The translations under genes were made by a program, and so were the position numbers. From contig OZ024755.1 in NCBI GenBank assembly GCA_964016885.1, positions 31,868,001 to 31,932,000 on the forward strand: a stretch of DNA of 64,000 nucleotides, in the 5' to 3' direction. Each line of letters starts with the position of its first letter. Within the stretch, counting starts at the first letter, position 1. Below, piece after piece: positions 1 to 64,000 of the stretch. This DNA comes from Eledone cirrhosa (taxonomy: Eukaryota). Below the pieces are notes generated by a model, which saw only the letters and a program-made list of their open reading frames with translations, was not told where the DNA came from and searched no databases.

Positions 1-109
1 ACTGGGACACTGCGTTGAAAGAATTTCAGTTGATAATTTGAACCCAATAGCAATATTTTTCAAGTCTGGTACATATTTTTCAATTTCTTTTTGTCAAACC
101 ACTAATTTA

Positions 110-497
110 CATCCCCACCACCACCAGTACTGTCACTTTACAGAGTGTACTGGGTGTATTTTATCATGACACCAGTACTGCCACTTTACAGAGTGTACTG
201 GGTGTATTTTATCATGACACCAACACTACCACTTTACAGAGTGTACTGGGTGTATTTTATCATGACACCAACACTACCACATTACAGAGTGTACTGGGTG
301 TATTTTATCATGACACCAACACTACCACTTTATAGTGTGTACTGGGTGTATTTTATCATGTCAGCAGCATTACCACTTTACAGAGTGTACTGGGTGTATT
401 TTATCATGACACCAGTACTGCCACTTTACAGAGTGTACTGGGTGTATTTTATCATGACACCAACACTACCACTTTACAGAGTGTACTGGGTGTATTT
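110..497 (+). repeat. 48-bp minisatellite array (~8 units)
   Basis: Unit ACACCAACACTACCACTTTACAGAGTGTACTGGGTGTATTTTATCATG repeated; gives the 16-aa periodic ORF 145..507. Confidence 0.95.
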
Positions 498-857
498 TGA
501 TAACTAGGGAGATTGTCACATGATTAGTTCCTCTCAAACCTTATACTGCCTCCATTTGATTGTCAATACTTTAGTCTTCCATTACTCACCACTTTTAGTG
601 TCACCATGTATTAATTGCTCTGTCATCATTGCTTTTCTTGTTTTTCCAGCCAACTACAACCAGTTTAGGTGCAGGAGGTGAAGTTATCTGTGGCAGAAGC
701 AACAAAAATGGACCACCACTTACTGTCTGGACTCTTCATAATGGACCAATCAAAAATGATAGTCCTCCTTTTGGGAAAGACGGTCACAAGTTTCACACAC
801 AAAGTTAGTTTTTATTTAATCATTTTATCATATTTTAATTAAGGAAGACTTTTAAAA

Positions 858-1712
858 CACTGGTACCATGATAAAATACACCCAGTACATTCTGTAAAGT
901 GGTAGTGTTGGTGTCATGATAAAATACACCCAGTACACTCAGTAAAGTGGTAGTGCTGGTGCCATGATAAAATACACCCAGTACACTCTGTAATGTGCTA
1001 GTGTTGGTGTCCTGATAGAATACACCCAATACACTCTGTAAAGTGGTAGTGCTGGTGTCATGATAGAATACACCCAATACACTCTGTAAAGTGGTAGTGT
1101 TGGTGTCATGATAAAATACACCCAGTACACTCTGTAAAGTGGTAGTGTTGGTGTCATGATAAAATACACCCAGTACACTCTGTAATGTGCTAGTGTTGGT
1201 GTCATGATAGAATACACCCAGTACACTCTGTAAAGTGGTGGTACTGGTACCATGATAAAATACACCCAGTACACTCTGTAAAGTGGTAGTGTTGGTGTCA
1301 TGATAAAATACACCCAGTACACTGTAAAGTGGTAGTGCTGGTGTCATGATAAAATACACCCAATACACTCTGTAAAGTGGTAGTGTTGGTGTCATGATAA
1401 AATACACCCAGTACACTCTGTAATGTGCTAGTGTTGGTGTCATGATAGAATACACCCAGTACACTCTGTAAAGTGGTGGTACTGGTACCATGATAAAATA
1501 CACCCAGTACACTCTGTAAAGTGGTAGTGCTGGTGTCATGATAAAATACACCCAGTACACTGTAAAGTGGTAGTGCTGGTGTCATGATAAAATACACCCT
1601 CTACATTCTGTAAAGTGGTAGTGCTGGTGTCATGATAAAATACACCCAGTACACTCTGTAAAGTTGTAGTGTTGGTGTCAATAAAATACACCAAGTACAC
1701 TCTGTAAAGTGG
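858..1712 (-). repeat. 48-bp minisatellite array (~17 units), inverted relative to 110-497, running into a SINE 3' body
   Basis: Reverse complement of the same unit; continues into GGTTGGTGTTAAGAAGGGTATCCAGCTATAGAAACC, a segment shared with SINE copies elsewhere in the window. Confidence 0.95.
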
Positions 1713-1845
1713 TTGGTGTTAAGAAGGGTATCCAGCTATAGAAACCAATGCTAAAATATGGAATATATGAGCAAGATGAATTCATTTCAAGCCATTTTGT
1801 CTCAGACTGAGACAAAATATCCTATCAGCATGGACTAAGTGTAAC

Positions 1846-2110
1846 ATGCTGCTGCTGATTATGATGATGTTGATGATGGTAATGATGATGAGGATGACGA
1901 TGATGGTGGTGGTGGTAGTGATGGTGGCAGTAGTGGTGGTGATGATTGTGGTGGTGGTGGTAGTGGTTGTGATGATGATGGTGGTGGTGGTGGTGATGGT
2001 GGTAGCAGTGGTGGTGATGATGGTAATGGCGGTGGTGGTAGTGTTGGTGATGGTGATGGTAGTGGTGGTAGTTGTGGTGGTTGTGAATGTTGATATTAAT
2101 TATGATGATT
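1846..2110. repeat. Degenerate (ATG)n/(GTG)n trinucleotide repeat
   Basis: Directly visible; yields a poly-M/V pseudo-ORF. Confidence 0.95.
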
Positions 2111-2895
2111 GTATTGATTATATTTTTCTAGGTTTCCATAATGTTCTAAATATGAGGAACAGGAATATTTCCCAAAATAGAAAGAAGAAATAATAAAAGA
2201 AAGGAAAGAAATGGAGAAGATCATCAGATCGGACCAAGGTAACGATGTTTCCATTGGTTTTTCCATTGTTGATACTGTCTGTCTGTCACAACTCCTGAAG
2301 AATGTAGGATTTGAACTCTGAATGTACTGGGCTGAAACACAGCATCCTATAGAAATTTTAGCAATTCATCACCCCAATACTGGACTGGTACCCTATTTAT
2401 TGACCACTCACATCCTTCACCCCTCTTCCTCAACCCATGCCAACAAGGAAGAAAGATGTGATCCCTACCTCTACCTACATCCTCAATTCCCATCCCTTGT
2501 ACAATCCATGCTAGTATGAAGAGCGAGACACACTTCACAATATACTGATACATCTCACCCTCTTCAAGGACACCTCTATCACCTGATGCTTCCTTTGCCA
2601 TGACCCCCTCTCATTAATGCCTTCTCAGTCTGGCCAAGGACACAATGTCCACCCTAGTGCTGGTGTCATGGTAAAATACACTGTCCACACTGTAAGGAGG
2701 TTGTGATGGTTCCGCAATAAACTATACCTGGTCCACACTGTAAGGACACAGTGCTTGCTCCACACTGTAAGGTCACAGTGCTGGTTCCACAATAAACTAT
2801 ACCTGGTCTTTCATGCGCATCACGTGACCGTACCAACGTAGTCTTCTCTCAAGTAAACATCTGATCCCTCTTATTCCTAATTTCTCCCTTAGTTC

Positions 2896-2932
<37 letters not shown>

Positions 2933-3010
2933 CATATACTCTGCTAGGGTAGCCATTGTTGTTTATGTCTCACAACTCAGCAGTTTGATGTGCGATGATC
3001 AGAACCTAAT

Positions 3011-3212
3011 TTAACCCTTTAGCATTTACATTACTTTATATTTATTATTCTATTTTCACGGTAAAGGCTTTATCTCACAATATTGAACTATGAGACTTTG
3101 ATATTATTTACTTTGAGAATAACATCTTAACATCAGTGTTATGCCGGTTTGAACAGAAAGAGGTGAGATAATTCAGGCTGGATATGGCCGGTTTAAATGC
3201 TAAAAAGGTTAA
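3011..3212 (+). mobile_element. piggyBac-type MITE (~200 bp family)
   Basis: TTAA-CCCTTTAGCATTTA ... TAAATGCTAAAAAGG-TTAA ends; about 10 related copies in the window. Confidence 0.85.
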
Positions 3213-3899
3213 ATTCATCAGTGAAAGAATTTAGCCTCAAAATTGGAAAACAGATATAAGTAAATGATAATACTATAAATATAAAATAAAATAAAAAATC
3301 ATGTAGATCCAGCTGTGTAGCAACTTGGATAAGTGTCTTCTGCCATAGTCATGGGCTGAGTGAACTTGGTAGATGGGAACACTGGAAGCCTGTATGTATG
3401 TGTATATATCTTAGCCTCCAAAACAGTGGTAGATTGTATTTATGCATATATCCTAGTCCCCAAAACACTTAAGTCAGTGAATCTCTTACCATACTGAAAT
3501 GTATAGGTTGGTATAAAGGACACCTGGGTGGCCTTAGAAACGACATTACAACTATTTTTTTAAATTTTGTTATGAAGATAAAACATGCTTGCTCTATAAA
3601 AACCTTTGTGCGGGCCACATGTTCGATATGCCTGGTCTAGAGCATATCGCAGAGTTACCAGGCAATTGTGAACAGTTGGTGAGACTGAATCTTGCTCATG
3701 ATTGTGTTCGATAAAATAAAACTGTAATCACAAAAGATGACACATTTTATCCAAGTATCGGCTGCTGTAAACATATGTATTGACTCGATTCCACAATATT
3801 CAAAATCTCAAAGATCATTAAATTAATGATACTACAATGTCATTCAATACCTCTAATTAACCACTGAAAACCAAATCCAACTGCATATGCATTCTAAAG

Positions 3900-4130
3900 T
3901 CTCAAGCCAGAAGGCCTGTTAGGCTGGCTCTTACCCCAGTTTTATGGCATAAAGCGACTGAGTACAAGACTCCCACCTAGACAGGACGCTGGTCTATTGC
4001 AGGGTTAAACCCCCAGCTGGTACTCATTTTCAGCCGAGTATACTGGAGCAACGTGAAATGAAGTGTTTTGCTCAAGAACACAGCTCAGCCTAGGAATCAA
4101 ACCCCACATGATTGTAAGCTCAACACCCAT
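3900..4130 (-). mobile_element. tRNA-derived SINE, diverged
   Basis: Similar to 55598-55862 (CTGGAGCAACGTGAAATGAAGTGTTTTGCTCAAGAACAC). Confidence 0.75.
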
Positions 4131-5968
4131 ACACATAATAATCTGAATAAATCAATGTGTTGATTCACTGAATGAAGGACAAAAACTCAGCAGTAATCAT
4201 CAGAAACTCACTGATAAGATAATTGAAGAAACTAAAAAATAAAATAATTTCACCTCTACTTCTCTTACCAGCCAACCTTGCTTCCAGGCATAACCCACTC
4301 ACACCACAAGTTGATCTTTCATATGGCTGTATAGTTTGAGTACTTGACAATTGATGTAATTGGTAATGTTGAGGTCACTGATATAACTGACAAGCGGCTC
4401 AGCAACCATATCTATAAGTCTCATGATGTGGTTCTGCAATGTAGAGAGCTTCTGAAGTGACCTTGTCAACCATATAACACAACTGGTAGGATGTAAATAT
4501 TGAAGACCTTAGCCTTCAAATGATATGAAACTCGTTTTTCGATGTTAGTACTTCCTTGTTCCTGTTGAAAACTGCCCAACCTAGAGCGATGCAATACTGC
4601 GCAGAAACTATTCCACTGTTGTTTGATGATAGTTTGTGACCGAGATATACAAACCCTGTAACTTGAGCAATTTGCTGAATTGAGATTGACAACTGATAAA
4701 ATAGGAGTTAAAATGCAGACGATCTGGCCACCATGAGTTACTCTAGAACTGATCTGCAAAACTTTCTGAATGTACTGGCTAAACATTTGCTAGAGCCTGG
4801 TTTACACATCAACCTCTCCAAAATAAAGTATATGACAACTGATATTAATATACCAACACACAAAAAATACCTGGCAGCAATTCACAAATCTGGATTGATA
4901 AACCTTTTTCAAAATATAAAATACCATTTAAGATTTTTGGCCAGTTATTTCCCTTAGCTTACTTTTGCTTCATAATGCTCAATGAAGCACCATGTTAAAA
5001 GTGCTTGCTGTTTCATATGGAAGATTTTATTAACTGTTGGATTAGTCCTTCTTAGTCCAGATGCATCAGCTAGCAGAGCAGGCTAAAACATTTCAGATCA
5101 ATATTCTCAGTGATAAGAGTCATAAGATCTATGACTAACAAACCAACTGTACTCTGTCAAATGAGAAATTAGACTAAATTAATGGATATTGACACAAGAG
5201 AAAAACCCTTGGAGCAAGTCTTTGACAAACCTCAGAGATTTGCACGTTTAACATTTACAATTCTTTAGTATAAGAGAAATAGTTAGTTGTATAGCAAGTT
5301 TTAGTAGCCGTTACAGGTTCAAGTGTTTAACCACTGCAAGAAACATTTAACGAACTCATGCCAATGCAAGACGTAGAGGAAGTCTTTAAAATATAGCTAC
5401 AAGAGATTATCTAACAAGAGAGTCACCACTACACCATGCCACTATACATGAAGTAAGTCAATTTATGAGATGAATAGAAAAAGTAGCTGAAATTTTATTT
5501 GCTGTTAAAGCCTTTTCAGTTTATCAATGCCAATACATTGTTGTAAGTGAGGATTGAGATACAAAACTGGGTTCCTTCTAAATAGTATTAAATTCTTAGG
5601 TTCTGACTTCCACATATTTTCCTCTCCCCTCCACACCATTTCATTTTCTCTTATTTATATATTCAATAGTTTTTACTTTAGAAAATAAATGAAGCTATTA
5701 TAGTATTTTCAATACATTAATATAACCAGGAAATTACAAGGACTTTTAATCACCATTTGATGTTCGACTTTTCCAGGTTTGCATGGGTTGGTATTGGATT
5801 TTTTGAAGCAGGTTTTCTACGATTGCATGCGTTTCCAGATGCCAACCCATACCTTATTTTTAAAGTATGGTATACGCCGCTAACATACATTAAACCACTA
5901 CACTGCAGGACGTTTTATTTTTTAAATATATAAACTATGGATGTTTGCAGTAAATAGCATACACGAAT

Positions 5969-6145
5969 ATATATTATTAAATTTGATACTACAATGAAGA
6001 CATAACACGGAGAAACACAGAAACACTCGTTTCATTGAGTGAACTCCATTTCTCCATTGTAGTGTCGAATTTAATAATATATTAAAACTCATACCATGGA
6101 CTGAGTGCTCTACACCTTGGATATCTTACCAAACCAATACTATTA
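5969..6145. repeat. Fold-back element with tail, flanked by (TA)n
   Basis: Arms 5969-5996 and 6055-6082 are inverted; tail ATGGACTGAGTGCTCTAC is shared with the element at 39770-39907. Confidence 0.7.
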
Positions 6146-7205
6146 TATATATATATATATATAAACAGACATCAGCTTCCATGGCATCTGCACTTACTAA
6201 ATTTACTTATAAGGTACTGGTTCCAGTTTCTAGTAGAAGACACTTGTCTAAGGGGCTATGCAATGAGATAGAACTCAAGGCAACATTGTTGCAAAGTGAA
6301 CTTAACCACACACAACCAACCAACCACACACACACACACACAAACTTTATGTGTCATTCATATAAAAAGTAAAAGAGAAGGATGTACTGGTATGGATATG
6401 TAATGCACATGGATGAGAAGAGTCGAGTAAAGAAGTGTGAGTAGAAGGAAGCTGTGAAAAAGGTAAATCAAGGAAGACGTGAAAGCTGACCTCGAAATGA
6501 TGACAAAGGAATGCAGCAAACGATGGATAGTTCCTCTTGAAAATAATCTAACACATGCAAACATGGAAATGTGGAATTAAAAATGATGATGCTCATACAT
6601 ATATATCATAGGAACCATGAGGCTAACCCCTACTGTAGCAGGGAGAACAATATCAAAAAGCTTGTGTATGAGTGTGTGTATTGTAAATTATATAAACTGA
6701 AAAATACAAACTTTTAAAACACCTGCAATGTTTGGTAAGAATCAAAACTTATATTATATATTTCTTTGTTTTTAATTTTAAAAAAAGATTAAAAAAATTA
6801 TTGGTTTCAAAAGACAAGATTAACCAGCTTTAGTTGTGACATTACAGACTGGAACTTTGAGAACAATGTATAAGGCTATTCAATCATCTTAGAAACAATA
6901 GCAATAAAATACAATTTATGTAACAGAACCAGTAAAGCTAATATTCACCACTCTGCTATAAAGGACTATTTTCTCACTAACAATATCATGTCATCTATTT
7001 TAGAAAGTCTGCAATTTTAAGGCATGACGGGCAAGTGATAAAAGAACAAATTGTAATGGATCATTTAAAAATTCAAGTGGGGTGGGTTTAAGGGTGTCAG
7101 ATGAAAAACCCAGTCTGAATATTGTCCAATTGAAGCAAGTCATACAAATATAAGTATTATATTACATTACAACTCATTTTCAATTAAGAAGGTAAATTAA
7201 TATAG

Positions 7206-7639
7206 CTAGTCATCTTGATATTCATCATATCTATCTTCCAAAGGATGATCAGGAGGTAAAGACTGATTGTTAGGGGGTGGTGGTGGTGGGCCTTGGCCAC
7301 CATTTGACATATAGTGAGCATTTTGTTCACTTGGTGCTCCAGCCAATCCCATTTGGGAGTAATTTGGATGCATATCATATCCAGGATCAATTGGTTCTTG
7401 TTTGATTTCTCTATGTATAATTGGTTCATCATCATATGAAGGAATAGGGGGTGGTGGTACTGATTCAGCATTTGGTTCAAGCTTTTCTCCAGCTCTGCCT
7501 CTTTCTCTTGACCTGCGACGTTCTCGGCTCCGACTTCTCCGACTTCCTCTACTTTTACGTTCTCTTGATCGACTGCGTCGACGATCTCGTGACCGACTAC
7601 GTCTCCGTTTACGCTCTTTGATACGGATATCTTCTTCCC
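7206..7639 (-). CDS. SNRNP70: U1 snRNP 70 kDa, coding exon 10 (last): RS domain and Pro-rich C-terminus
   Basis: Acceptor TTTTTACTCCAG; (G)EEDIRIKERKRRRSRSRDRRRSRSRE...DRYDEYQDD, TAG stop at 7206-7208; phase matches the previous exon. Confidence 0.92.
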
Positions 7640-7850
7640 CTGGAGTAAAAATTAGAATAAAGTTTAGAATACAATCAACTTTTACATAATACATAAATAG
7701 GAAAAGTAAATAGAACATTTGCTAGTTTCAATATAGAGTATTCCACAAATGTGTACTCTTAATGCAATTCTCAGGTAGAATCAGACAAGTCATATGAATT
7801 ACAGGTACAGGCCATCAATTGGGTTGCCAATACACATATGCATGCAAACA

Positions 7851-8102
7851 CACATACACACATACACACCTTCAGACACACACATGCATACTTCAGATAC
7901 ATCCATACAGACATACACACATACACACCTTCAGACATCAATATAGACATACACACCTTCAGACACACATGCATACTTCAGATACATCCATATAGACATA
8001 TACACATACATACCTTCAGACATCAATATAGACATACACACATACCTATATACACATACATACCTTCAGACATCAATATAGACATACACACATACCTTCA
8101 GA
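7851..8102 (-). repeat. Degenerate intronic tandem repeat built from copies of the exon-9 end and donor site
   Basis: Eight copies of TCTGAAG (minus strand) separated by TG/TA-rich spacers. Confidence 0.85.
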
Positions 8103-8334
8103 TACTTTTTCTTCCCGGTCTCTACTCCTCCTTCGATCACGGCTGCGGCTTCTAATGCGGCCTCCTCCCCTTTCTCTACTCCTGCTTCTTCTCCTTTCTC
8201 GACTTCTGCTCCTACCACGTCTACCAGCTCCCCCACCACCACCGCCACCAACACCTGCACCGCCACCAGCACCTCCAGCGCGTTCTCTCTCTCGACTGCG
8301 CGACCGCTCACGACCAGTTCGTTCATCTCGATAA
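8096..8334 (-). CDS. SNRNP70: U1 snRNP 70 kDa, coding exon 9 (RS/RE and Gly-rich)
   Basis: Acceptor TTTCTCTTCCTTAG; YRDERTGRERSRSRERERAGGAGGG...RDREEKVSE; donor GAAG|GTATGT; 239 nt, phases fit both neighbours. Confidence 0.9.
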
Positions 8335-9099
8335 CTAAGGAAGAGAAATAGTTAAAGTCATTAATCTAGAATTACTCAAAAAGGTTAGCCTCTACTACAT
8401 ACTAAGGAATATCGACAGTTGTTCGATTTTCTTCATCAAAACGGACCAAGGAAAGAATGTTTCCGTTGGTCTTTCCAATTGCTAATACTATCTATCGGTG
8501 GCAACTCCAGGTAGAAGGAGCAATGTGAAATAAAGTGTCAAAAGACATAATGCATCACCTGGTCCATCCAGGAATCAAACTCACACACCTAATGTATTTT
8601 ATTAAAAACTAAACTTTATCAACAACAGCAACCCCCCTCTCAAAAAAAAAAAAAAGAAACTAAGAAAATGCAGCTTTAAGTACAAATTGAAATGGTGATA
8701 TACTGTATATATTCCAATATAAGCCAAGCCTGTGTCTGAGAAATGGGCTAAAATCCAAACCACATGTGTAGGTCGAGGCAGGTAAACACCACTACGTTTA
8801 GATGGCATGGTTATGAAATTCTATGAAGATATTTTGATATTTAAAATGTTTTAAATGTCATTTAGAATATAGTTTTTGTTTCACAACTCCATTATGGAAT
8901 GATTAAAAAAAACCAAAAAAAAAAACCAATTTCCGAATGTTTTGAAGGCCATGTTCATTCAAAACACATCAAAAATGTATTTTATGTCAAAAGTGAAACT
9001 GAAGTAATATTCACCTCCAAAGCAAAAATATTTTAGCACTGCATTTATGTAGAATTTTGAAGTTAACAAAAAAATAAATTATGAATATATATAACTCAC

Positions 9100-9187
9100 C
9101 CATCTCGACCAGGATTAAACTCATCTCTACCAGAAAACCTTGTATTTTCTTCTGGTCCACCTTTTCTGGTACCCCCTAGACCACCAC
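9100..9187 (-). CDS. SNRNP70: U1 snRNP 70 kDa, coding exon 8
   Basis: GGGLGGTRKGGPEENTRFSGRDEFNPGRDG, matching the conserved GGGLGGTR motif; AG acceptor, GTGAGT donor. Confidence 0.95.
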
Positions 9188-9273
9188 CTTCAGAATATTG
9201 AAAACAAAGAATTATTTCAATGAACTAGAAAATAATATAAAAGCATATCTACATTCTAGAAATTTATACAAAC

Positions 9274-9375
9274 CTAATCGCCGTGGTCGCCATCCTTTTA
9301 CTGTACGTCCTCTTTCAACATCAACAAGTACTCTGCGTCCATCAATCTTTCTACCATCAGCATGTTTGTAAGCAG
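9274..9375 (-). CDS. SNRNP70: U1 snRNP 70 kDa, coding exon 7 (RRM C-terminal part)
   Basis: [33 protein letters not shown], nearly identical to metazoan U1-70K; CAG acceptor, GTTTGT donor. Confidence 0.97.
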
Positions 9376-9946
9376 CTGGTGAAAAATGAATGAATTGATT
9401 ATTATTATTAATGACAACAACAATATCCTAGCACTCAAGTAGCTAGGTGTGTAAAAATTCATGCAAAATGAGATGGTGGTAAATATTTACAGCTTCTGTT
9501 ATAGTCTGTATCCAGCAATTGGGCATAGTCAATAGCCAAACCAGATCAATGCAACACAATAGGAGGGGGAGGTGCAGCAGAATAATTAATACAAGAAGAA
9601 ACACTGCTAGAACCATTGGGTAAGCTCGCTAAAAGTTTCACAAATGTAGCTTCATGAAATATTAAGAGCTTTTCAGGAAACCAATGTAAAACTACAAATA
9701 GTGACTATTAAAACTGTTTGAGGCTCATCATTAATCTAAAAAAAGAAAAGCATTTTAAAAAAAAAATACAATATACCATCAACAGCTGTTGACAGGTATA
9801 GATCTAACAGGGAACTAAAAAAAAAAACAAAAACAAAAAAAAAAAACCTACTAAGATACATTTGATATAAAAATATAAATTTTTCCGTTGCAGTGCCAAG
9901 ATCATATACTATATCTTAGAAGCTGTAAAATTTATTCTAAGAAAAC

Positions 9947-12900
9947 ATACTTACCTATGTGCATAAACAAATTTATTTCTAACACAAAACAGATGAAGTC
10001 TAGAAAGCACGAGAAAAGTCTACAATCAAGAAACAAAATTCTGTCATGAAGTAGTGGAGGAGGAATAATCAAACACTGGTAGAGAAAGAAATGACAGAGC
10101 TAGGATTTAAAATGAGACCAGACAATTTCTCAAAAAGACCAAGAATGAAAAACCAAACAATTATCCTTCATGACATTCGAACAATATGAACTAAATCCAG
10201 AAATGAATTTATTAAGATACTACAAAAAGATTCAAAATTAACTGATAGGACCTTGACGAAAATACCGAAGACTAAAGAATGAAAGAAAATACCGAAGATT
10301 ACGGAATGAAAGAAAATGGATAAAAATAAAGTTAAATATGTGAAAACTATGAGTGACAAGACAAATTATGCCATTAAAAAATATAAAATGACAAGAAAAG
10401 GAAGCATACAGCATGAAAGGCCTGATTACTTACCTTCTGTATGCATATTTAACATTTAGAAATGAAAATAACTACATGCACTGATTTACAAGATAATTTA
10501 CAGTAATTATAAAAAGTTTTTCACTTACGGCACTAAAATATGTGATAGAAGAGGGTCCCTTCCCTAAATGCTTTGAGAGATTTGCAATGGTGACTCATCG
10601 TGCATAAATGGCCATTTCTGCAGTCTACTTCCATTATCCATAGTTTGAGAACTTACCTGACTTACCTGGAAGCTACCATAAAAACGAACATCTACATTTA
10701 TTCACAACACACAAACCACATTTTGGTAAGTAGGCATTACAATCCATAAAATTTGGTTCCAATTACCTTATTTCAAACCCAGTTAGAAATACTAAATATA
10801 TATATATTAAAAAAAAAATTCCCAAAGCCCATTCTCAAAATTGTTCTTATATGAACTATTCAGATCTTCACATTCATACCAGCTTTGCAGAACACGTTTC
10901 AGATGCTCCCTTTTTTTATGGTGCTTCAGATTAATCAGAACAGTTTTTAAACTAGCTACAAAATATCATGAAATTACCTGTCTAATTTCATCTAAGATCT
11001 CAGTTACTAGTCATATTTATGTACTTTCTAAATTAGGTATTTGCTCTCAGATTCTATGAAATCTAATGAAAAAGTTTCAGTTGAAGTTTTTAAATCCTGA
11101 ACTGGATTGTTCAGTTTCTTTTTTTACAGCAATCGCAATAAAAAATATTTTTAAAACTTTAGTCGTTATAGAAGCTATCGTAAAAAAGTTACGGAAATTT
11201 GAAATCCTTTTCAAATACAGAATATGCAACGCATAATAAGCTCTACAAAATCTCATGTAGAAAAGCTATTTTAATTTGTGAAGTGTAATTATTTTTATTC
11301 ATTAAATTATTAAAATCCCTCATTTAATTATTAAAACCCATCTTAGATAGACTTAGATATACAACCTATTTCTAAGCTTTTTTTTGTCTTACCTCTTTTG
11401 TATATATGTAGATATATATATATTTTTTTTGGTTTAACCCAAGAGCTTACCCAATATACAAACCTATTAACTGGACACCATATTTTTGATCAAGCAACTT
11501 TGGATTTGTTAGGGCAACATAGTGCGCATGGGCCCACAACGTTCACCATTCTGTAGGAAAAATAATAGAGAAACAGGTTAGCAGGCGGGAAACAAATCGC
11601 TCTGCACCAAACCATGTTACTCGGACTCTAATCTTATTGGAAGCTAGAAGTATCAGTTAATTCAGGTACAAAATAAAAACTTACCTGAACCAAACTGACA
11701 TTGTGAAAGTCTCAGTGCTCACGAAGCTCAATTTTTGAAAAGCTAACAGCAATTGTTTAAAGGCATATGACTTAATATCCCAAAAGAATATTTGACACTG
11801 GATTGATTATAGCAATGTAGAAAACAGTCTACCTAAAGATAAGATAATAAAAGGATGGTTTTTAAAAAATTCCACCAAAAACTTAAAAAGGAGAGAAAAA
11901 AAAAAAATCTGAACTGAATTAATAACCCATCAAAACTAAGAAACATAACATTTGAGTAAGGTTACATACATACACACATATATATATATATATATAAACA
12001 ACACACAGGCATCATCATTATTGACCGTCTAGCAAGGGGTCAGATGAGTGTACACACATATATATATATATATGGGAGGAGTTAAACTAATTTGTACCAA
12101 TATATATTCCCATTAAAAGTTTTACAAGCTACAAATAAATAAGCCTGAACATAGGTTTACTCGTGATTTTTAAGCTGACTTGAAAGCATCACAAACTTCA
12201 CTGATTTTGTAATATCTGAATTTTGAGCATTTATAAAGAAATCTTTGCAACAACTACAAAATCAGATATTTTGTTATCAAACCAAGAAATAGCAGTTTGT
12301 GTTGAGATATTAAAACCAAATTATGACTAACTCTCAAACGGAAAGAATCTGAAAAGAAGAATGTGTAGACTTAATAGATACTGAATTTCCTGCTGTAAAA
12401 CTAAATACAGAACCAATTTATATTAAATTGTAACATTTAAGCCACACATATCAAGAGCTTTTTCACTATTGTTTTAATGAAAACAAGCATATTAATTTTG
12501 TAATTTTCCTTCAACTATATTGTCAGTCTTTAAAATATTACCCAAACTAATCCACTATCCATAGTTTTAAAGGTCATTTCAACTTTGCTCAATGTATATA
12601 TTTGAAATGTAGCAAATGGATCCCTAAAAAAGAACTAATTTATTGCACAGTTTATGTTATGTTCTCTACAAAACTTCAAGCATTCCAGTGTCAAAGTTTA
12701 GAATGAGAAGACGCAGTTTTTTTCCTGATAATACGAGCAAAAAATACTGGGAGAAAAGTCATTTCCAAATTTAATAAATAGCGCTTGTTAACCTGGACAT
12801 TTCACAGGAAAGTTATTTAATAGTAGAAAACTACAACCTAACACAGTGCCAGACAAAAGGAATGTAATGTTGAAATATTTTGCACGTGAACAAAATACAA

Positions 12901-13088
12901 ATATTTCAAAAAATAAATTACCTGCAAACTCAGATTTACCATATATATATACATTTAAACCCTCGAGTCACTGTGGAAAGATTTGACCTTACCTCACAAC
13001 TGTCCTGTCACATTGCAGAAAGATTTGCACCTTACCTCACAAATCACCTGTCACTGCTTTTTTGCTAACGATTGGATTCAATTTACCT
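9947..13088 (-). promoter_or_regulatory. Intronic cluster of consensus 5' splice-site (U1 snRNA-binding) motifs
   Basis: Nine GGTAAG on the sense strand, five of them AGGTAAGT (9949, 10428, 10651, 10660, 11679), plus several AGGTAA variants. Confidence 0.75.
11451..11550 (-). other. Candidate poison (PTC) alternative exon of SNRNP70
   Basis: Branch point CTAAC (11577-11581), pyrimidine tract and CAG (AG at 11551-11552); joining to exon 6 gives T+AA = TAA; candidate donors with GT at 11462-63, 11449-50 and 11391-92. Confidence 0.65.
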
Positions 13089-13559
13089 TCAATACATTAT
13101 AAAATACTTCACTTGTATGCTTTTTTCGTTTTTTTTAAATTTTTGTTTTTTTGTTAGAAAGTGAAGTCAACAGACCATACAGAAGAAAAAAAAGGTTTAG
13201 CACCAGAGATGACAAGTAGTTGAAAGAAAACGATAGTACCAACATTTAAGGTAAGCAAATAGAAATTCGGTTGAGGGTCACAAAATTTGAGTAGGAACAT
13301 ATACTAGCCAGAAATAATACCAACAAAATGTTCTGTTTATGTGATTTTTCCTTTGAAATTGCAATCAATTAACCCTTTATGTACTTAAAAAAAAAAAAAA
13401 ATCAGGTTTATCAAAAGATGAGGATAAACAGAACCACCTATAAAAGTAAAAAAAAAAAAAAAAAAAAAATGCCCTCTATTGTTGAAAAAGAATTAAGTAC
13501 ATAAAGGGCTAATGGCTACAGCTAAGAGAGACAGCATAGGGAAAGTAAGGGTTACTTAC

Positions 13560-13641
13560 AATGCATGTCTCTCTCATGTTCATATTCAATGAAAGCATAT
13601 CCACGCATTTTAACACTTTTGACGTCATTGACCATGCGGAT
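13560..13641 (-). CDS. SNRNP70: U1 snRNP 70 kDa, coding exon 6 (RNP1)
   Basis: IRMVNDVKSVKMRGYAFIEYEHERDMH with the RNP1 octamer RGYAFIEY; TAG acceptor, GTAAGT donor. Confidence 0.97.
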
Positions 13642-14185
13642 CTAAAGAAAAACAATTAAAAACACTATTTAAAATCTGCAGCATATTATAGCAAATCATA
13701 TAGACATACAAAACCTGTATTTCCTATCAAAGACATTGTCTGTAGTTTTCAAATCAAGAATTTAGAGGGATTTATAGTAATAAAACTTTCCCATTATTAA
13801 TCTGGTGTTTGAACAATTTTTAGATAAATATAAACACTTTAAAACAAAGTTTTGTAACACAACACTGAAAAGTTTCAAGTGGTTTAGTATCAAAACAGTT
13901 CCTCTTCATTTGCTGCCAAGAGTAGACTGATATAAAATATGATCATGTCTCAAAATTTGATGACAAGACATGGGAATAATATAACCAATGATTCCCATTA
14001 GATTATATGCTCATTTAATAACACGCTTTCACCCAGCAAATAGCCATGATACCTGGCAAGAATCTTTACTTATTTACCTCTAATACATACACATGCTACA
14101 TAAGCATCAAATTTATCCTTACATTGTTAATTATTTTCAATACAGAATATATAGACAAAACTTCAACTTCAAATGTATAAATATA

Positions 14186-14252
<67 letters not shown>

Positions 14253-14424
14253 CAAAACTGACTATACATATATATATATATATCTATAGTTGTGTTTGTG
14301 TATATCCTGTGCCCGGGTCAACTTTGCTGTTTCTTCTTTTTGAGGTTAGCAAAATAATTACCAGACAAACTGATCCAAAATAAACTTCTTAAGAGTGTTC
14401 CAGTAAAATTATGGTTTCTGATTT

Positions 14425-14552
14425 AGGCTCAAGGCCAACAAATTGTGGGAGGAGAAAGTCGATTAAATTGACCCCAGTGCATTACTGGTACTTTAATCGA
14501 CCCCATAATGATGAAAGGCAAATCTAACCTCGGTGGGATTTGAACTCAGAAA
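14425..14552 (-). mobile_element. SINE fragment, second family
   Basis: Reverse complement of GCCTTTCATC..GGGGTCGAT..AAAGTACCAGTAATGCACTGGG seen at 52532-52724. Confidence 0.75.
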
Positions 14553-14781
14553 CATGTTGGTTGAAACCAGTAAAATAATAAGAATCTGAGCTAAGGAAAG
14601 TATATACATTTTTGTATAGATGAGCCCTTTCTCCTATCTAGCACAAAGAGGTGGGTCAGAAGTAAGCCCAGAGTAAGACAGTAGCAACATGGATCTACAC
14701 AAGCAAACCCATATTGAAAACACACTAATATACTGATAAAATTAAAAAGGATAAAAATGTCACAAATTTAATAATACTCAC

Positions 14782-14844
14782 TCTTCGTATGGGTCCAAAT
14801 ACTTCAAACTCTCGCCGTAGTTTTGATTCACTTGTGTCATAATT
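14782..14844 (-). CDS. SNRNP70: U1 snRNP 70 kDa, coding exon 5
   Basis: NYDTSESKLRREFEVFGPIRR; CAG acceptor, GTGAGT donor. Confidence 0.97.
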
Positions 14845-16149
14845 CTGAAACAGAAATTTAACTGTTTCATCTATATGATGAAAAAACAAAAAAAAAAAAA
14901 CTATTTATTGGCACTACTCCATTTTAATCAATTAATGAAGAATTTTGAGAGATTTACTAAAATTAATTATTTCATTACTAAGATAGTAACTTAATGTTAG
15001 GTTCTTATATAAAATTATGTTGGGAGATTTTAATTTAAATTGGAAACCTTTAAAATGGGTGATTTTATTTCATAGAACCAGAACTGCTTTTGGCCAGGTT
15101 GGTAACTAAATGGCTGAATTGTAAATTGAAGCTCAACAACTGGAACTAAGTGTTGAACTTCAAGAAATTCTCCATTATTCAAAGTCTTAAATATGCTCTA
15201 GAAAATATATCTGCTACAGAATACAAAATCCTCACTGATGCTGACAAGAAACCTACTGAACATGCTAGATGATTCTATATCCCAAAGTGTAATGAGATAA
15301 TGTTAAGATAATACTCTATTTATTAATAAGAACTATATATTTTATAATGCTTTGCAATATCTTCTACTGTTTGCCTAAACTTCCCCAAGTACACATTCCA
15401 GTAGAAGTTTCCTGGAAGGCTTATGCATTTATTGTTAACATTAATTTACTAAATCATCTATTGGCTACAAATCTTTTTCATCAATATGGTGTTGAGATGA
15501 ATGCAAAAACAGAAGTAGTAAGATTATTTTGCATTAGAACTCATCTGAAAGATGTGAGTCATATATACATCTAAGATATGGCATTCAACAACTTGGTATT
15601 GTTCCATTAACATTTTAATGAGCTGGCCCACTATCATATAGTCGTAAGTTTGATGTTCAGACTGGATAGTACATTATGCCCTTGAGCAAGGCACCTCACT
15701 CAAGTCGCTCCAGTATGAGGATCAGTGGCAACAGGGAGGCTAGCCTTGATGGGATGTGTTTTGTACTCTCAGTTACTTAGAGCTCATAAACAAGGATAAG
15801 CTTCAGCCTCCACCTAATACATGCAAGAATGGAAAAACAGGCAAGAAACGATTAACTTTTGCATGAAGACAAATATACCAAAAACCACCCTAAGACATTT
15901 TTAAAAGACATACAAACATGAAAATATGGCTATCCTTCATATTGCAGAAGAAAACCTGATAAAAGATAATTCTTTACTGACCTCCCTTATAACGTCTAAT
16001 GCTCATATTAATGTAGAATTTTCTAATGCTGTCAGATAAGAGTTTATTTTACCAATGAGACAGGTGCCCAACAACCTCTAGATCTTAGAGATACTCCTCT
16101 TTAAAACTATAACATGGTGTGTTTGCTCAAACTTTATTGTATTACACAT

Positions 16150-16700
16150 GGATAAGACATTAAATGGAGTTTACACTGTTCATATCAACCAGCAAGAATA
16201 TTTCTTTATTAAAAATGTTGCTGTATGAATTTGAATGGCCTAGATCTTTGATGAGAACAGTTGATGGTTGTCATGTTTGTGTGACCTTTAGAAAGGCATG
16301 CTTCAAATGTTGGATGGTAGGAGTCGATAGTCAATAGGATGTCATCTTAACAGAAACAACCATATACCAATCCCCCAAACGGCAGCGATTCATTAGCAAT
16401 TCTGCTAAAAACTAGTCATGTTGGCAACCCTTTAGAATTATGGAACAAAGTCAAAAATGATTTGGCACAAGATTAAAAGCACCAAGCACAACTTGCCAAA
16501 CACATACTGAAGTAGCTTATATAGATGAAATTTCCAACAGAGCCTTAATTGACATAAAAGATAAAATAGTATCAATAGATGAACCACAACTACCATCCAT
16601 TATCATGCGACAAACCAATCATTTAGTTATAAAGCTTATAAGAGAAACATGATATCAACTGCTAGATAATGAACCTAAGTGTTTGCCTAATCAGAGAACT
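16150..16700 (+). mobile_element. Decayed Helitron Rep/Helicase fragment
   Basis: Broken frames read ...GVYTVHINQQE.../...RTVDG...TFRKAC.../...LAILLKTSHVGNPLELWNKVKNDLAQD, resembling the Helitron region between Rep and helicase (recognised from memory). Confidence 0.6.
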
Positions 16701-18063
16701 GCTGGTTGTATTGGTACCATCACAAATAGCATCCACTATCTTGTAAGGTGGTTAGTGTTAGTAATAGCCTCCAGCCATAGTAAACCAAGTCATGGTCACC
16801 TGATTTGTTTGGCCTCATAACGTGATAGACAACAACCAAACCCATATTATAAGCATGGAAAATAGATGTTAAACAGTGATATTCCTGGGATACATCTAAT
16901 AACATCAGATATGCTATTTCACTTTGAGGGCTTACAATTTTCAATATGATTTTTGTCATGTCAACCAATAAATCATGGAAAGGGTGTTGTGCTACAATTA
17001 CAAGACTGCCTCCTTAGTCAACTATGTAGGATGTTCTTTAGTAGGAACACATATCTTTATATACTCTATTAGAAAAATGTGCAAAATATTGTAAATTCAT
17101 TACATACACATCACTCTGCCATGGTTTGATAATACAACCATATAAAGCTCAATATGATTTTATAGTCCACACCAAGATAGGTATTGAACAGTTCAGAGTT
17201 TATTTAATCCAATTGGTAAATTTCCCATCACAATAGTGTTATAATCTCACAGAGCATATATATATATATATATATACATTCATTAACTAAGATTATAATT
17301 TACATTTAATAGTTTTATGACTTGTTTTGTTAGACTAACAAGAATATTCCTACTTATAATTTCTATTTGTATACATCTAGCTCTATTTTAATGTATATTA
17401 TATTTTGTATCAATATATTTTAGTCCGTAAATCTATAATTATTGAACATTATTTTGTATTTTTTATCACTGATAAATTTTAATTACATCTTTTTGTTTCA
17501 TTAAATTTTAGAGTTTTCCTACAATATTTTCCTTCTTTTCTCTCGATGGAATTTTAAAAGTATTTATATATCTGTATTTGATTGATTCTGGGGAGCAATT
17601 CTAGCAGGACTGGAATATTCTTTTTAGTTTAACAAAACAGTTATATAAATGCTATAATAATAATCCTTGATAATTTTTCGCTTATATATATACAAATAAA
17701 TGTATACACACATCAACAGCATTCTAATAAATATTGCCTGAAAAAGTAATCAAAGTATGTATACATTTTGGGGACACACCCTGAGTGTGTGTATATATAA
17801 AACCAAAAGTATAATGAAAGATAAAGAACCAATAAAAAATGAATAAACCAGAATATGAGATAAGCAACAAAAATTAAAGCCAAAGAAGAAGAAACAAAGT
17901 ATAAAAGAAATCTTGTGAAAATCTACAACAGCTAATCACTATATATGAAAGCCAATATATTTAATGGTAGCATTAGTAACAAAGAACTATCAGTGTAACA
18001 TAAAAGATGAAGCAATGCATGCTAATTTATATAAAAACAAACTAATTAAAGAAATGAACTTAG

Positions 18064-18933
18064 CCCTTTAGTGTTCAAACCGCCCGAAATTATTTCCCCT
18101 TCATTTGTTCAAACCGCCCGATAACACCCACACTAAAAAATCGTTCTAAAAATAAACAAACCATCATCAACTCGAGATTACTGCGAGATTAGGCCCTTAC
18201 CATGAAAATTAACACTTGATATAGTGAAACAACTTAAAACAACATGTGTTTTTTTAACATTGAAAGTAGAATAGATTTTTTGTGTATCAACATGGCTTGT
18301 GAAAGTAGAAAATGAAGGAGATCTCCAGGACGCCATTGAAATATACCACACCAATATATGTTCCCGATTTTATTCAAAATACTGGTCCACAACACACATT
18401 AGCTCCCGATGCTAAAGCACTGGATTATTTCTTTTTGTTTTTACCACAAACTTTCTTCGAAGTTGTGGCAGAAGAGATTAATCGATATGCCCAACAACAG
18501 ATTTCAAATCAAAGAACCCCCGATCTGTTATGGCGACTGACAGATGCTGCGGAAATGCAAGTATTTTTTACCGTAAATATTATGTTCGGTATAAAACAAT
18601 TTCCAAGACTGTGAAATTACTGGAGCACTGATATAAGGTTTAGTTATCTTTATATATCAAGTATTATGCCGAAAACAACGTATTTAAAATTAAACTAGTA
18701 TTTGCACCTGGTTGATACTTCAAATGCCCCTATTAATTAATTTCACCTGCCAGATAAAATTATATAATTGTAAATTATTGATATTTAAACATCTGACAAA
18801 ATTTCAAGCCTGCACATAGAAAATTAAGAAAATTACAAACGAATAAAATTGATAACCCTCTTGAGTATGATTAACTCAAAATAATGCAAACAGATAAGCA
18901 TGATATTTGAAAATTAATGCAAATGCTAAAGGG
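18064..18933 (+). mobile_element. Internally deleted piggyBac transposon with transposase remnant
   Basis: Ends CCCTTTAG...CTAAAGGG within degenerate TTAA sites; ORF 18312..18614 ALDYFFLFLPQTFFEVVAEEINRYAQQ...EMQVFFTVNIMFGI then stop then NYWSTD, typical of the piggyBac transposase N-terminus. Confidence 0.85.
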
Positions 18934-19684
18934 TGAAAGTATAATTAAATAAAATACATTTCTTGAGGACCAAAAAATACAAGTTTGTATATTAAAATTA
19001 AATGGATGAAAACTCAAACGCTGGAGTCAAAGTGGCTTTGAATTGTGTCTTGGGAAAGTCTTCAAACTTAGCCAATAAAATTTAGTAAATGGAAATCTGA
19101 GATGTGTGTGAATGTGTATTCCTTGCTAGCAAGGGTTGGATGGGTCCACATAGAACAAGTCAGTACTGAAGCAGGACTACTGACCTCCGTGACAGGCCAG
19201 GGGGTATCCATCTTGCTTATCTATGGTCTCATGTTCTACTGAGTGCACCAGCACAAGAGAGGTTGCCATGTCGCTAGCATAACTGAAGGTCCTCCCAACC
19301 TTTTGTTTGGCAAGGTTTCTACAGCTGGATGCCCTTCCTATCACCAAGCACTTCACAATGTGTACTAGGTGTCTTTACTGTGTAGATCACCAACACTATG
19401 AAGGTTGTGCTGTGAAGGGGCCTCATAACTCCTTTTAAACATGATTTCTAAAGCAGGCTACCCTTCCTGTCACCAACCTCGCTGTAGAAACTGTGCTTGA
19501 AAAGGGCTGAGATACACACGGAGAGAGAGAGAAATAGCAGACCCTACTATATTTTATGCCCCTTTACACCCAGGAATTTACCATTCCTCCTATTGAGCTT
19601 GATATAATCAACTGAAACCAGTAAGAAGAGTAAATGCCAAACAAAATTTCAAGTAGAAAAATATAAACAATCACAAATACTTAC

Positions 19685-19749
19685 AATTCTTGCAACAAAT
19701 AAGGTTTTGTAAGGATCAGATGTACTGTCCGGAATGTTATGAGGATCCC
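19685..19749 (-). CDS. SNRNP70: U1 snRNP 70 kDa, coding exon 4 (RNP2)
   Basis: (W)DPHNIPDSTSDPYKTLFVARI; AG acceptor, GTAAGT donor. Confidence 0.97.
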
Positions 19750-20073
19750 CTTTAATAAAAACAATGAGATTTTAAATACATGGAATAGAAATTAAATCAA
19801 GGGAAATATTCTTATAGTTCATATATCTCAGAATTTATATCCAACGAGATACAAGACATAAATACAATTAATAAATTTGTGAAATGCAAAAATGTTCAGT
19901 AAATATTAGGTTAGCATGTTGAAGAACTAAAAGTTCACAACACAAATCAAATCAAATCACTAACAATTTATTATCCCCATTCTGCAATTAATTTAACTGA
20001 AACTCGACACCAATCATGAAACATGTAAACATTGAATATAAAACATTAAAAAGAAAAATTGCCACATACTTAC

Positions 20074-20128
20074 ATAGAGCTAAATCTTGTTCAAGCTTAT
20101 ACGCTATCTGTTCTACTCTCTCTTTACG
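20074..20128 (-). CDS. SNRNP70: U1 snRNP 70 kDa, coding exon 3
   Basis: RKERVEQIAYKLEQDLAL(W); TAG acceptor, GTAAGT donor; 55 nt, phase fits. Confidence 0.93.
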
Positions 20129-20224
20129 CTAGGGAGAAAAAAATGAAGAAGAAATGTTTCAATGATGCTCCAGATTATATTTATATATATATACATACAT
20201 ACACATACATTGGGTAATAACCGA

Positions 20225-20620
20225 AAGAATACAATAGCAAATACAAGCACCTGAAATGGGGTTCCTCTGAAGGGTCTTTGGAGTAACGTTGCTCGATAAA
20301 GTGCATAGCTTGGAAATCAAAGAGACATTCCAAGTAGTGCTGCTACCTCTCTGAATTGAGAGATCACAGCTCCGATACTATGGACATGTGGTTAGAATGT
20401 CTCAGGAAAGAATCACTGGACAGATTTTACAGGCAAAACCAACCAGCAGGAGACCTAAGGGTAGACCACGAGCAGGATGGTTGGATAGCATCCATGAGCT
20501 TGGCTGGTCTTGCTTGGGGATCCAGCTGGACCAGTTGGTGATGGTTGCTTCTGACAGGAGTGTTTGAGGACTGTTCCCTCATGACCCTCTCAAGTAAAAG
20601 TGGGCGAAGAAAAAGAAGAT
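20225..20620 (+). mobile_element. RTE-like LINE 3' end
   Basis: Reads ...IERSQLRYYGHVVRMSQER...GRPRAGWLDSI; a related copy lies at 43575-43890. Confidence 0.75.
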
Positions 20621-22469
20621 ATATGTATATGAAAAAGCAAAGTAAAATTACAGCTCACACTTAAGTGGGTTTAGTTGGCCTCCTTCAATGTTGCATCTCA
20701 TGTAATGTCTGTGTTTGCAGAACAAAAGATGACCTTTGTATGAAATTGTATTCATTACTCACAATAAGGCTATAACAAGCAACATTAATAAAAAGCTATG
20801 GCCATCTTGTTTATTTTTTAAATATTTATTGCTGGCAGGTAGTACAGTTACATCGAGGCACTGTTGTTAGCTCTGGTATGTTTATGTCGACTACAATAGT
20901 GGGGTGAATTTGATGTTCTCTGGTGTTGCTGGTAGGACGAGAGACTGAATGCAGCAAGTCCATAGGTAATTCATACAGGTAGGATGTTGTGTGTACTTTG
21001 TGATGTGGAAAAGTCTTAAAGGCATCGGTTAAATGTCTAGATGAGAGAACAGATCCATATCATACTCCATTATGGAAATTACAAATGCTGGATGCATTAT
21101 TTTTGTACACTTCATAAATGAGAGTTTGTTAATTACCTTTTCTATTTAATATGTGAACAATTGTGTCATTTCGAGCTAGTCACTGATACACTGTATTTCT
21201 GATGGCTAAAGTCACAAGAGCCTTTTGGCTTTTAACATCTAAGTAGCAAAGACTAAGTTCACAATAGAGATTACCAAGGATTGCAATAATTGGACTTCTA
21301 CAAATTTTCTGTATACCAAATTCCACTCAACAAAGCACATGCCCAAGGTACCACAAAATTGGATTGAATACAGAAACATGCAGTTTTGAAATAAACTCCT
21401 TCAAGGACATGCTTATGCCCATGTTTCTCAACTCACAAACCCTTTGAACCTAGCAGACCAGAGTTTCATCTTTCACAGTATTTACAAACAAATTTCTTAG
21501 TAACTAGAGTCAATTAAATTAGTACTTTCATGGTTCCAGGACTAAAAATAGCTGAAAGCTGTGCAATTGATCAATTTGATATTTGATTCCCGTTAATTTT
21601 TAGAGAAATCATGGCACAGGAAGTGCTGAATCTATTGAATCAATGGGATTTTGAAAGGGAGTGAGATAGATTAACAAACCTATGTCTTTGAGAATTTTCA
21701 GTCGTAAGACGATGTTGACACTGTCAATAATGCTAAGCTGATATCAGACTGAAGTTTGACAGCAACAATGAACTCAGAGAAGTTGTGATAGCTTGTAGCA
21801 ACTTTACTGATGTTGATTCTATCTCACCCCCCACCCCACCCAGTACAGAGAGAAATTGATCCGTCAGCCAGAGTGGAGTAGGGCATGGTTGTTGTGACAA
21901 GACAGGTTTGCATCTAGGCTGCACAACCCATTCAACCGCTACAAGAATGGGACTGATACTTCCATATTTATTCAGCTTGTTTTGTCCCATATGATGCTCC
22001 ATATGTGAGGAATTTCCCAACTTTTGATGGGAACACTAAACAAAAGGAAATATTTGAAATCTTTTAGACAGGTGATCCTTTGGGATTTGTCTGTTACAGA
22101 ATCCAGCCCTAACTAATTAGCAAAATTATGGAAAGAACTTGGGGAATCAGAATTGTAATGAAAATAATTATTCAGACAGGTACAAAAGTTAGTTTTAGAT
22201 GGAAGTAAATTGTAAAATCATATACACCTCTGGTGTTGGAAAGGTCATGTTTTAAGGTAGGATTTTAGCAATCTAGACAATGTTACATATGGTAAATGAA
22301 GAAGTTACTGTTGATAAAAATGGCAAGATCTATAACAGACCATTATTGATTATTATAGATACTGAACAAGTTTATGAATTGAAACGAGTTATAAAATTAT
22401 CCCCTTAGATAGCAATGAGAAAGGAATCAATCTTTAAGACATCCATGTAAAATACACACAGAAACCTAC

Positions 22470-22532
22470 CTTCCTTTCTTTTCTTTCTTCTTTTGTTTCA
22501 ATCCTAGTAGGTGGCGGTGTGTCTTTAGGATC
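22470..22532 (-). CDS. SNRNP70: U1 snRNP 70 kDa, coding exon 2
   Basis: DPKDTPPPTRIETKEERKERK; CAG acceptor, GTAGGT donor. Confidence 0.96.
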
Positions 22533-22574
22533 CTGTAACAAATGCAGACATTTAGATATTAAATATTGTGTGTG

Positions 22575-22657
<83 letters not shown>

Positions 22658-23148
22658 TTAATTGTACTTACCATTTCCTACACTCTATACTCTATACTGT
22701 CCTAGTCTAATGACCAGCTTAACTGTGTCAACTTACATTGACAATATCCATTGCAACCAAACTTTCCGAAATCATCATTATTTGCAACTTCAATGCATAT
22801 AAACGCCTTAATCTACACAAGACTCCTTCCTCTACATGTTAACACAAACAATGAAGCTTGTATGTAGTTGCTCAACCAGCTAGAAATAGCAGCCAAATCT
22901 TCCTCAAAATCCAAACAACTGTTTTAAAAATAGTTTAATAATGAGAACTATATATGCTGGAAATGATGACTGAATAGTCATGGCAAGAATTCCAATCAAT
23001 GAAATATGAGTCACAGAAAACCTTAGCTGAACATCAAGCGTGAAGTGACATCTCTGCATGAAATGAGGAATAAAAACTATGAAATAAACATAGAATACAA
23101 AACATCAAAGCCTCAAATGTCACAATATAACGAAGGCTATTATGTGCC

Positions 23149-23308
23149 TTAACCCATTGGCATTTAAACTGGCAGCTCATACAGATGTTAAGGTATTGTT
23201 CTCAACATAAATAACATCAAAATCTCAGATTCGATATTATTTGAGATGATTATGTAATTATGAAAACATAATAGTAAATATAGAGTAATGTAAATGCTAA
23301 AGGGTTAA
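23149..23308 (-). mobile_element. piggyBac-type MITE
   Basis: TTAA-CCC...TAAATGCTAAAGGG-TTAA. Confidence 0.8.
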
Positions 23309-26300
23309 TTACATCCTTTATATATATTTGAGAGGAATACTTGAGATATCAACAAACCAGACACCAGGCCATCACATTTTGAAGTTGCTTATAATATATC
23401 CTCTAACATAAATAGGGAATGCCACATAATTTACAAGTGAATATTATAATAATAATAATAATAATAATAGCTGTAAAAGGAAGTAATTAGAGCTGTTAGG
23501 AAGGACTGAGCCTATTTTAAAATTATTCCTCTGAGCAACAATGCAGTATGGCATTAAATTATGGACCAAACTGCAAACTAAGAAGGCTTCAAACAAGCAG
23601 GAACCCTAAAACTATGTTTTTCTCGTACAGCAGATGCCTTGGTCATGTCACACAAATGGAAGATGATTGAATCCCAAAAGACACACAAGAGAGCTAATCA
23701 CTGACACCAAGTCTGGAGGAAGACCATGCTTATGCTACAAAGGTGTCTCCAGATGAGACATGAATGTGAGTGACATCAACCTAACAAGTGAGAACACAAT
23801 GGAAGCAGATCACAGCAAATGGTGACATGGTGATGGAAGAAGTGTTTGGACCACAAGATCATATTCAGAATACAAGCCTATTAGCACACACACACACACA
23901 CACAGCCAAGAACTTCAATTGGGGTTAATTAAAGAATGGAGACATTTTGTGTGACTGCGGCATCGAACCACAGACTACGCAGCAACTCCTGATATGCCCC
24001 CTGCTAGAACACCCCTGGACAGCATTGGACTTGGCAGAGTTTAATGAGAAAGGACAGCAATGTGTTCAGCTGTGGCAGAACCACATCTAGCTAAGCTTTG
24101 TAGCCAACACTCTTGTGAAGACAATAAGAAGAAGAGGTAGAAATCAAATGTCCATAGCTTCAAGAGAAGCTGAACGCAAGAGGTTTGCCAGTGTTCAACA
24201 ATGAGAAGCTCAGAAGCAAGAGATGTTCCAGAATGACTGATGCATTTTTGCCACACAAACACTAAGAGGCATGGAAATGTTAGAGGTTACTAAATGGGGA
24301 GTATATGTGAGGCTATGCTGGGGCATCACCACTAACACTACAGCCAATCTTCCTTTGGTGGTCATGAATGCAAAAGGGAGTTTGTTACTGCCACCCTTAT
24401 TTGCACTTCGTCTCATGCTTGGATCTTGGTTATCAGAACGTCATGCATGCCATGTAGATCTCTCAAGATGTTTTGGCAGCTTATTAAAGAGCAGGGAGGC
24501 GGGGCTCTTTGAACACCAGGCTATTGCAGTATGTGGTCATTCTTGATGAGAAGGATGGGATCTTTGGCACTACAGAGTGGTGTCCTCAATGCCAATGTTT
24601 GCTGCTTGCCCTTCCATACATATATCACTGCATTTCAACAACTAATTTCAGACTTTGGAACTAACTGTTGAAACGGCAAGAGCTCAGCCGTACGGGCTGC
24701 GACTCTTTAATATGGCCACACTTTATTATCCCAAGAATCGAGGACTCTTTTGAGTATTGGTCTAACTAGTTTAAAACTGGTTCTATCCCGATATATATAT
24801 ATATATATATACGGCATACACTCAACAACACTTCGTTTCACAACACCAGTGTTGAAGTCACGACTTATTTTAAAAATATATATTCAACTTATTCTTAAAA
24901 ATTCAACATTTCATATCTAACAAAAAAAAAAAAAATCTATTTGAAATGTTTCGTTTGAAATATATGAGTGTGGGGGGTGGGGTGTGTGTGTGAATCCAAC
25001 AGCAACAGTTATAAAAAGTACTTATACAACCAGCATATATTATGCAATCAATTTCCTAGTTGTCGCTTCATCACGCCACAAATATTAGAAAACGAGAGGA
25101 GGGGAGGAGGAGAGAGAAGGGATCAGCAGATCCTGAATTTCTGATACTCAAAACAAAAACACCATTTGTTCTGCTGTTTTTTTATTTTTATTATTATTCA
25201 AATGCATTAATAATAAAAAAGTTAAAAGGTTTTAAAAATTCACAAAAAAAAAGAAATCCATAATTTTAGCGCATGCGTAAAAAAGGACTATTTTTAAATA
25301 AAATTGTTTTAAACGATAGACAGGGCCTTATATAAGTTAATATTAAATTATGTAACAGTGTATTAAAAGAAAACAGGCACATTTCATAGCTTCCGTTTGG
25401 ATATATTTTATTTTACTTCTGAATAGTTTTGATGTGTTACTAATAAAGGAATCCATCTATCTATATACACGCTTATTATTATAATCACGACGACTAAACA
25501 CATCTCATTCTCATCAGAACAATAGACAAGTTCTCATTAGCCCCGCCAGTTATACTGTTTCTCTGTAGCTTCTCCTGCTAAATTAGGATCTAAAATCTTC
25601 CTTATATCATATCCTTCTCTCTTAAAATATAATAGACTGACAGGGGAAAAGCTGCAGTGATCATGACTAGAGTGTTATCGATTATATAGGCTTGCTCAGT
25701 CAAGAGCTAAAACAATTGTTTGCATTAATCCATCTCCACAACCGCCAGCTAGTTACAATGACGCCCAAAACTGTATACACCATACACTAGCCCCCCCGAG
25801 AGATTCATTCGTATACAGATTTACATGGTTGATACCCTACAAACAAAATATCTGGATCAAAAGCACCTGTCATAAGATCGAATATGTCAACTGTTGTAAG
25901 ATGTGGCAATTCGATCTCGTATACTGCACCTAACGTTGTGTATTTTACGTCACAGTTACCAATATATATTACATATCTGTATACTTTTCTACATTTTCTA
26001 TCTATTAAAGCGCAAACGTGTCTCCTTTTTAAATTACTAGTTTTAGTGAGATGTACATTTCATTTTTATTTGCACAAAAATAAATAAATAAATAAATAAT
26101 TGAGTCATATCTCGACTAACTCCGAAAACAACCGAACGACGTTTTCCGGAAAAGGGCGATGTTTCATCCGTGGCCCAACACGTCGATTTCCGGAAGACGC
26201 CTAAATAAGTGCTATTTCGTGTCAACGGACAAAAACAACAGACTATATAAAATATTATGTATCGCCTGCATAATAATAATAATACTTGCTACTTACTATA

Positions 26301-27414
26301 CTATGCATTCACTACGATTAATATAGAATATAGAAATATTCTAGGTGGATCAGCTTCCTCGAGGCTGCAGTAAATGTTACTACTGGCTTTTCCATTCTAC
26401 CATGATTATATATATATATTTTTGTATTAATAATTTAAATATATTTTTTCAAAATGAAAATAACGCCCTTAAAACAAAAAGATCACCAAATTAGACGTTT
26501 ACGACATTCTAAATATTGTATATTGTTGATCAGTCTTAGAGATCCAAATAATAAAATCAAATACCCTTCAAAGTAAACTTAATTGCAGCAATATTTGAAA
26601 GAAATGCGACAGAATAAGATGGCGATCGTTGATAATAGCGATCTTCTTTATACTTTGTTCAACTGCAATCAGTATGATCTCGTTTTGGCAAGCAGCTTCA
26701 ATTTTTTCCGTGTTGCAGAATTATTTTATTATTGCAAACATATAACCGAATTGAAATTTGTCGAATAAATAAATTTTGTTAAATTATATATAAATATAAT
26801 TCTTTCTACTTTTGGCACAAGGCTAAAAATTATCCAGTGTATTACTGGTACTTTATTTTATCTATAAATATATAATAACAGTAATCCATATCTCCATATT
26901 ATATATATATATACACCCCCCCCCCCCACATGTTTATTGACGGTAGCGAGAATGAATACACAATACCATAGTAGAGATTTAATATATTCTTTTAAAGGCT
27001 AAGCTTGAGTCGATGCTAGTTTCTTCTGTGTACTCAAAGTACACTGAAGAAACTCCAGACTCAAACTTGGCCTTCATAAAGTGTATATATATATATATAT
27101 ATATATATATCTGTATAATACGCACACACACACACACATATATATATATAGAGAGAAACGAACATTTGCCCCAAGAATTTTGATTTTGGATGAGTTAATG
27201 TGGCGTCAATTTGGATAAATTGATGCTGGCCCAAGGCAATATTTTAATAATTCCCAGTGATACTGATTCTCAAATTTTATACTGACATTTCAAGAATTAT
27301 TTTTAAATTAATTTAAAAAAGATAGATTGTTTGCTATATAAGGGGACAGATATTTGGGCTTGCAAATAAATATAATCCTTTGTTGTTGAAATAAATTCCA
27401 TCCTAGCATCATGG

Positions 27415-27450
<36 letters not shown>

Positions 27451-29603
27451 GAGGGGGGGGGGGGGGGGCTGGTATATTGCATATTGTGTCTAGATGGGGT
27501 AGGCATGGCTTGGAATGTCTAACAAATTCACGCCTAAAAATAAAAATTCCTCGCCGACCGCCAAATTGATACTAGCAGCAGTTTGACAAACTGAAAGTGG
27601 ATCGTTTTATAGTGAAGGATTGCTGCAAATTGTTAGAGTAATTTTCATTATTATATTTTATATATTTTTTTTTATAACAGTAAAAGCAACGAACCCTTTC
27701 ACCAGTGATGGAAATCGATTTTTATGACATAAGGGTACACACTAAGGCACACCCGAAGGGGGGGGGTACTGGAATTACACCCTTCCCCCCTGAAAAGTAG
27801 GGCCCTCCTCTCAACCTGCTTACCTCATCCCCATTTCCATCACCGTCTATGAACAATAGATAATGTAGGGTTTTTAAGGGTAGGTTTATGAAATCTCGGT
27901 TACTATAGTAATAGGCAAAACAAGCATTTATTGATCTGTAATCAACTTCAGACACTATCATCTGTAAACTAAAAAAAAAATTCATTATATGGCTGAATTT
28001 TGTGAGAAAAGGGAATCTTGTATAAAACTTTTATTTTTATAACTGTTGAAGCTGTGCAAACAAATTCTGTGGGGAACACTTCATGCCTTATAACTTTAGG
28101 AATATAAAAAAAATTAAGAAAAATATTGAATATCAGTAATCAATCTCTCCATATTATTAAGTGATTTTCAGTATGACAAACAAAAGGTGTATTGTTTCTT
28201 AACGTGGACATCCAGAGTCAACAGAGAAGACAACAAATATCAAACTGAATCAAACCCAGTCACTATTTCGGAGGGACAAATATTCGCCGAAAATGACTTC
28301 TGAAATGTTTTAACATGCCAAAATCAGATAAGGCGCTCCAAAACGAATATATTGATACATTTCCTTTTGCTGATGATCATATACCATCTAAAGAAAGAGT
28401 TAAGAAGAAGGTATGGAAAGACACCCGTAAGCAATGCGTGACACATTGCCCTACGGATAGTAAAGACGATGCCACTGTTCCATTACTTTATAGGTAAGTC
28501 TGTTGTTGAAAACCATTTTATTAAGTTCAAGTATTGCCTTAAGAAGAGTTTACTAATATTTTCATTAAAAAAAACTTGTGTACGTTAGAAATATGAAAAT
28601 GAAAGTTGAAATATCTTCAAAGTTTTTATCACAGACAAAGATGTCGATTTCTTTTTAATCTTTACTAACGTAAGTAGATAAATGGTGCAGCTAGTTATGG
28701 TATGGAAAATCATATTCGAATTACCAAATGTCTGTAAGGTTTTCTTTATAGTCCAAACATTATTTATTAATAAGATAACTTTACATTATAATGAAGCAAG
28801 GCCGCGGGAAAGACGAAAAGACCACCGCTACTGCAACTAACCGATGTAGAAAAGTTTATATTGCTAATGCATGTTGGTTCCCGCGTGGCTGTTTATTTTA
28901 TGAGTTAGCTAACAGCAAACATTCTTTTGGAAGATCCATATGTCGAATAGGGTCTCGATCGGTGGAAATAAATGAAGACACGTTTAGTAAAATAAAAATA
29001 ATGAACCAGTCATAGTAGTAACTGTATATTGTAGCAGAAGTCCACATAAAACTAGTAGTCCTCGTAACATTGTCAATTATCATCACTACTGCTGTCATCT
29101 GACAAAGTCCTCCAGTGTCACACACACAAAACAAGTTCCATGCACAACCCTTACTGTAGCTTGTGATCTTATAATTGAGATTAATATCATAAACATCATC
29201 AAAGCTTCTCAATAGTGATGTATCAGACACCAAGCACATATTTATTAGTGTTGAAAGATGTCCTGATCAGCTACAATGGTTAACGGCTAAGGCAACGCAC
29301 GAAAGCATGGCGACAATAGTATCCGCCATTTTGGAAACACTGTAAGTTCACTTTTTATCTAGCAGTTAATTCGAGTTAACAGATTCTATCTTCAAAACAG
29401 GTAAAAAGACAATATAAATAGCATGAAAAAATTTAAATACAGCTTCATATTCCCACAAATACAAATCTAGACTGGGATTTATTTTAACAGCATTGTAGTA
29501 ATTGAAAAAGAAAACAGAACATTAAGTTGTTACAATCCATTAACAATAGTTTTACTTAGCCAATAAATATCCCCGAGTCAAAGAAAGCGAATTGATTTTT
29601 TAC

Positions 29604-29747
29604 CTCGAATTCCTTGAAATATTGTGCTACTCCTGTATAGGGCACTCTCTTTTTTTCATGACTTAGTTTATCAACTGGAGGATAATAGGGAATAGGATCT
29701 CTCGCAGCAAACAAAGCCAATAGATTCGGTGGCAAAAATTGTGTCAT
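29604..29747 (-). CDS. SNRNP70: U1 snRNP 70 kDa, coding exon 1
   Basis: [48 protein letters not shown], the diagnostic U1-70K N-terminus; donor GAG|GTAAAA. Confidence 0.98.
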
Positions 29748-29840
29748 TTTCTCCGTAAATTATTTATCGATCTTAAAATCCACAATATTGAATTATGAAC
29801 CAATATGAAAAGTCTCTTGATCAGAAGAAATTAGTGAAGC

Positions 29841-29922
29841 CTGTAATGTGTGCAATTTCTTCTTTTTTTTTTTTTCTTCTTCTTCTTCAAGTGCTCCGCA
29901 TAGGAAACATTTATCAGTTTAC
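29841..29922 (-). other. Possible short 5' UTR intron of SNRNP70
   Basis: AAAG|GTAAAC donor and TTACAG acceptor 82 nt apart; weak pyrimidine tract. Confidence 0.35.
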
Positions 29923-31439
29923 CTTTAACATAATTCAATTGGGCTTCGTTAATGTCCTTAATGTTCTCAGTAGTCGAATGATCTAAGTTAGGCGACAACG
30001 CCAACAAAAAAAAAATGGGTCTTTACAATGAATTCTCAAAATTTAAGTTTAGGAGGAAAAAAAAAAAAAAAAATGCCAAAAGTTATAAGCAATCGCGTAG
30101 GATGATTGTTGTACGTGTGGCTTGTAAGCCAGTAGTAGAGCAACTGTGAATTGTGACTAGTAATGTCTACGGTGGTTTCGTGTCAGCCAATAGCACATGC
30201 TCACTTAGAATATCTACAGCAATGGTGCTAACTCATACTGCTGCTAACGCCATCTACTTCCCTTTATTTTCACTTTCTCCCACTGTCTCTCATTTTATAT
30301 TAGCTCTAATTTCTTGCTTTTTTTTTTTATACATATACATATATATATATATATATATATATTTTTATATGTATATATATATATATATATTTATTTATAT
30401 ATTTATATTATTACTTACTATCTCTATTTCTGACTTGTTCACTCTCTTAGTATGATGTTGTTGTGCACGGCAGGGCGAGAGGAAAAGAAACAAATTATTA
30501 TTGACTGACTTTGTACCTCGTTTATGCTGAAGCTGAACTTTCAACATATAATCATAACATATAATGATTTTTAAATGATTTTAAAAAAGGAAACGTAGAT
30601 ATCCGAAAAAGAAGTGATGTTTGATATCAGTTCAGTACGTTGCAAGTTGCTTATAGGTGGGCTAGATTAGAATAACCTGCTTGCATTGAATAATATCTTC
30701 TTGTATGCCTTCATCATAGTTAAATGGTTATCATTGGTCTTCGGAGCAGCAGCAGCCTCCACAATCTTTACACATACGCGCACACACTTGTTTTTTTTTT
30801 TTTTTACTAGTTTATTTTTTTTCTCCTCTTTCATTAAATACCAAAAAATATAGCGAAAGCGAACTCTGCAGATGCTGAATATTTTAGGATGACTACTGTA
30901 TATGTGTATATACATACACACACAGAGAGACACGCACATATATATGTATGTATATATATGTACATATATATATATACATATATATATACATATATATATA
31001 TGTATATATATATGTATATATATATGTATATATATCTCATAGCTGATGGACTAAAACGATGTTGAGGATTATTACACAGAAAACCAAAACTACATAATTT
31101 CTTTCAACTGAAGCACACACATCAAAGAATAATGGATATATAAGATATATATATGTGTGTATATGTATATATATATATATATATACGATATATTTCGCAC
31201 ATACACATACTCACACACACACACGCACACGCCTATATATATATATATATATATACATATATACATATGTATATACACATACGTTTTGTTATTTCTACTT
31301 TGTGAAAATCTATTGATTTTGGCCAACTATTAACATTTCACTGTGCACTGTCTCATCAAAATTATTCGCTTTCCTATATCGGCAAACACCTACACTTACT
31401 CTATTCTGTATTCCTCTTGATGTGACTTATTTTGTTTGT

Positions 31440-31523
31440 GTGTGAATGTATCTGAATGTCGTGAGGAAAGATTCTTCTATATGCAGCGGCAGTCGCCACA
31501 AAATCCGACCTGAAGGGGATGAG
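31440..31523 (+). other. Candidate first (N-terminal) exon of the Kv1 gene; 5' boundary uncertain
   Basis: Unique-looking, relatively GC-rich sequence ending ATG AG|GTAAGA; the phase-2 donor joins the 63116 acceptor to read M-R-S-F-P-K. Confidence 0.4.
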
Positions 31524-31949
31524 GTAAGAAAGAACCTTCATAAACATTTTATTATATATATATATATATATATGTATTTATATATATATATATATTTTTG
31601 TTGTTAACTTTGCCTTTCATCCTTACGGGGGGGTCGATAAAATAAAGTACCAGTAATACACTGGTGGGTATTTGATGGCCTTGTGCCAAAAGTAGAAACA
31701 ATTATTATTTTATTATATTATATTATATTTTATTATATTATATTATATTATATTATTATTATCAAACGACACATTAAGATAGATCTAACTGTTTACACCA
31801 TTACAACAGTTATCAATAGTAATAATTAATGTTTGTAGCCAAGTGACATTCGATATTTTCAGACCAAATTTCAATATCTAAATGCGTGCTTATATTTAAA
31901 TACATTAAAATATGTGTATGTACGTATGTATCGATTTACAAATATATAT

Positions 31950-32192
31950 ATATATATGCATCGATTTATGAATATATACATGTATATATTTATACGAATG
32001 TATATGTATTTATAAGTATGTATAGATGTGTATTTATACCTATGTATATGTATTTATAAGTATGTATATGTATTTATAAGTATGTATATGTGTGTATTTA
32101 TAAGTATGTATATGTGTGTATTTATAAGTATGTATATGTATTTATAAATATGTATATGTGTGTATTTATACGTATGTATATGTATTTATAAG

Positions 32193-32223
<31 letters not shown>

Positions 32224-33230
32224 GTATTATACCTATGTATATGTATTTATAAGTACTCTGTATATAATAACTATGTATTATATGTATACATTAATAAGTA
32301 TGTATATGTATACATTAATAAGTATGTATATGTATACATTAATAAGTATGTATATGTATACATTAATAAGTATGTATATGTATACATTAATAAGTATGTA
32401 TATGTATACATTAATAAGTATGTATATGTATACATTAATAAGTATGTATATGTATACATTAATAAGTATGTATATGTATGCATTTATAAAATATGTATGT
32501 GTATGATTTTATAAGTATCTATCTATAGCTATGTACATGTATGCATTTATAAGTACGTATATGTATGCATTTATAAGTATATATATATATGTGTGTATTT
32601 ATACGTATATGTATGCATTCATAAGTATATATATGTATGTATTTATATGTATGCATTTATAAGTATGTATATGTATTTATATGTATATCTATGCATTTTA
32701 AAGTATATATATATATGTATGGATTTATACGTATATGTATGCATTTATAAGTATATATATGTATGGATTTATACGTATATGTATGCATTTATAAGTATAT
32801 ATATGTATGCATTTATAAGTATATATATGTATGCATTTATAAGTATATATATGTATGCATTTATAAGTGTATGTATGTATGGATTTATAAGTATGTATGT
32901 ATGCATTTATAAGTATGCATTTATAAGTATATATATCTATGTATTTATATATATATATATGTATTTATACGCATGTATATGTATGCATTTATATGTATGC
33001 ATTTATAAGTATATATATGTATGCATTTATATGTATGCATTTATAAGTATATATATGTATGTATTTATATATGTATGTATTTATACATATATATATTTAT
33101 ACGTATGTATATGCATCTATAAGTATGTTTGCATTTATAAGTATGTATATTTATGTATTTATAAGGATGCATATATATTTATATACAAGTATGCATATTT
33201 ATGTATTTTGAAATGAATGTATGTATATAT
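31950..33230. repeat. AT-rich satellite including a regular 24-bp array (~32280-32480)
   Basis: Unit TAATAAGTATGTATATGTATACAT, about 8 copies, flanked by degenerate ATGCATTTATAAGTAT units. Confidence 0.95.
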
Positions 33231-33365
33231 TTGTTAGTATGAAAATCTATGTATCTTGATATCAGATGAGAACTGGTACATTCGACCCTACTTGAAGTTA
33301 TGTCCAACTTAGTTAACTCCCTTTACGCCAATGACCACTTAACATTTTGTATCTTACGACAAGGA

Positions 33366-33412
<47 letters not shown>

Positions 33413-34359
33413 CTGGATATGGATATGTATGTATATCAGACAGCATCATGATTCATTCATGCAACTATGAATCAAATCTGATACAATACAGAAGGAGCAT
33501 TTCAGTCCCGTTAGACAGCCTCTCTGGTGCTGGTGACATATACACCCAGTCTCTACAGTAATTGGTGACATTCAGTCGTTGAAAATTACAAAAAAGAAAC
33601 CCCCCAAAAAACCTGATGTCAAATCAAGCAGAACCTTTCATTATCAAATCAAGCAGAATCTCTAATTATGTAAAGAGTGATAACACAATCTCGAGTGTAT
33701 TAAGGGAGTGTGGAGATTCTTCCCTTTTTTTTTTTTGTCATAAAATGATCGTATCGCACCACCAACTCTTTTTCCTTCAAGTGCAGAGAATAGACAACAC
33801 ACAATCCACCCATCGCTGCCACAACCAGAAATTATCCTTTCATTCCAGGTGCAATTTATCAAGTCTGTCACTAAACTCAATGAATATTAGGTCTGAAGAG
33901 ATTGTAGATGTGCTAGAGCAGATATGAGTATGTGTTTGTTGTGTACAGTAGGTGAGAAGAATGGTAGCCTCAGCTGAACCTTTCTTGAGCAAGGAACATG
34001 ATAGTGGCATAGCGTGAGGTGTGCGAGATGTGTGAGCTGCACTGGGAAACCACTTTATATATGTGGTTCCTGTAGCTGATGGTATTTAGGTTTAAGGAAG
34101 TGGGTTGCCAATTTGGCTACTGCACAGGGCAGCCAAAACCCACACTACAATATTGGAACACGGGTACAAATTCTTCTGCAAGGGGTAAGCGTCACGACAA
34201 GAAGCAGTCAGTACTTGCTGTAAATGAGGTTGCCGTTAGGAAGGGCATCCAGCTGTAGAAACCAAGCCAGAATCAGTTCTCTATGTGCAAAACACGGTCA
34301 CCTGACCTGGCATTGCTCACAACAGGATAACTTGTCTAGCATTAAAAAAATGGACATTA

Positions 34360-36500
34360 AATGGTGATAACAGCACTGGAGTGGATGGATTAAGCATGCT
34401 GTTTGCAGAGAAGAGGGTAAAGTTATGAAGTGGTCAGATTATGACAGTGAACTCTGCATATGCTCAACAATCAGAACTGAGCAAAAGGATATATTCCTAT
34501 GAGGTCTTTTTGGAGAATACCTAAATAACGAACATCATTATTACTGTTGGTGACTTCTCTAGCAACTCTGTGATTGCTACTTCAATGGAAAATAATAAAT
34601 ATGCTGCAAAAAATGAAGAAGGATCAAGGCTCTTGGAATTCTGTGATGTAATGGACATAATTTATTGCAGCATTAACTTCAGGAAACTGTCCAGCCACAA
34701 GATCATCTACCAATATAGCAAACATGCAAACCAGATAGGTATTTATTGTAACTACTAAATTCTTCTCTGGTTCAGAATGTATGGTTCATTATTGTGATCT
34801 GTAGCCTCAAGTTTCGGCTATGACTCGCCGAAAGAAACAAGACAATATGGAGAATGAGGGTATAACAGCTGAAAGATACCTTGGTCGTATGAATGTTCAG
34901 CTAAATACTAAGTGACACATATGACAGGAAAAAGGAAGTGGTGAAATGCTATAGTAGATAGTGCCATAACATCTAAAAGACAGTCCTGAAAAGGATTGAA
35001 AAGAAATGCAAGGAACAGTATTAGCTAGACGAGAAGATTGGAGGAGTGAAAATGGTAATGAGTAGGGACCAACAATTTAGCAAGTGAGCTAAGTATTTCC
35101 TGAACTTTTATATACATTTGCCCCTCAGATCTCGACATTAATTGTGAAAGAGCAAGCAAGGATGAGATCCAGAAGGTCATCAAATTGCTGAAGAATGGCT
35201 AGTTGGATAGATCCAATGATAAACCAACTGAGGTACTTGAAGGCATAGCAGCTGATATGGTATATCCACTATTTGGAAAGATCTGACAGGAAGGGCAAGT
35301 ACCTTCAGTCTGGAGTGAGAGTTCTTTATAAGACGAATAAAAAAAGGTAACCTCGACAGCTGTACCAAGTACAGAGGCATTGCTCTTTCTTGGGAAAATC
35401 TTCAACACAAAATCCTGAGTGGAAGAATATGGAAACAGTAGCTACAATACATTGTAGTGGAGCAGACTCTAGAGTGGAATTTGATCTTTTATGTCAACTT
35501 AGTCAACTATGAAAAGGTCTTTGATAGTATTGACATGGGGACTTGGTAGAAGTTGGCCCAACACTGTGGTGTACCTAGCCAATTTTTGCAGCTGCTCCAA
35601 CATTATGGTGTATCTAACAAATTTGTGCAGTTAATTAGGAACTCATCTGAAAATACTTATTCATTCTGGCCAGACAATTCAGATCAGGAATGGGAGAAAG
35701 GACTTTGTTTTCCACTTTCCTGTTCCTGGATCATGAAGGAATTAATATACAATAGGAATGAGATTCAATAAACACCTTACACACAACTAGAGGACCTAGA
35801 TTTTGCTAACAACTTAACATTGTTGACTCATCAAGCAAGAGAAGACACTGATACTGGTATCAGCTTTAAATAAAGTTACACTACAAATTGTACCAATTCA
35901 CAAAAGAAAGAGAAAATTCCTGAAGACATTCTTGATCAGTGCAGGACCTTGATAAATAGTCAGCGTAGCCGTGGTAGTGCAGGACAGTACCATCGACAAA
36001 ATGGGGTGAGGGCCTGGGGGCATTACTGTAGGCAATTTACGAAACCAGATAAAGCTTTCTGAAACTCCTGACCAGCCCTGCGAAAATCAGACTGTTTAAC
36101 CCTTTAGCATTTACATTACTCTACATTTACTATTGTATTTTCCTGGTAAACACTTTATCTCACATATATATATTTCACATAATATTGAATCTATGGGATT
36201 TTGATATTTATTTTGAGAAAAATACCTTAACATCAGTATGAGCAGCTGGTTTGAACAGAAAGAAGGGAGAGAATTCTGGCCGGATACGGCCGGTTTAAGT
36301 GCTAAAGGGTTAACTCAGATGTTAAAACAGTCTTTTGTTATAGGATACAATACTGAGTCATTGCAATAACCATACTTGGAAAGGTTCAGACCTTCATAAG
36401 GAGCTGGCTAAGAGAAATAATTGATGCCTACAGACCAAACAATACCAGTAATATATACTTTAGGTTAAGCACATCTCAATGACCTGTTGAACAACAGATA
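34360..36500 (+). mobile_element. Heavily decayed LINE (RTE-like) endonuclease/RT fragments
   Basis: Broken frames ...IITVGDF..., EEGSRLLEFCD..., ...YEKVFDSID..., QLEDLDFANNLTLL. Confidence 0.6.
36096..36313 (+). mobile_element. piggyBac-type MITE, full length
   Basis: TTAA-CCCTTTAGCATTTA...TAAGTGCTAAAGGG-TTAA. Confidence 0.88.
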
Positions 36501-37431
36501 AAAAGGAATTGGTTTACAGATTACCTAAAACCAATTCTTAACCACATAGCCATGTTGTGTGTCTATCTGTGTGTGTGTGTGTGTATATATATATAGAGAG
36601 AGAGGGAGAGATGTTTGTGTGTGATCTGACCCCCTCTACCTACCTGCCCCCTCCAATGTCCATACCATAACTATCTTTAAGATCACAGTGAACCCCACCA
36701 CAACCTCACTCTATGCAGGACCACCACCTGTTAAAATCTTAAAGCATCAGTAACTGTTCCACATCATCACTGTACTCTCATTTTATATTTTCACCTTCTC
36801 TCCTCACCCATGGAATCCTTCCTACCTCAGCCACACATTGCCCCTTATTAATGACATACTTCCTACCAAGCCATAGGGTAGGGAGGACTTTACAGTTGAA
36901 TCAATGACTTACCAGCACCCTAATGCTGGTGAAATGATAAAATATACCCAGTCAACTCTGTAAAGTGGTTAGTATTAGGAAGGGCTTCACGCCATAGTAA
37001 CCAAGTCAAAGGGTTAAAAGGAAACTACAGTCATGACACAGCAGCCACTCTAGTGCTGGTGCCACGAAAAATACATCCAGTAGACTCTGTAAGGTGGTTT
37101 GTAATAAGAAGGGCATCCAACAAAGGGGCCGAGAAGACTTGTCTGTTGTATCAAGGGCACAACCACCTTTCTGGTGTTTGTGATACAATAAACACCTAGT
37201 ACACATTGAAAAGTCCTCTTCACCCTGTGTTTGGCATGGTTTCTATAGCTAGGTGCTCCTCTTACCACCAATTGTCTTACTGGGTGTGTTTTGTTGCAGT
37301 ACCAGTACTAGGAAGATTGTCACTCTTTGACTGGACTGAAGGGTCTCCTTTGCCCTATGGATGTGGGGATATAAAAGAATGACAAGGAAATATACATATG
37401 TATGTATGTGTATGTATATTTCCTTGTCATT

Positions 37432-37471
<40 letters not shown>

Positions 37472-37569
37472 ATATTAAACTATATTTATATATATATACA
37501 ATGATAAACTATATTTATATATATATACAATGATATTAAACTATATTTATATGTATATACAATGATATT

Positions 37570-37813
37570 AAACTATATTTATAAAACCATATTTATTCTA
37601 TTATATATATTTGAAGGGTACCAAAACTTTGGTATGCTTTCATCAGATAAAATACGAAGTGTGTTTTATAAATTTTGACATAACCAAGAAAAATACCTTA
37701 ACGGTTCAAGTTTTCCTTGGATAGTTCGTATTTTATCTGATGAAAGTATACCAAAGTTTTGGTACCCTTGAAATATATGTAATAGAATAAATATGGTTTT
37801 ATAAATATAGTTT
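37570..37813. repeat. Fold-back element (~88-bp arms) flanked by (TA)n
   Basis: 37570-37658 is the reverse complement of 37725-37813 with few mismatches. Confidence 0.9.
37731..37787 (+). ncRNA. Type I hammerhead ribozyme motif
   Basis: Stem I TTTTAT/ATAGAA; CTGATGA; stem II AAG..TACCAAA/TTTGGTA..CTT; GAAA; short AT-rich stem III; cleavage triplet GUA. Confidence 0.65.
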
Positions 37814-37925
37814 CCATTTATTTAATATCATTGAATATTATACTCCAGAAAACCTGTTGATTGCTCTGAATTAGTTATAAACATTTATATTTGTTGAATT
37901 ACCAACAAATTGAATATCCCTTTTG

Positions 37926-37975
<50 letters not shown>

Positions 37976-38813
37976 AGAGATATATGTAAAATTTTGACGT
38001 GGTGCCAAGCAGTTTCGGCTTGTGTGTTTAGCAAGCCCTTTGCTGAACACACAAGCAGAAACTGTTTGGCACTGAGGTCTGGATTTTATGTATCTCTATA
38101 CACACTCTGCATCTTCCCATGCATTGAGTACTCCATAATTAGTGGGTTTCCCAGGTCTCGGCATCGCAGACTCTCTTTTTATATATATATTATATATATA
38201 TATATATAGAAGACACAACCCTTGCTAGTAGAGAAAATAAACATTCAATAATGATGATGATAAATATGTGTGTGGTGTAAAAAATATATATATATATATA
38301 TATCATCGTTGTAATGTCTGCTTTCTCTGCTAGCTTGGGTTGAATGGATCTACATAGACAAAGTCAGTACTGAAACAGGGTTATTGATCTCCCATGTAGG
38401 CCAGAGATCTGTGTCTCATGTTCTACTGAATGCACAGGAAAGGTTGTTGTCTTTGATACAACTGATGGTCCTCCCAACCCTTTGGCTTTTTACAGTTGGA
38501 TGCCCTTCCTATTACCATCCAATTTACAGCATGTACTGGCTGTGTTTATCATGGAGATCACCAACACTAGGGAGATGGTTGTACCCTTGACATGACTAAG
38601 AGGTCCTCCCAGCCCTTTGTATGGCAGGCTTTCTGGATGCTCTTCCTATCACTGACAACTTTACTGTGTGTACCGTGTGCATTTATCATGATTGTGTGTG
38701 TGTGTGTGTGTGTACACACTTTCAAAAGGCTTACTTGTGGTGATAGAAATCTTTTGCTATCTAGGTGGTCTCATTAGTAATGAAGGTGGGTGTACTGAAA
38801 GTGTTATAACCAG

Positions 38814-39049
38814 AGCATTTAAACGGGCTGTATCATTAAACATTATAGCATTTAAAATGGCCGTATCCAGCCAGAACTCTTTCACCTCTTACTGTTCAAA
38901 CCAACCATAACTGGCCGCTCACACTAACGTTAAGGTATTGTTCTCAAAATAAATATCAAAATCTCATAGATTCGATATTATGTGTAGTAAAGCCTTTACT
39001 GCAAAACTACAATAGTAAATATAGAGTAATGTAAATGTTAAAGGGTTAA
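38814..39049 (-). mobile_element. piggyBac-type MITE
   Basis: Family body, ending AAAGGG-TTAA. Confidence 0.8.
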
Positions 39050-39429
39050 AGTCATCTTTAACCCTTTAACAGCAAGAAGAGTTGCAATGTGAATTATTTT
39101 CACAACTACTATAAGTCTTGTAATAAGTGTATTCAATAGGACTAGACATTTTAGTTTTGTGGTGGGTTTGATGCCTTTTGCAGTTGTATGTAAAAAATGA
39201 TGTAACCATCTTTTTTTTTTTTAGTTTAGTAATAAGATATGAATGGATTAGCAGTTGAATTAAAGTGTTTATGAAAGAAATTAAACGAGGGTATGATAAG
39301 AAATTGTTTAAACAATAAGATTGTTATATTGGGATGCAAAGGGAGAATATGAAGATGGAGAGATGATTGTAACAATAGCAGTTGAGGGTTTAGTTACATT
39401 TAATTTATATATATATATATATACATATA

Positions 39430-39758
39430 CAGTGTACCCCTGACATTCGCGGAATTTTCCTTAGAAGCTAACTGAAAAATATTCGCGGAATTGTAAATAT
39501 CTTTCGCGATTTTTTTTAATGGCTTTTTTTTTGTGGCAATATATATATTTTTTTAACACTAAATTATTAAAAATATATCGTTTTTGCCGGCCTATTGGAC
39601 GCCCCTTCGCACAAGACGCTTCCTCTTCTTTTACTATATTTTACGTTATATTTTGACGTTTATAGGCATTTTTATGGACCATGTCCAATATTCGCGGTTT
39701 TTCACTCTTCGCAGGTACTCTAGGAAAGTAACCTCCGTGAATACTGGGGGGACAACTA
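39430..39758. mobile_element. Tc1/mariner (Tigger-like) MITE
   Basis: TA-CAGTGTACCCC..ATTCGCGG ... CCGTGAATACTGGGGGGACAACTA-TA imperfect TIRs; repeated internal TTCGCGG. Confidence 0.6.
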
Positions 39759-39903
39759 TATAGATATATAAAGTTAATTCCACAACTTATTAGCAAACCA
39801 TCTTCAAGCTTTTGCTAATATATTGTGGAACTAACTTTAGACAGAGCTCATCCTATGGACTGAGTGCTCTACTTACTACAGACATAACCTCCTGGTGTTC
39901 TAC

Positions 39904-39950
<47 letters not shown>

Positions 39951-39951
39951 T

Positions 39952-40346
39952 ATATTGTTATACTTTGGGAGGGTCATGTTGCCAATAAGAAACACACGCA
40001 CCAGTTGCTTTCACTTCAATTTATTATAAATTTATAAATTTATAAATTTACAAATCTACAAACTTATAAGTTTCTGGTTGGTTGGTTGGTTCCACAACCA
40101 GATAGTTGTTTATATATAGTCATAGTCCTTTCGTCACACACTCTGTGACCTCATCAGTGACTGGGGATTCCTTTCTTTGTTTCTGTGCCTTTCCTTTCTT
40201 CTGTCCTATGCCATTTTGTTTCAACCAACCAGAAACTTATAAGTTTGTAAATTTATAAATTTATAAATTTATAATAAATTGAAGTGAAAGCAACTGGTGC
40301 GTGTGTTTCTTATTGGCAACATGACCCTCCCAAAGTATAACAATAT
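39952..40346. repeat. Fold-back element (~125-bp near-perfect arms) flanked by (TA)n
   Basis: 39952-~40087 is the reverse complement of ~40223-40346. Confidence 0.92.
40118..40162 (-). ncRNA. Minimal type I hammerhead ribozyme motif in the fold-back loop
   Basis: Minus strand AGTCA-CTGATGA-G-GTCAC(AGAGTGT)GTGAC-GAAA-GGAC-TA-TGACT: perfect 5-bp stems I and II, minimal stem III, triplet CUA. Confidence 0.78.
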
Positions 40347-40664
40347 CGGTTTCAACACACGATTTCAGATAAAGAATCTTGCTAAACAAATTCAGAAACG
40401 ATATATATATATATATATATAAAGTTTCAGAAGATCTTGTTAAGGGTGAAAGCAGCAATTCTTTGCTTAAACTTTAATCTGTTCTTATAATAAATATTTG
40501 CTCTACGGGTTTATATATATTTTATATATATATAATCCTTATCGAGCCCTCTTCAGATTTTAGTCTTCACATTTATTATTCCTCTATATTTATTTATATA
40601 TATATATATAGAGAGAGAGAATTAAGGTGTTCCCTCCAACATAGCTGTATACATACATGTAAGG

Positions 40665-40870
40665 TATATAAGGTTTGTATATTGAATAATATATATGTTT
40701 ACAAATAAATATTTTGAAAGCCTTTAGCTATGAATTTTGAAGGTGGTGGCCAGTACCACTCATCTAATTCCAACTGGAATTAGGTGGGCCACAACCTTTA
40801 AAATTCATAGCTAAAGGCTTTCAAATGTTTATTTATAAACATATCGTATATTTATTCGATATACAAATCT
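40665..40870. repeat. Diverged fold-back element flanked by (TA)n
   Basis: TTTGAAAGCCTTTAGCTATGAATTTT / AAAATTCATAGCTAAAGGCTTTCAAA with extended imperfect arms. Confidence 0.8.
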
Positions 40871-40888
40871 TACATACATACATGTATG

Positions 40889-40927
<39 letters not shown>

Positions 40928-41044
40928 CATGGATGTATAATATGTATAATATATATATATATATATTAGCATGGAAAATGGCCGTTAAATGATGATGATG
41001 ATATATATATATATATATATATTTATCATCATCATGATGATGAT

Positions 41045-41610
41045 ATATATATATATTTATCATCATCATCATCACCGTTTAAAATCCATTTTTCCATGCT
41101 AGCATGGGTTAGATGAGTTATCTTGTGAGCCGTGCCAGGTCAGGTGACCCTGCCTTGCTCATACAGAACTGATTTTGGCTTGGTTTCTATAGCTGGATGC
41201 CCTTCTTAACGTCAACCTCATTAACAGTGAGTACTGGGTGCTTTTTGTGACACATATACGACTACTTTACAGTGTGGGCTGGGCGCTTTTTGCTATGTCA
41301 CCATCACAACCATTTTACACTGGGCTGGGTGTTTTTTGCCATGTCACTATCATGACCATATTACTGTGTGGGCTGGGCGCTTTTTGCCATGTCACCATCA
41401 TGACCACTTTACAGTGTGGGCTGGGTGCTTTTTCCCATATCACCATTACAACCACTTTACTGTGGGTGCTGGGCACTTTTAGCCATGTCACCATCACGAC
41501 CACTTTACAGTGTGGGCTGGGCGCTTTTTCCCATATCACCATCACAACCACTTTACTGTGGGTGCTGGGCACTTTTAGCCATGTCACCATCACGACCACT
41601 TTACAGTGGC
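41045..41610 (-). mobile_element. SINE 3' part with an internal ~45-bp minisatellite (41225-41610)
   Basis: GCTGGATGCCCTTC..AAC segment followed by tandem GTGTGGGCTGGGCGCTTTTTGCCATGTCACCATCACGACCACTTTAC units. Confidence 0.8.
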
Positions 41611-41982
41611 TTCACTGGATGTATAATTCAGCCTGTCCTCATGGGAAATGTAAGGGAGTGGGTAGGGTCGATTGGTACATATATATATTGTTTTATTTAT
41701 TATGAGTGTTCAGAACAGCCTTCATTTACTTATGTTCTATATTTTTATGATAGTTATTTGCTAACAATATCTTTGGGCATTTGAGATATTGATGACTCAA
41801 ACAGGGGTAGGTGTTTGGTTAAAGCAAACTACAGCCAGGAGCAGAAATGGGAAGAGCAACCCTGTCTTTGACTACTTCTGGTTGTCAGGTGCCTCTGGTC
41901 TTTTACCTAACAGTAACTGTTTCTGTTAACTGGACATGAAGGACATGGAACTGAAGAGCCTGTTATTTGTTTAATTGTTTGA

Positions 41983-42191
41983 TTAACCCTTTTAGCATTT
42001 AAACCAGCCATATTCGGCCAGAATTCTCTCACTTCTTTCTGTTCAAACCAACTGTAACTGGTTGCTCATACTTATGTTATGGTATTGTTCTCAAAATAAA
42101 TATCAAAATCTCATAGATTCGATATTTATATGAGATAATTAATTGAAATAAAATGTTTACCGTGAAAATACAACAGTAAATATAGAGTAAT
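41983..42191 (-). mobile_element. piggyBac-type MITE, truncated by a SINE tail
   Basis: TTAA-CCCTTTTAGCATTTAAA start followed by the family body. Confidence 0.8.
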
Positions 42192-42845
42192 CAACATCAT
42201 CATCATTTTACGTCCACTTTTCCCTGCTTGCAAGGGTGGGACGAGAACTGATTCTGGCTTGATTTCTACAGCTGGATGCCCTTCCTAACACCAACCTCAT
42301 TTACAGTGAGTGCTGGGTGCTTTTTTTCCGTATAAGTAGTTGATCAGTACTCGGTCATCAGCCCACTTCTGATCATTATAGTTCTTCAGGCCATAACAGA
42401 AGAATGTGAGATTGGTTGTCCATGGGAACTTCTGTATGCTGGTGATCTGGTCCTCATAGCTGAAACTATAGATGAACTAAAGAATAAGTTCTGATTGTGG
42501 AAACAATTTGGAATCAAAAGGGCTGAGAGTAAACTTTGTGCTAGAGAGTAAGAAAGAAGACAGGACTCTGATTTTATCAGAGAAGTGGCCTTGTTCAACA
42601 TGTAAAAAAGGAGTAGGCATAAAACTCTATGCAATATATACAATATAAATCTTGGGTACACGAGAGATGTAGAGGGATAACAGGTAGACTTACAGGAAAA
42701 CTTTGTATATAGATGTTCAGAAATATGTAATTTAACAGGCACCAAGCCTCCATAGGCATTAGAAATCTAACAGTACCTAACTGCAACTTGCAACTACTGA
42801 AACTGCCAAGGGTACTCTCTGAATTCTTAGTCTTCCGAAGAACAT

Positions 42846-42887
<42 letters not shown>

Positions 42888-42972
42888 GGAGGTGAGTTTT
42901 ATTGTAGTACAATAAAGCAATGCAGATATCGGATAAGAAGCACTCTACAGTTTGTAGGACTGGAGTATACAT

Positions 42973-43198
42973 AATATATAAGAACAAAAGATGGTTAAAG
43001 GAGTTCCATGTATTTTATTATGCGCATTTCAAAAACAAATATCATCATGCAATATGTTGATTTAAAACTGTTTTTTAGCCTTCATATCATGTCCTCCTGT
43101 TTTATCTGATGAAAACACAAATATTATTGCATGATGATATTTGTTTTTGAAATGCGCATAATAAAATACATGGAACTCCTTTAACCATCTTTTGTTCT

Positions 43199-43206
<8 letters not shown>
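42973..43206. repeat. Fold-back element (~80-bp perfect arms) flanked by (TA)n
   Basis: 42973-43053 is the reverse complement of 43125-43206. Confidence 0.92.
43100..43166 (+). ncRNA. Type I hammerhead ribozyme motif
   Basis: TTTTAT-CTGATGA-long stem II (AAACACAAATATTAT/ATGATATTTGTTTTT)-GAAA-TGCGCA-TA-ATAAAA; stem III is the palindrome ATGCGCAT; triplet AUA. Confidence 0.75.
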
Positions 43207-43235
<29 letters not shown>

Positions 43236-45209
43236 GTGTGTGTGTGTGAAGTAACAACCAACATGCATAACAAGTGGGATGACAGCGAATAGCTTCAATT
43301 CCTGTTATACACAACACTTTTATTCATTCCCTCACTTGGAAAGGAAACATGCAACCAGCATTTTCAGCCAAATTTTGGAATTGAGCGGCTGTGGAATGCC
43401 ATACAACCTTAAAGGGAGCATCATCATTACAACCTAAGCATGCACCAGAAATGAAAGACCATGTAACTTATGCCTGGAGGGTCTGCTTCATATTTTGTTT
43501 GCTGTCGGTCATCTCATCAATAAGAAATACAAGCTTGTTACCAAATGTGTGTACCAGATATCCAAATTATATCATCTCTTTAGATAAAGTATATAGCTCA
43601 GAGATCAGAAAGTCACTCCAGGTGGAGCCACTACTTCTCTGAATTGAGAAATCACAGCTCTGATACTATGGGCATGTGGTTAGAATGTCTCAGGAAAGAA
43701 TGGCTAGACAGATTTTACAGGCAAAACCAACAGGCAGGAGACATGGGAGTACACCCTGAGCAAGATGGTTGGTTAACATCCATGAGCTTGGCTGGTCATG
43801 CTTGGGGATCAAGCTGGATCAGTTGGAGACAGTTGCTTCTGACAGAATCCACTGGAAGGAGTGTTTGAGGACTCTTACCCCACAACCCTCTCACCTGGTC
43901 TGAGAATTGAACTTGCAACTCACAAATGCGAATCCAACTCTCTAATCACACGCCTTCACTTAATTTACTCTTTCTATATAATCAGTTGTCATATATTGGG
44001 GCTTTAATATCTTTATATTACTTAAGCTTTTGTTTTATTTGGATGTCTATATAACATAGAGTAATTACTGAACCTTACCATTTCATATCAGCTCTCATAC
44101 ACCAAAATCTATCTTCTACTACATACGTGATCTTAAACCAGATGTCTCAAACTCAAGGACTCAAAAGGGCCATTAAGTCCTGGGTAAGAGACACAACAGG
44201 CCAAACATGTAATGAAGATGGGGATATATCTGCAATACAGTAGATAACTGCTATATTTTGTTTTTTTTTGCTTCAAAATAAATACAAATACACATAGTAA
44301 GTGGGATGTGTGAATTAGTACAAAAGTTTCCGTTTCAAATATTCCTTAATTCTGTTTTTACTTTTGGTAAATTCCCTTTTTTCTCTTTTCACTTTTGATG
44401 AATTCCATTTATTCTATTTTGTATTTCATTTTCTTTTTGGTAAATTGTAATAAATTGTATAGTAAACATTATTTAAACAGGGAAAACAAAAGCAAAATTC
44501 AAAGTTATTTATATCATCATCATCAATGTTTAACGTCTATCTTCCACGCTAGCATGGGTTTAGACGGGAATTATCCCACTTGAGGCAAGATTGGTCGTCT
44601 CGCCCGTATAGGACTGTCTGGCAGGTTTTCTACGGCTGGATACCCTTTCTAACACCAATCACGTTTACAGTGTGGACTGGGAGGTTTTTACAGTGTTACC
44701 TACACGGCCACATTACAGCGTGGACTGTGTGTTTTTTTTTGTTGTGACACCTACATGACCTCATTTATTTAGGACTGGATGTTGTGGTAGCAACATAACA
44801 TTACAGAGAAAGGGGTGGTGTTGATGGGGGTGGGGGAGTTGAGGTAGTGGGATGGGGGTGTATATTTGATTAAGAGGTGCCTACTGACTAGGTTTCGCTT
44901 TGTACTTAGGCAAGGCGTGTCTTCTGTATTACTGCGTATCGCCAAAGATCTCAGTCCAGTGACATTGTCTTAGAGAGGTACAAGTGTGTAAGGTCGGAAT
45001 TTATCAAATCGTCCCAGATTTTTCTGGGACTACCTACTCCTTAACTTCCATCAATTTTGATCACCCTGCACTTTTTTATACAGCTGTTGTCTTTCATGTG
45101 CATCACGTGACCATACATACGTAGTCTTCTCTTGAGTAAACAGCATCTGATCCCTCTTATTCCTAATATATATATATATAGTTATGTAATAAACAACATA
45201 AGGTAATTA

Positions 45210-45270
45210 TTTCATTTACCACTGGTTTCTTGAAAGCAAACAAATTTTGCTTTCAATCATCAGAATGAAA
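45210..45270 (-). ncRNA. Type I hammerhead ribozyme motif (minus-strand copy)
   Basis: TTTCATT-CTGATGA-TTGAAAGCAAA..TTTGCTTTCAA-GAAA-CCAGTGG-TA-AATGAAA. Confidence 0.82.
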
Positions 45271-45312
45271 AATTCCTGGTGTATTTATTGACATTGAAAT
45301 ACACCAGGATTT

Positions 45313-45373
45313 TTTCATTCTGATGATTGAAAGCAAAATTTGTTTGCTTTCAAGAAACCACTGGTAAATGAAA
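45313..45373 (+). ncRNA. Type I hammerhead ribozyme motif (plus-strand copy)
   Basis: Stem I TTTCATT/AATGAAA; CTGATGA; 11-bp stem II; GAAA; stem III ACC(ACT)GGT; triplet GUA. Confidence 0.85.
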
Positions 45374-45469
45374 TAATTACCTTATGTTGTTTATTACATA
45401 ACTATTAAGCTTTGTAACCTACATAGAGCACTCTTTTTTCCTGGACCTTTCCGACTGAATTACTTCATT

Positions 45470-45528
<59 letters not shown>

Positions 45529-46087
45529 TACAATAAATCATTTTCAATTAGGAAAACAGATAAGGGTAGGTGAAAAAGTTATTACAGCTCAAAATATGAG
45601 ATTTATTACAGTAAACTATTCAAAAGGCTACATACAATTTTATTTGTATGAAATCTCTATCTTTGACGTTTAAGTAAGCTCATAGAACTACATTGAAAAG
45701 AAGACCAAAGACTGTTAATTATATCATATTTTAATTAACACATTTCTTTCACATCTTAAGCACCTGCTATGGTTATAATCAATTAGCAGTTAATTATATG
45801 AACGAAAGATTGGATTCATTAGAATTAATAAAGAAATACAAGAAACAATTTTACCTCTTCGTATCAGTCTGCATATGCAAAAGCTTATTAATATATTCTG
45901 GAGAGATGGTGTTGTTCCCAAGGAGTTTTAAAAAATACAATGATGCTTCATCTTTTTAAAGGAAAGAATGTCACAATAGAGTGTAGCAACTATAGAGGCC
46001 TCTCTCTGCTGTCAACTGTTGTTGTGATTATGACAAATATTATTTTTATCCACCCTAAATAGATCTGTTGTAGTTTGATGTCTTCTT

Positions 46088-46271
46088 TCACCCTTTAGCA
46101 TTTACATTGCTCTATATTTACTATTGTATTTTCATGGTAAACACTTTATCTGACATAATTATCTCACATAATATTGAATCTACGAGATTTTGATATTATT
46201 TATTTTGAGAACAATACCTTAACATAAGTATGAGCAGCCAGTTATGGCCGGTTTAAATGCTAAAGGGTTAA
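46088..46271 (+). mobile_element. piggyBac-type MITE
   Basis: CCCTTTAGCATTTA...TAAATGCTAAAGGG-TTAA. Confidence 0.85.
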
Positions 46272-46355
46272 TCTTAGCCTGGCTTCCATTCTGGCAGAGG
46301 AACAATGAGTATGATTTACGCAGAAAGACTGATGCAGAAATGCTATATTAGTAGG

Positions 46356-46636
46356 ATCCGCTCTCTTGCTCTGGAACCCTGACTCCAGCCTGACTAGGAG
46401 TAGGAAGCTGTCATTCCCTGACGTTATCTCTAGGGATACGGGAATCAGTAGACGGGACCTGGGGGCAGCGATGGGGGACAGGGAATTCTGGGGCCAGCAA
46501 TGAAATCATATCCGCTCTCTTGCTCTGGAACCCTGACTCCAGCCTGACTAGGAGTAGGAAGCTGTCATTCCCTGACGTTATCTCTAGGGATACGGGAATC
46601 AGTAGACGGGACCTGGGGGACAGGGAATTCTGGGGC
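46356..46636. repeat. GC-rich direct tandem duplication (period 154 bp)
   Basis: ATCCGCTCTCTTGCTCTGGAACCCTGACTCC... starts at both 46356 and 46510. Confidence 0.9.
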
Positions 46637-47037
46637 ATGAGTGTGAGATCCATCATCTCGACAGTAGTCGACGAATGATGATAATGATGAGGATGTGGAT
46701 CCTCTCAAGGTTATCATTGGTACTGTGGGTAACACATCCCTGTGGAAACTACTCTGTGTTGTCCAGTTCACATTCTGTTGATAATTACATTTTACAATTG
46801 AACCATGTGTCAATATCATTGGGAAACGTAGTGGGATTCATTCCTGAGGAAAATGGTGTCAAACAGGGTGACATCTTTGCCTGAATTCTTTTTCTTTGTG
46901 TTTTACTGTTGCTCTCACTAATACTTTTGTTGCTGAATGTTCTTCTGGGATATATGTGAGGTACTGTCTCTTCAATTTGCAGAGTTTTTTCTGCCATTGC
47001 AGATATTCTTCAATCTTTTATTCATGATCTCCTTCAT

Positions 47038-47593
47038 CCCGTTAGCATTTACATTACTTTATATTTACTATTGTATTTTCACGGTAAAGGCTTTACCTCA
47101 CATAATATCAAATCCATGAGATCATCATCATCATTTCATTTTACGTCCGCTTTTCCCTGCTTGCAAAGGTGGGACGGGAACTGATTCTGGCTTGATTTCT
47201 ACAGCTGGATGCCCTTCCTAACACCAACCTCATTTACAGTGAGTGCTGGGTGCTTTTTTCCGTGGCACCTCCACGACCACTTTGCAGTGGAATGATAGGG
47301 ATCTCAGTCCCTATCATCTCATTTCTACAGCTGAGTAAACTGGAGCAATGTGAAATAAAGTATCTTGCTCAAGGAAACAACACATCACCCAGTCTGAGAA
47401 TTGAACTCACAACCTTTCGATTGCAAGCTCAATGCTCTAACCACTAAGCCATGTGCCTCCATGAGATGTTGAAATTATTTATTTTGAGAACAATACCTTA
47501 CCATCAGTTTGAGTGGCCAGTTATGGCCAGTTTGAACAGAAAGAGGTGAGAGAATTCTGGCCGGATACGACTGGTTTAAATGATAAAGGGTTA
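47038..47593 (+). mobile_element. piggyBac-type MITE interrupted by a SINE
   Basis: MITE halves at 47038-47122 and 47461-47593. Confidence 0.8.
47123..47460 (-). mobile_element. Full-length tRNA-derived SINE
   Basis: Head GGAGGCACATGGCTTAGTGGTTAGAGC (A box) and GAGTTCAATTCTC (B box); (ATG)n tail; duplicated target TCCATGAGAT. Confidence 0.9.
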
Positions 47594-48327
47594 TACAGAT
47601 GATTGTAACTTAGTTTCACATACTGCTCATGATCTGCACACTCTCATGGATGATATTTCTAAATCTTGTACGCTATTTAGACTCAGCATTAGCCTAGACA
47701 AGGCCTCCAGAAGACACGTCTGTAAAAACATCTTAGTTGAAGGAACAGAATTAAAAGTAGTAGACTAGTTTGTCTACCTGGGCAGCGCGCTTGACTGTCC
47801 TATGATATAGTTTATATAAATATGGTTTTTGGTATTTCCCCTCCTGCTATCACTACCAGGATCATCATCATCATCATCAAGATCATCAATGCTGTTGCCA
47901 CAACCTCACAATCAACCGATTTGGCCAGTACAGTGGGCATTAGCAATATAATTGCCACTGGCTCCACCACTATCACCATTCCAATTTACTCTCCCTTCTC
48001 CACAGTCTAATTTATGACACCGCTGGGGTGGGGGATACTGAAATTACAACAAATAATGCCAACCTCTCTCAAATTCCACCTACCTCTTCACTCACCTTCT
48101 GACCATTAACCCTGCCTACTCAACTTAATCATCACCACCACCACCACACTGTCATCATCATCTCCACAGCTTATTTATTGTATATAATTTCATTAGTTTC
48201 TCCTGTCATCATCACTGTTAACACCCTCCTTACTTCTACCACCACAGCCATTAGTTCTATCTAATCATAATGACCACAAGAATTTCTACTATCCTGTATG
48301 TAGATTCCACACTACATCTACACCAGT

Positions 48328-48685
48328 GTCATCATCATCATCATCATTTCATTTTACGGCCACTTTTCTCTGCTTGCAAGGGTGGGACGGGAACTGATTC
48401 TGGCTTGATTTCTACAGCTGGATGCCCTTCCTAACACCAACCTCATTTACAGTGAGTGCTGGGTGCTTTTTTCCGTGGCGCCTACACGTCCACTTTACAG
48501 TGTGGACTGGGTGCTTTTTTTGCGGTGGCACCTCCACGACCACTTTGCGGTGGAATAAGGACCCCAGTCCCTATCATCTCATTTCTACTGCTGAGTAAAC
48601 TGGAGCAATGTGTGAAATAAAGTGTCTTGTTGAAGGAAACAACACATCACCTCGTCTGAGAATTGAACTCACAACCTTTCAATTG
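48328..48685 (-). mobile_element. tRNA-derived SINE, same family, 5' truncated
   Basis: High similarity to 47123-47460, with one extra internal repeat unit. Confidence 0.88.
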
Positions 48686-48739
48686 TATACGATTTCATAT
48701 AAAAAACCTCGCAAAACTATATATATATATATATATAAA

Positions 48740-48944
48740 AATAAATAACAGATTAAAGTTTAAGCAAAGAGTCGCTGCTTTCACCCTTAATGGGAAGATC
48801 CCATTAAGGATGAAAGCAGCGATTCTTTGCTTAAACTTTAATCTGTTATTTTAATAAATATTTGCTCTACGGTTCTTATATATTTGATATATATTTATCC
48901 TTATCGAACCCTCTTTGGATTTTAGTCTTCAAATTTATTATTAT

Positions 48945-48945
<1 letters not shown>
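48740..48945. repeat. Fold-back element with tail; partial relative at 40420-40580
   Basis: 48740-48793 is the reverse complement of 48798-48851; shared tail TAATAAATATTTGCTCTACGG...ATCCTTATCGA. Confidence 0.85.
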
Positions 48946-48995
<50 letters not shown>

Positions 48996-50221
48996 GTGTG
49001 TGTGTGTACATATTTAGTATGTAGATTCCATATGTGTACATCTTCAGTGTATATCATCATCATCGTTTAATGTCCATCTTTCATGCTAGTATGGGTTAGA
49101 TGGTTTTGTTCTAATTGATGCGGGATTGGTCGGGAGACCATGTCTCGCTCGAACAGAACTGTCCCTGGCAGGTTTTCTATGGCTCGATACCCTTCCTAAC
49201 ACCAACCTCATTTACAGTGTGGACTGGGATCCTTTTTAACGTGTCTCCCACATGTGTGCATATTTTGTATGTAGATTCCATACATGTACATTTCACTAGT
49301 GTATATATATATCATCATCATCATCATCGTTTAATGTCTATCTTCCATGCTAGCAATATATATATATATATATATACACACATGGTTATATATCTAAATT
49401 AACTTATTTCTTTGATTTACCTCTAATTTCTTGACTTTTCTTTTGAATCTTTCTCTTTGTTTTATTTCTTTGATTGCCACTCTTTATATAAAAACTCTAA
49501 TGTACACCCATTACATGTTTGAAAGGTGTGCTGAGGCATGAAACTCTAATCCTTGACTCACTAGTGTAGCTTCACAGCTACAATAAAATATATCACTATT
49601 CACATGTATTGAGTTTTGTTTCTCCTGTTTGTGCAACCAAGCTTAGTGAATGTTCCTCATCTGAAGAGTCTGTCTACAAACCAGAAAACTGCAAACGAGC
49701 ATGGAGCAATATCCTATTCTATCATATATTTCACAAAGAACAGTCCAATCCCAGAAAACAAAATCTACAACCAGAAGTTCAACCCATCCTCTCCAAAAAA
49801 AAATAATTAAAACCCAAACATGTCATCGAGTACCAGCTCTGAAGGGTGGGATTCTTCCAGGGAATCCTTGATGTACTGGCAGTTAACAAATTTGGTTTCA
49901 AGGCCAAATATCAGCTACTGTAAATCAAAGCAATGGAGGACTTTCAGAGTGATAAAAAAGGTAAAGTTTAAAATCTGTTCTAACCCCTTTTAAGACACTA
50001 CCTGCAGCATTTCCACCACTCCAACAAATTGCACTAACCCTAGTCAAAACAGAAAACACTTATGAAGTGAAGTCCTTACACACATCTCCTTTCCTACAAT
50101 ATTGCTAAAACTTATAATACTAACCGTAACACTTAACCAATAGGGAAGCTAAACACTTAACCATAGTCTTTCATATAGCTGAAAGGGTAGAATGCCTAGA
50201 CTTATCAATTCCTTGAATCAT

Positions 50222-50421
50222 CTAAACTCTTTTACATTACTCAATATTCACTATTGTATTTTCACAGTAAAGGCTTAACCTCACATAATGAGATTTTGAT
50301 ATTATTTATTTTGAGAACAATACCTTGACATCAGTATAAGTGGCCAGTTATGGCTGGTTTGAACAGAAAGAGGTGAGAGGATTCTGGTCGGATATAGCCG
50401 GTTTAAATGCTAAAGAGTTAA
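50222..50421 (+). mobile_element. piggyBac-type MITE
   Basis: Family body ending TAAATGCTAAAGAG-TTAA. Confidence 0.78.
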
Positions 50422-50829
50422 GACCAAAAACTCAACTTCTTTGCTGGCCTTCAGTGTAACTAACCCTACCAAATGCTTACTAGATAGACTCCACCACTAT
50501 GGATATTGCGCAATCTAACAATCTTCCACTCTGGATTAACAGGTCTTCAATGATTGACTGGTTTGATGAAATACATAGAAAGAGTTGCTGTAAGTTCACA
50601 CAACTTGACATTGTGAAATTTTATTCTTTAATTACTGAGCCCCTCCTAATGAAGCCATTAGATTTCAGCTGTAGGCAATAGCTCGATCACTAGAGTGAAG
50701 GTGCATGGTCTAGCGGTTAGGATGTTGGACTCAAGATTATCAAGTCATGGGATCAATTCCGGGACTGTGTTTTTCAGCAAGGCACTTTATTACTTGTTGC
50801 TTTTCATGATAGAACTGAAGCCCCTGTCA

Positions 50830-51035
50830 TTAATCATTTAGCATTTAAACCAGCTAGAATTCTCTCACCTCTTTCTGTTCAAACCGGCTGTAACCAGCCA
50901 CTCATATTGATGTTAAGGTATTGTTCTCAAAGTAAATAATATCAAAATCTCATAGATTCGATATTACTTGAGATAAAGCCTTTACCATGAAAATACAATA
51001 GAAAATATAGAGTAATGTAAATGCTCAAGGGTTAA
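50830..51035 (-). mobile_element. piggyBac-type MITE
   Basis: Family body ending AAATGCTCAAGGG-TTAA; inverted relative to 50222-50421. Confidence 0.78.
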
Positions 51036-52531
51036 AATACCTGAGCAAACCCCTATGAGATATAACCTCATAAGAGGTCAACTAAACCTACATAGGTGTG
51101 AGTTGTAAATTTATTTTGTTTTTCTTTGATCACTGACCTAGATACTAAGATCATCTTGCATGCCTGAAAGTCTCTACTGGCCTTTGACAAATTATTCTGG
51201 ATCCAGAGGAACTAGGCCACACTTTTCAACATACCCATGGGTTGCTTCAGAGGAGCTTTGGAGTTTATCAGAGAAGTTGTAAAAGAAGCTGTAAAACTAG
51301 ATCTATATAAAGGCATCAGGTTAATCGTAACCCATAACTGAAATGGCCACCAACTAGATAAGCTGTAGAAGGACATAATTAATATCTCCAAAGATTTCAT
51401 CCTAAAATTCACTGTCAGTGTCAACATTAACATATTCAATTTCTTAGACACATCAGTTAACCTAGTTACAGGTACCCACAGCCCTTTTAGAGAGCCCAAC
51501 TAAGTTTTACGCTACATTCTAAGGAATATAGCTGATAATATCAGGAAAAGAATCTCTAGCTTATCTTCCAATGAAGAAACCTTCAACTGTACAGTAGAAT
51601 ACTACAGTAAGGCCCTTAGCAAAAGTGGTTTCACGGATATCATTCACTACACACACACACAGACAAGACACCCACAATTCCAGAAGGACCAGAGAAATGA
51701 AGATCATTTCGTATAATTCGCCACATTTCCTGATATTTTCTAAACCTGATTGGTAAGCACTCCTCTTTAGCAATAGATTCATCAAAATTTCCAATAGAAG
51801 TAACATGAAAGTGAACTATAGTTATATTGATAACTTTACCTGTAGTTAATAGTAGTTTAGTACATACTAGCACTCAAAGTTCCACCCCACATTGCAATTG
51901 CTTCACAGTTATGGAAACAAAAGGAGTACCACATCTCTTTCAAAATCTATCTGAAGGACAAAGGAATCATCAACTACTGCATTGACTGATCACTCATTGA
52001 ATCTGCCACATCTTCAAGTCCATCCTCTGTTGAGTAGTGAAGTATAACATTCTAATGCAATTGTTGCATCCTGCTAAATTAGAGCTGATCTCCTCACATC
52101 CTAACCAAAGGAGCCTTTAAGCTTCTCACTTGATAACGACTGATCCACAAAATTTACTTCACCCCATTTACTCCAGAGTTCTGCTATCAACCATGTTTCC
52201 ATTCTGCTGCACTTAACATTCCTGGAGTAATGCCATTCATCCTTGTAAGATTCCACCAGTAAAACTAACCTCACCTGTGCACGCTGAATATTGATCACCC
52301 ATGCAAGACTCTCAATTCTTTGAACAATCCTTGAAAAAAAACCTCCTCCAAACTACCACAAATAGAAAGAGCTCTACTGCAGGCTTTTTATATGCATGCA
52401 TAAATCCTTATCTGTATGTGTCTGTATATGTGTATACTCCCCCACCACTGGAAATAAGACCTGTCCTGCTAACATTTCGTATATGCATGTATATAGACAC
52501 TTATCTTTGTGTATTATGTGGTAATAGATGA

Positions 52532-52724
52532 GGGCGGTGGATTGGCAGTATCGGTAGAGAGTCGGACGCCATGCTTTGCAGCAAAGAGTTACGGCCCTTT
52601 ATGATCTGAGTTCAAATCCCGCCGAGGTTAACTTTGCCTTTCATCCTTATGGGGGTCGATAAAATAAAGTACCAGTAATGCACTGGGATAATTGCTGGCC
52701 TTGTGCCAAAAGTAGAAACAATTA
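52532..52724 (+). mobile_element. tRNA-derived SINE, second family
   Basis: GGCGGTGGATTGGCAG head, GAGTTCAAATCCC B box, body GCCTTTCATCC..GGGGTCGATAAAATAAAGTACCAG; relatives at 31606-31705, 14425-14552 and 61430-61545. Confidence 0.82.
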
Positions 52725-53022
52725 TGCGGCAGTAGATGTATGCCAGCACGATGGAGTGGACTCCACATACTGTATTTGCATATGAATATGATTCTACATG
52801 TACACACCTGTGTGTGCTTTTGTGTATGACTCCATGGCTAGCCACCTCGTTTCTTCTCACTGGTGTGCAATACCTTCATACTGCTTTCCACATTACTGCA
52901 GTGTGAAATGTTATCCATTTTTTGTATATATATATATATATATGCATATGTGCACACACACAGCCATGCCATGCAATGCAAAAGATGTCACATATCAAGT
53001 AATGCCTGTGCTTGAAGCTTTT

Positions 53023-53246
53023 TTAACCCTTTAGCATTCACATTACTCTATATGTACTATTGTATTTTCATGGTAAAGGCTTTATCTCATAATTATCTCA
53101 CATAATATTGAATCTGAGATTTTGAAAGTATTTATTTTGGGAACAATACCTTAACATCAGTTTGAGTGACCAGTTACAGCCAGTTTCAACAGAAAAAGGT
53201 AGAGAATTCTGGCCAGTTTTGGCTGGTTTGAACATTAAAGGGTTAA
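53023..53246 (+). mobile_element. piggyBac-type MITE, full length
   Basis: TTAA-CCCTTTAGCATT...ACATTAAAGGG-TTAA. Confidence 0.85.
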
Positions 53247-54600
53247 GTGAGGAAAGGCTTTGCATGAAGCTAATCCCACCCTCTGATCATCGAATGCATT
53301 AACCCATAAAGAAGAACTGGTCTACATCATTTGATGCAAATGATGTCGCAGGTTTTATATCAGATTGACCTTCTCCTAGAAAGATGTCTTAATGAAGACT
53401 AGGGGCTCTCTCACTCCGCTGTCCCCTTAAAAAAGGTATTTATATAATAACACTGTAAATGTGGTTGGCGTTAGGAATGGCATATGTTTGTTTATGTAAA
53501 GGGGATCATTGTCACCGTCATGATTGCCACCACACCACCATCTCCACTAGCAGTACCCTACAATCACCACCTTCTCCACCTCAGTCCACTCACTCCATGG
53601 TCTGCTTTTCAACTGGTTCAAATCACAGCCACTACAACTAATCCCTCACTAGTCTGCTCCGCTTTCATTCACCTAAGCCCCCCCCTATTAACACCTTACC
53701 TCTTCGCCTTCATCACCACAACAAATGCCACCACTCTTGCTATCATCATCATCTTTGTCACCCTCACAACTTCTTTTATCATCATCATTATCATCATCAT
53801 CATCTTCCACGCTAGCATGGGTTGGACGGGTTTGTCCCACTTGAGGCAAGATTGTTCAGGTGATCGTGTCTCGCTCGTACAGAACTGTTTCTGGCTGGAT
53901 GCCCTTCCTAACACCAACCACATTTACAGTGTGGACTGGGTACTTTTTGTCGTGTCACCTACACAACCATTTTATATCTACCAGTACTGGCCTTTGTCTT
54001 CCATCATTATCATCACTGCTTCTGTCATTCTTTTACTTCCACATCTCCAACCACAAGTAATAGTTATGCCAAACTATCATCACAACAAGTCTCTTCAATG
54101 TTCTGATACATGTACAGTGTATCTGTGGGTGTCTATGTATGTGTGTATGGCTGCATAGTCTGTGTGTTTGTGCATTTGTGTATGGCTGCATAGTCTGTGT
54201 GTTTGTACAAGTGTAAATGTGTTTATAGCTTCTGTGTGTATATATGTGTACGTCGCCTGTGTATATGTGTATGTAGCCTCTGTGTGAGTGTGTCTATATA
54301 TATGCACATAGCCTCTGTATATATGTACGTAGCCTGTGAGTTAATCAACTTATGTCTTTGATCTACCACAGGTTTCTTGACATTTACTTAATTGTTTTTC
54401 TCTTTGTTTTATTTGTTATAATATTGCCAGAAATATATAATAAAACACACTCACTGTTTGGTTTGGTCCCTGAATTGACATTCATTAAATGGCTCTAGTT
54501 TACACCTATTACCAGTTTGTAAAGTACTCTTAGTAAGGGAGCTATAGACCCATGAGTCTGGGTCTTCCTCTTAATGATGACACAAGGTGATAGTCTAGGA

Positions 54601-55054
54601 CAGAGGTTAGCAAACCCTGGCCCCCAAAGGATTTTTGTCTGGCCCGCCAACAGGTTTCAATCTTAGGCTAAGTGATCCTTGAAAAAGTGCTCTGAATTAT
54701 TTTGTATTAGAATACTGACTAGAGAACACATCTAGCCATAAGACTCATTGAGCTGGACATAATGTTTTGCATGACAGTAACAAACTCAGACATATACAGT
54801 AGTCAGGCATCAAAGTTGAGGGGTCTGTGTGTGTGTGTTACCATTTCTGGCTGTATCTTATTTGTAGTAAAGAATGTCGTGAAAGTAATATCACATAAAA
54901 CTCATTGTTCTTCTTTAAATCCTGGGATTAAGGCAGCCTTCTGGACAGAGCAGTCTGAAGTCAAGCAAATTTATTATATTTTGGTATCATGGCCCACCAA
55001 TGAGACACTGCATAGCAATGTGGCCCGCATACCCCAAAAGATTGCCAATCCCTG
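54601..55054. mobile_element. hAT-type non-autonomous element
   Basis: TIRs CAGAGGTTAGCAA / TTGCCAATCCCTG; 8-bp target duplication GTCTAGGA / GTCTTGGA; subterminal TGGCCC repeats. Confidence 0.8.
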
Positions 55055-55597
55055 GTCTTGGAGGTTCAATATGGAGATTAAAATGTTAGGGATCAAATGA
55101 TCATGAGACTTTTTGACCATCTATTCCCAGGTCCTGCACATTGTGTGAGATGAACAGTTTTACTGGTATACATATGGTATTATGTGATCTCCCTAGTCAC
55201 CCCCGTGATCTAGGGCTTGACAACTGTGTCCAGCATATCTATGAATATAATGTCATTGATCCTATGACCTTGAGGATACAAGTATAGTGGCATGACATGA
55301 CCCTCATTGTTCATGATCTCCAAGACCATCACAGATTATGTTATTTGCATAATAATTATTTGCTTAGTCGGGCTGGAGCAGACCCAACTGCCATTCTTCT
55401 TGGAATCCTTTTGATCTTAGTCAATGATTTTCTCATCTGAGTAGAAGCAGAGAATGTCGGGCAGCAAGAGATTCTTCACTTTGTTCAGCATGCTCTTCAA
55501 CCAGATCTCACATTTCACCAAACTAGAGAGATTGTCGTGACATCAATGTGACTGAAGAGCCTTCTCTATTCCAGCCACTAAATACTAAAAGTCTGTC

Positions 55598-55862
55598 TTA
55601 AGCCAGAAGGCTCATTTGGCCAGTGCTTATCCCAGTTTCATGGCGTGAAGCGACTGAGAGTACAAGACTTCCCCCTGAACAGGACGCCAGTTCATCGCAG
55701 GATTAAACTTCCAGCTATTGCTGGTACTCATTTTCAGCTGAGTATACTGGAGCAACGTGAAATGAAGTGTTTTGCTCAAGAACACAACACGCAACCCAGG
55801 AATCGAACCCACGACATTATGATCGTAAGTCCAACACCCTTACCACTAGGCCACGTGCCTCC
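55598..55862 (-). mobile_element. tRNA-derived SINE
   Basis: Head GGAGGCACGTGGCCTAGTGGTAAGGG, B box GGTTCGATTCC; flanked by duplicated CCACTAAATACT. Confidence 0.88.
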
Positions 55863-56420
55863 ACTAAATACTCCAGTGTGTTAAATACCTTTTATTGTAG
55901 CCTTCTTCTAGAGAAGGCACTTTGTTAATAGGAAGGCATGACCAATAGTGAATAAGATGGGGAGTGATGGGTAAGAGTGATGGCAGGGAGTCACCTTGTT
56001 CCAAAGCAATCATGATCAGGAAGCAGTGGTGGGAGGGGTCTGATTATGTAAGATAGATGGGAATGGGTCTGCATGGTAGTTGTAGGATGGTGAATAGATA
56101 AACAATAGGAGGGGAACAAGGAAGAGGTGTGCAAGGTGCGCAACATATGGATAGCAGCTTGGGTGGGTGAATAGAATCATGTGGAGAAGAGAGGATGATG
56201 GACAGCAATAGATTATAGTGCAAGAGAGAGAGAGAGCGAGAGAGAGCGATGGTTGGCAGAGGTGGGACATAGGTAAATAGATATATCAGTGAAGTGGGGG
56301 TCAAGGTGCAGTGATGTAAACGTGATGGGCAGGATGTGTATAATCATGCCAGGTACCACTTCTCACTACATGGCAGTGTTATATATATTTAGTTATGTAA
56401 TAAACAACATAAGATAATTA

Positions 56421-56480
56421 TTTCATTTACCAGCGGTTTCTTGAAAGCAAACAAATTTGCTTTCAGTCATCAGAATGAAA
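56421..56480 (-). ncRNA. Type I hammerhead ribozyme motif (minus-strand copy)
   Basis: TTTCATT-CTGATGA-CTGAAAGCAAA..TTTGCTTTCAA-GAAA-CCGCTGG-TA-AATGAAA; first stem II pair is a C/A mismatch. Confidence 0.75.
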
Positions 56481-56492
56481 AAATCCTGGTGT

Positions 56493-56552
56493 TTTCATTC
56501 TGATGACTGAAAGCAAATTTGTTTGCTTTCAAGAAACCACTGGTAAATGAAA
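56493..56552 (+). ncRNA. Type I hammerhead ribozyme motif (plus-strand copy)
   Basis: Same architecture; stem III ACC(ACT)GGT; triplet GUA. Confidence 0.78.
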
Positions 56553-57038
56553 TAATTATCTTATGTTGTTTATTACATAACTAATAAGCTCTGTAACCTA
56601 CATAGAGCACTCTTTTTTCCTGGACCTTTCCGATGGAATTACTTCATTTATATATATATATATATATATATATATCATCATCATCGTTTAACGTCCATCT
56701 TCCACGCTTGCGTGGGTTTGGACGGGAGTTTTCCCACTTGAGGCAAGATTGGTTGTCTTGCTTGTATAGGTCTGTCTGGCGGGTTTTCTACGGCTGGATG
56801 CCCTTCCTAACACCAACCCCGTTTACAGTGTGGACTGGGAGGTTTTTACCGTGTTACCTACACGGCCACATTACAGTGTGGGCTGTGTGTTTTTTGTCGT
56901 GACACCTACACGACCTCATTTGTTTCGGACTGGATGTTGTGGTACCAACATAACTTCACATTGAAAGGGGTAGTGTGGATGGGGTGGGGGTAGTGGGACG
57001 GGGGTGTATTTTTGTTAGAGGTGCCTACTGACTGTAGG

Positions 57039-57075
<37 letters not shown>

Positions 57076-57197
57076 CAACACCAGCATCAACTGTTATCCA
57101 AGAGATGGCAACATGAATGAACCTGTTATTTTTCTCTAAAACATTTTTACCAATTCTGCCCTGCCTGTCCCTTCAGTCTTTCTAATTTCTCATTCTT

Positions 57198-57233
57198 TCT
57201 TCTGATGAAGGACTAGCATCCGAAACGTTAAGA
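57198..57233 (+). ncRNA. Minimal hammerhead ribozyme motif (PLE type)
   Basis: TCTT-CTGATGA-A-GGA(CTAGCA)TCC-GAAAC-GT-T-AAGA; loopless palindromic stem III (AACGTT). Confidence 0.65.
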
Positions 57234-57438
57234 CCCTCTTCCTGCTATTTCAAGCGTTAAACTAATATATTCCTTCCATTTACTGTACCATTTGTGTTAT
57301 TTCTGTTTACCTTTTTCAAATATATATAGTTTAGGGATTGTAATGTCAAGTTACTGTAGGTTCACCAATGTGAGGACCCAATGTGTAGTCTCCAGTATGT
57401 ATTTTGGGGTTGTACTAAACAGAATGTAATAATAATAA

Positions 57439-57645
57439 TAATATGGACCAGGTGTCAAATTTTCATTACGTTTATTTTTAACCCTGTATGGCAATCGTTC
57501 CGTCATTCTGCTAACAGAAGTCTGATGAGCTTTTGATTCCAGAATTGGGCCCGATCAATACGGACTGAACCTTGAGCTGATCAATCACAAAACACACGTC
57601 ACACCTGAATAAACATAATGAAAATTTGACACCTCATCCATATTA
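57439..57645. repeat. Fold-back element with degenerate hammerhead core in the loop
   Basis: Arms TAATATGGA..AGGTGTCAAATTTTCATTA / TAATGAAAATTTGACACCT..TCCATATTA; loop has CTGATGAG...CAAAACACACGTC. Confidence 0.7.
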
Positions 57646-57650
57646 TATAT

Positions 57651-57998
57651 ATCATCATCATTTTCATCATTTCATTTTACGTCCGCTTTTTCCCTGCTTG
57701 CAAGGGTGGGACAGGAACTGATTCTGGCTTGATTTCTACAGCTGGATGCCCTTCCTAACACCAACCTCATTTACAGTGAGTGCTGGGTGCTTTTTTGCCG
57801 TGGCACCTCCACGACCACTTTGCAGTGGAATGATAGGGACCGCAGTCCCTATCATCTCATTTTTACAGCTGAGTAAACTGGAGCAATGTGAAATAAAGTG
57901 TCTTGCTCAAGGAAACAACACATCACCTGGTCTGAGAATTGAACTCACAACCTTTCGATTGCAAGGCCAATGCTCTAACCACTAAGCCATGCGCCTCC
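57651..57998 (-). mobile_element. Full-length tRNA-derived SINE
   Basis: Near-identical to 47123-47460 and 58216-58558. Confidence 0.9.
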
Positions 57999-58215
57999 AT
58001 ATATATATATATAGGATCAATAGAGTGTGATATATGGGATGGTTGTAGTTGATACAGCAATAGGTGGATTAAGGAAATTAATAGCAGCATTTTGGGAACC
58101 TTGCAGTTTGCAGTGACCATTTCCTCCAGTACCACGTGCCACCAGTCGCTGCAGTCCTTTGTGTGTGTGTGTGTGTGTATATATATTATATATATATATA
58201 ATATATATATATAAT

Positions 58216-58558
58216 GGAGGCACATAGCTTAGTGGTTAGAGCATTGGCCTTGCAATCGAAAGGTTGTGAGTTCAATTCTCAGACCGGGTGATGTGTTGTG
58301 TCCTTGAGCAAGACACTTTATTTCACATTGCTCCAGTTTACTCAGCTGTAGAAATGAGATGATAGGGACTGAGATCCCTATCATTCCACTGCAAAGTGGT
58401 CGTGGAGGTGCCACGGCTAAAAAGCACCCAGCACTCACTGTAAATGAGGTTGGTGTTAGGAAGGGCATCCAGCTGTATCAAGCCAGAATCAGTTCCCGTC
58501 CCACCCTTGCAAGCAGGGAAAAAGTGGACGTAAAATGAAATGATGATGAAATGATGAT
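58216..58558 (+). mobile_element. Full-length tRNA-derived SINE
   Basis: A box TAGCTTAGTGG, B box GAGTTCAATTCTC, central TGTGTCCTTGAGCAAGACACTT, (ATG)n tail. Confidence 0.9.
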
Positions 58559-58764
58559 ATGTATATATATGTATATATATATATATGTATATGTATATAG
58601 TTCAAGGGGACGACAAAAGAGAGGTACAAAAAGTCTTATTAGTTTCACACTTAAAAGGGGAAAGAAAGTTCAACGTGTCGGGCTTCAGCGTGTCTTCAGA
58701 AATAGAAAAATAGAGACAGGATCACAATGGATAGATACAGAAAGTAAAAGGTATATATATATAT

Positions 58765-58958
58765 AGAACGGAGGAAATGTGGTAAGGAACCAGGTGGACC
58801 ATAACGTACCAAAGTACTCAATACTTAGGGTAGTAGAGTGGGTAATAGGAACGAGTAGGACCCCGACGGCTGAGCTCAAGCCGTTTCGACGGCTAATGAG
58901 TCCAGAATTAGCCGTCGAAACAGCTTGAGCTCAGCCGTCGGGGTCCTACTCGTTCCTA
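58765..58958. repeat. GC-rich fold-back element (51-bp arms) with tail
   Basis: 58846-58896 is the reverse complement of ~58906-58958 with one mismatch; related sequence at 24668-24790 and 61170-61245. Confidence 0.88.
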
Positions 58959-59853
58959 TATATATATATATATATAAATGAAAATGTCTTCCTGTCTGTA
59001 TACATTTCCAGTTTCCATCCGATTTTGTTCAAATTTGATACAGAGGTTATTTAGCATGTCAACATATAGTTTAAATCTTTCTCTCCCTTAAAATAGTCCC
59101 TTAAAAGAGTTCTGGTGTTATTTAAAGATAGCCCTGTGGTGACAACAATGGGCTCTTTTGCTAGTATATATACAATAAAAATCCAGTCTACGAGCAGTGA
59201 ATTGATGGAATTGCTAGAACATCAGACAAGATGCTTTGAGGCATTTGTTTCAGTTATTTGTGTTCTGAGTTGAAATTCTGTGATCATAGAGAGAAATGGA
59301 AATTTGCCATATTTACTCAATTTTCTTCAAAATCCTGGTGTGAGAAAAGCTGCATTCTGAAAAATGTATGCTATCAAGTAGATTTTATTAATATATATAA
59401 ATATATATATATATAGATATATATATGCACACACACCAAGAAGATGACACACGACCAAGCTCACTGGCAATATACCAAAATACAAAAGACCGCCCACCAG
59501 TACAAGCACTGCGACACTGAAAGTAAATATGGCTAGTGAACAGAGACAGTTTAGAGTTTGAAAAAACTCTTCAGTTTGGGGAAGCATATAACAACTTTTG
59601 TAGTGCAGGTGCCATGATAAAAGGTGCCTCTAGTACACTCTGTAAAGTGGTAGTGCTGGTGTCTTGAAAAAATACACACAGACAGTACACCTTGTTAGGT
59701 GTTTGGCATTAGGAAGGGCATCCATTCATAGAAACCATGCCAAATATGGAACATATGTGTAAAATAAGGTCACTCCAACCCATGCCAGTATGGAAAACGG
59801 CTGCAAAATGATGAAATATATATATTATATAATGAATCATTATTTATACTATA

Positions 59854-59884
<31 letters not shown>

Positions 59885-59885
<1 letters not shown>

Positions 59886-60132
59886 AGCCTGTAGGTTGAG
59901 GAAAAGGAGGAGGAGAGGAAAGGAGTACAAGCTCTTCGTACTCCTGGAGATGAGGGTTGCACATTTTTTTCGGGGGTCTGTGTTACCCATATAAACTGTC
60001 TCCCTCTATTGGGGAAAATCGACTAACTTTTAAATTCCATCTGTGATAACATTTTACACGTTTTTATTGTATGTAAACTTCCCCCTTTGTATTTGTCCCC
60101 TTCTTTTGTGCCCCTGTGGCTAATAAAGAAAT
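59885..60132 (+). mobile_element. Probable 3' end of a non-LTR retrotransposon inserted in (TATC)n
   Basis: Ends ...CCCCTGTGGCTAATAAAGAAA; (TATC)n on both sides. Confidence 0.5.
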
Positions 60133-60133
60133 A

Positions 60134-60196
<63 letters not shown>

Positions 60197-61549
60197 ATGT
60201 ACATGTGTGTATGTTTGTGTTTTCTATTACTATATCTATCTTCATTTTATCAGCATTAAATCTGTTTTAATTTGATTCCCGTTTTTCATCTAGTAAAATC
60301 CAACAACAATAGCATCACCATCAATGGTATGCATGCAGTAGCATGTTTATTATCATCGACAAAGATTTTATTATTTTTCAGTCAATGTAGGAATATCGTT
60401 AATATATGTGTTCATTGCAGTGAGTTGGGAGTGTCTACTGGTCTTTTCAACATAAACAACTAAGTGACCTAGCTTACCATTTAAATAGTAGGTGCACTGT
60501 TGTTGCATCACCCTGATTGGCTGTTGAATTGTATGACAACCACAGCTAAGCAGCTACCATTACTGTCTTTTTTGCTGTGGCAATTTACTGCTGCAAATTC
60601 ATCAATAGTTTGTTGATCTTTTTTCTTCTTTTTTTTTTTTTTTTTGGCTTCTTTTTTTTTTTCTTTTTCATTCTTACTATGTCATGAATGCACGTGTCAC
60701 ATCTTTCTTTATTTTCTCTGAAATCATTCAATATTTTATTTCAGTATTTGTGACTTCAGGTAAAGATATTTAGTGACATAAATTTATTTCTCTTACTTTG
60801 TTTGATACATGAGTTATTATCTTTTTTCTCTATCTCTTGTATCTGTTCCAATTAGTTGTTTTCTCCCATACATTGATTAGCTCCTTAATTAGAAATAGTC
60901 TTGTCAAATAATTTATTCAATTTCCTTTAAAAAGCTTTGATATTATGAAACAAAAATGGTTGATAGGATTGTAGATTTTGTTTACTGTTAAAGAAAGAGT
61001 TAAAATAAAATATGAAATATAAAATATTGGAGGAAGTGACTGGTGTTTGATAGTGAAATTTGTTATCACTATTTTATTAGTGATGGGTCATAGGAAACTT
61101 TTCACTTTATGCCAGTTGATATATATCTGGATTAAACCAGTATTAAATTAGTTAGACCATACATAATTCAACAGAGTACTTGATACTTGGGATAGTAGAG
61201 TGTGACTATATTAGAAAGAGTCGGGGCCTGACAGCTGAACTCGTGTGTGTGTGGACCCGCAACTCCTAATGGAGTCGTAGGGGTGCCATATTGACATAGG
61301 GCGTTTCTTGGGCATTTTAAAACTTGACAAGGCCCATCTCCTCTCCAAGTCCTAACACAGCAGATTTCTTCCAATGAAGGATAGTGTGAGCGAAAGAAAG
61401 TGGGAAAGGATATAGAGGTACTAGACGGATACATTTTTATCGAACTTGAAAGGATGAAAGATAAAGTTGATCTTGGTGGGATTTGAACTCAGAAAGCAGA
61501 GACAGCAAAGCATTCTATCTGACATTCTAGTGACTGCCAATTCACTGCT

Positions 61550-61550
<1 letters not shown>

Positions 61551-61613
<63 letters not shown>
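61551..61613. repeat. (GT)n microsatellite
   Basis: About 31 GT units. Confidence 0.97.
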
Positions 61614-61614
<1 letters not shown>

Positions 61615-63115
61615 ATAGATTGAAGGGACCCATTTACGGGTGTTGTATTGAACGAATAACTATGTCTACTCTGGAATTTTACATTACCTGTTGGGTTCAC
61701 TGAGATGCAACTGGTACTAGCAGTGAAACCCATGCTCGTCTCCTCTACTTATTATTTTATATATATCCTTACTAACTGGAATAAGGTCAGGGTGGAAGAG
61801 GTTTAGGAAGCAAGCTGACTGGTGATATGTCACAATACACAACGCCTGTCCACCAGTATAGGCAACACTAAAAGTTAATGTGGTGATAGACCAGAAGCTA
61901 CAGTGTTTGGCAATTATATGGATGCAGTGTAGTGTTTGTGAAGACTCTTCTGTCTTGCCAGTGTTGTGTAAAATGCATTCAGTCGACTCTGTAAAGTAGT
62001 GTTGGTGTCATGAAAATTGCACCCAGCACACACTGTAAGGTGGTTGGTATTAGGCAGGGTATCCAGCCTTAAAAACCATACCAAATATGGAACATAACAA
62101 GCAAGATTGGTTGTTCCAACCTACCTGATCTCGGAACCTGACAACCCATGCGAGCTTATAAAGTAGTTGTAAAATGATGGAGATGATGATGATACTTTCA
62201 GGTGTTTTGTTTTCCGTCTCCTACTCTGCTCAGAAAGAGGTTTAAAAATAGAATTCATTGTGTACTGCACTGAATATGCCACCTTTTTAGCTTAATTGTT
62301 CAATTGGTGCTATTGATTCCCTTGAACTATGTCTCTTAGCTCATTTAATTTTATATGTTTATATGCAAAAACAATGTTGTCTCTGATCGAGACGAAGCGA
62401 GATCTTCCTGTCACCCACATTGTGGATTGTCTCTCTGTTGACCACTAGCCACTGGTCTGTCTTCGGAGGCATGTTTGCCCATCAGTCTTTGACAGCATTT
62501 GGCTTGTTTTAACGGCTGGTCTAGTGATGAATTTTCTCATTTTTATATGTATTATATGTTTATATTTTTCAACAAATATTTGAAGGATGTAAACATAAGT
62601 AAAAAGACAGTTGCTCTTCAATAGATGTCCACTGAGTTACAGAAGTTCATCATAAATTCAGTGAATCAGTGATTTATTCATTGGAAGTCTGTAGCCAATG
62701 GTGCTGTTTGCAAATTTAAATATAAAATAGAATATATCTTGCCTAAGGAAGGATCAGGATAACTCTTTAATTAACCTCCCTAGTACACTCTGTAAAGTGA
62801 TTGGTGATAGGAAGCGCATCCAACTATAGAAAACCTGCCAAACAAAGGGTCGAGAGGATTCATTGGCTGTATCCAGGCAATGACAACCTCCTTATAACTG
62901 ATGTCACAACAACATTTCTATAATAATTTGGTTTTTGACATTTTTCTTAAATAGTTTAATCTTATTCTTTTTTTCATTTGAATTATTAAAAAGAAAAAGA
63001 ATTAAGTGTAGCAAATATTTCAGACCCTCCACAGTAGCTAGCTGTGAGTGGAGTGAACTTATCAGCTAGTATTTAAATAAAATGTTCCTCTCTATCCTAA
63101 TTTTTCTATTTGCAG

Positions 63116-64000
63116 GTCATTTCCCAAGCACACAGAGGACGACAATGTCCATGTGGAAGATGGAATGGGTCCTGGCTGCGACTACGAGCGGTGTGAACGA
63201 GTCGTTATCAACGTAAGTGGACTACGATTCGAAACACAGTTAAGGACGCTTGCCCAGTTTCCAGATACACTTCTCGGAAATCCTAAAAAACGAAACCGTT
63301 ACTATGACCCTCTACGAAATGAATATTTCTTTGATCGGAACCGTCCCAGTTTCGATGCAATACTTTACTATTATCAAAGCGGGGGGAGGTTACGAAAACC
63401 GGTAAATGTACCTTTGGATGTATTTTCAGAGGAAATTAAATTTTATGAGCTCGGTGCTGAAGCGATTGAAAAATATCGCGATGACGAAGGATTTATTAAA
63501 GAGGAGGAACGTCCACTTCCTGAGAATGAATTTCAACGTCGTGTATGGTTACTATTTGAGTATCCAGAGAGTTCTACGGCTGCACGTCTGATAGCTATAT
63601 TTTCTGTGGTAATAATTTTACTTTCTATTGTGATATTTTGCCTTGAAACTTTACCTGAATTTAAACACTACAGGCTTGTAAACGAAACTATTGAGGAGGA
63701 TGATATACCGAAATTTGGAGAACCTTTTTTCATTATAGAAACATGCTGCATAATATGGTTCACATCAGAACTTATGGTGAGGTTTGCATCATGCCCGGAA
63801 AAAATAGGATTCTTCAAGAACATAATGAATCTTATTGATATTGTTGCTATCATTCCATACTTCATTACATTAGGTACAGTGATTGCAGACGAGAATAAAA
63901 GCAACAACCAGGCAATGTCTCTGGCTATTCTTAGGGTTATTCGATTAGTTAGAGTTTTTCGTATATTTAAGCTTTCAAGACATTCAAAAGGTTTACAAAT
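63116..64000 (+). CDS. Sh: Shaker-family voltage-gated K+ channel (Kv1/KCNA), main coding exon: T1 domain to the S4-S5 linker, partial at window end
   Basis: Acceptor TTTTTCTATTTGCAG; open frame from 63117: [10 protein letters not shown]...[16 protein letters not shown]...[46 protein letters not shown]...[10 protein letters not shown]...CLETLP...S4 [24 protein letters not shown]; absent from the ORF track, probably because no stop is reached. Confidence 0.98.

Follow-up and report, generated by a model that had tools for sequence, protein, structure and literature searches.

A retained-intron isoform of U1-70K is known from plants. The closest described system is a switch in the vertebrate gene for the same protein, SNRNP70. 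In human cells, intact U1 snRNP bound to hidden donor sites activates an acceptor within the intron, the remainder of the intron stays largely unspliced and the RNA decays; the weak donor sites A and B depend on U1C, whereas the strong site C does not (PMC3798272). U1C-dependent use of the acceptor, binding of U1 to the donors and decay of the product were described for human, mouse and zebrafish (PMC3798272, Rosel-Hillgartner et al. 2013), and in that paper conservation is tested and claimed within vertebrates only. The hidden exon, exon 7a, is 60/72 nt long in humans; decoy exons of this kind, including that of SNRNP70 intron 7, are described as conserved from fish to mammals, and blocking the human SNRNP70 decoy donor lowered retention of the intron from about 35% to about 9% (PMC7373989, Parra et al. 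2020).

Two further systems invite comparison. In the feedback control of U11-48K and U11/U12-65K, as in that of U1-70K, an snRNP bound to tandem, non-spliced donors activates an upstream acceptor and limits one of its own proteins, but it is the minor spliceosome that is involved, with other genes and another motif (PMC3798272, PMC5473595). The ultraconserved pseudo-5' splice sites of ENOX1/Enox (PMC13100119, Ding et al. 2026) resemble the U1-70K donor pair in being a short, U1-binding intronic motif common to vertebrates and protostomes; unlike that pair, ENOX1/Enox has a single strong site that silences an upstream coding exon. Of the searchable files of that study, the one with the eight ultraconserved sites does not name SNRNP70, and the list of sites conserved in vertebrates has it once; the main text of PMC10735318 does not mention SNRNP70 or U1-70K. 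In the literature searched, from which subscription papers and bioRxiv supplements were largely missing, the switch is reported for vertebrates only, with no invertebrate account.

Here we analyse one intron of the U1-70K gene of Eledone cirrhosa, contained in a window of 64,000 nucleotides (the whole stretch of DNA that was analysed). The intron is likely to be the homologue of the vertebrate exon-7a region, enlarged by additional strong donor-like sites and acting as a feedback switch on U1-70K. A mechanism of this kind is already known; what is unexpected is the depth of its conservation.

Results

The intron corresponds to human SNRNP70 intron 7

The coordinates of the gene and of the features discussed below are collected in Table 1. 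The N-terminal family PF12220 scores above its cut-off in this gene and matches nowhere else in the genome. The predicted protein was placed among molluscs by a quick tree (support 90), and it is 85% identical to bivalve U1-70K over 192 columns. The intron interrupts the codon that follows ERDMH, in phase 1. Primers for human SNRNP70 exon 7 stop at the same codon, after ERDMH (PMC3798272 supplement), and the named vertebrate isoforms P0109, P0113 and P0094 depart from the family sequence at this very boundary. Its position in the coding sequence thus makes this intron the counterpart of human SNRNP70 intron 7, which separates exons 7 and 8, as the initial annotation of this DNA had proposed.

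Table 1. Features of the U1-70K gene and of its exon 7/8-boundary intron (window positions; a slash marks the exon-intron boundary of a donor-like site)
Feature	Positions	Strand	Description
U1-70K gene	about 29747 to 7203	minus	ten coding exons
Sixth coding exon	13560..13641	minus	ends ERDMH plus one base, phase 1; equals human exon 7; from translation and gene model
Intron	9376..13559	minus	4184 nt; corresponds to human SNRNP70 intron 7
Upstream group of five donor-like sites	12916..13089	minus	GT at 13086, 13047, 13035, 12992, 12921
Perfect CAG/GTAAGT	11679..11687	minus	precedes the predicted poison acceptor by 134 nt
Predicted poison acceptor	11551..11581	minus	branch-like CTAAC at 11581, 14/17 pyrimidines, TACAG ending 11551
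Putative exon-7a homologue	11451..11550	minus	length 87 nt (ending at donor B) or 100 nt (ending at donor C)
Donor pair B-C	11446..11466	minus	weak B TAG/GTTTGT, GT 11463; C TGG/GTAAGC, GT 11450; 13 nt apart
Strong donor-like sites 3' of exon 7a	9947..11395	minus	GT at 11392, 10977, 10766, 10665, 10656, 10433, 9954; 7-9/9 U1 matches
Seventh coding exon	9274..9375	minus	AYKHADG...RRLG; equivalent of human exon 8

Reading through from the sixth exon into the intron adds Cys-Lys and a stop. The intron's own donor, ATT/GTAAGT, matches U1 at 6/9 positions; it is missing from the list of real donors given in the initial annotation. The remark made there that the intron is nearly free of transposons, unlike the other long introns, was borne out: dispersed repeats make up 1.1% of it, as against 9-72% of five other introns, with a 493-kb genome sample as reference. 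Two parts of the intron searched against the animal's own genome gave merely short, chance-like matches elsewhere. A search of positions 7000-30000 against Rfam gave 14 matches at E up to 1, all of them under the cut-off; those of the intron itself lay on TA repeats and pointed to no family.

An array of donor-like sites on the sense strand

On the sense (minus) strand the intron holds nine GGTAAG, eight AGGTAAG, five AGGTAAGT and three CAGGTAAGT, and on the opposite strand three GGTAAG and zero AGGTAAGT. The annotation had placed the nine GGTAAG at plus-strand CTTACC 9950, 10429, 10652, 10661, 11388, 11446, 11680, 12988 and 13031, and all nine positions proved exact, as did its other counts of these motifs on both strands when recounted. 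Expected numbers were derived from 40 random stretches of 10 kb of the animal's own genome, read on both strands (800 kb). They are 0.55 GGTAAG, 0.13 AGGTAAG, 0.047 AGGTAAGT and 0.02 CAGGTAAGT for an intron of this size (a rough prior estimate was ~0.6 GGTAAG and <0.1 AGGTAAGT); the corresponding Poisson probabilities of the observed counts are 8e-9 for GGTAAG, 2e-12 for AGGTAAG and 2e-9 for AGGTAAGT. None of 240 random windows of 4.18 kb equalled the counts of the intron (maximum 6 GGTAAG and 2 AGGTAAG), nor did any of the Markov simulations of orders 1-3 (1000 each). WD40 genes, sampled on the sense strand over 20 regions (164 kb) with their true donors left in, reach at most 3 GGTAAG per best window.

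Two pairs of sites in the intron are local duplications, and GT 13035 and GT 12992 sit within one of 43 nt. Counting each pair once leaves p at about 1e-5 to 1e-6.

Nine-mers were also scored for how they pair with the 5' terminus of the genome's own U1, taken from the U1 genes located in it. The intron contains 13 sites with at least 7/9 matches and 7 with at least 8/9, while the gene's other eight introns (17 kb) contain zero sites of the latter class. The excess thus holds against random DNA, against the gene-internal sense strand and against the remaining introns of the same gene. Eight real donors were scored alongside, and five of the strong sites downstream of exon 7a pair with U1 better than seven of these or than all eight. 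At the site at 9947-9957, 10 of 11 bases match the complement of the genome's own U1 5' end, in line with the 10/11 pairing claimed for it earlier, and GT 10665 and GT 10656 form a tandem pair of CAGGTAAGT.

A predicted hidden exon ending in a vertebrate-like donor pair

Between the two groups of sites lies a predicted acceptor, at 11551, followed by a putative exon. A simple matrix trained on 61 acceptors puts this AG at the 99.7th percentile of AGs in the genome, compared with the 98.95th for the true acceptor; it ranks fourth in the intron, three other AGs scoring higher. If the upstream exon were joined to it, the first codon after the predicted junction would be TAA.

The end of the putative exon carries two donor-like sites that correspond to human sites B and C. 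The human sites read AGG/GTTTGT and TGG/GTAAGA and are likewise spaced 13 nt apart (PMC3798272, mutation primers and Fig S2A); over the whole stretch 17 of 19 bases are equal. Among 1.13 million background positions, zero match human B-C at 16 or more of the 19 bases. The same 11 bases as in site B are present at a real donor of this gene, that of the seventh coding exon at 9273, which indicates that the weak site is usable as a donor here. As a counterpart of site A we found merely a weak ATG/GTGTCC, 15 nt before B (human site A lies 12 nt before B).

When loosened to AGGTTTGTAT-N(1-12)-GGTAAG, the pattern has 14 genomic matches, a number equalled by its reversed control; what is special is therefore the location and not the motif alone. 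Another pattern is unique in the genome, but it was derived from the match itself and therefore adds no independent evidence.

The Eledone intron thus resembles the vertebrate exon 7a switch, as described in PMC3798272, in its gene, in the position and phase of the intron, in the premature stop expected from use of the alternative acceptor, in the weak GTTTGT at B followed 13 nt on by the GTAAG of C, and in an exon length within the vertebrate range (108/121 nt in the fish-like locus L110). It differs in having no clear site A, in a predicted stop at the first codon, in an acceptor at +2009 rather than +642, and in at least 13 donor-like sites where that paper names four (A-D). Its putative exon also resembles the decoy exons of PMC7373989, which are hidden exons in long introns of splicing-factor genes with donors that are rarely spliced.

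The predicted acceptor, the hidden exon and the B-C pair, which form the core of the locus, had been overlooked by the initial annotation. Conservation of the acceptor and of sites B and C, in their bases as well as their spacing, makes the tie to the vertebrate U1-70K switch that it had drawn stronger than it knew.

A small hairpin over the intron's real donor was considered as a shared feature and rejected, being absent from 27 other loci; the accessibility of that donor showed nothing unusual.

Orthologous introns in other animals

Orthologous introns were collected from metagenome contigs, chosen by exon sequence only. The 59 loci comprised 3 spliced mRNAs, 32 incomplete and 24 complete introns, and 20 complete introns remained after removal of 4 near-duplicates. 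In a tree the loci grouped with hydrozoans, a clade sister to these, Daphnia, springtails, insects and a crustacean-like clade, while L081, L111 and L114 received no placement. The sister clade (with L091) is probably anthozoan, a label given solely for its position next to the hydrozoans in a quick tree; among the 120 hits listed by a protein search there was no named cnidarian.

Summed over the 20 complete introns, the GGTRAG count is 118 for the sense strand, 7 for the antisense strand and 14.2 in dinucleotide shuffles, and its density is 3.5 per kb as against 0.61 per kb elsewhere in the loci. Enrichment reached p up to 0.05 in 16/20 introns and p up to 0.01 in 13/20 (200 shuffles each), and was missing in 4/20. 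One example is the hydrozoan-like L127, with 18 sites in 1757 nt. Partial introns of at least 900 nt often carry few sites (just 0-2 in 11/18), and the bivalve-like L101, also partial, has zero GGTRAG in its first 1515 nt. With 2.2 sites per kb the Eledone intron stands under the median of 3.9, 13 of the 20 introns being denser; the array is therefore neither mollusc-specific nor exceptionally dense. It does stand out in its near-perfect sites (at least 8/9 U1 matches), of which it has 7, compared with at most 4 in any other intron.

The B-C pair was found in 11 of the 20 complete non-redundant introns, as against none of the 20 when the antisense strand was read. Kinship among several of the 11 reduces them to about four lineages. 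The pair is also present in partial loci, including the fish-like L110, which matches zebrafish exon 7a and in which site A was found as well; the invertebrate loci have no clear A. Of the complete introns 9/20 lack the pair; it is absent from the cnidarian-like, sponge-like and springtail-like ones and from L099, L123 and L129. Additional donors in pair-bearing introns elsewhere are concentrated downstream of the pair (35 in 13.1 kb, as against 3 in 4.9 kb upstream), and the part of the intron upstream of site B shows no donor enrichment in other species. The Eledone intron has five GGTAAG downstream and three upstream of its pair, whereas other species have few upstream.

The orthologous introns therefore bore out the expectation that the motifs recur at this position, but the presence of arrays in arthropod-like and cnidarian-like introns, and of the B-C pair in other animals, leaves the initial description of the array as an expanded, mollusc-specific form unsupported. 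The switch is probably older than the split of molluscs, arthropods and vertebrates, and not a mollusc invention.

Signs of use in other species

Indications that the intron is handled in the predicted way all come from other species. A search of sequencing runs listed none recorded as RNA; four runs of unstated kind contain 0.90-0.99 of the words searched and 20 contain small shares, which speaks neither for nor against use in Eledone. The Daphnia-like protein P0003 is 90% identical to Daphnia U1-70K, and from ERDMH on it continues with the sequence that lies behind the internal acceptor of L098 and L112. Its sequence identifies it as a product that uses the equivalent of the poison acceptor, and the translation of its tail would fit a transcript in which B and C were left unspliced, which is the human pattern.

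Several contigs also look like RNAs that keep this intron. The coral-like L088 and L118 are without an upstream intron, in comparison with L104 of the same species, yet retain the one at the exon 7/8 boundary, and L112 retains it while being without the flanking introns that the related L133 and L134 have; such unspliced contigs may, however, be nascent RNA. Among 58 short U1-70K homologues, 27 break at the first exon, probably by genomic read-through. Of the remaining 31, 15 break at the exon 7/8-boundary intron and 2-5 at each other boundary, a count to be read with the reservation that gene calls on genomic or intron-poor DNA may yield truncated proteins. The 15 include four from named vertebrates and one bivalve-like protein. 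For the tails AITLAA and FRAAGN (P0027, P0068, P0100) no convincing source was seen among the loci.

Discussion

With 17 of 19 bases at the end of the hidden exon equal to those of human, the Eledone intron is likely to contain the same self-limiting switch. When U1 snRNP is plentiful, its binding to B and C would define the hidden exon and the acceptor at 11551 would be joined to the upstream exon; the downstream donors, by competing, would keep the remaining intron unspliced, and the resulting RNA would either decay or stay nuclear. A shortage of U1 or U1C would leave the weak site B empty; the whole intron would then be removed and more U1-70K made. The weak site B, on this analysis, probably reads the U1C content of the snRNP, and the strong array probably makes the switch respond to the total level of U1 as well. 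The near-perfect sites, in which the initial annotation saw the sensor, are doubtful in that role, as U1C dependence in human rests on the weak sites A and B and it is the weak B that is conserved here.

The distribution among animals could tentatively be read as two layers, a reading that we consider a little less likely than not: a U1-counting strong array, older than the divergence of cnidarians and bilaterians and with free turnover, and a U1C-reading pair of a weak and a strong site, acquired by the ancestor of bilaterians and nearly unchanged since then in molluscs, arthropods and vertebrates.

A feedback switch has to be weighed against simple retention, in which the hidden exon and its donors engage the true ends of the intron without being spliced, so that the intron is retained whole and the RNA stays nuclear, tuned by the state of the cell or by factors other than U1 and U1C. 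The drop in retention on blocking the human decoy donor (PMC7373989) speaks for this, the contigs L112, L127 and L084 and the proteins that read C/G-K into the intron (e.g. the bivalve-like P0001) fit retention of the whole intron, and in cnidarian-like and springtail-like introns the array stands alone, with no B-C pair. We nevertheless regard it as unlikely to be the full account, given that the acceptor is used in human (PMC3798272) and in the Daphnia-like product and that the conserved part is a weak, U1C-dependent site; the two modes, decoy and poison exon, are moreover able to coexist. A neutral origin of the sites, through chance, through local duplication or as the remains of a decayed element that no longer functions, would be in keeping with the duplications that account for two of the site pairs and with the wide differences in site number and strength between lineages. 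It is nonetheless very improbable, for p stays at about 1e-5 or lower when the duplicates are collapsed, the one-strand bias recurs across phyla in introns chosen by exon sequence only, and dispersed repeats are nearly absent from the intron.

U1 snRNP is established as a protector of nascent RNA, and the array might in principle protect the intron against being cleaved and polyadenylated too early; the six AATAAA of the intron include several close to strong donors (10702, 9977, 9936). Their density of 1.4 per kb is, however, inside the 1.3-2.1 per kb of other long introns that have no array. Such protection would leave the acceptor and the weak site B unexplained, and low U1 would then presumably reduce U1-70K, which is not homeostatic, so that we consider this role very unlikely. 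There is just as little to be expected of stepwise (recursive or nested) splicing, in which AG/GT sites would aid the removal of the intron piece by piece. It can point to 10665, where an acceptor-like AG (99.5th percentile) is combined with a perfect donor, to another AG/GT at 11832 and to the stretch 11684-11551, which resembles a 134-nt intron; but the gene's 7.1-kb and 4.8-kb introns do without such sites, and orthologous introns of 0.25-1.8 kb have arrays though they are too short to require it.

If the feedback switch does operate in Eledone, self-regulation of U1 snRNP, so far tested in vertebrates, extends to molluscs, arthropods and probably cnidarians, and the B-C pair is a rare intronic motif that can be aligned between human and protostomes. 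Should the two-layer reading hold, the pair would count among the rare intronic elements with sequence conservation throughout the bilaterians. The natural variants (pair with array, array alone, pair almost alone) offer a ready series for comparing sensing by weak and by strong decoy donors.

The perfect CAG/GTAAGT upstream of the poison acceptor could, from its sequence, be the end of a second hidden exon, with candidate acceptors at 11881 and 11832, or the start of a short nested intron. U1-70K gene models that are truncated after ERDMH probably reflect the regulated intron.

Truncated products and orthologous introns

Four homologous U1-70K proteins from sponge-like, beetle-like and rotifer-like groups (P0027, P0068, P0100 and P0086) end a few residues past ERDMH, the last residues of the exon upstream of the intron; the tails that follow start unlike retained intron, which suggests that in these groups, too, an alternative acceptor is used. 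In the compact gene of one metagenome-contig locus (L099, 993-1241, match orientation) the intron is still kept at only 248 nt, with four copies of the donor-like motif GGTRAG within its first quarter. In a springtail-like contig (L116, about 2270-2290, match orientation) the upstream exons are joined and the downstream exon is reached without an AG, possibly reflecting either splicing from an internal donor or a misassembly.

Signals within the intron

In the window, a perfect donor, a branch-like motif and a strong acceptor together outline a nested intron, as judged from sequence. The top-scoring acceptor-like AG of the long intron (13437) is enclosed by a near-perfect stem; this stem may hide the AG or may itself be an editing substrate. 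No stem as long was found in the first 400 nt of any of 26 orthologous introns.

Features within the intron
Feature	Window position	Strand	Evidence
Near-perfect stem, 21 bp	13368-13513	minus	folding z-score -5.6
Outline of textbook 134-nt nested intron	11551-11684	minus	sequence signals

The real donor of the intron can form a small hairpin with a CTTAC that follows ten bases further on (13545-13559, minus strand). This hairpin is not shared with other species at the orthologous loci compared, and is nothing unusual when set against the other donors of the same gene.

U1 snRNA genes

A search of the species' own genome, in which 42 matches were scored, showed that the U1 snRNA genes form long tandem arrays whose units recur roughly every 2.67 kb (G000:C2:180973544-180995099 and C1128).

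Follow-up and report, generated by a model that had tools for sequence, protein, structure and literature searches.

Within a 64,000-nucleotide stretch of the Eledone cirrhosa genome (GenBank assembly GCA_964016885.1, contig OZ024755.1; hereafter the window), two hammerhead ribozyme motifs face each other from opposite strands of one rod-like hairpin. This layout raises the question of whether the hairpin is an RNA device or a trace of how a mobile element inserts. An earlier note on this DNA had entertained both, reading the rod as a built-in off state that A-to-I editing could relieve, loosely reminiscent of viroid-like RNAs, while allowing that the symmetry may simply result from inversion during insertion. 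Judged from its sequence, the locus is a 292-bp gene-less remnant of a Hydra-clade Penelope-like element (PLE), and it is one of the ordinary traces that PLE integration leaves behind, published examples of which exist (PMC4209133).

The hairpin consists of two inverted repeat arms, 45178-45286 and 45297-45405, that are complementary at 107 of 109 positions, with mismatches at 45222/45361 and 45273/45310 (Table 1). Each strand carries a complete type I hammerhead motif with the conserved core and three helices expected of an active hammerhead: CUGAUGA and GAAA boxes, a GUA triplet, a 7-bp stem I, an 11-bp stem II, and a stem III of 3 bp with a 3-nt loop. A type I descriptor matched the motifs as the earlier note had drawn them. 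Relatives do not preserve pairing at the first position of stem II, which leaves 10 bp as its conserved length. The 9 nt of stem III form a near-palindrome of the dimer type. With a strict descriptor, the window yielded two matches, and its 30 dinucleotide-shuffled versions yielded none; Rfam at gathering thresholds reported no hammerhead motif at the fold-back. The locus has no ORF.

Table 1. Features of the fold-back locus, in window positions; +1 and later numbers are element positions.
Feature	Position	Strand	Basis or remark
(AT)n target microsatellite, left side	45166..45179		sequence; last 2 nt ambiguous with element end
Short (tail-less) inverted pseudo-LTR copy	45178..45296	minus	BLAST to natural copy
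Type I hammerhead motif	45210..45270	minus	cut predicted after 45217; private C-to-G at loop III centre
Unpaired hairpin hinge	45287..45296	minus	element sequence in left arm only
Long pseudo-LTR copy, +1 to +173, sense to ORF	45297..45469	plus	matches sequence joining ORF leader in tandem copies
Type I hammerhead motif, family-typical sequence	45313..45373	plus	cut predicted after 45366
64-nt "tail", on one arm only	45406..45469	plus	two fixed ends, +109 and +173
CA spacer 45470-45476, then (AT)n target microsatellite, right side	45470..45525		sequence

The two arms are unequal. The 10-nt loop between the repeats is itself element sequence and thus belongs to the left arm; with element +1 set at 45297, this arm spans 10 nt upstream of +1 through +109, and the right arm ends 64 nt beyond the repeat. 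The arms meet at the hinge with a gap of 0, without added bases or microhomology, and the resulting junction occurs once in the genome at no more than one mismatch, the other match being unrelated. Each arm has two private substitutions, making four in the 292 nt; the C-to-G variant in the minus motif is found in 2 of 154 arms. The 41-nt core region of the plus motif has 217 exact copies genome-wide. Both flanks are (AT)n, and no target-site duplication is clearly readable within the TA repeat; an apparent one can be read at another fold-back, L190/L213. Across the family, 59 of 67 short ends run into microsatellite (counted before coordinate duplicates were removed). A CA-containing spacer between the element end and (TA)n occurs at 26 of 58 long ends and at 0 of 47 short ends, which might reflect slipped priming or read-through out of source copies.

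The sequence of the locus belongs to an abundant family. A 174-nt query starting at 45297 returned 1,054 candidate genomic sites, and the 40 that were scored all had 97-100% identity over the full query; a 24-mer of the terminal sequence occurs 5,710 times in the genome. The full-length copy L076 reads, in order, (TA)n, an inverted tail-less pseudo-LTR (pLTR), an ORF, a 3' UTR, the hammerhead, the tail, and (TA)n. Its ORF is 2.1 kb long and broken by frameshifts, and its 3' UTR is long and microsatellite-rich. In tandem copies, the pLTR sequence joins the ORF leader directly, which identifies it as a pseudo-LTR with the hammerhead sense to the ORF. From the other direction, 21 of 30 loci picked by the ORF 5' end have the 3' part of the locus sequence directly upstream, at about -40 according to the BLAST listing. 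In the 3' UTR of one copy, L016, a polypyrimidine tract ending in CAG (1421-1451) lies about 50 nt upstream of +1 and resembles a splice acceptor.

Several features place the parent element among PLEs. Its ORF has reverse transcriptase and GIY-YIG-type motifs by pattern, and it shares a head-to-head inverted 5'-truncated copy, a one-sided tail, and a sense type I hammerhead in the pLTR. The Hydra clade is defined by the motifs RWK, DKT, CxCx5C, CxxC, and CxH (PMC8557442). Pattern matching found these together with YRDD in natural open frames: RWK at 41 and DKT at 118 with DKG absent in the L111 frame, and CxCx5C, CxxC, and CxH at 397, 500, and 530 in the L112 frame. Insertion into (TA)n is likewise a Hydra-clade trait. 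The clade assignment rests on these motifs and on by-eye comparison with published alignments, in which Hydra-1_Obim (PMC8557442 supplement) looks similar both in its protein and in its stem III near-palindrome. This likeness and the repeat landscape together would fit an octopus-like host. The ORF has 2,622 homologues at an E value of 1e-10 or better, all unnamed. Pfam returned nothing meaningful for natural ORF pieces and six homologues, the PDB did not recognise the ORF by sequence or profile, and a single-sequence AlphaFold model (pLDDT 33) was unusable. Among 13 hand-picked subfamily sequences, the hammerhead core is invariant and 12 of 20 stem pairs show double changes, a count inflated by related sequences. 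This combination of invariant core and covarying stems implies that parent elements keep the hammerhead fold, which likely serves them as a weak ribozyme, aided by dimer formation or by protein, in the processing of tandem precursor RNA.

To gauge how common double hammerheads are, we drew a positional sample from the first 100 listed matches of the 24-mer, covering the first 78 Mb of contig C1, and took frequencies from it, since samples picked by sequence or core match favour intact hammerheads. The sample holds 101 anchored arms in 87 units, 42 of which are fold-backs within 700 nt. Thirteen of these span the hammerhead in both arms; six keep both cores, two of the six being one insertion copied by segmental duplication, and in seven a core is broken. 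Scaling from the sample, we infer roughly 300 double-hammerhead hairpins in this family genome-wide.

Arms end at two fixed positions. Among 165 arms, 67 end at or near +109, 63 insertion ends and 22 joins to the ORF lie near +173, and 13 lie elsewhere. The two kinds pair with each other. Among 41 divergent pairs, 27 combine a long and a short end, and none combines two long or two short ends; in the positional sample, 37 of 42 fold-backs are long plus short, four are of other types, and a single short-plus-short pair (L178) breaks the one-of-each rule.

Paired arms also share their variants. At the polymorphic site +83, the two arms agree in 27 of 27 pairs (16 G/G, 11 A/A), and non-majority bases common to both arms number 19, compared with 4.4 +/- 1.3 (maximum 9) in 2,000 random pairings; this comparison used substitutions only and kept all 27 pairs, including L160/L063 with its long deletion. 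Gene conversion between arms could contribute to the common variants, although arms spaced kilobases apart agree too. Two fixed ends, nearly always one of each, and common variants together indicate that the symmetry arises at insertion. The proposal of inversion during PLE insertion, which the earlier note had offered as the plain alternative, is therefore the one that the pLTR identity, fixed ends, shared variants, and long-short pairs uphold.

How could one insertion yield two arms? The fold-back is very probably the remnant of a PLE insertion, in which both ends of the cut (TA)n target likely primed on uncut element RNA and the two copies were joined. The element endonuclease would cut both strands of the TA repeat; reverse transcription would then be primed by one target end at +173 and by the second end at +109. 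Each cDNA would extend toward the RNA 5' end and stop independently, and joining of their 3' ends would produce a head-to-head hairpin. Both hammerheads would be present at this locus because both cDNAs passed +17, and indeed both motifs survive because both arms start upstream of that position.

The arms of other copies bear on this model. The short arm reaches further upstream in L172, L184, L214, L229, L231, and L251, and the long arm does so in L171, L234, L239, and L264. Since either arm can extend further, neither is a copy of the other, and separately primed cDNAs fit best. Moreover, 97 of 101 anchored arms start upstream of the ribozyme cut site, which points to uncut RNA as the template. 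We also considered truncation at the cut site itself: three of the 101 arms start at +69 to +71, with no clear excess. In one fold-back, L182 (G000:C1 near 26134451), both arms start at the predicted cut site (+70/+71), and this copy may derive from cleaved RNA.

The window holds further fold-backs. A second one of the same family, at 56390-56648, carries a hammerhead on each strand and four variants common to both arms, with extra changes in its left core region. Two fold-backs of two other PLE families (37555-37828 and 42966-43213) turn inside the hammerhead, so that each keeps one whole type I motif (plus 37729-37789 and plus 43098-43168) with a palindromic loop III, and the inverted arm keeps a partial motif. 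Short fold-backs with a one-sided extension beside (TA)n, at 39952-40346, 48743-48851, and 58845-58959, are probably more PLE remnants; a hammerhead-like core lies on the minus strand near 40157. Decayed ORF pieces from related Hydra-like elements occupy 50493-51659 and 43276-43500 (tblastn, 27-51% identity), and 57728-58486 is an inverted pair of a tRNA-related SINE-like repeat with a marginal Rfam tRNA match at 58225-58282. Pfam matches for five ORFs of the window were not credible, and no host gene was found among them.

We next consider what a transcript of the locus would do. Computed energies favour the rod over the ribozyme fold by 69-71 kcal/mol in the full transcript and by 64-66 kcal/mol in nascent RNA. 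The rod already prevails in nascent RNA since, on both strands, the antisense copy emerges before the ribozyme, an order that the earlier note had pointed out. Taken alone, the plus motif lies 1.9 kcal/mol above its ensemble and the minus motif 3.7 kcal/mol. Stem III has marginal stability when a monomer forms it as a hairpin (+0.4) and is stable when two copies pair (-8.2), which is the dimer type reported to be weakly active in vitro (PMC4209133).

Editing does not release the ribozyme in simulation. With the ribozyme core and stem adenosines spared and all other rod adenosines edited (inosine treated as G; six draws per level), the rod remains ahead by 38 kcal/mol, and by 15 kcal/mol when every such adenosine is made unpairable. 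Real editing would also strike six essential adenosines. The suggestion that editing could shift the balance thus finds no support, and that of an off state survives in part: by computation the rod does out-compete the ribozyme fold, but it is predicted to act as a lock rather than a switch. On these models, a read-through transcript is predicted not to cleave, as the 109-bp duplex would form before the ribozyme folds, and transcription of the locus would likely yield ordinary dsRNA, open to editing or silencing. RNA initiated within the hinge would be expected to escape the rod.

Nor do the motifs appear to be maintained. In 69 family arms of at least 89% identity, found without using the hammerhead and counting variants below 10% frequency, rare substitutions hit the core at 16 of 740 sites and the rest at 155 of 5,915 (Fisher p 0.54), a family-wide rather than locus-specific test that remains compatible with weak selection. 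Of 59 cores, 47 are intact. After insertion, the core decays like its flanks, with no sign of selection.

These results bear directly on functional readings of the hairpin. It is very improbable that the locus is an ambisense ribozyme switch or viroid-like replicon, in which editing or refolding frees the ribozyme from an off-state rod and both polarities cycle. Complete motifs do face each other in a rod, as in the hammerhead arm of PLMVd (PMC3376415), and the parent motif is constrained, its stems covarying among subfamilies (12/20 pairs). Yet with one motif per strand no unit-length RNA would result, an antisense copy precedes the motif on both strands, full editing leaves the rod ahead, the core is already broken in 7 of 13 comparable fold-backs, and the hinge junction is unique in the genome. 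The viroid comparison drawn in the earlier note therefore reduces to a geometric likeness, given the single motif per strand, the unique junction, and the lack of a sign of selection. Co-option by the host, with the hairpin kept to supply dsRNA, small RNAs, or an editing substrate that silences the PLE family, is slightly more plausible and still very unlikely. Any read-through transcript would fold into a nearly perfect duplex of 109 bp, and PLE copies yield antisense small RNAs in a rotifer (PMC3846280), but nearly half of the sampled units (42/87) are fold-backs, so this locus is not singled out, and its four private changes are consistent with recent insertion and drift.

Two further readings concern how the hairpin came to exist. 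Some hinges do occur at several sites (e.g. L241, L278, L288, L298), as they would if the hairpin itself were copied to new sites as a MITE- or retrozyme-like non-autonomous unit. The recurring hinges, however, lie at a natural palindrome, with different subfamily variants placed symmetrically in their arms; the sole identical pair, L190/L213, has common flanks and is a segmental duplication; and the hinge of our locus is unique, with no retrozyme-like tandem array. We accordingly give self-propagation hardly any credence. An assembly or long-read fold-back artefact is the least probable of all. No public contig among 32 pieces listed bridges the hinge, but two sites distinguish the arms from each other, both arm ends fall at the family-specific points, the flanking DNA is unlike on the two sides, and such units are common genome-wide. 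Priming from both target ends at insertion remains the reading that we prefer.

Where the cDNAs stop may reveal something about their template. Many of the hinges gather on the natural palindrome, 19-25 nt upstream of +1. The base before the G at 22 nt upstream of +1 is the element T in 400 matches, and in the other 58 it is G (51), A (5), or C (2). Of the first 30 non-T loci, 27 carry G; by reading, 13 of these are explained by overlap with the other arm and one by an internal change, leaving 13 unexplained, a count that does not cover ends hidden among the T matches. Several of the unexplained-G arms abut flank DNA. Extra-G arms starting 22 nt upstream of +1 are seen, for example, at L276, L280, L286, and L289, near 1500. 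In full-length L1 insertions, an extra G at the 5' junction has been attributed to the mRNA cap (PMC11702581), and by analogy the extra G here may mark a capped transcription start inside the pLTR, which is suggestive. Our own locus (45178-45469) stops short of the extra-G site.

The palindrome itself shows three recurring hinge forms (L145, L241, L278, L288, L290, L296, L298), which are consistent with two cDNA 3' ends annealing and the product then being trimmed or repaired to one strand or the other. Perhaps, with a likelihood we place slightly below even, the hundreds of small fold-backs in this family record twin priming, from two fixed internal sites, on uncut sense RNA as far as its capped 5' end, with annealing at the near-palindrome there. 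The capped end would lie 22 nt upstream of +1 and leave an untemplated G. Our literature search, which left subscription papers mostly uncovered, found nothing on the PLE family of this locus or on a cap-derived G in PLEs.

Several known systems resemble parts of this picture. Cervera and de la Pena (2014; PMC4209133) described opposite-strand PLE hammerhead pairs 100-700 bp apart and attributed them to truncated PLEs. In those hammerheads helix II is long, position 9 is followed by an unpaired base, and helix III is small and palindromic; their activity in vitro is low and needs dimers. In comparison, about 60 nt separate the starts of the two cores at our locus, stem I (7 bp) and stem II (10-11 bp) are longer, and the family comes from another animal.

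The standard PLE anatomy includes an inverted 5' copy with a one-sided tail of 30-40 nt, and an inverted 5'-truncated copy was noted in Penelope-13_HM (PMC8557442). Within the Hydra clade, Hydra-1_Obim is the nearest named relative: the clade shares with our family RWK, DKT, CxCx5C, CxxC, CxH, the (TA)n target, and a sense-strand hammerhead whose stem III is a 4-1-4 near-palindrome (PMC8557442). The family of the locus is nevertheless distinct from Hydra-1_Obim, with many substitutions by eye and thousands of copies, and it differs in having a long microsatellite-rich 3' UTR and a tail of 64 nt, compared with the 30-40 nt given for PLEs (PMC8557442).

The closest mechanistic parallel is Poseidon, a PLE from Anolis carolinensis studied in vitro (PMC11167929). 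Poseidon cleaves and extends both target strands, and it begins reverse transcription on uncut RNA from a pair of internal sites, one at each limit of the tail; its hammerhead is protein-assisted and dispensable for insertion. The end pattern and uncut template of our family match this behaviour. Poseidon belongs to another clade, however, and its hammerhead and start sites overlap the ORF start (PMC11167929), whereas here they lie about 120-280 nt upstream of it. For head-to-head PLE structures, self-priming on an antisense template has also been proposed (PMC3846280).

Resemblance to circular RNAs is more distant. In Avsunviroidae (the PLMVd arm), hammerheads of both polarities face each other in a long non-cleaving helix, like those at the locus; unlike the locus, these agents replicate as circular RNAs, and their ribozymes cut multimers by folding during transcription (PMC3376415). 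The locus is a linear DNA remnant without a viroid-like unit-length repeat, its motifs being inverted, one per strand. Metazoan non-LTR retrozymes are likewise non-coding and PLE-related with type I hammerheads, but their direct tandem repeats give rise to circular RNAs, and the locus is an inverted pair with no direct tandem hammerhead units (PMC7761336; bioRxiv 10.64898/2026.07.22.740005). Passages of PMC13282606 and PMC12910113 gave nothing further on hammerheads.

Paired-polarity ribozymes in rod-like RNAs should be used with caution as the mark of a viroid-like agent, as this one PLE family should supply roughly 300 such genomic hairpins. The junctions also bear on how inverted PLE insertions form and on whether hammerhead cleavage is used in the process, and they give testable positions. 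If the fold-backs do record priming up to a capped end, they would favour twin priming on sense RNA over antisense self-priming and would place the transcription start inside the pLTR.
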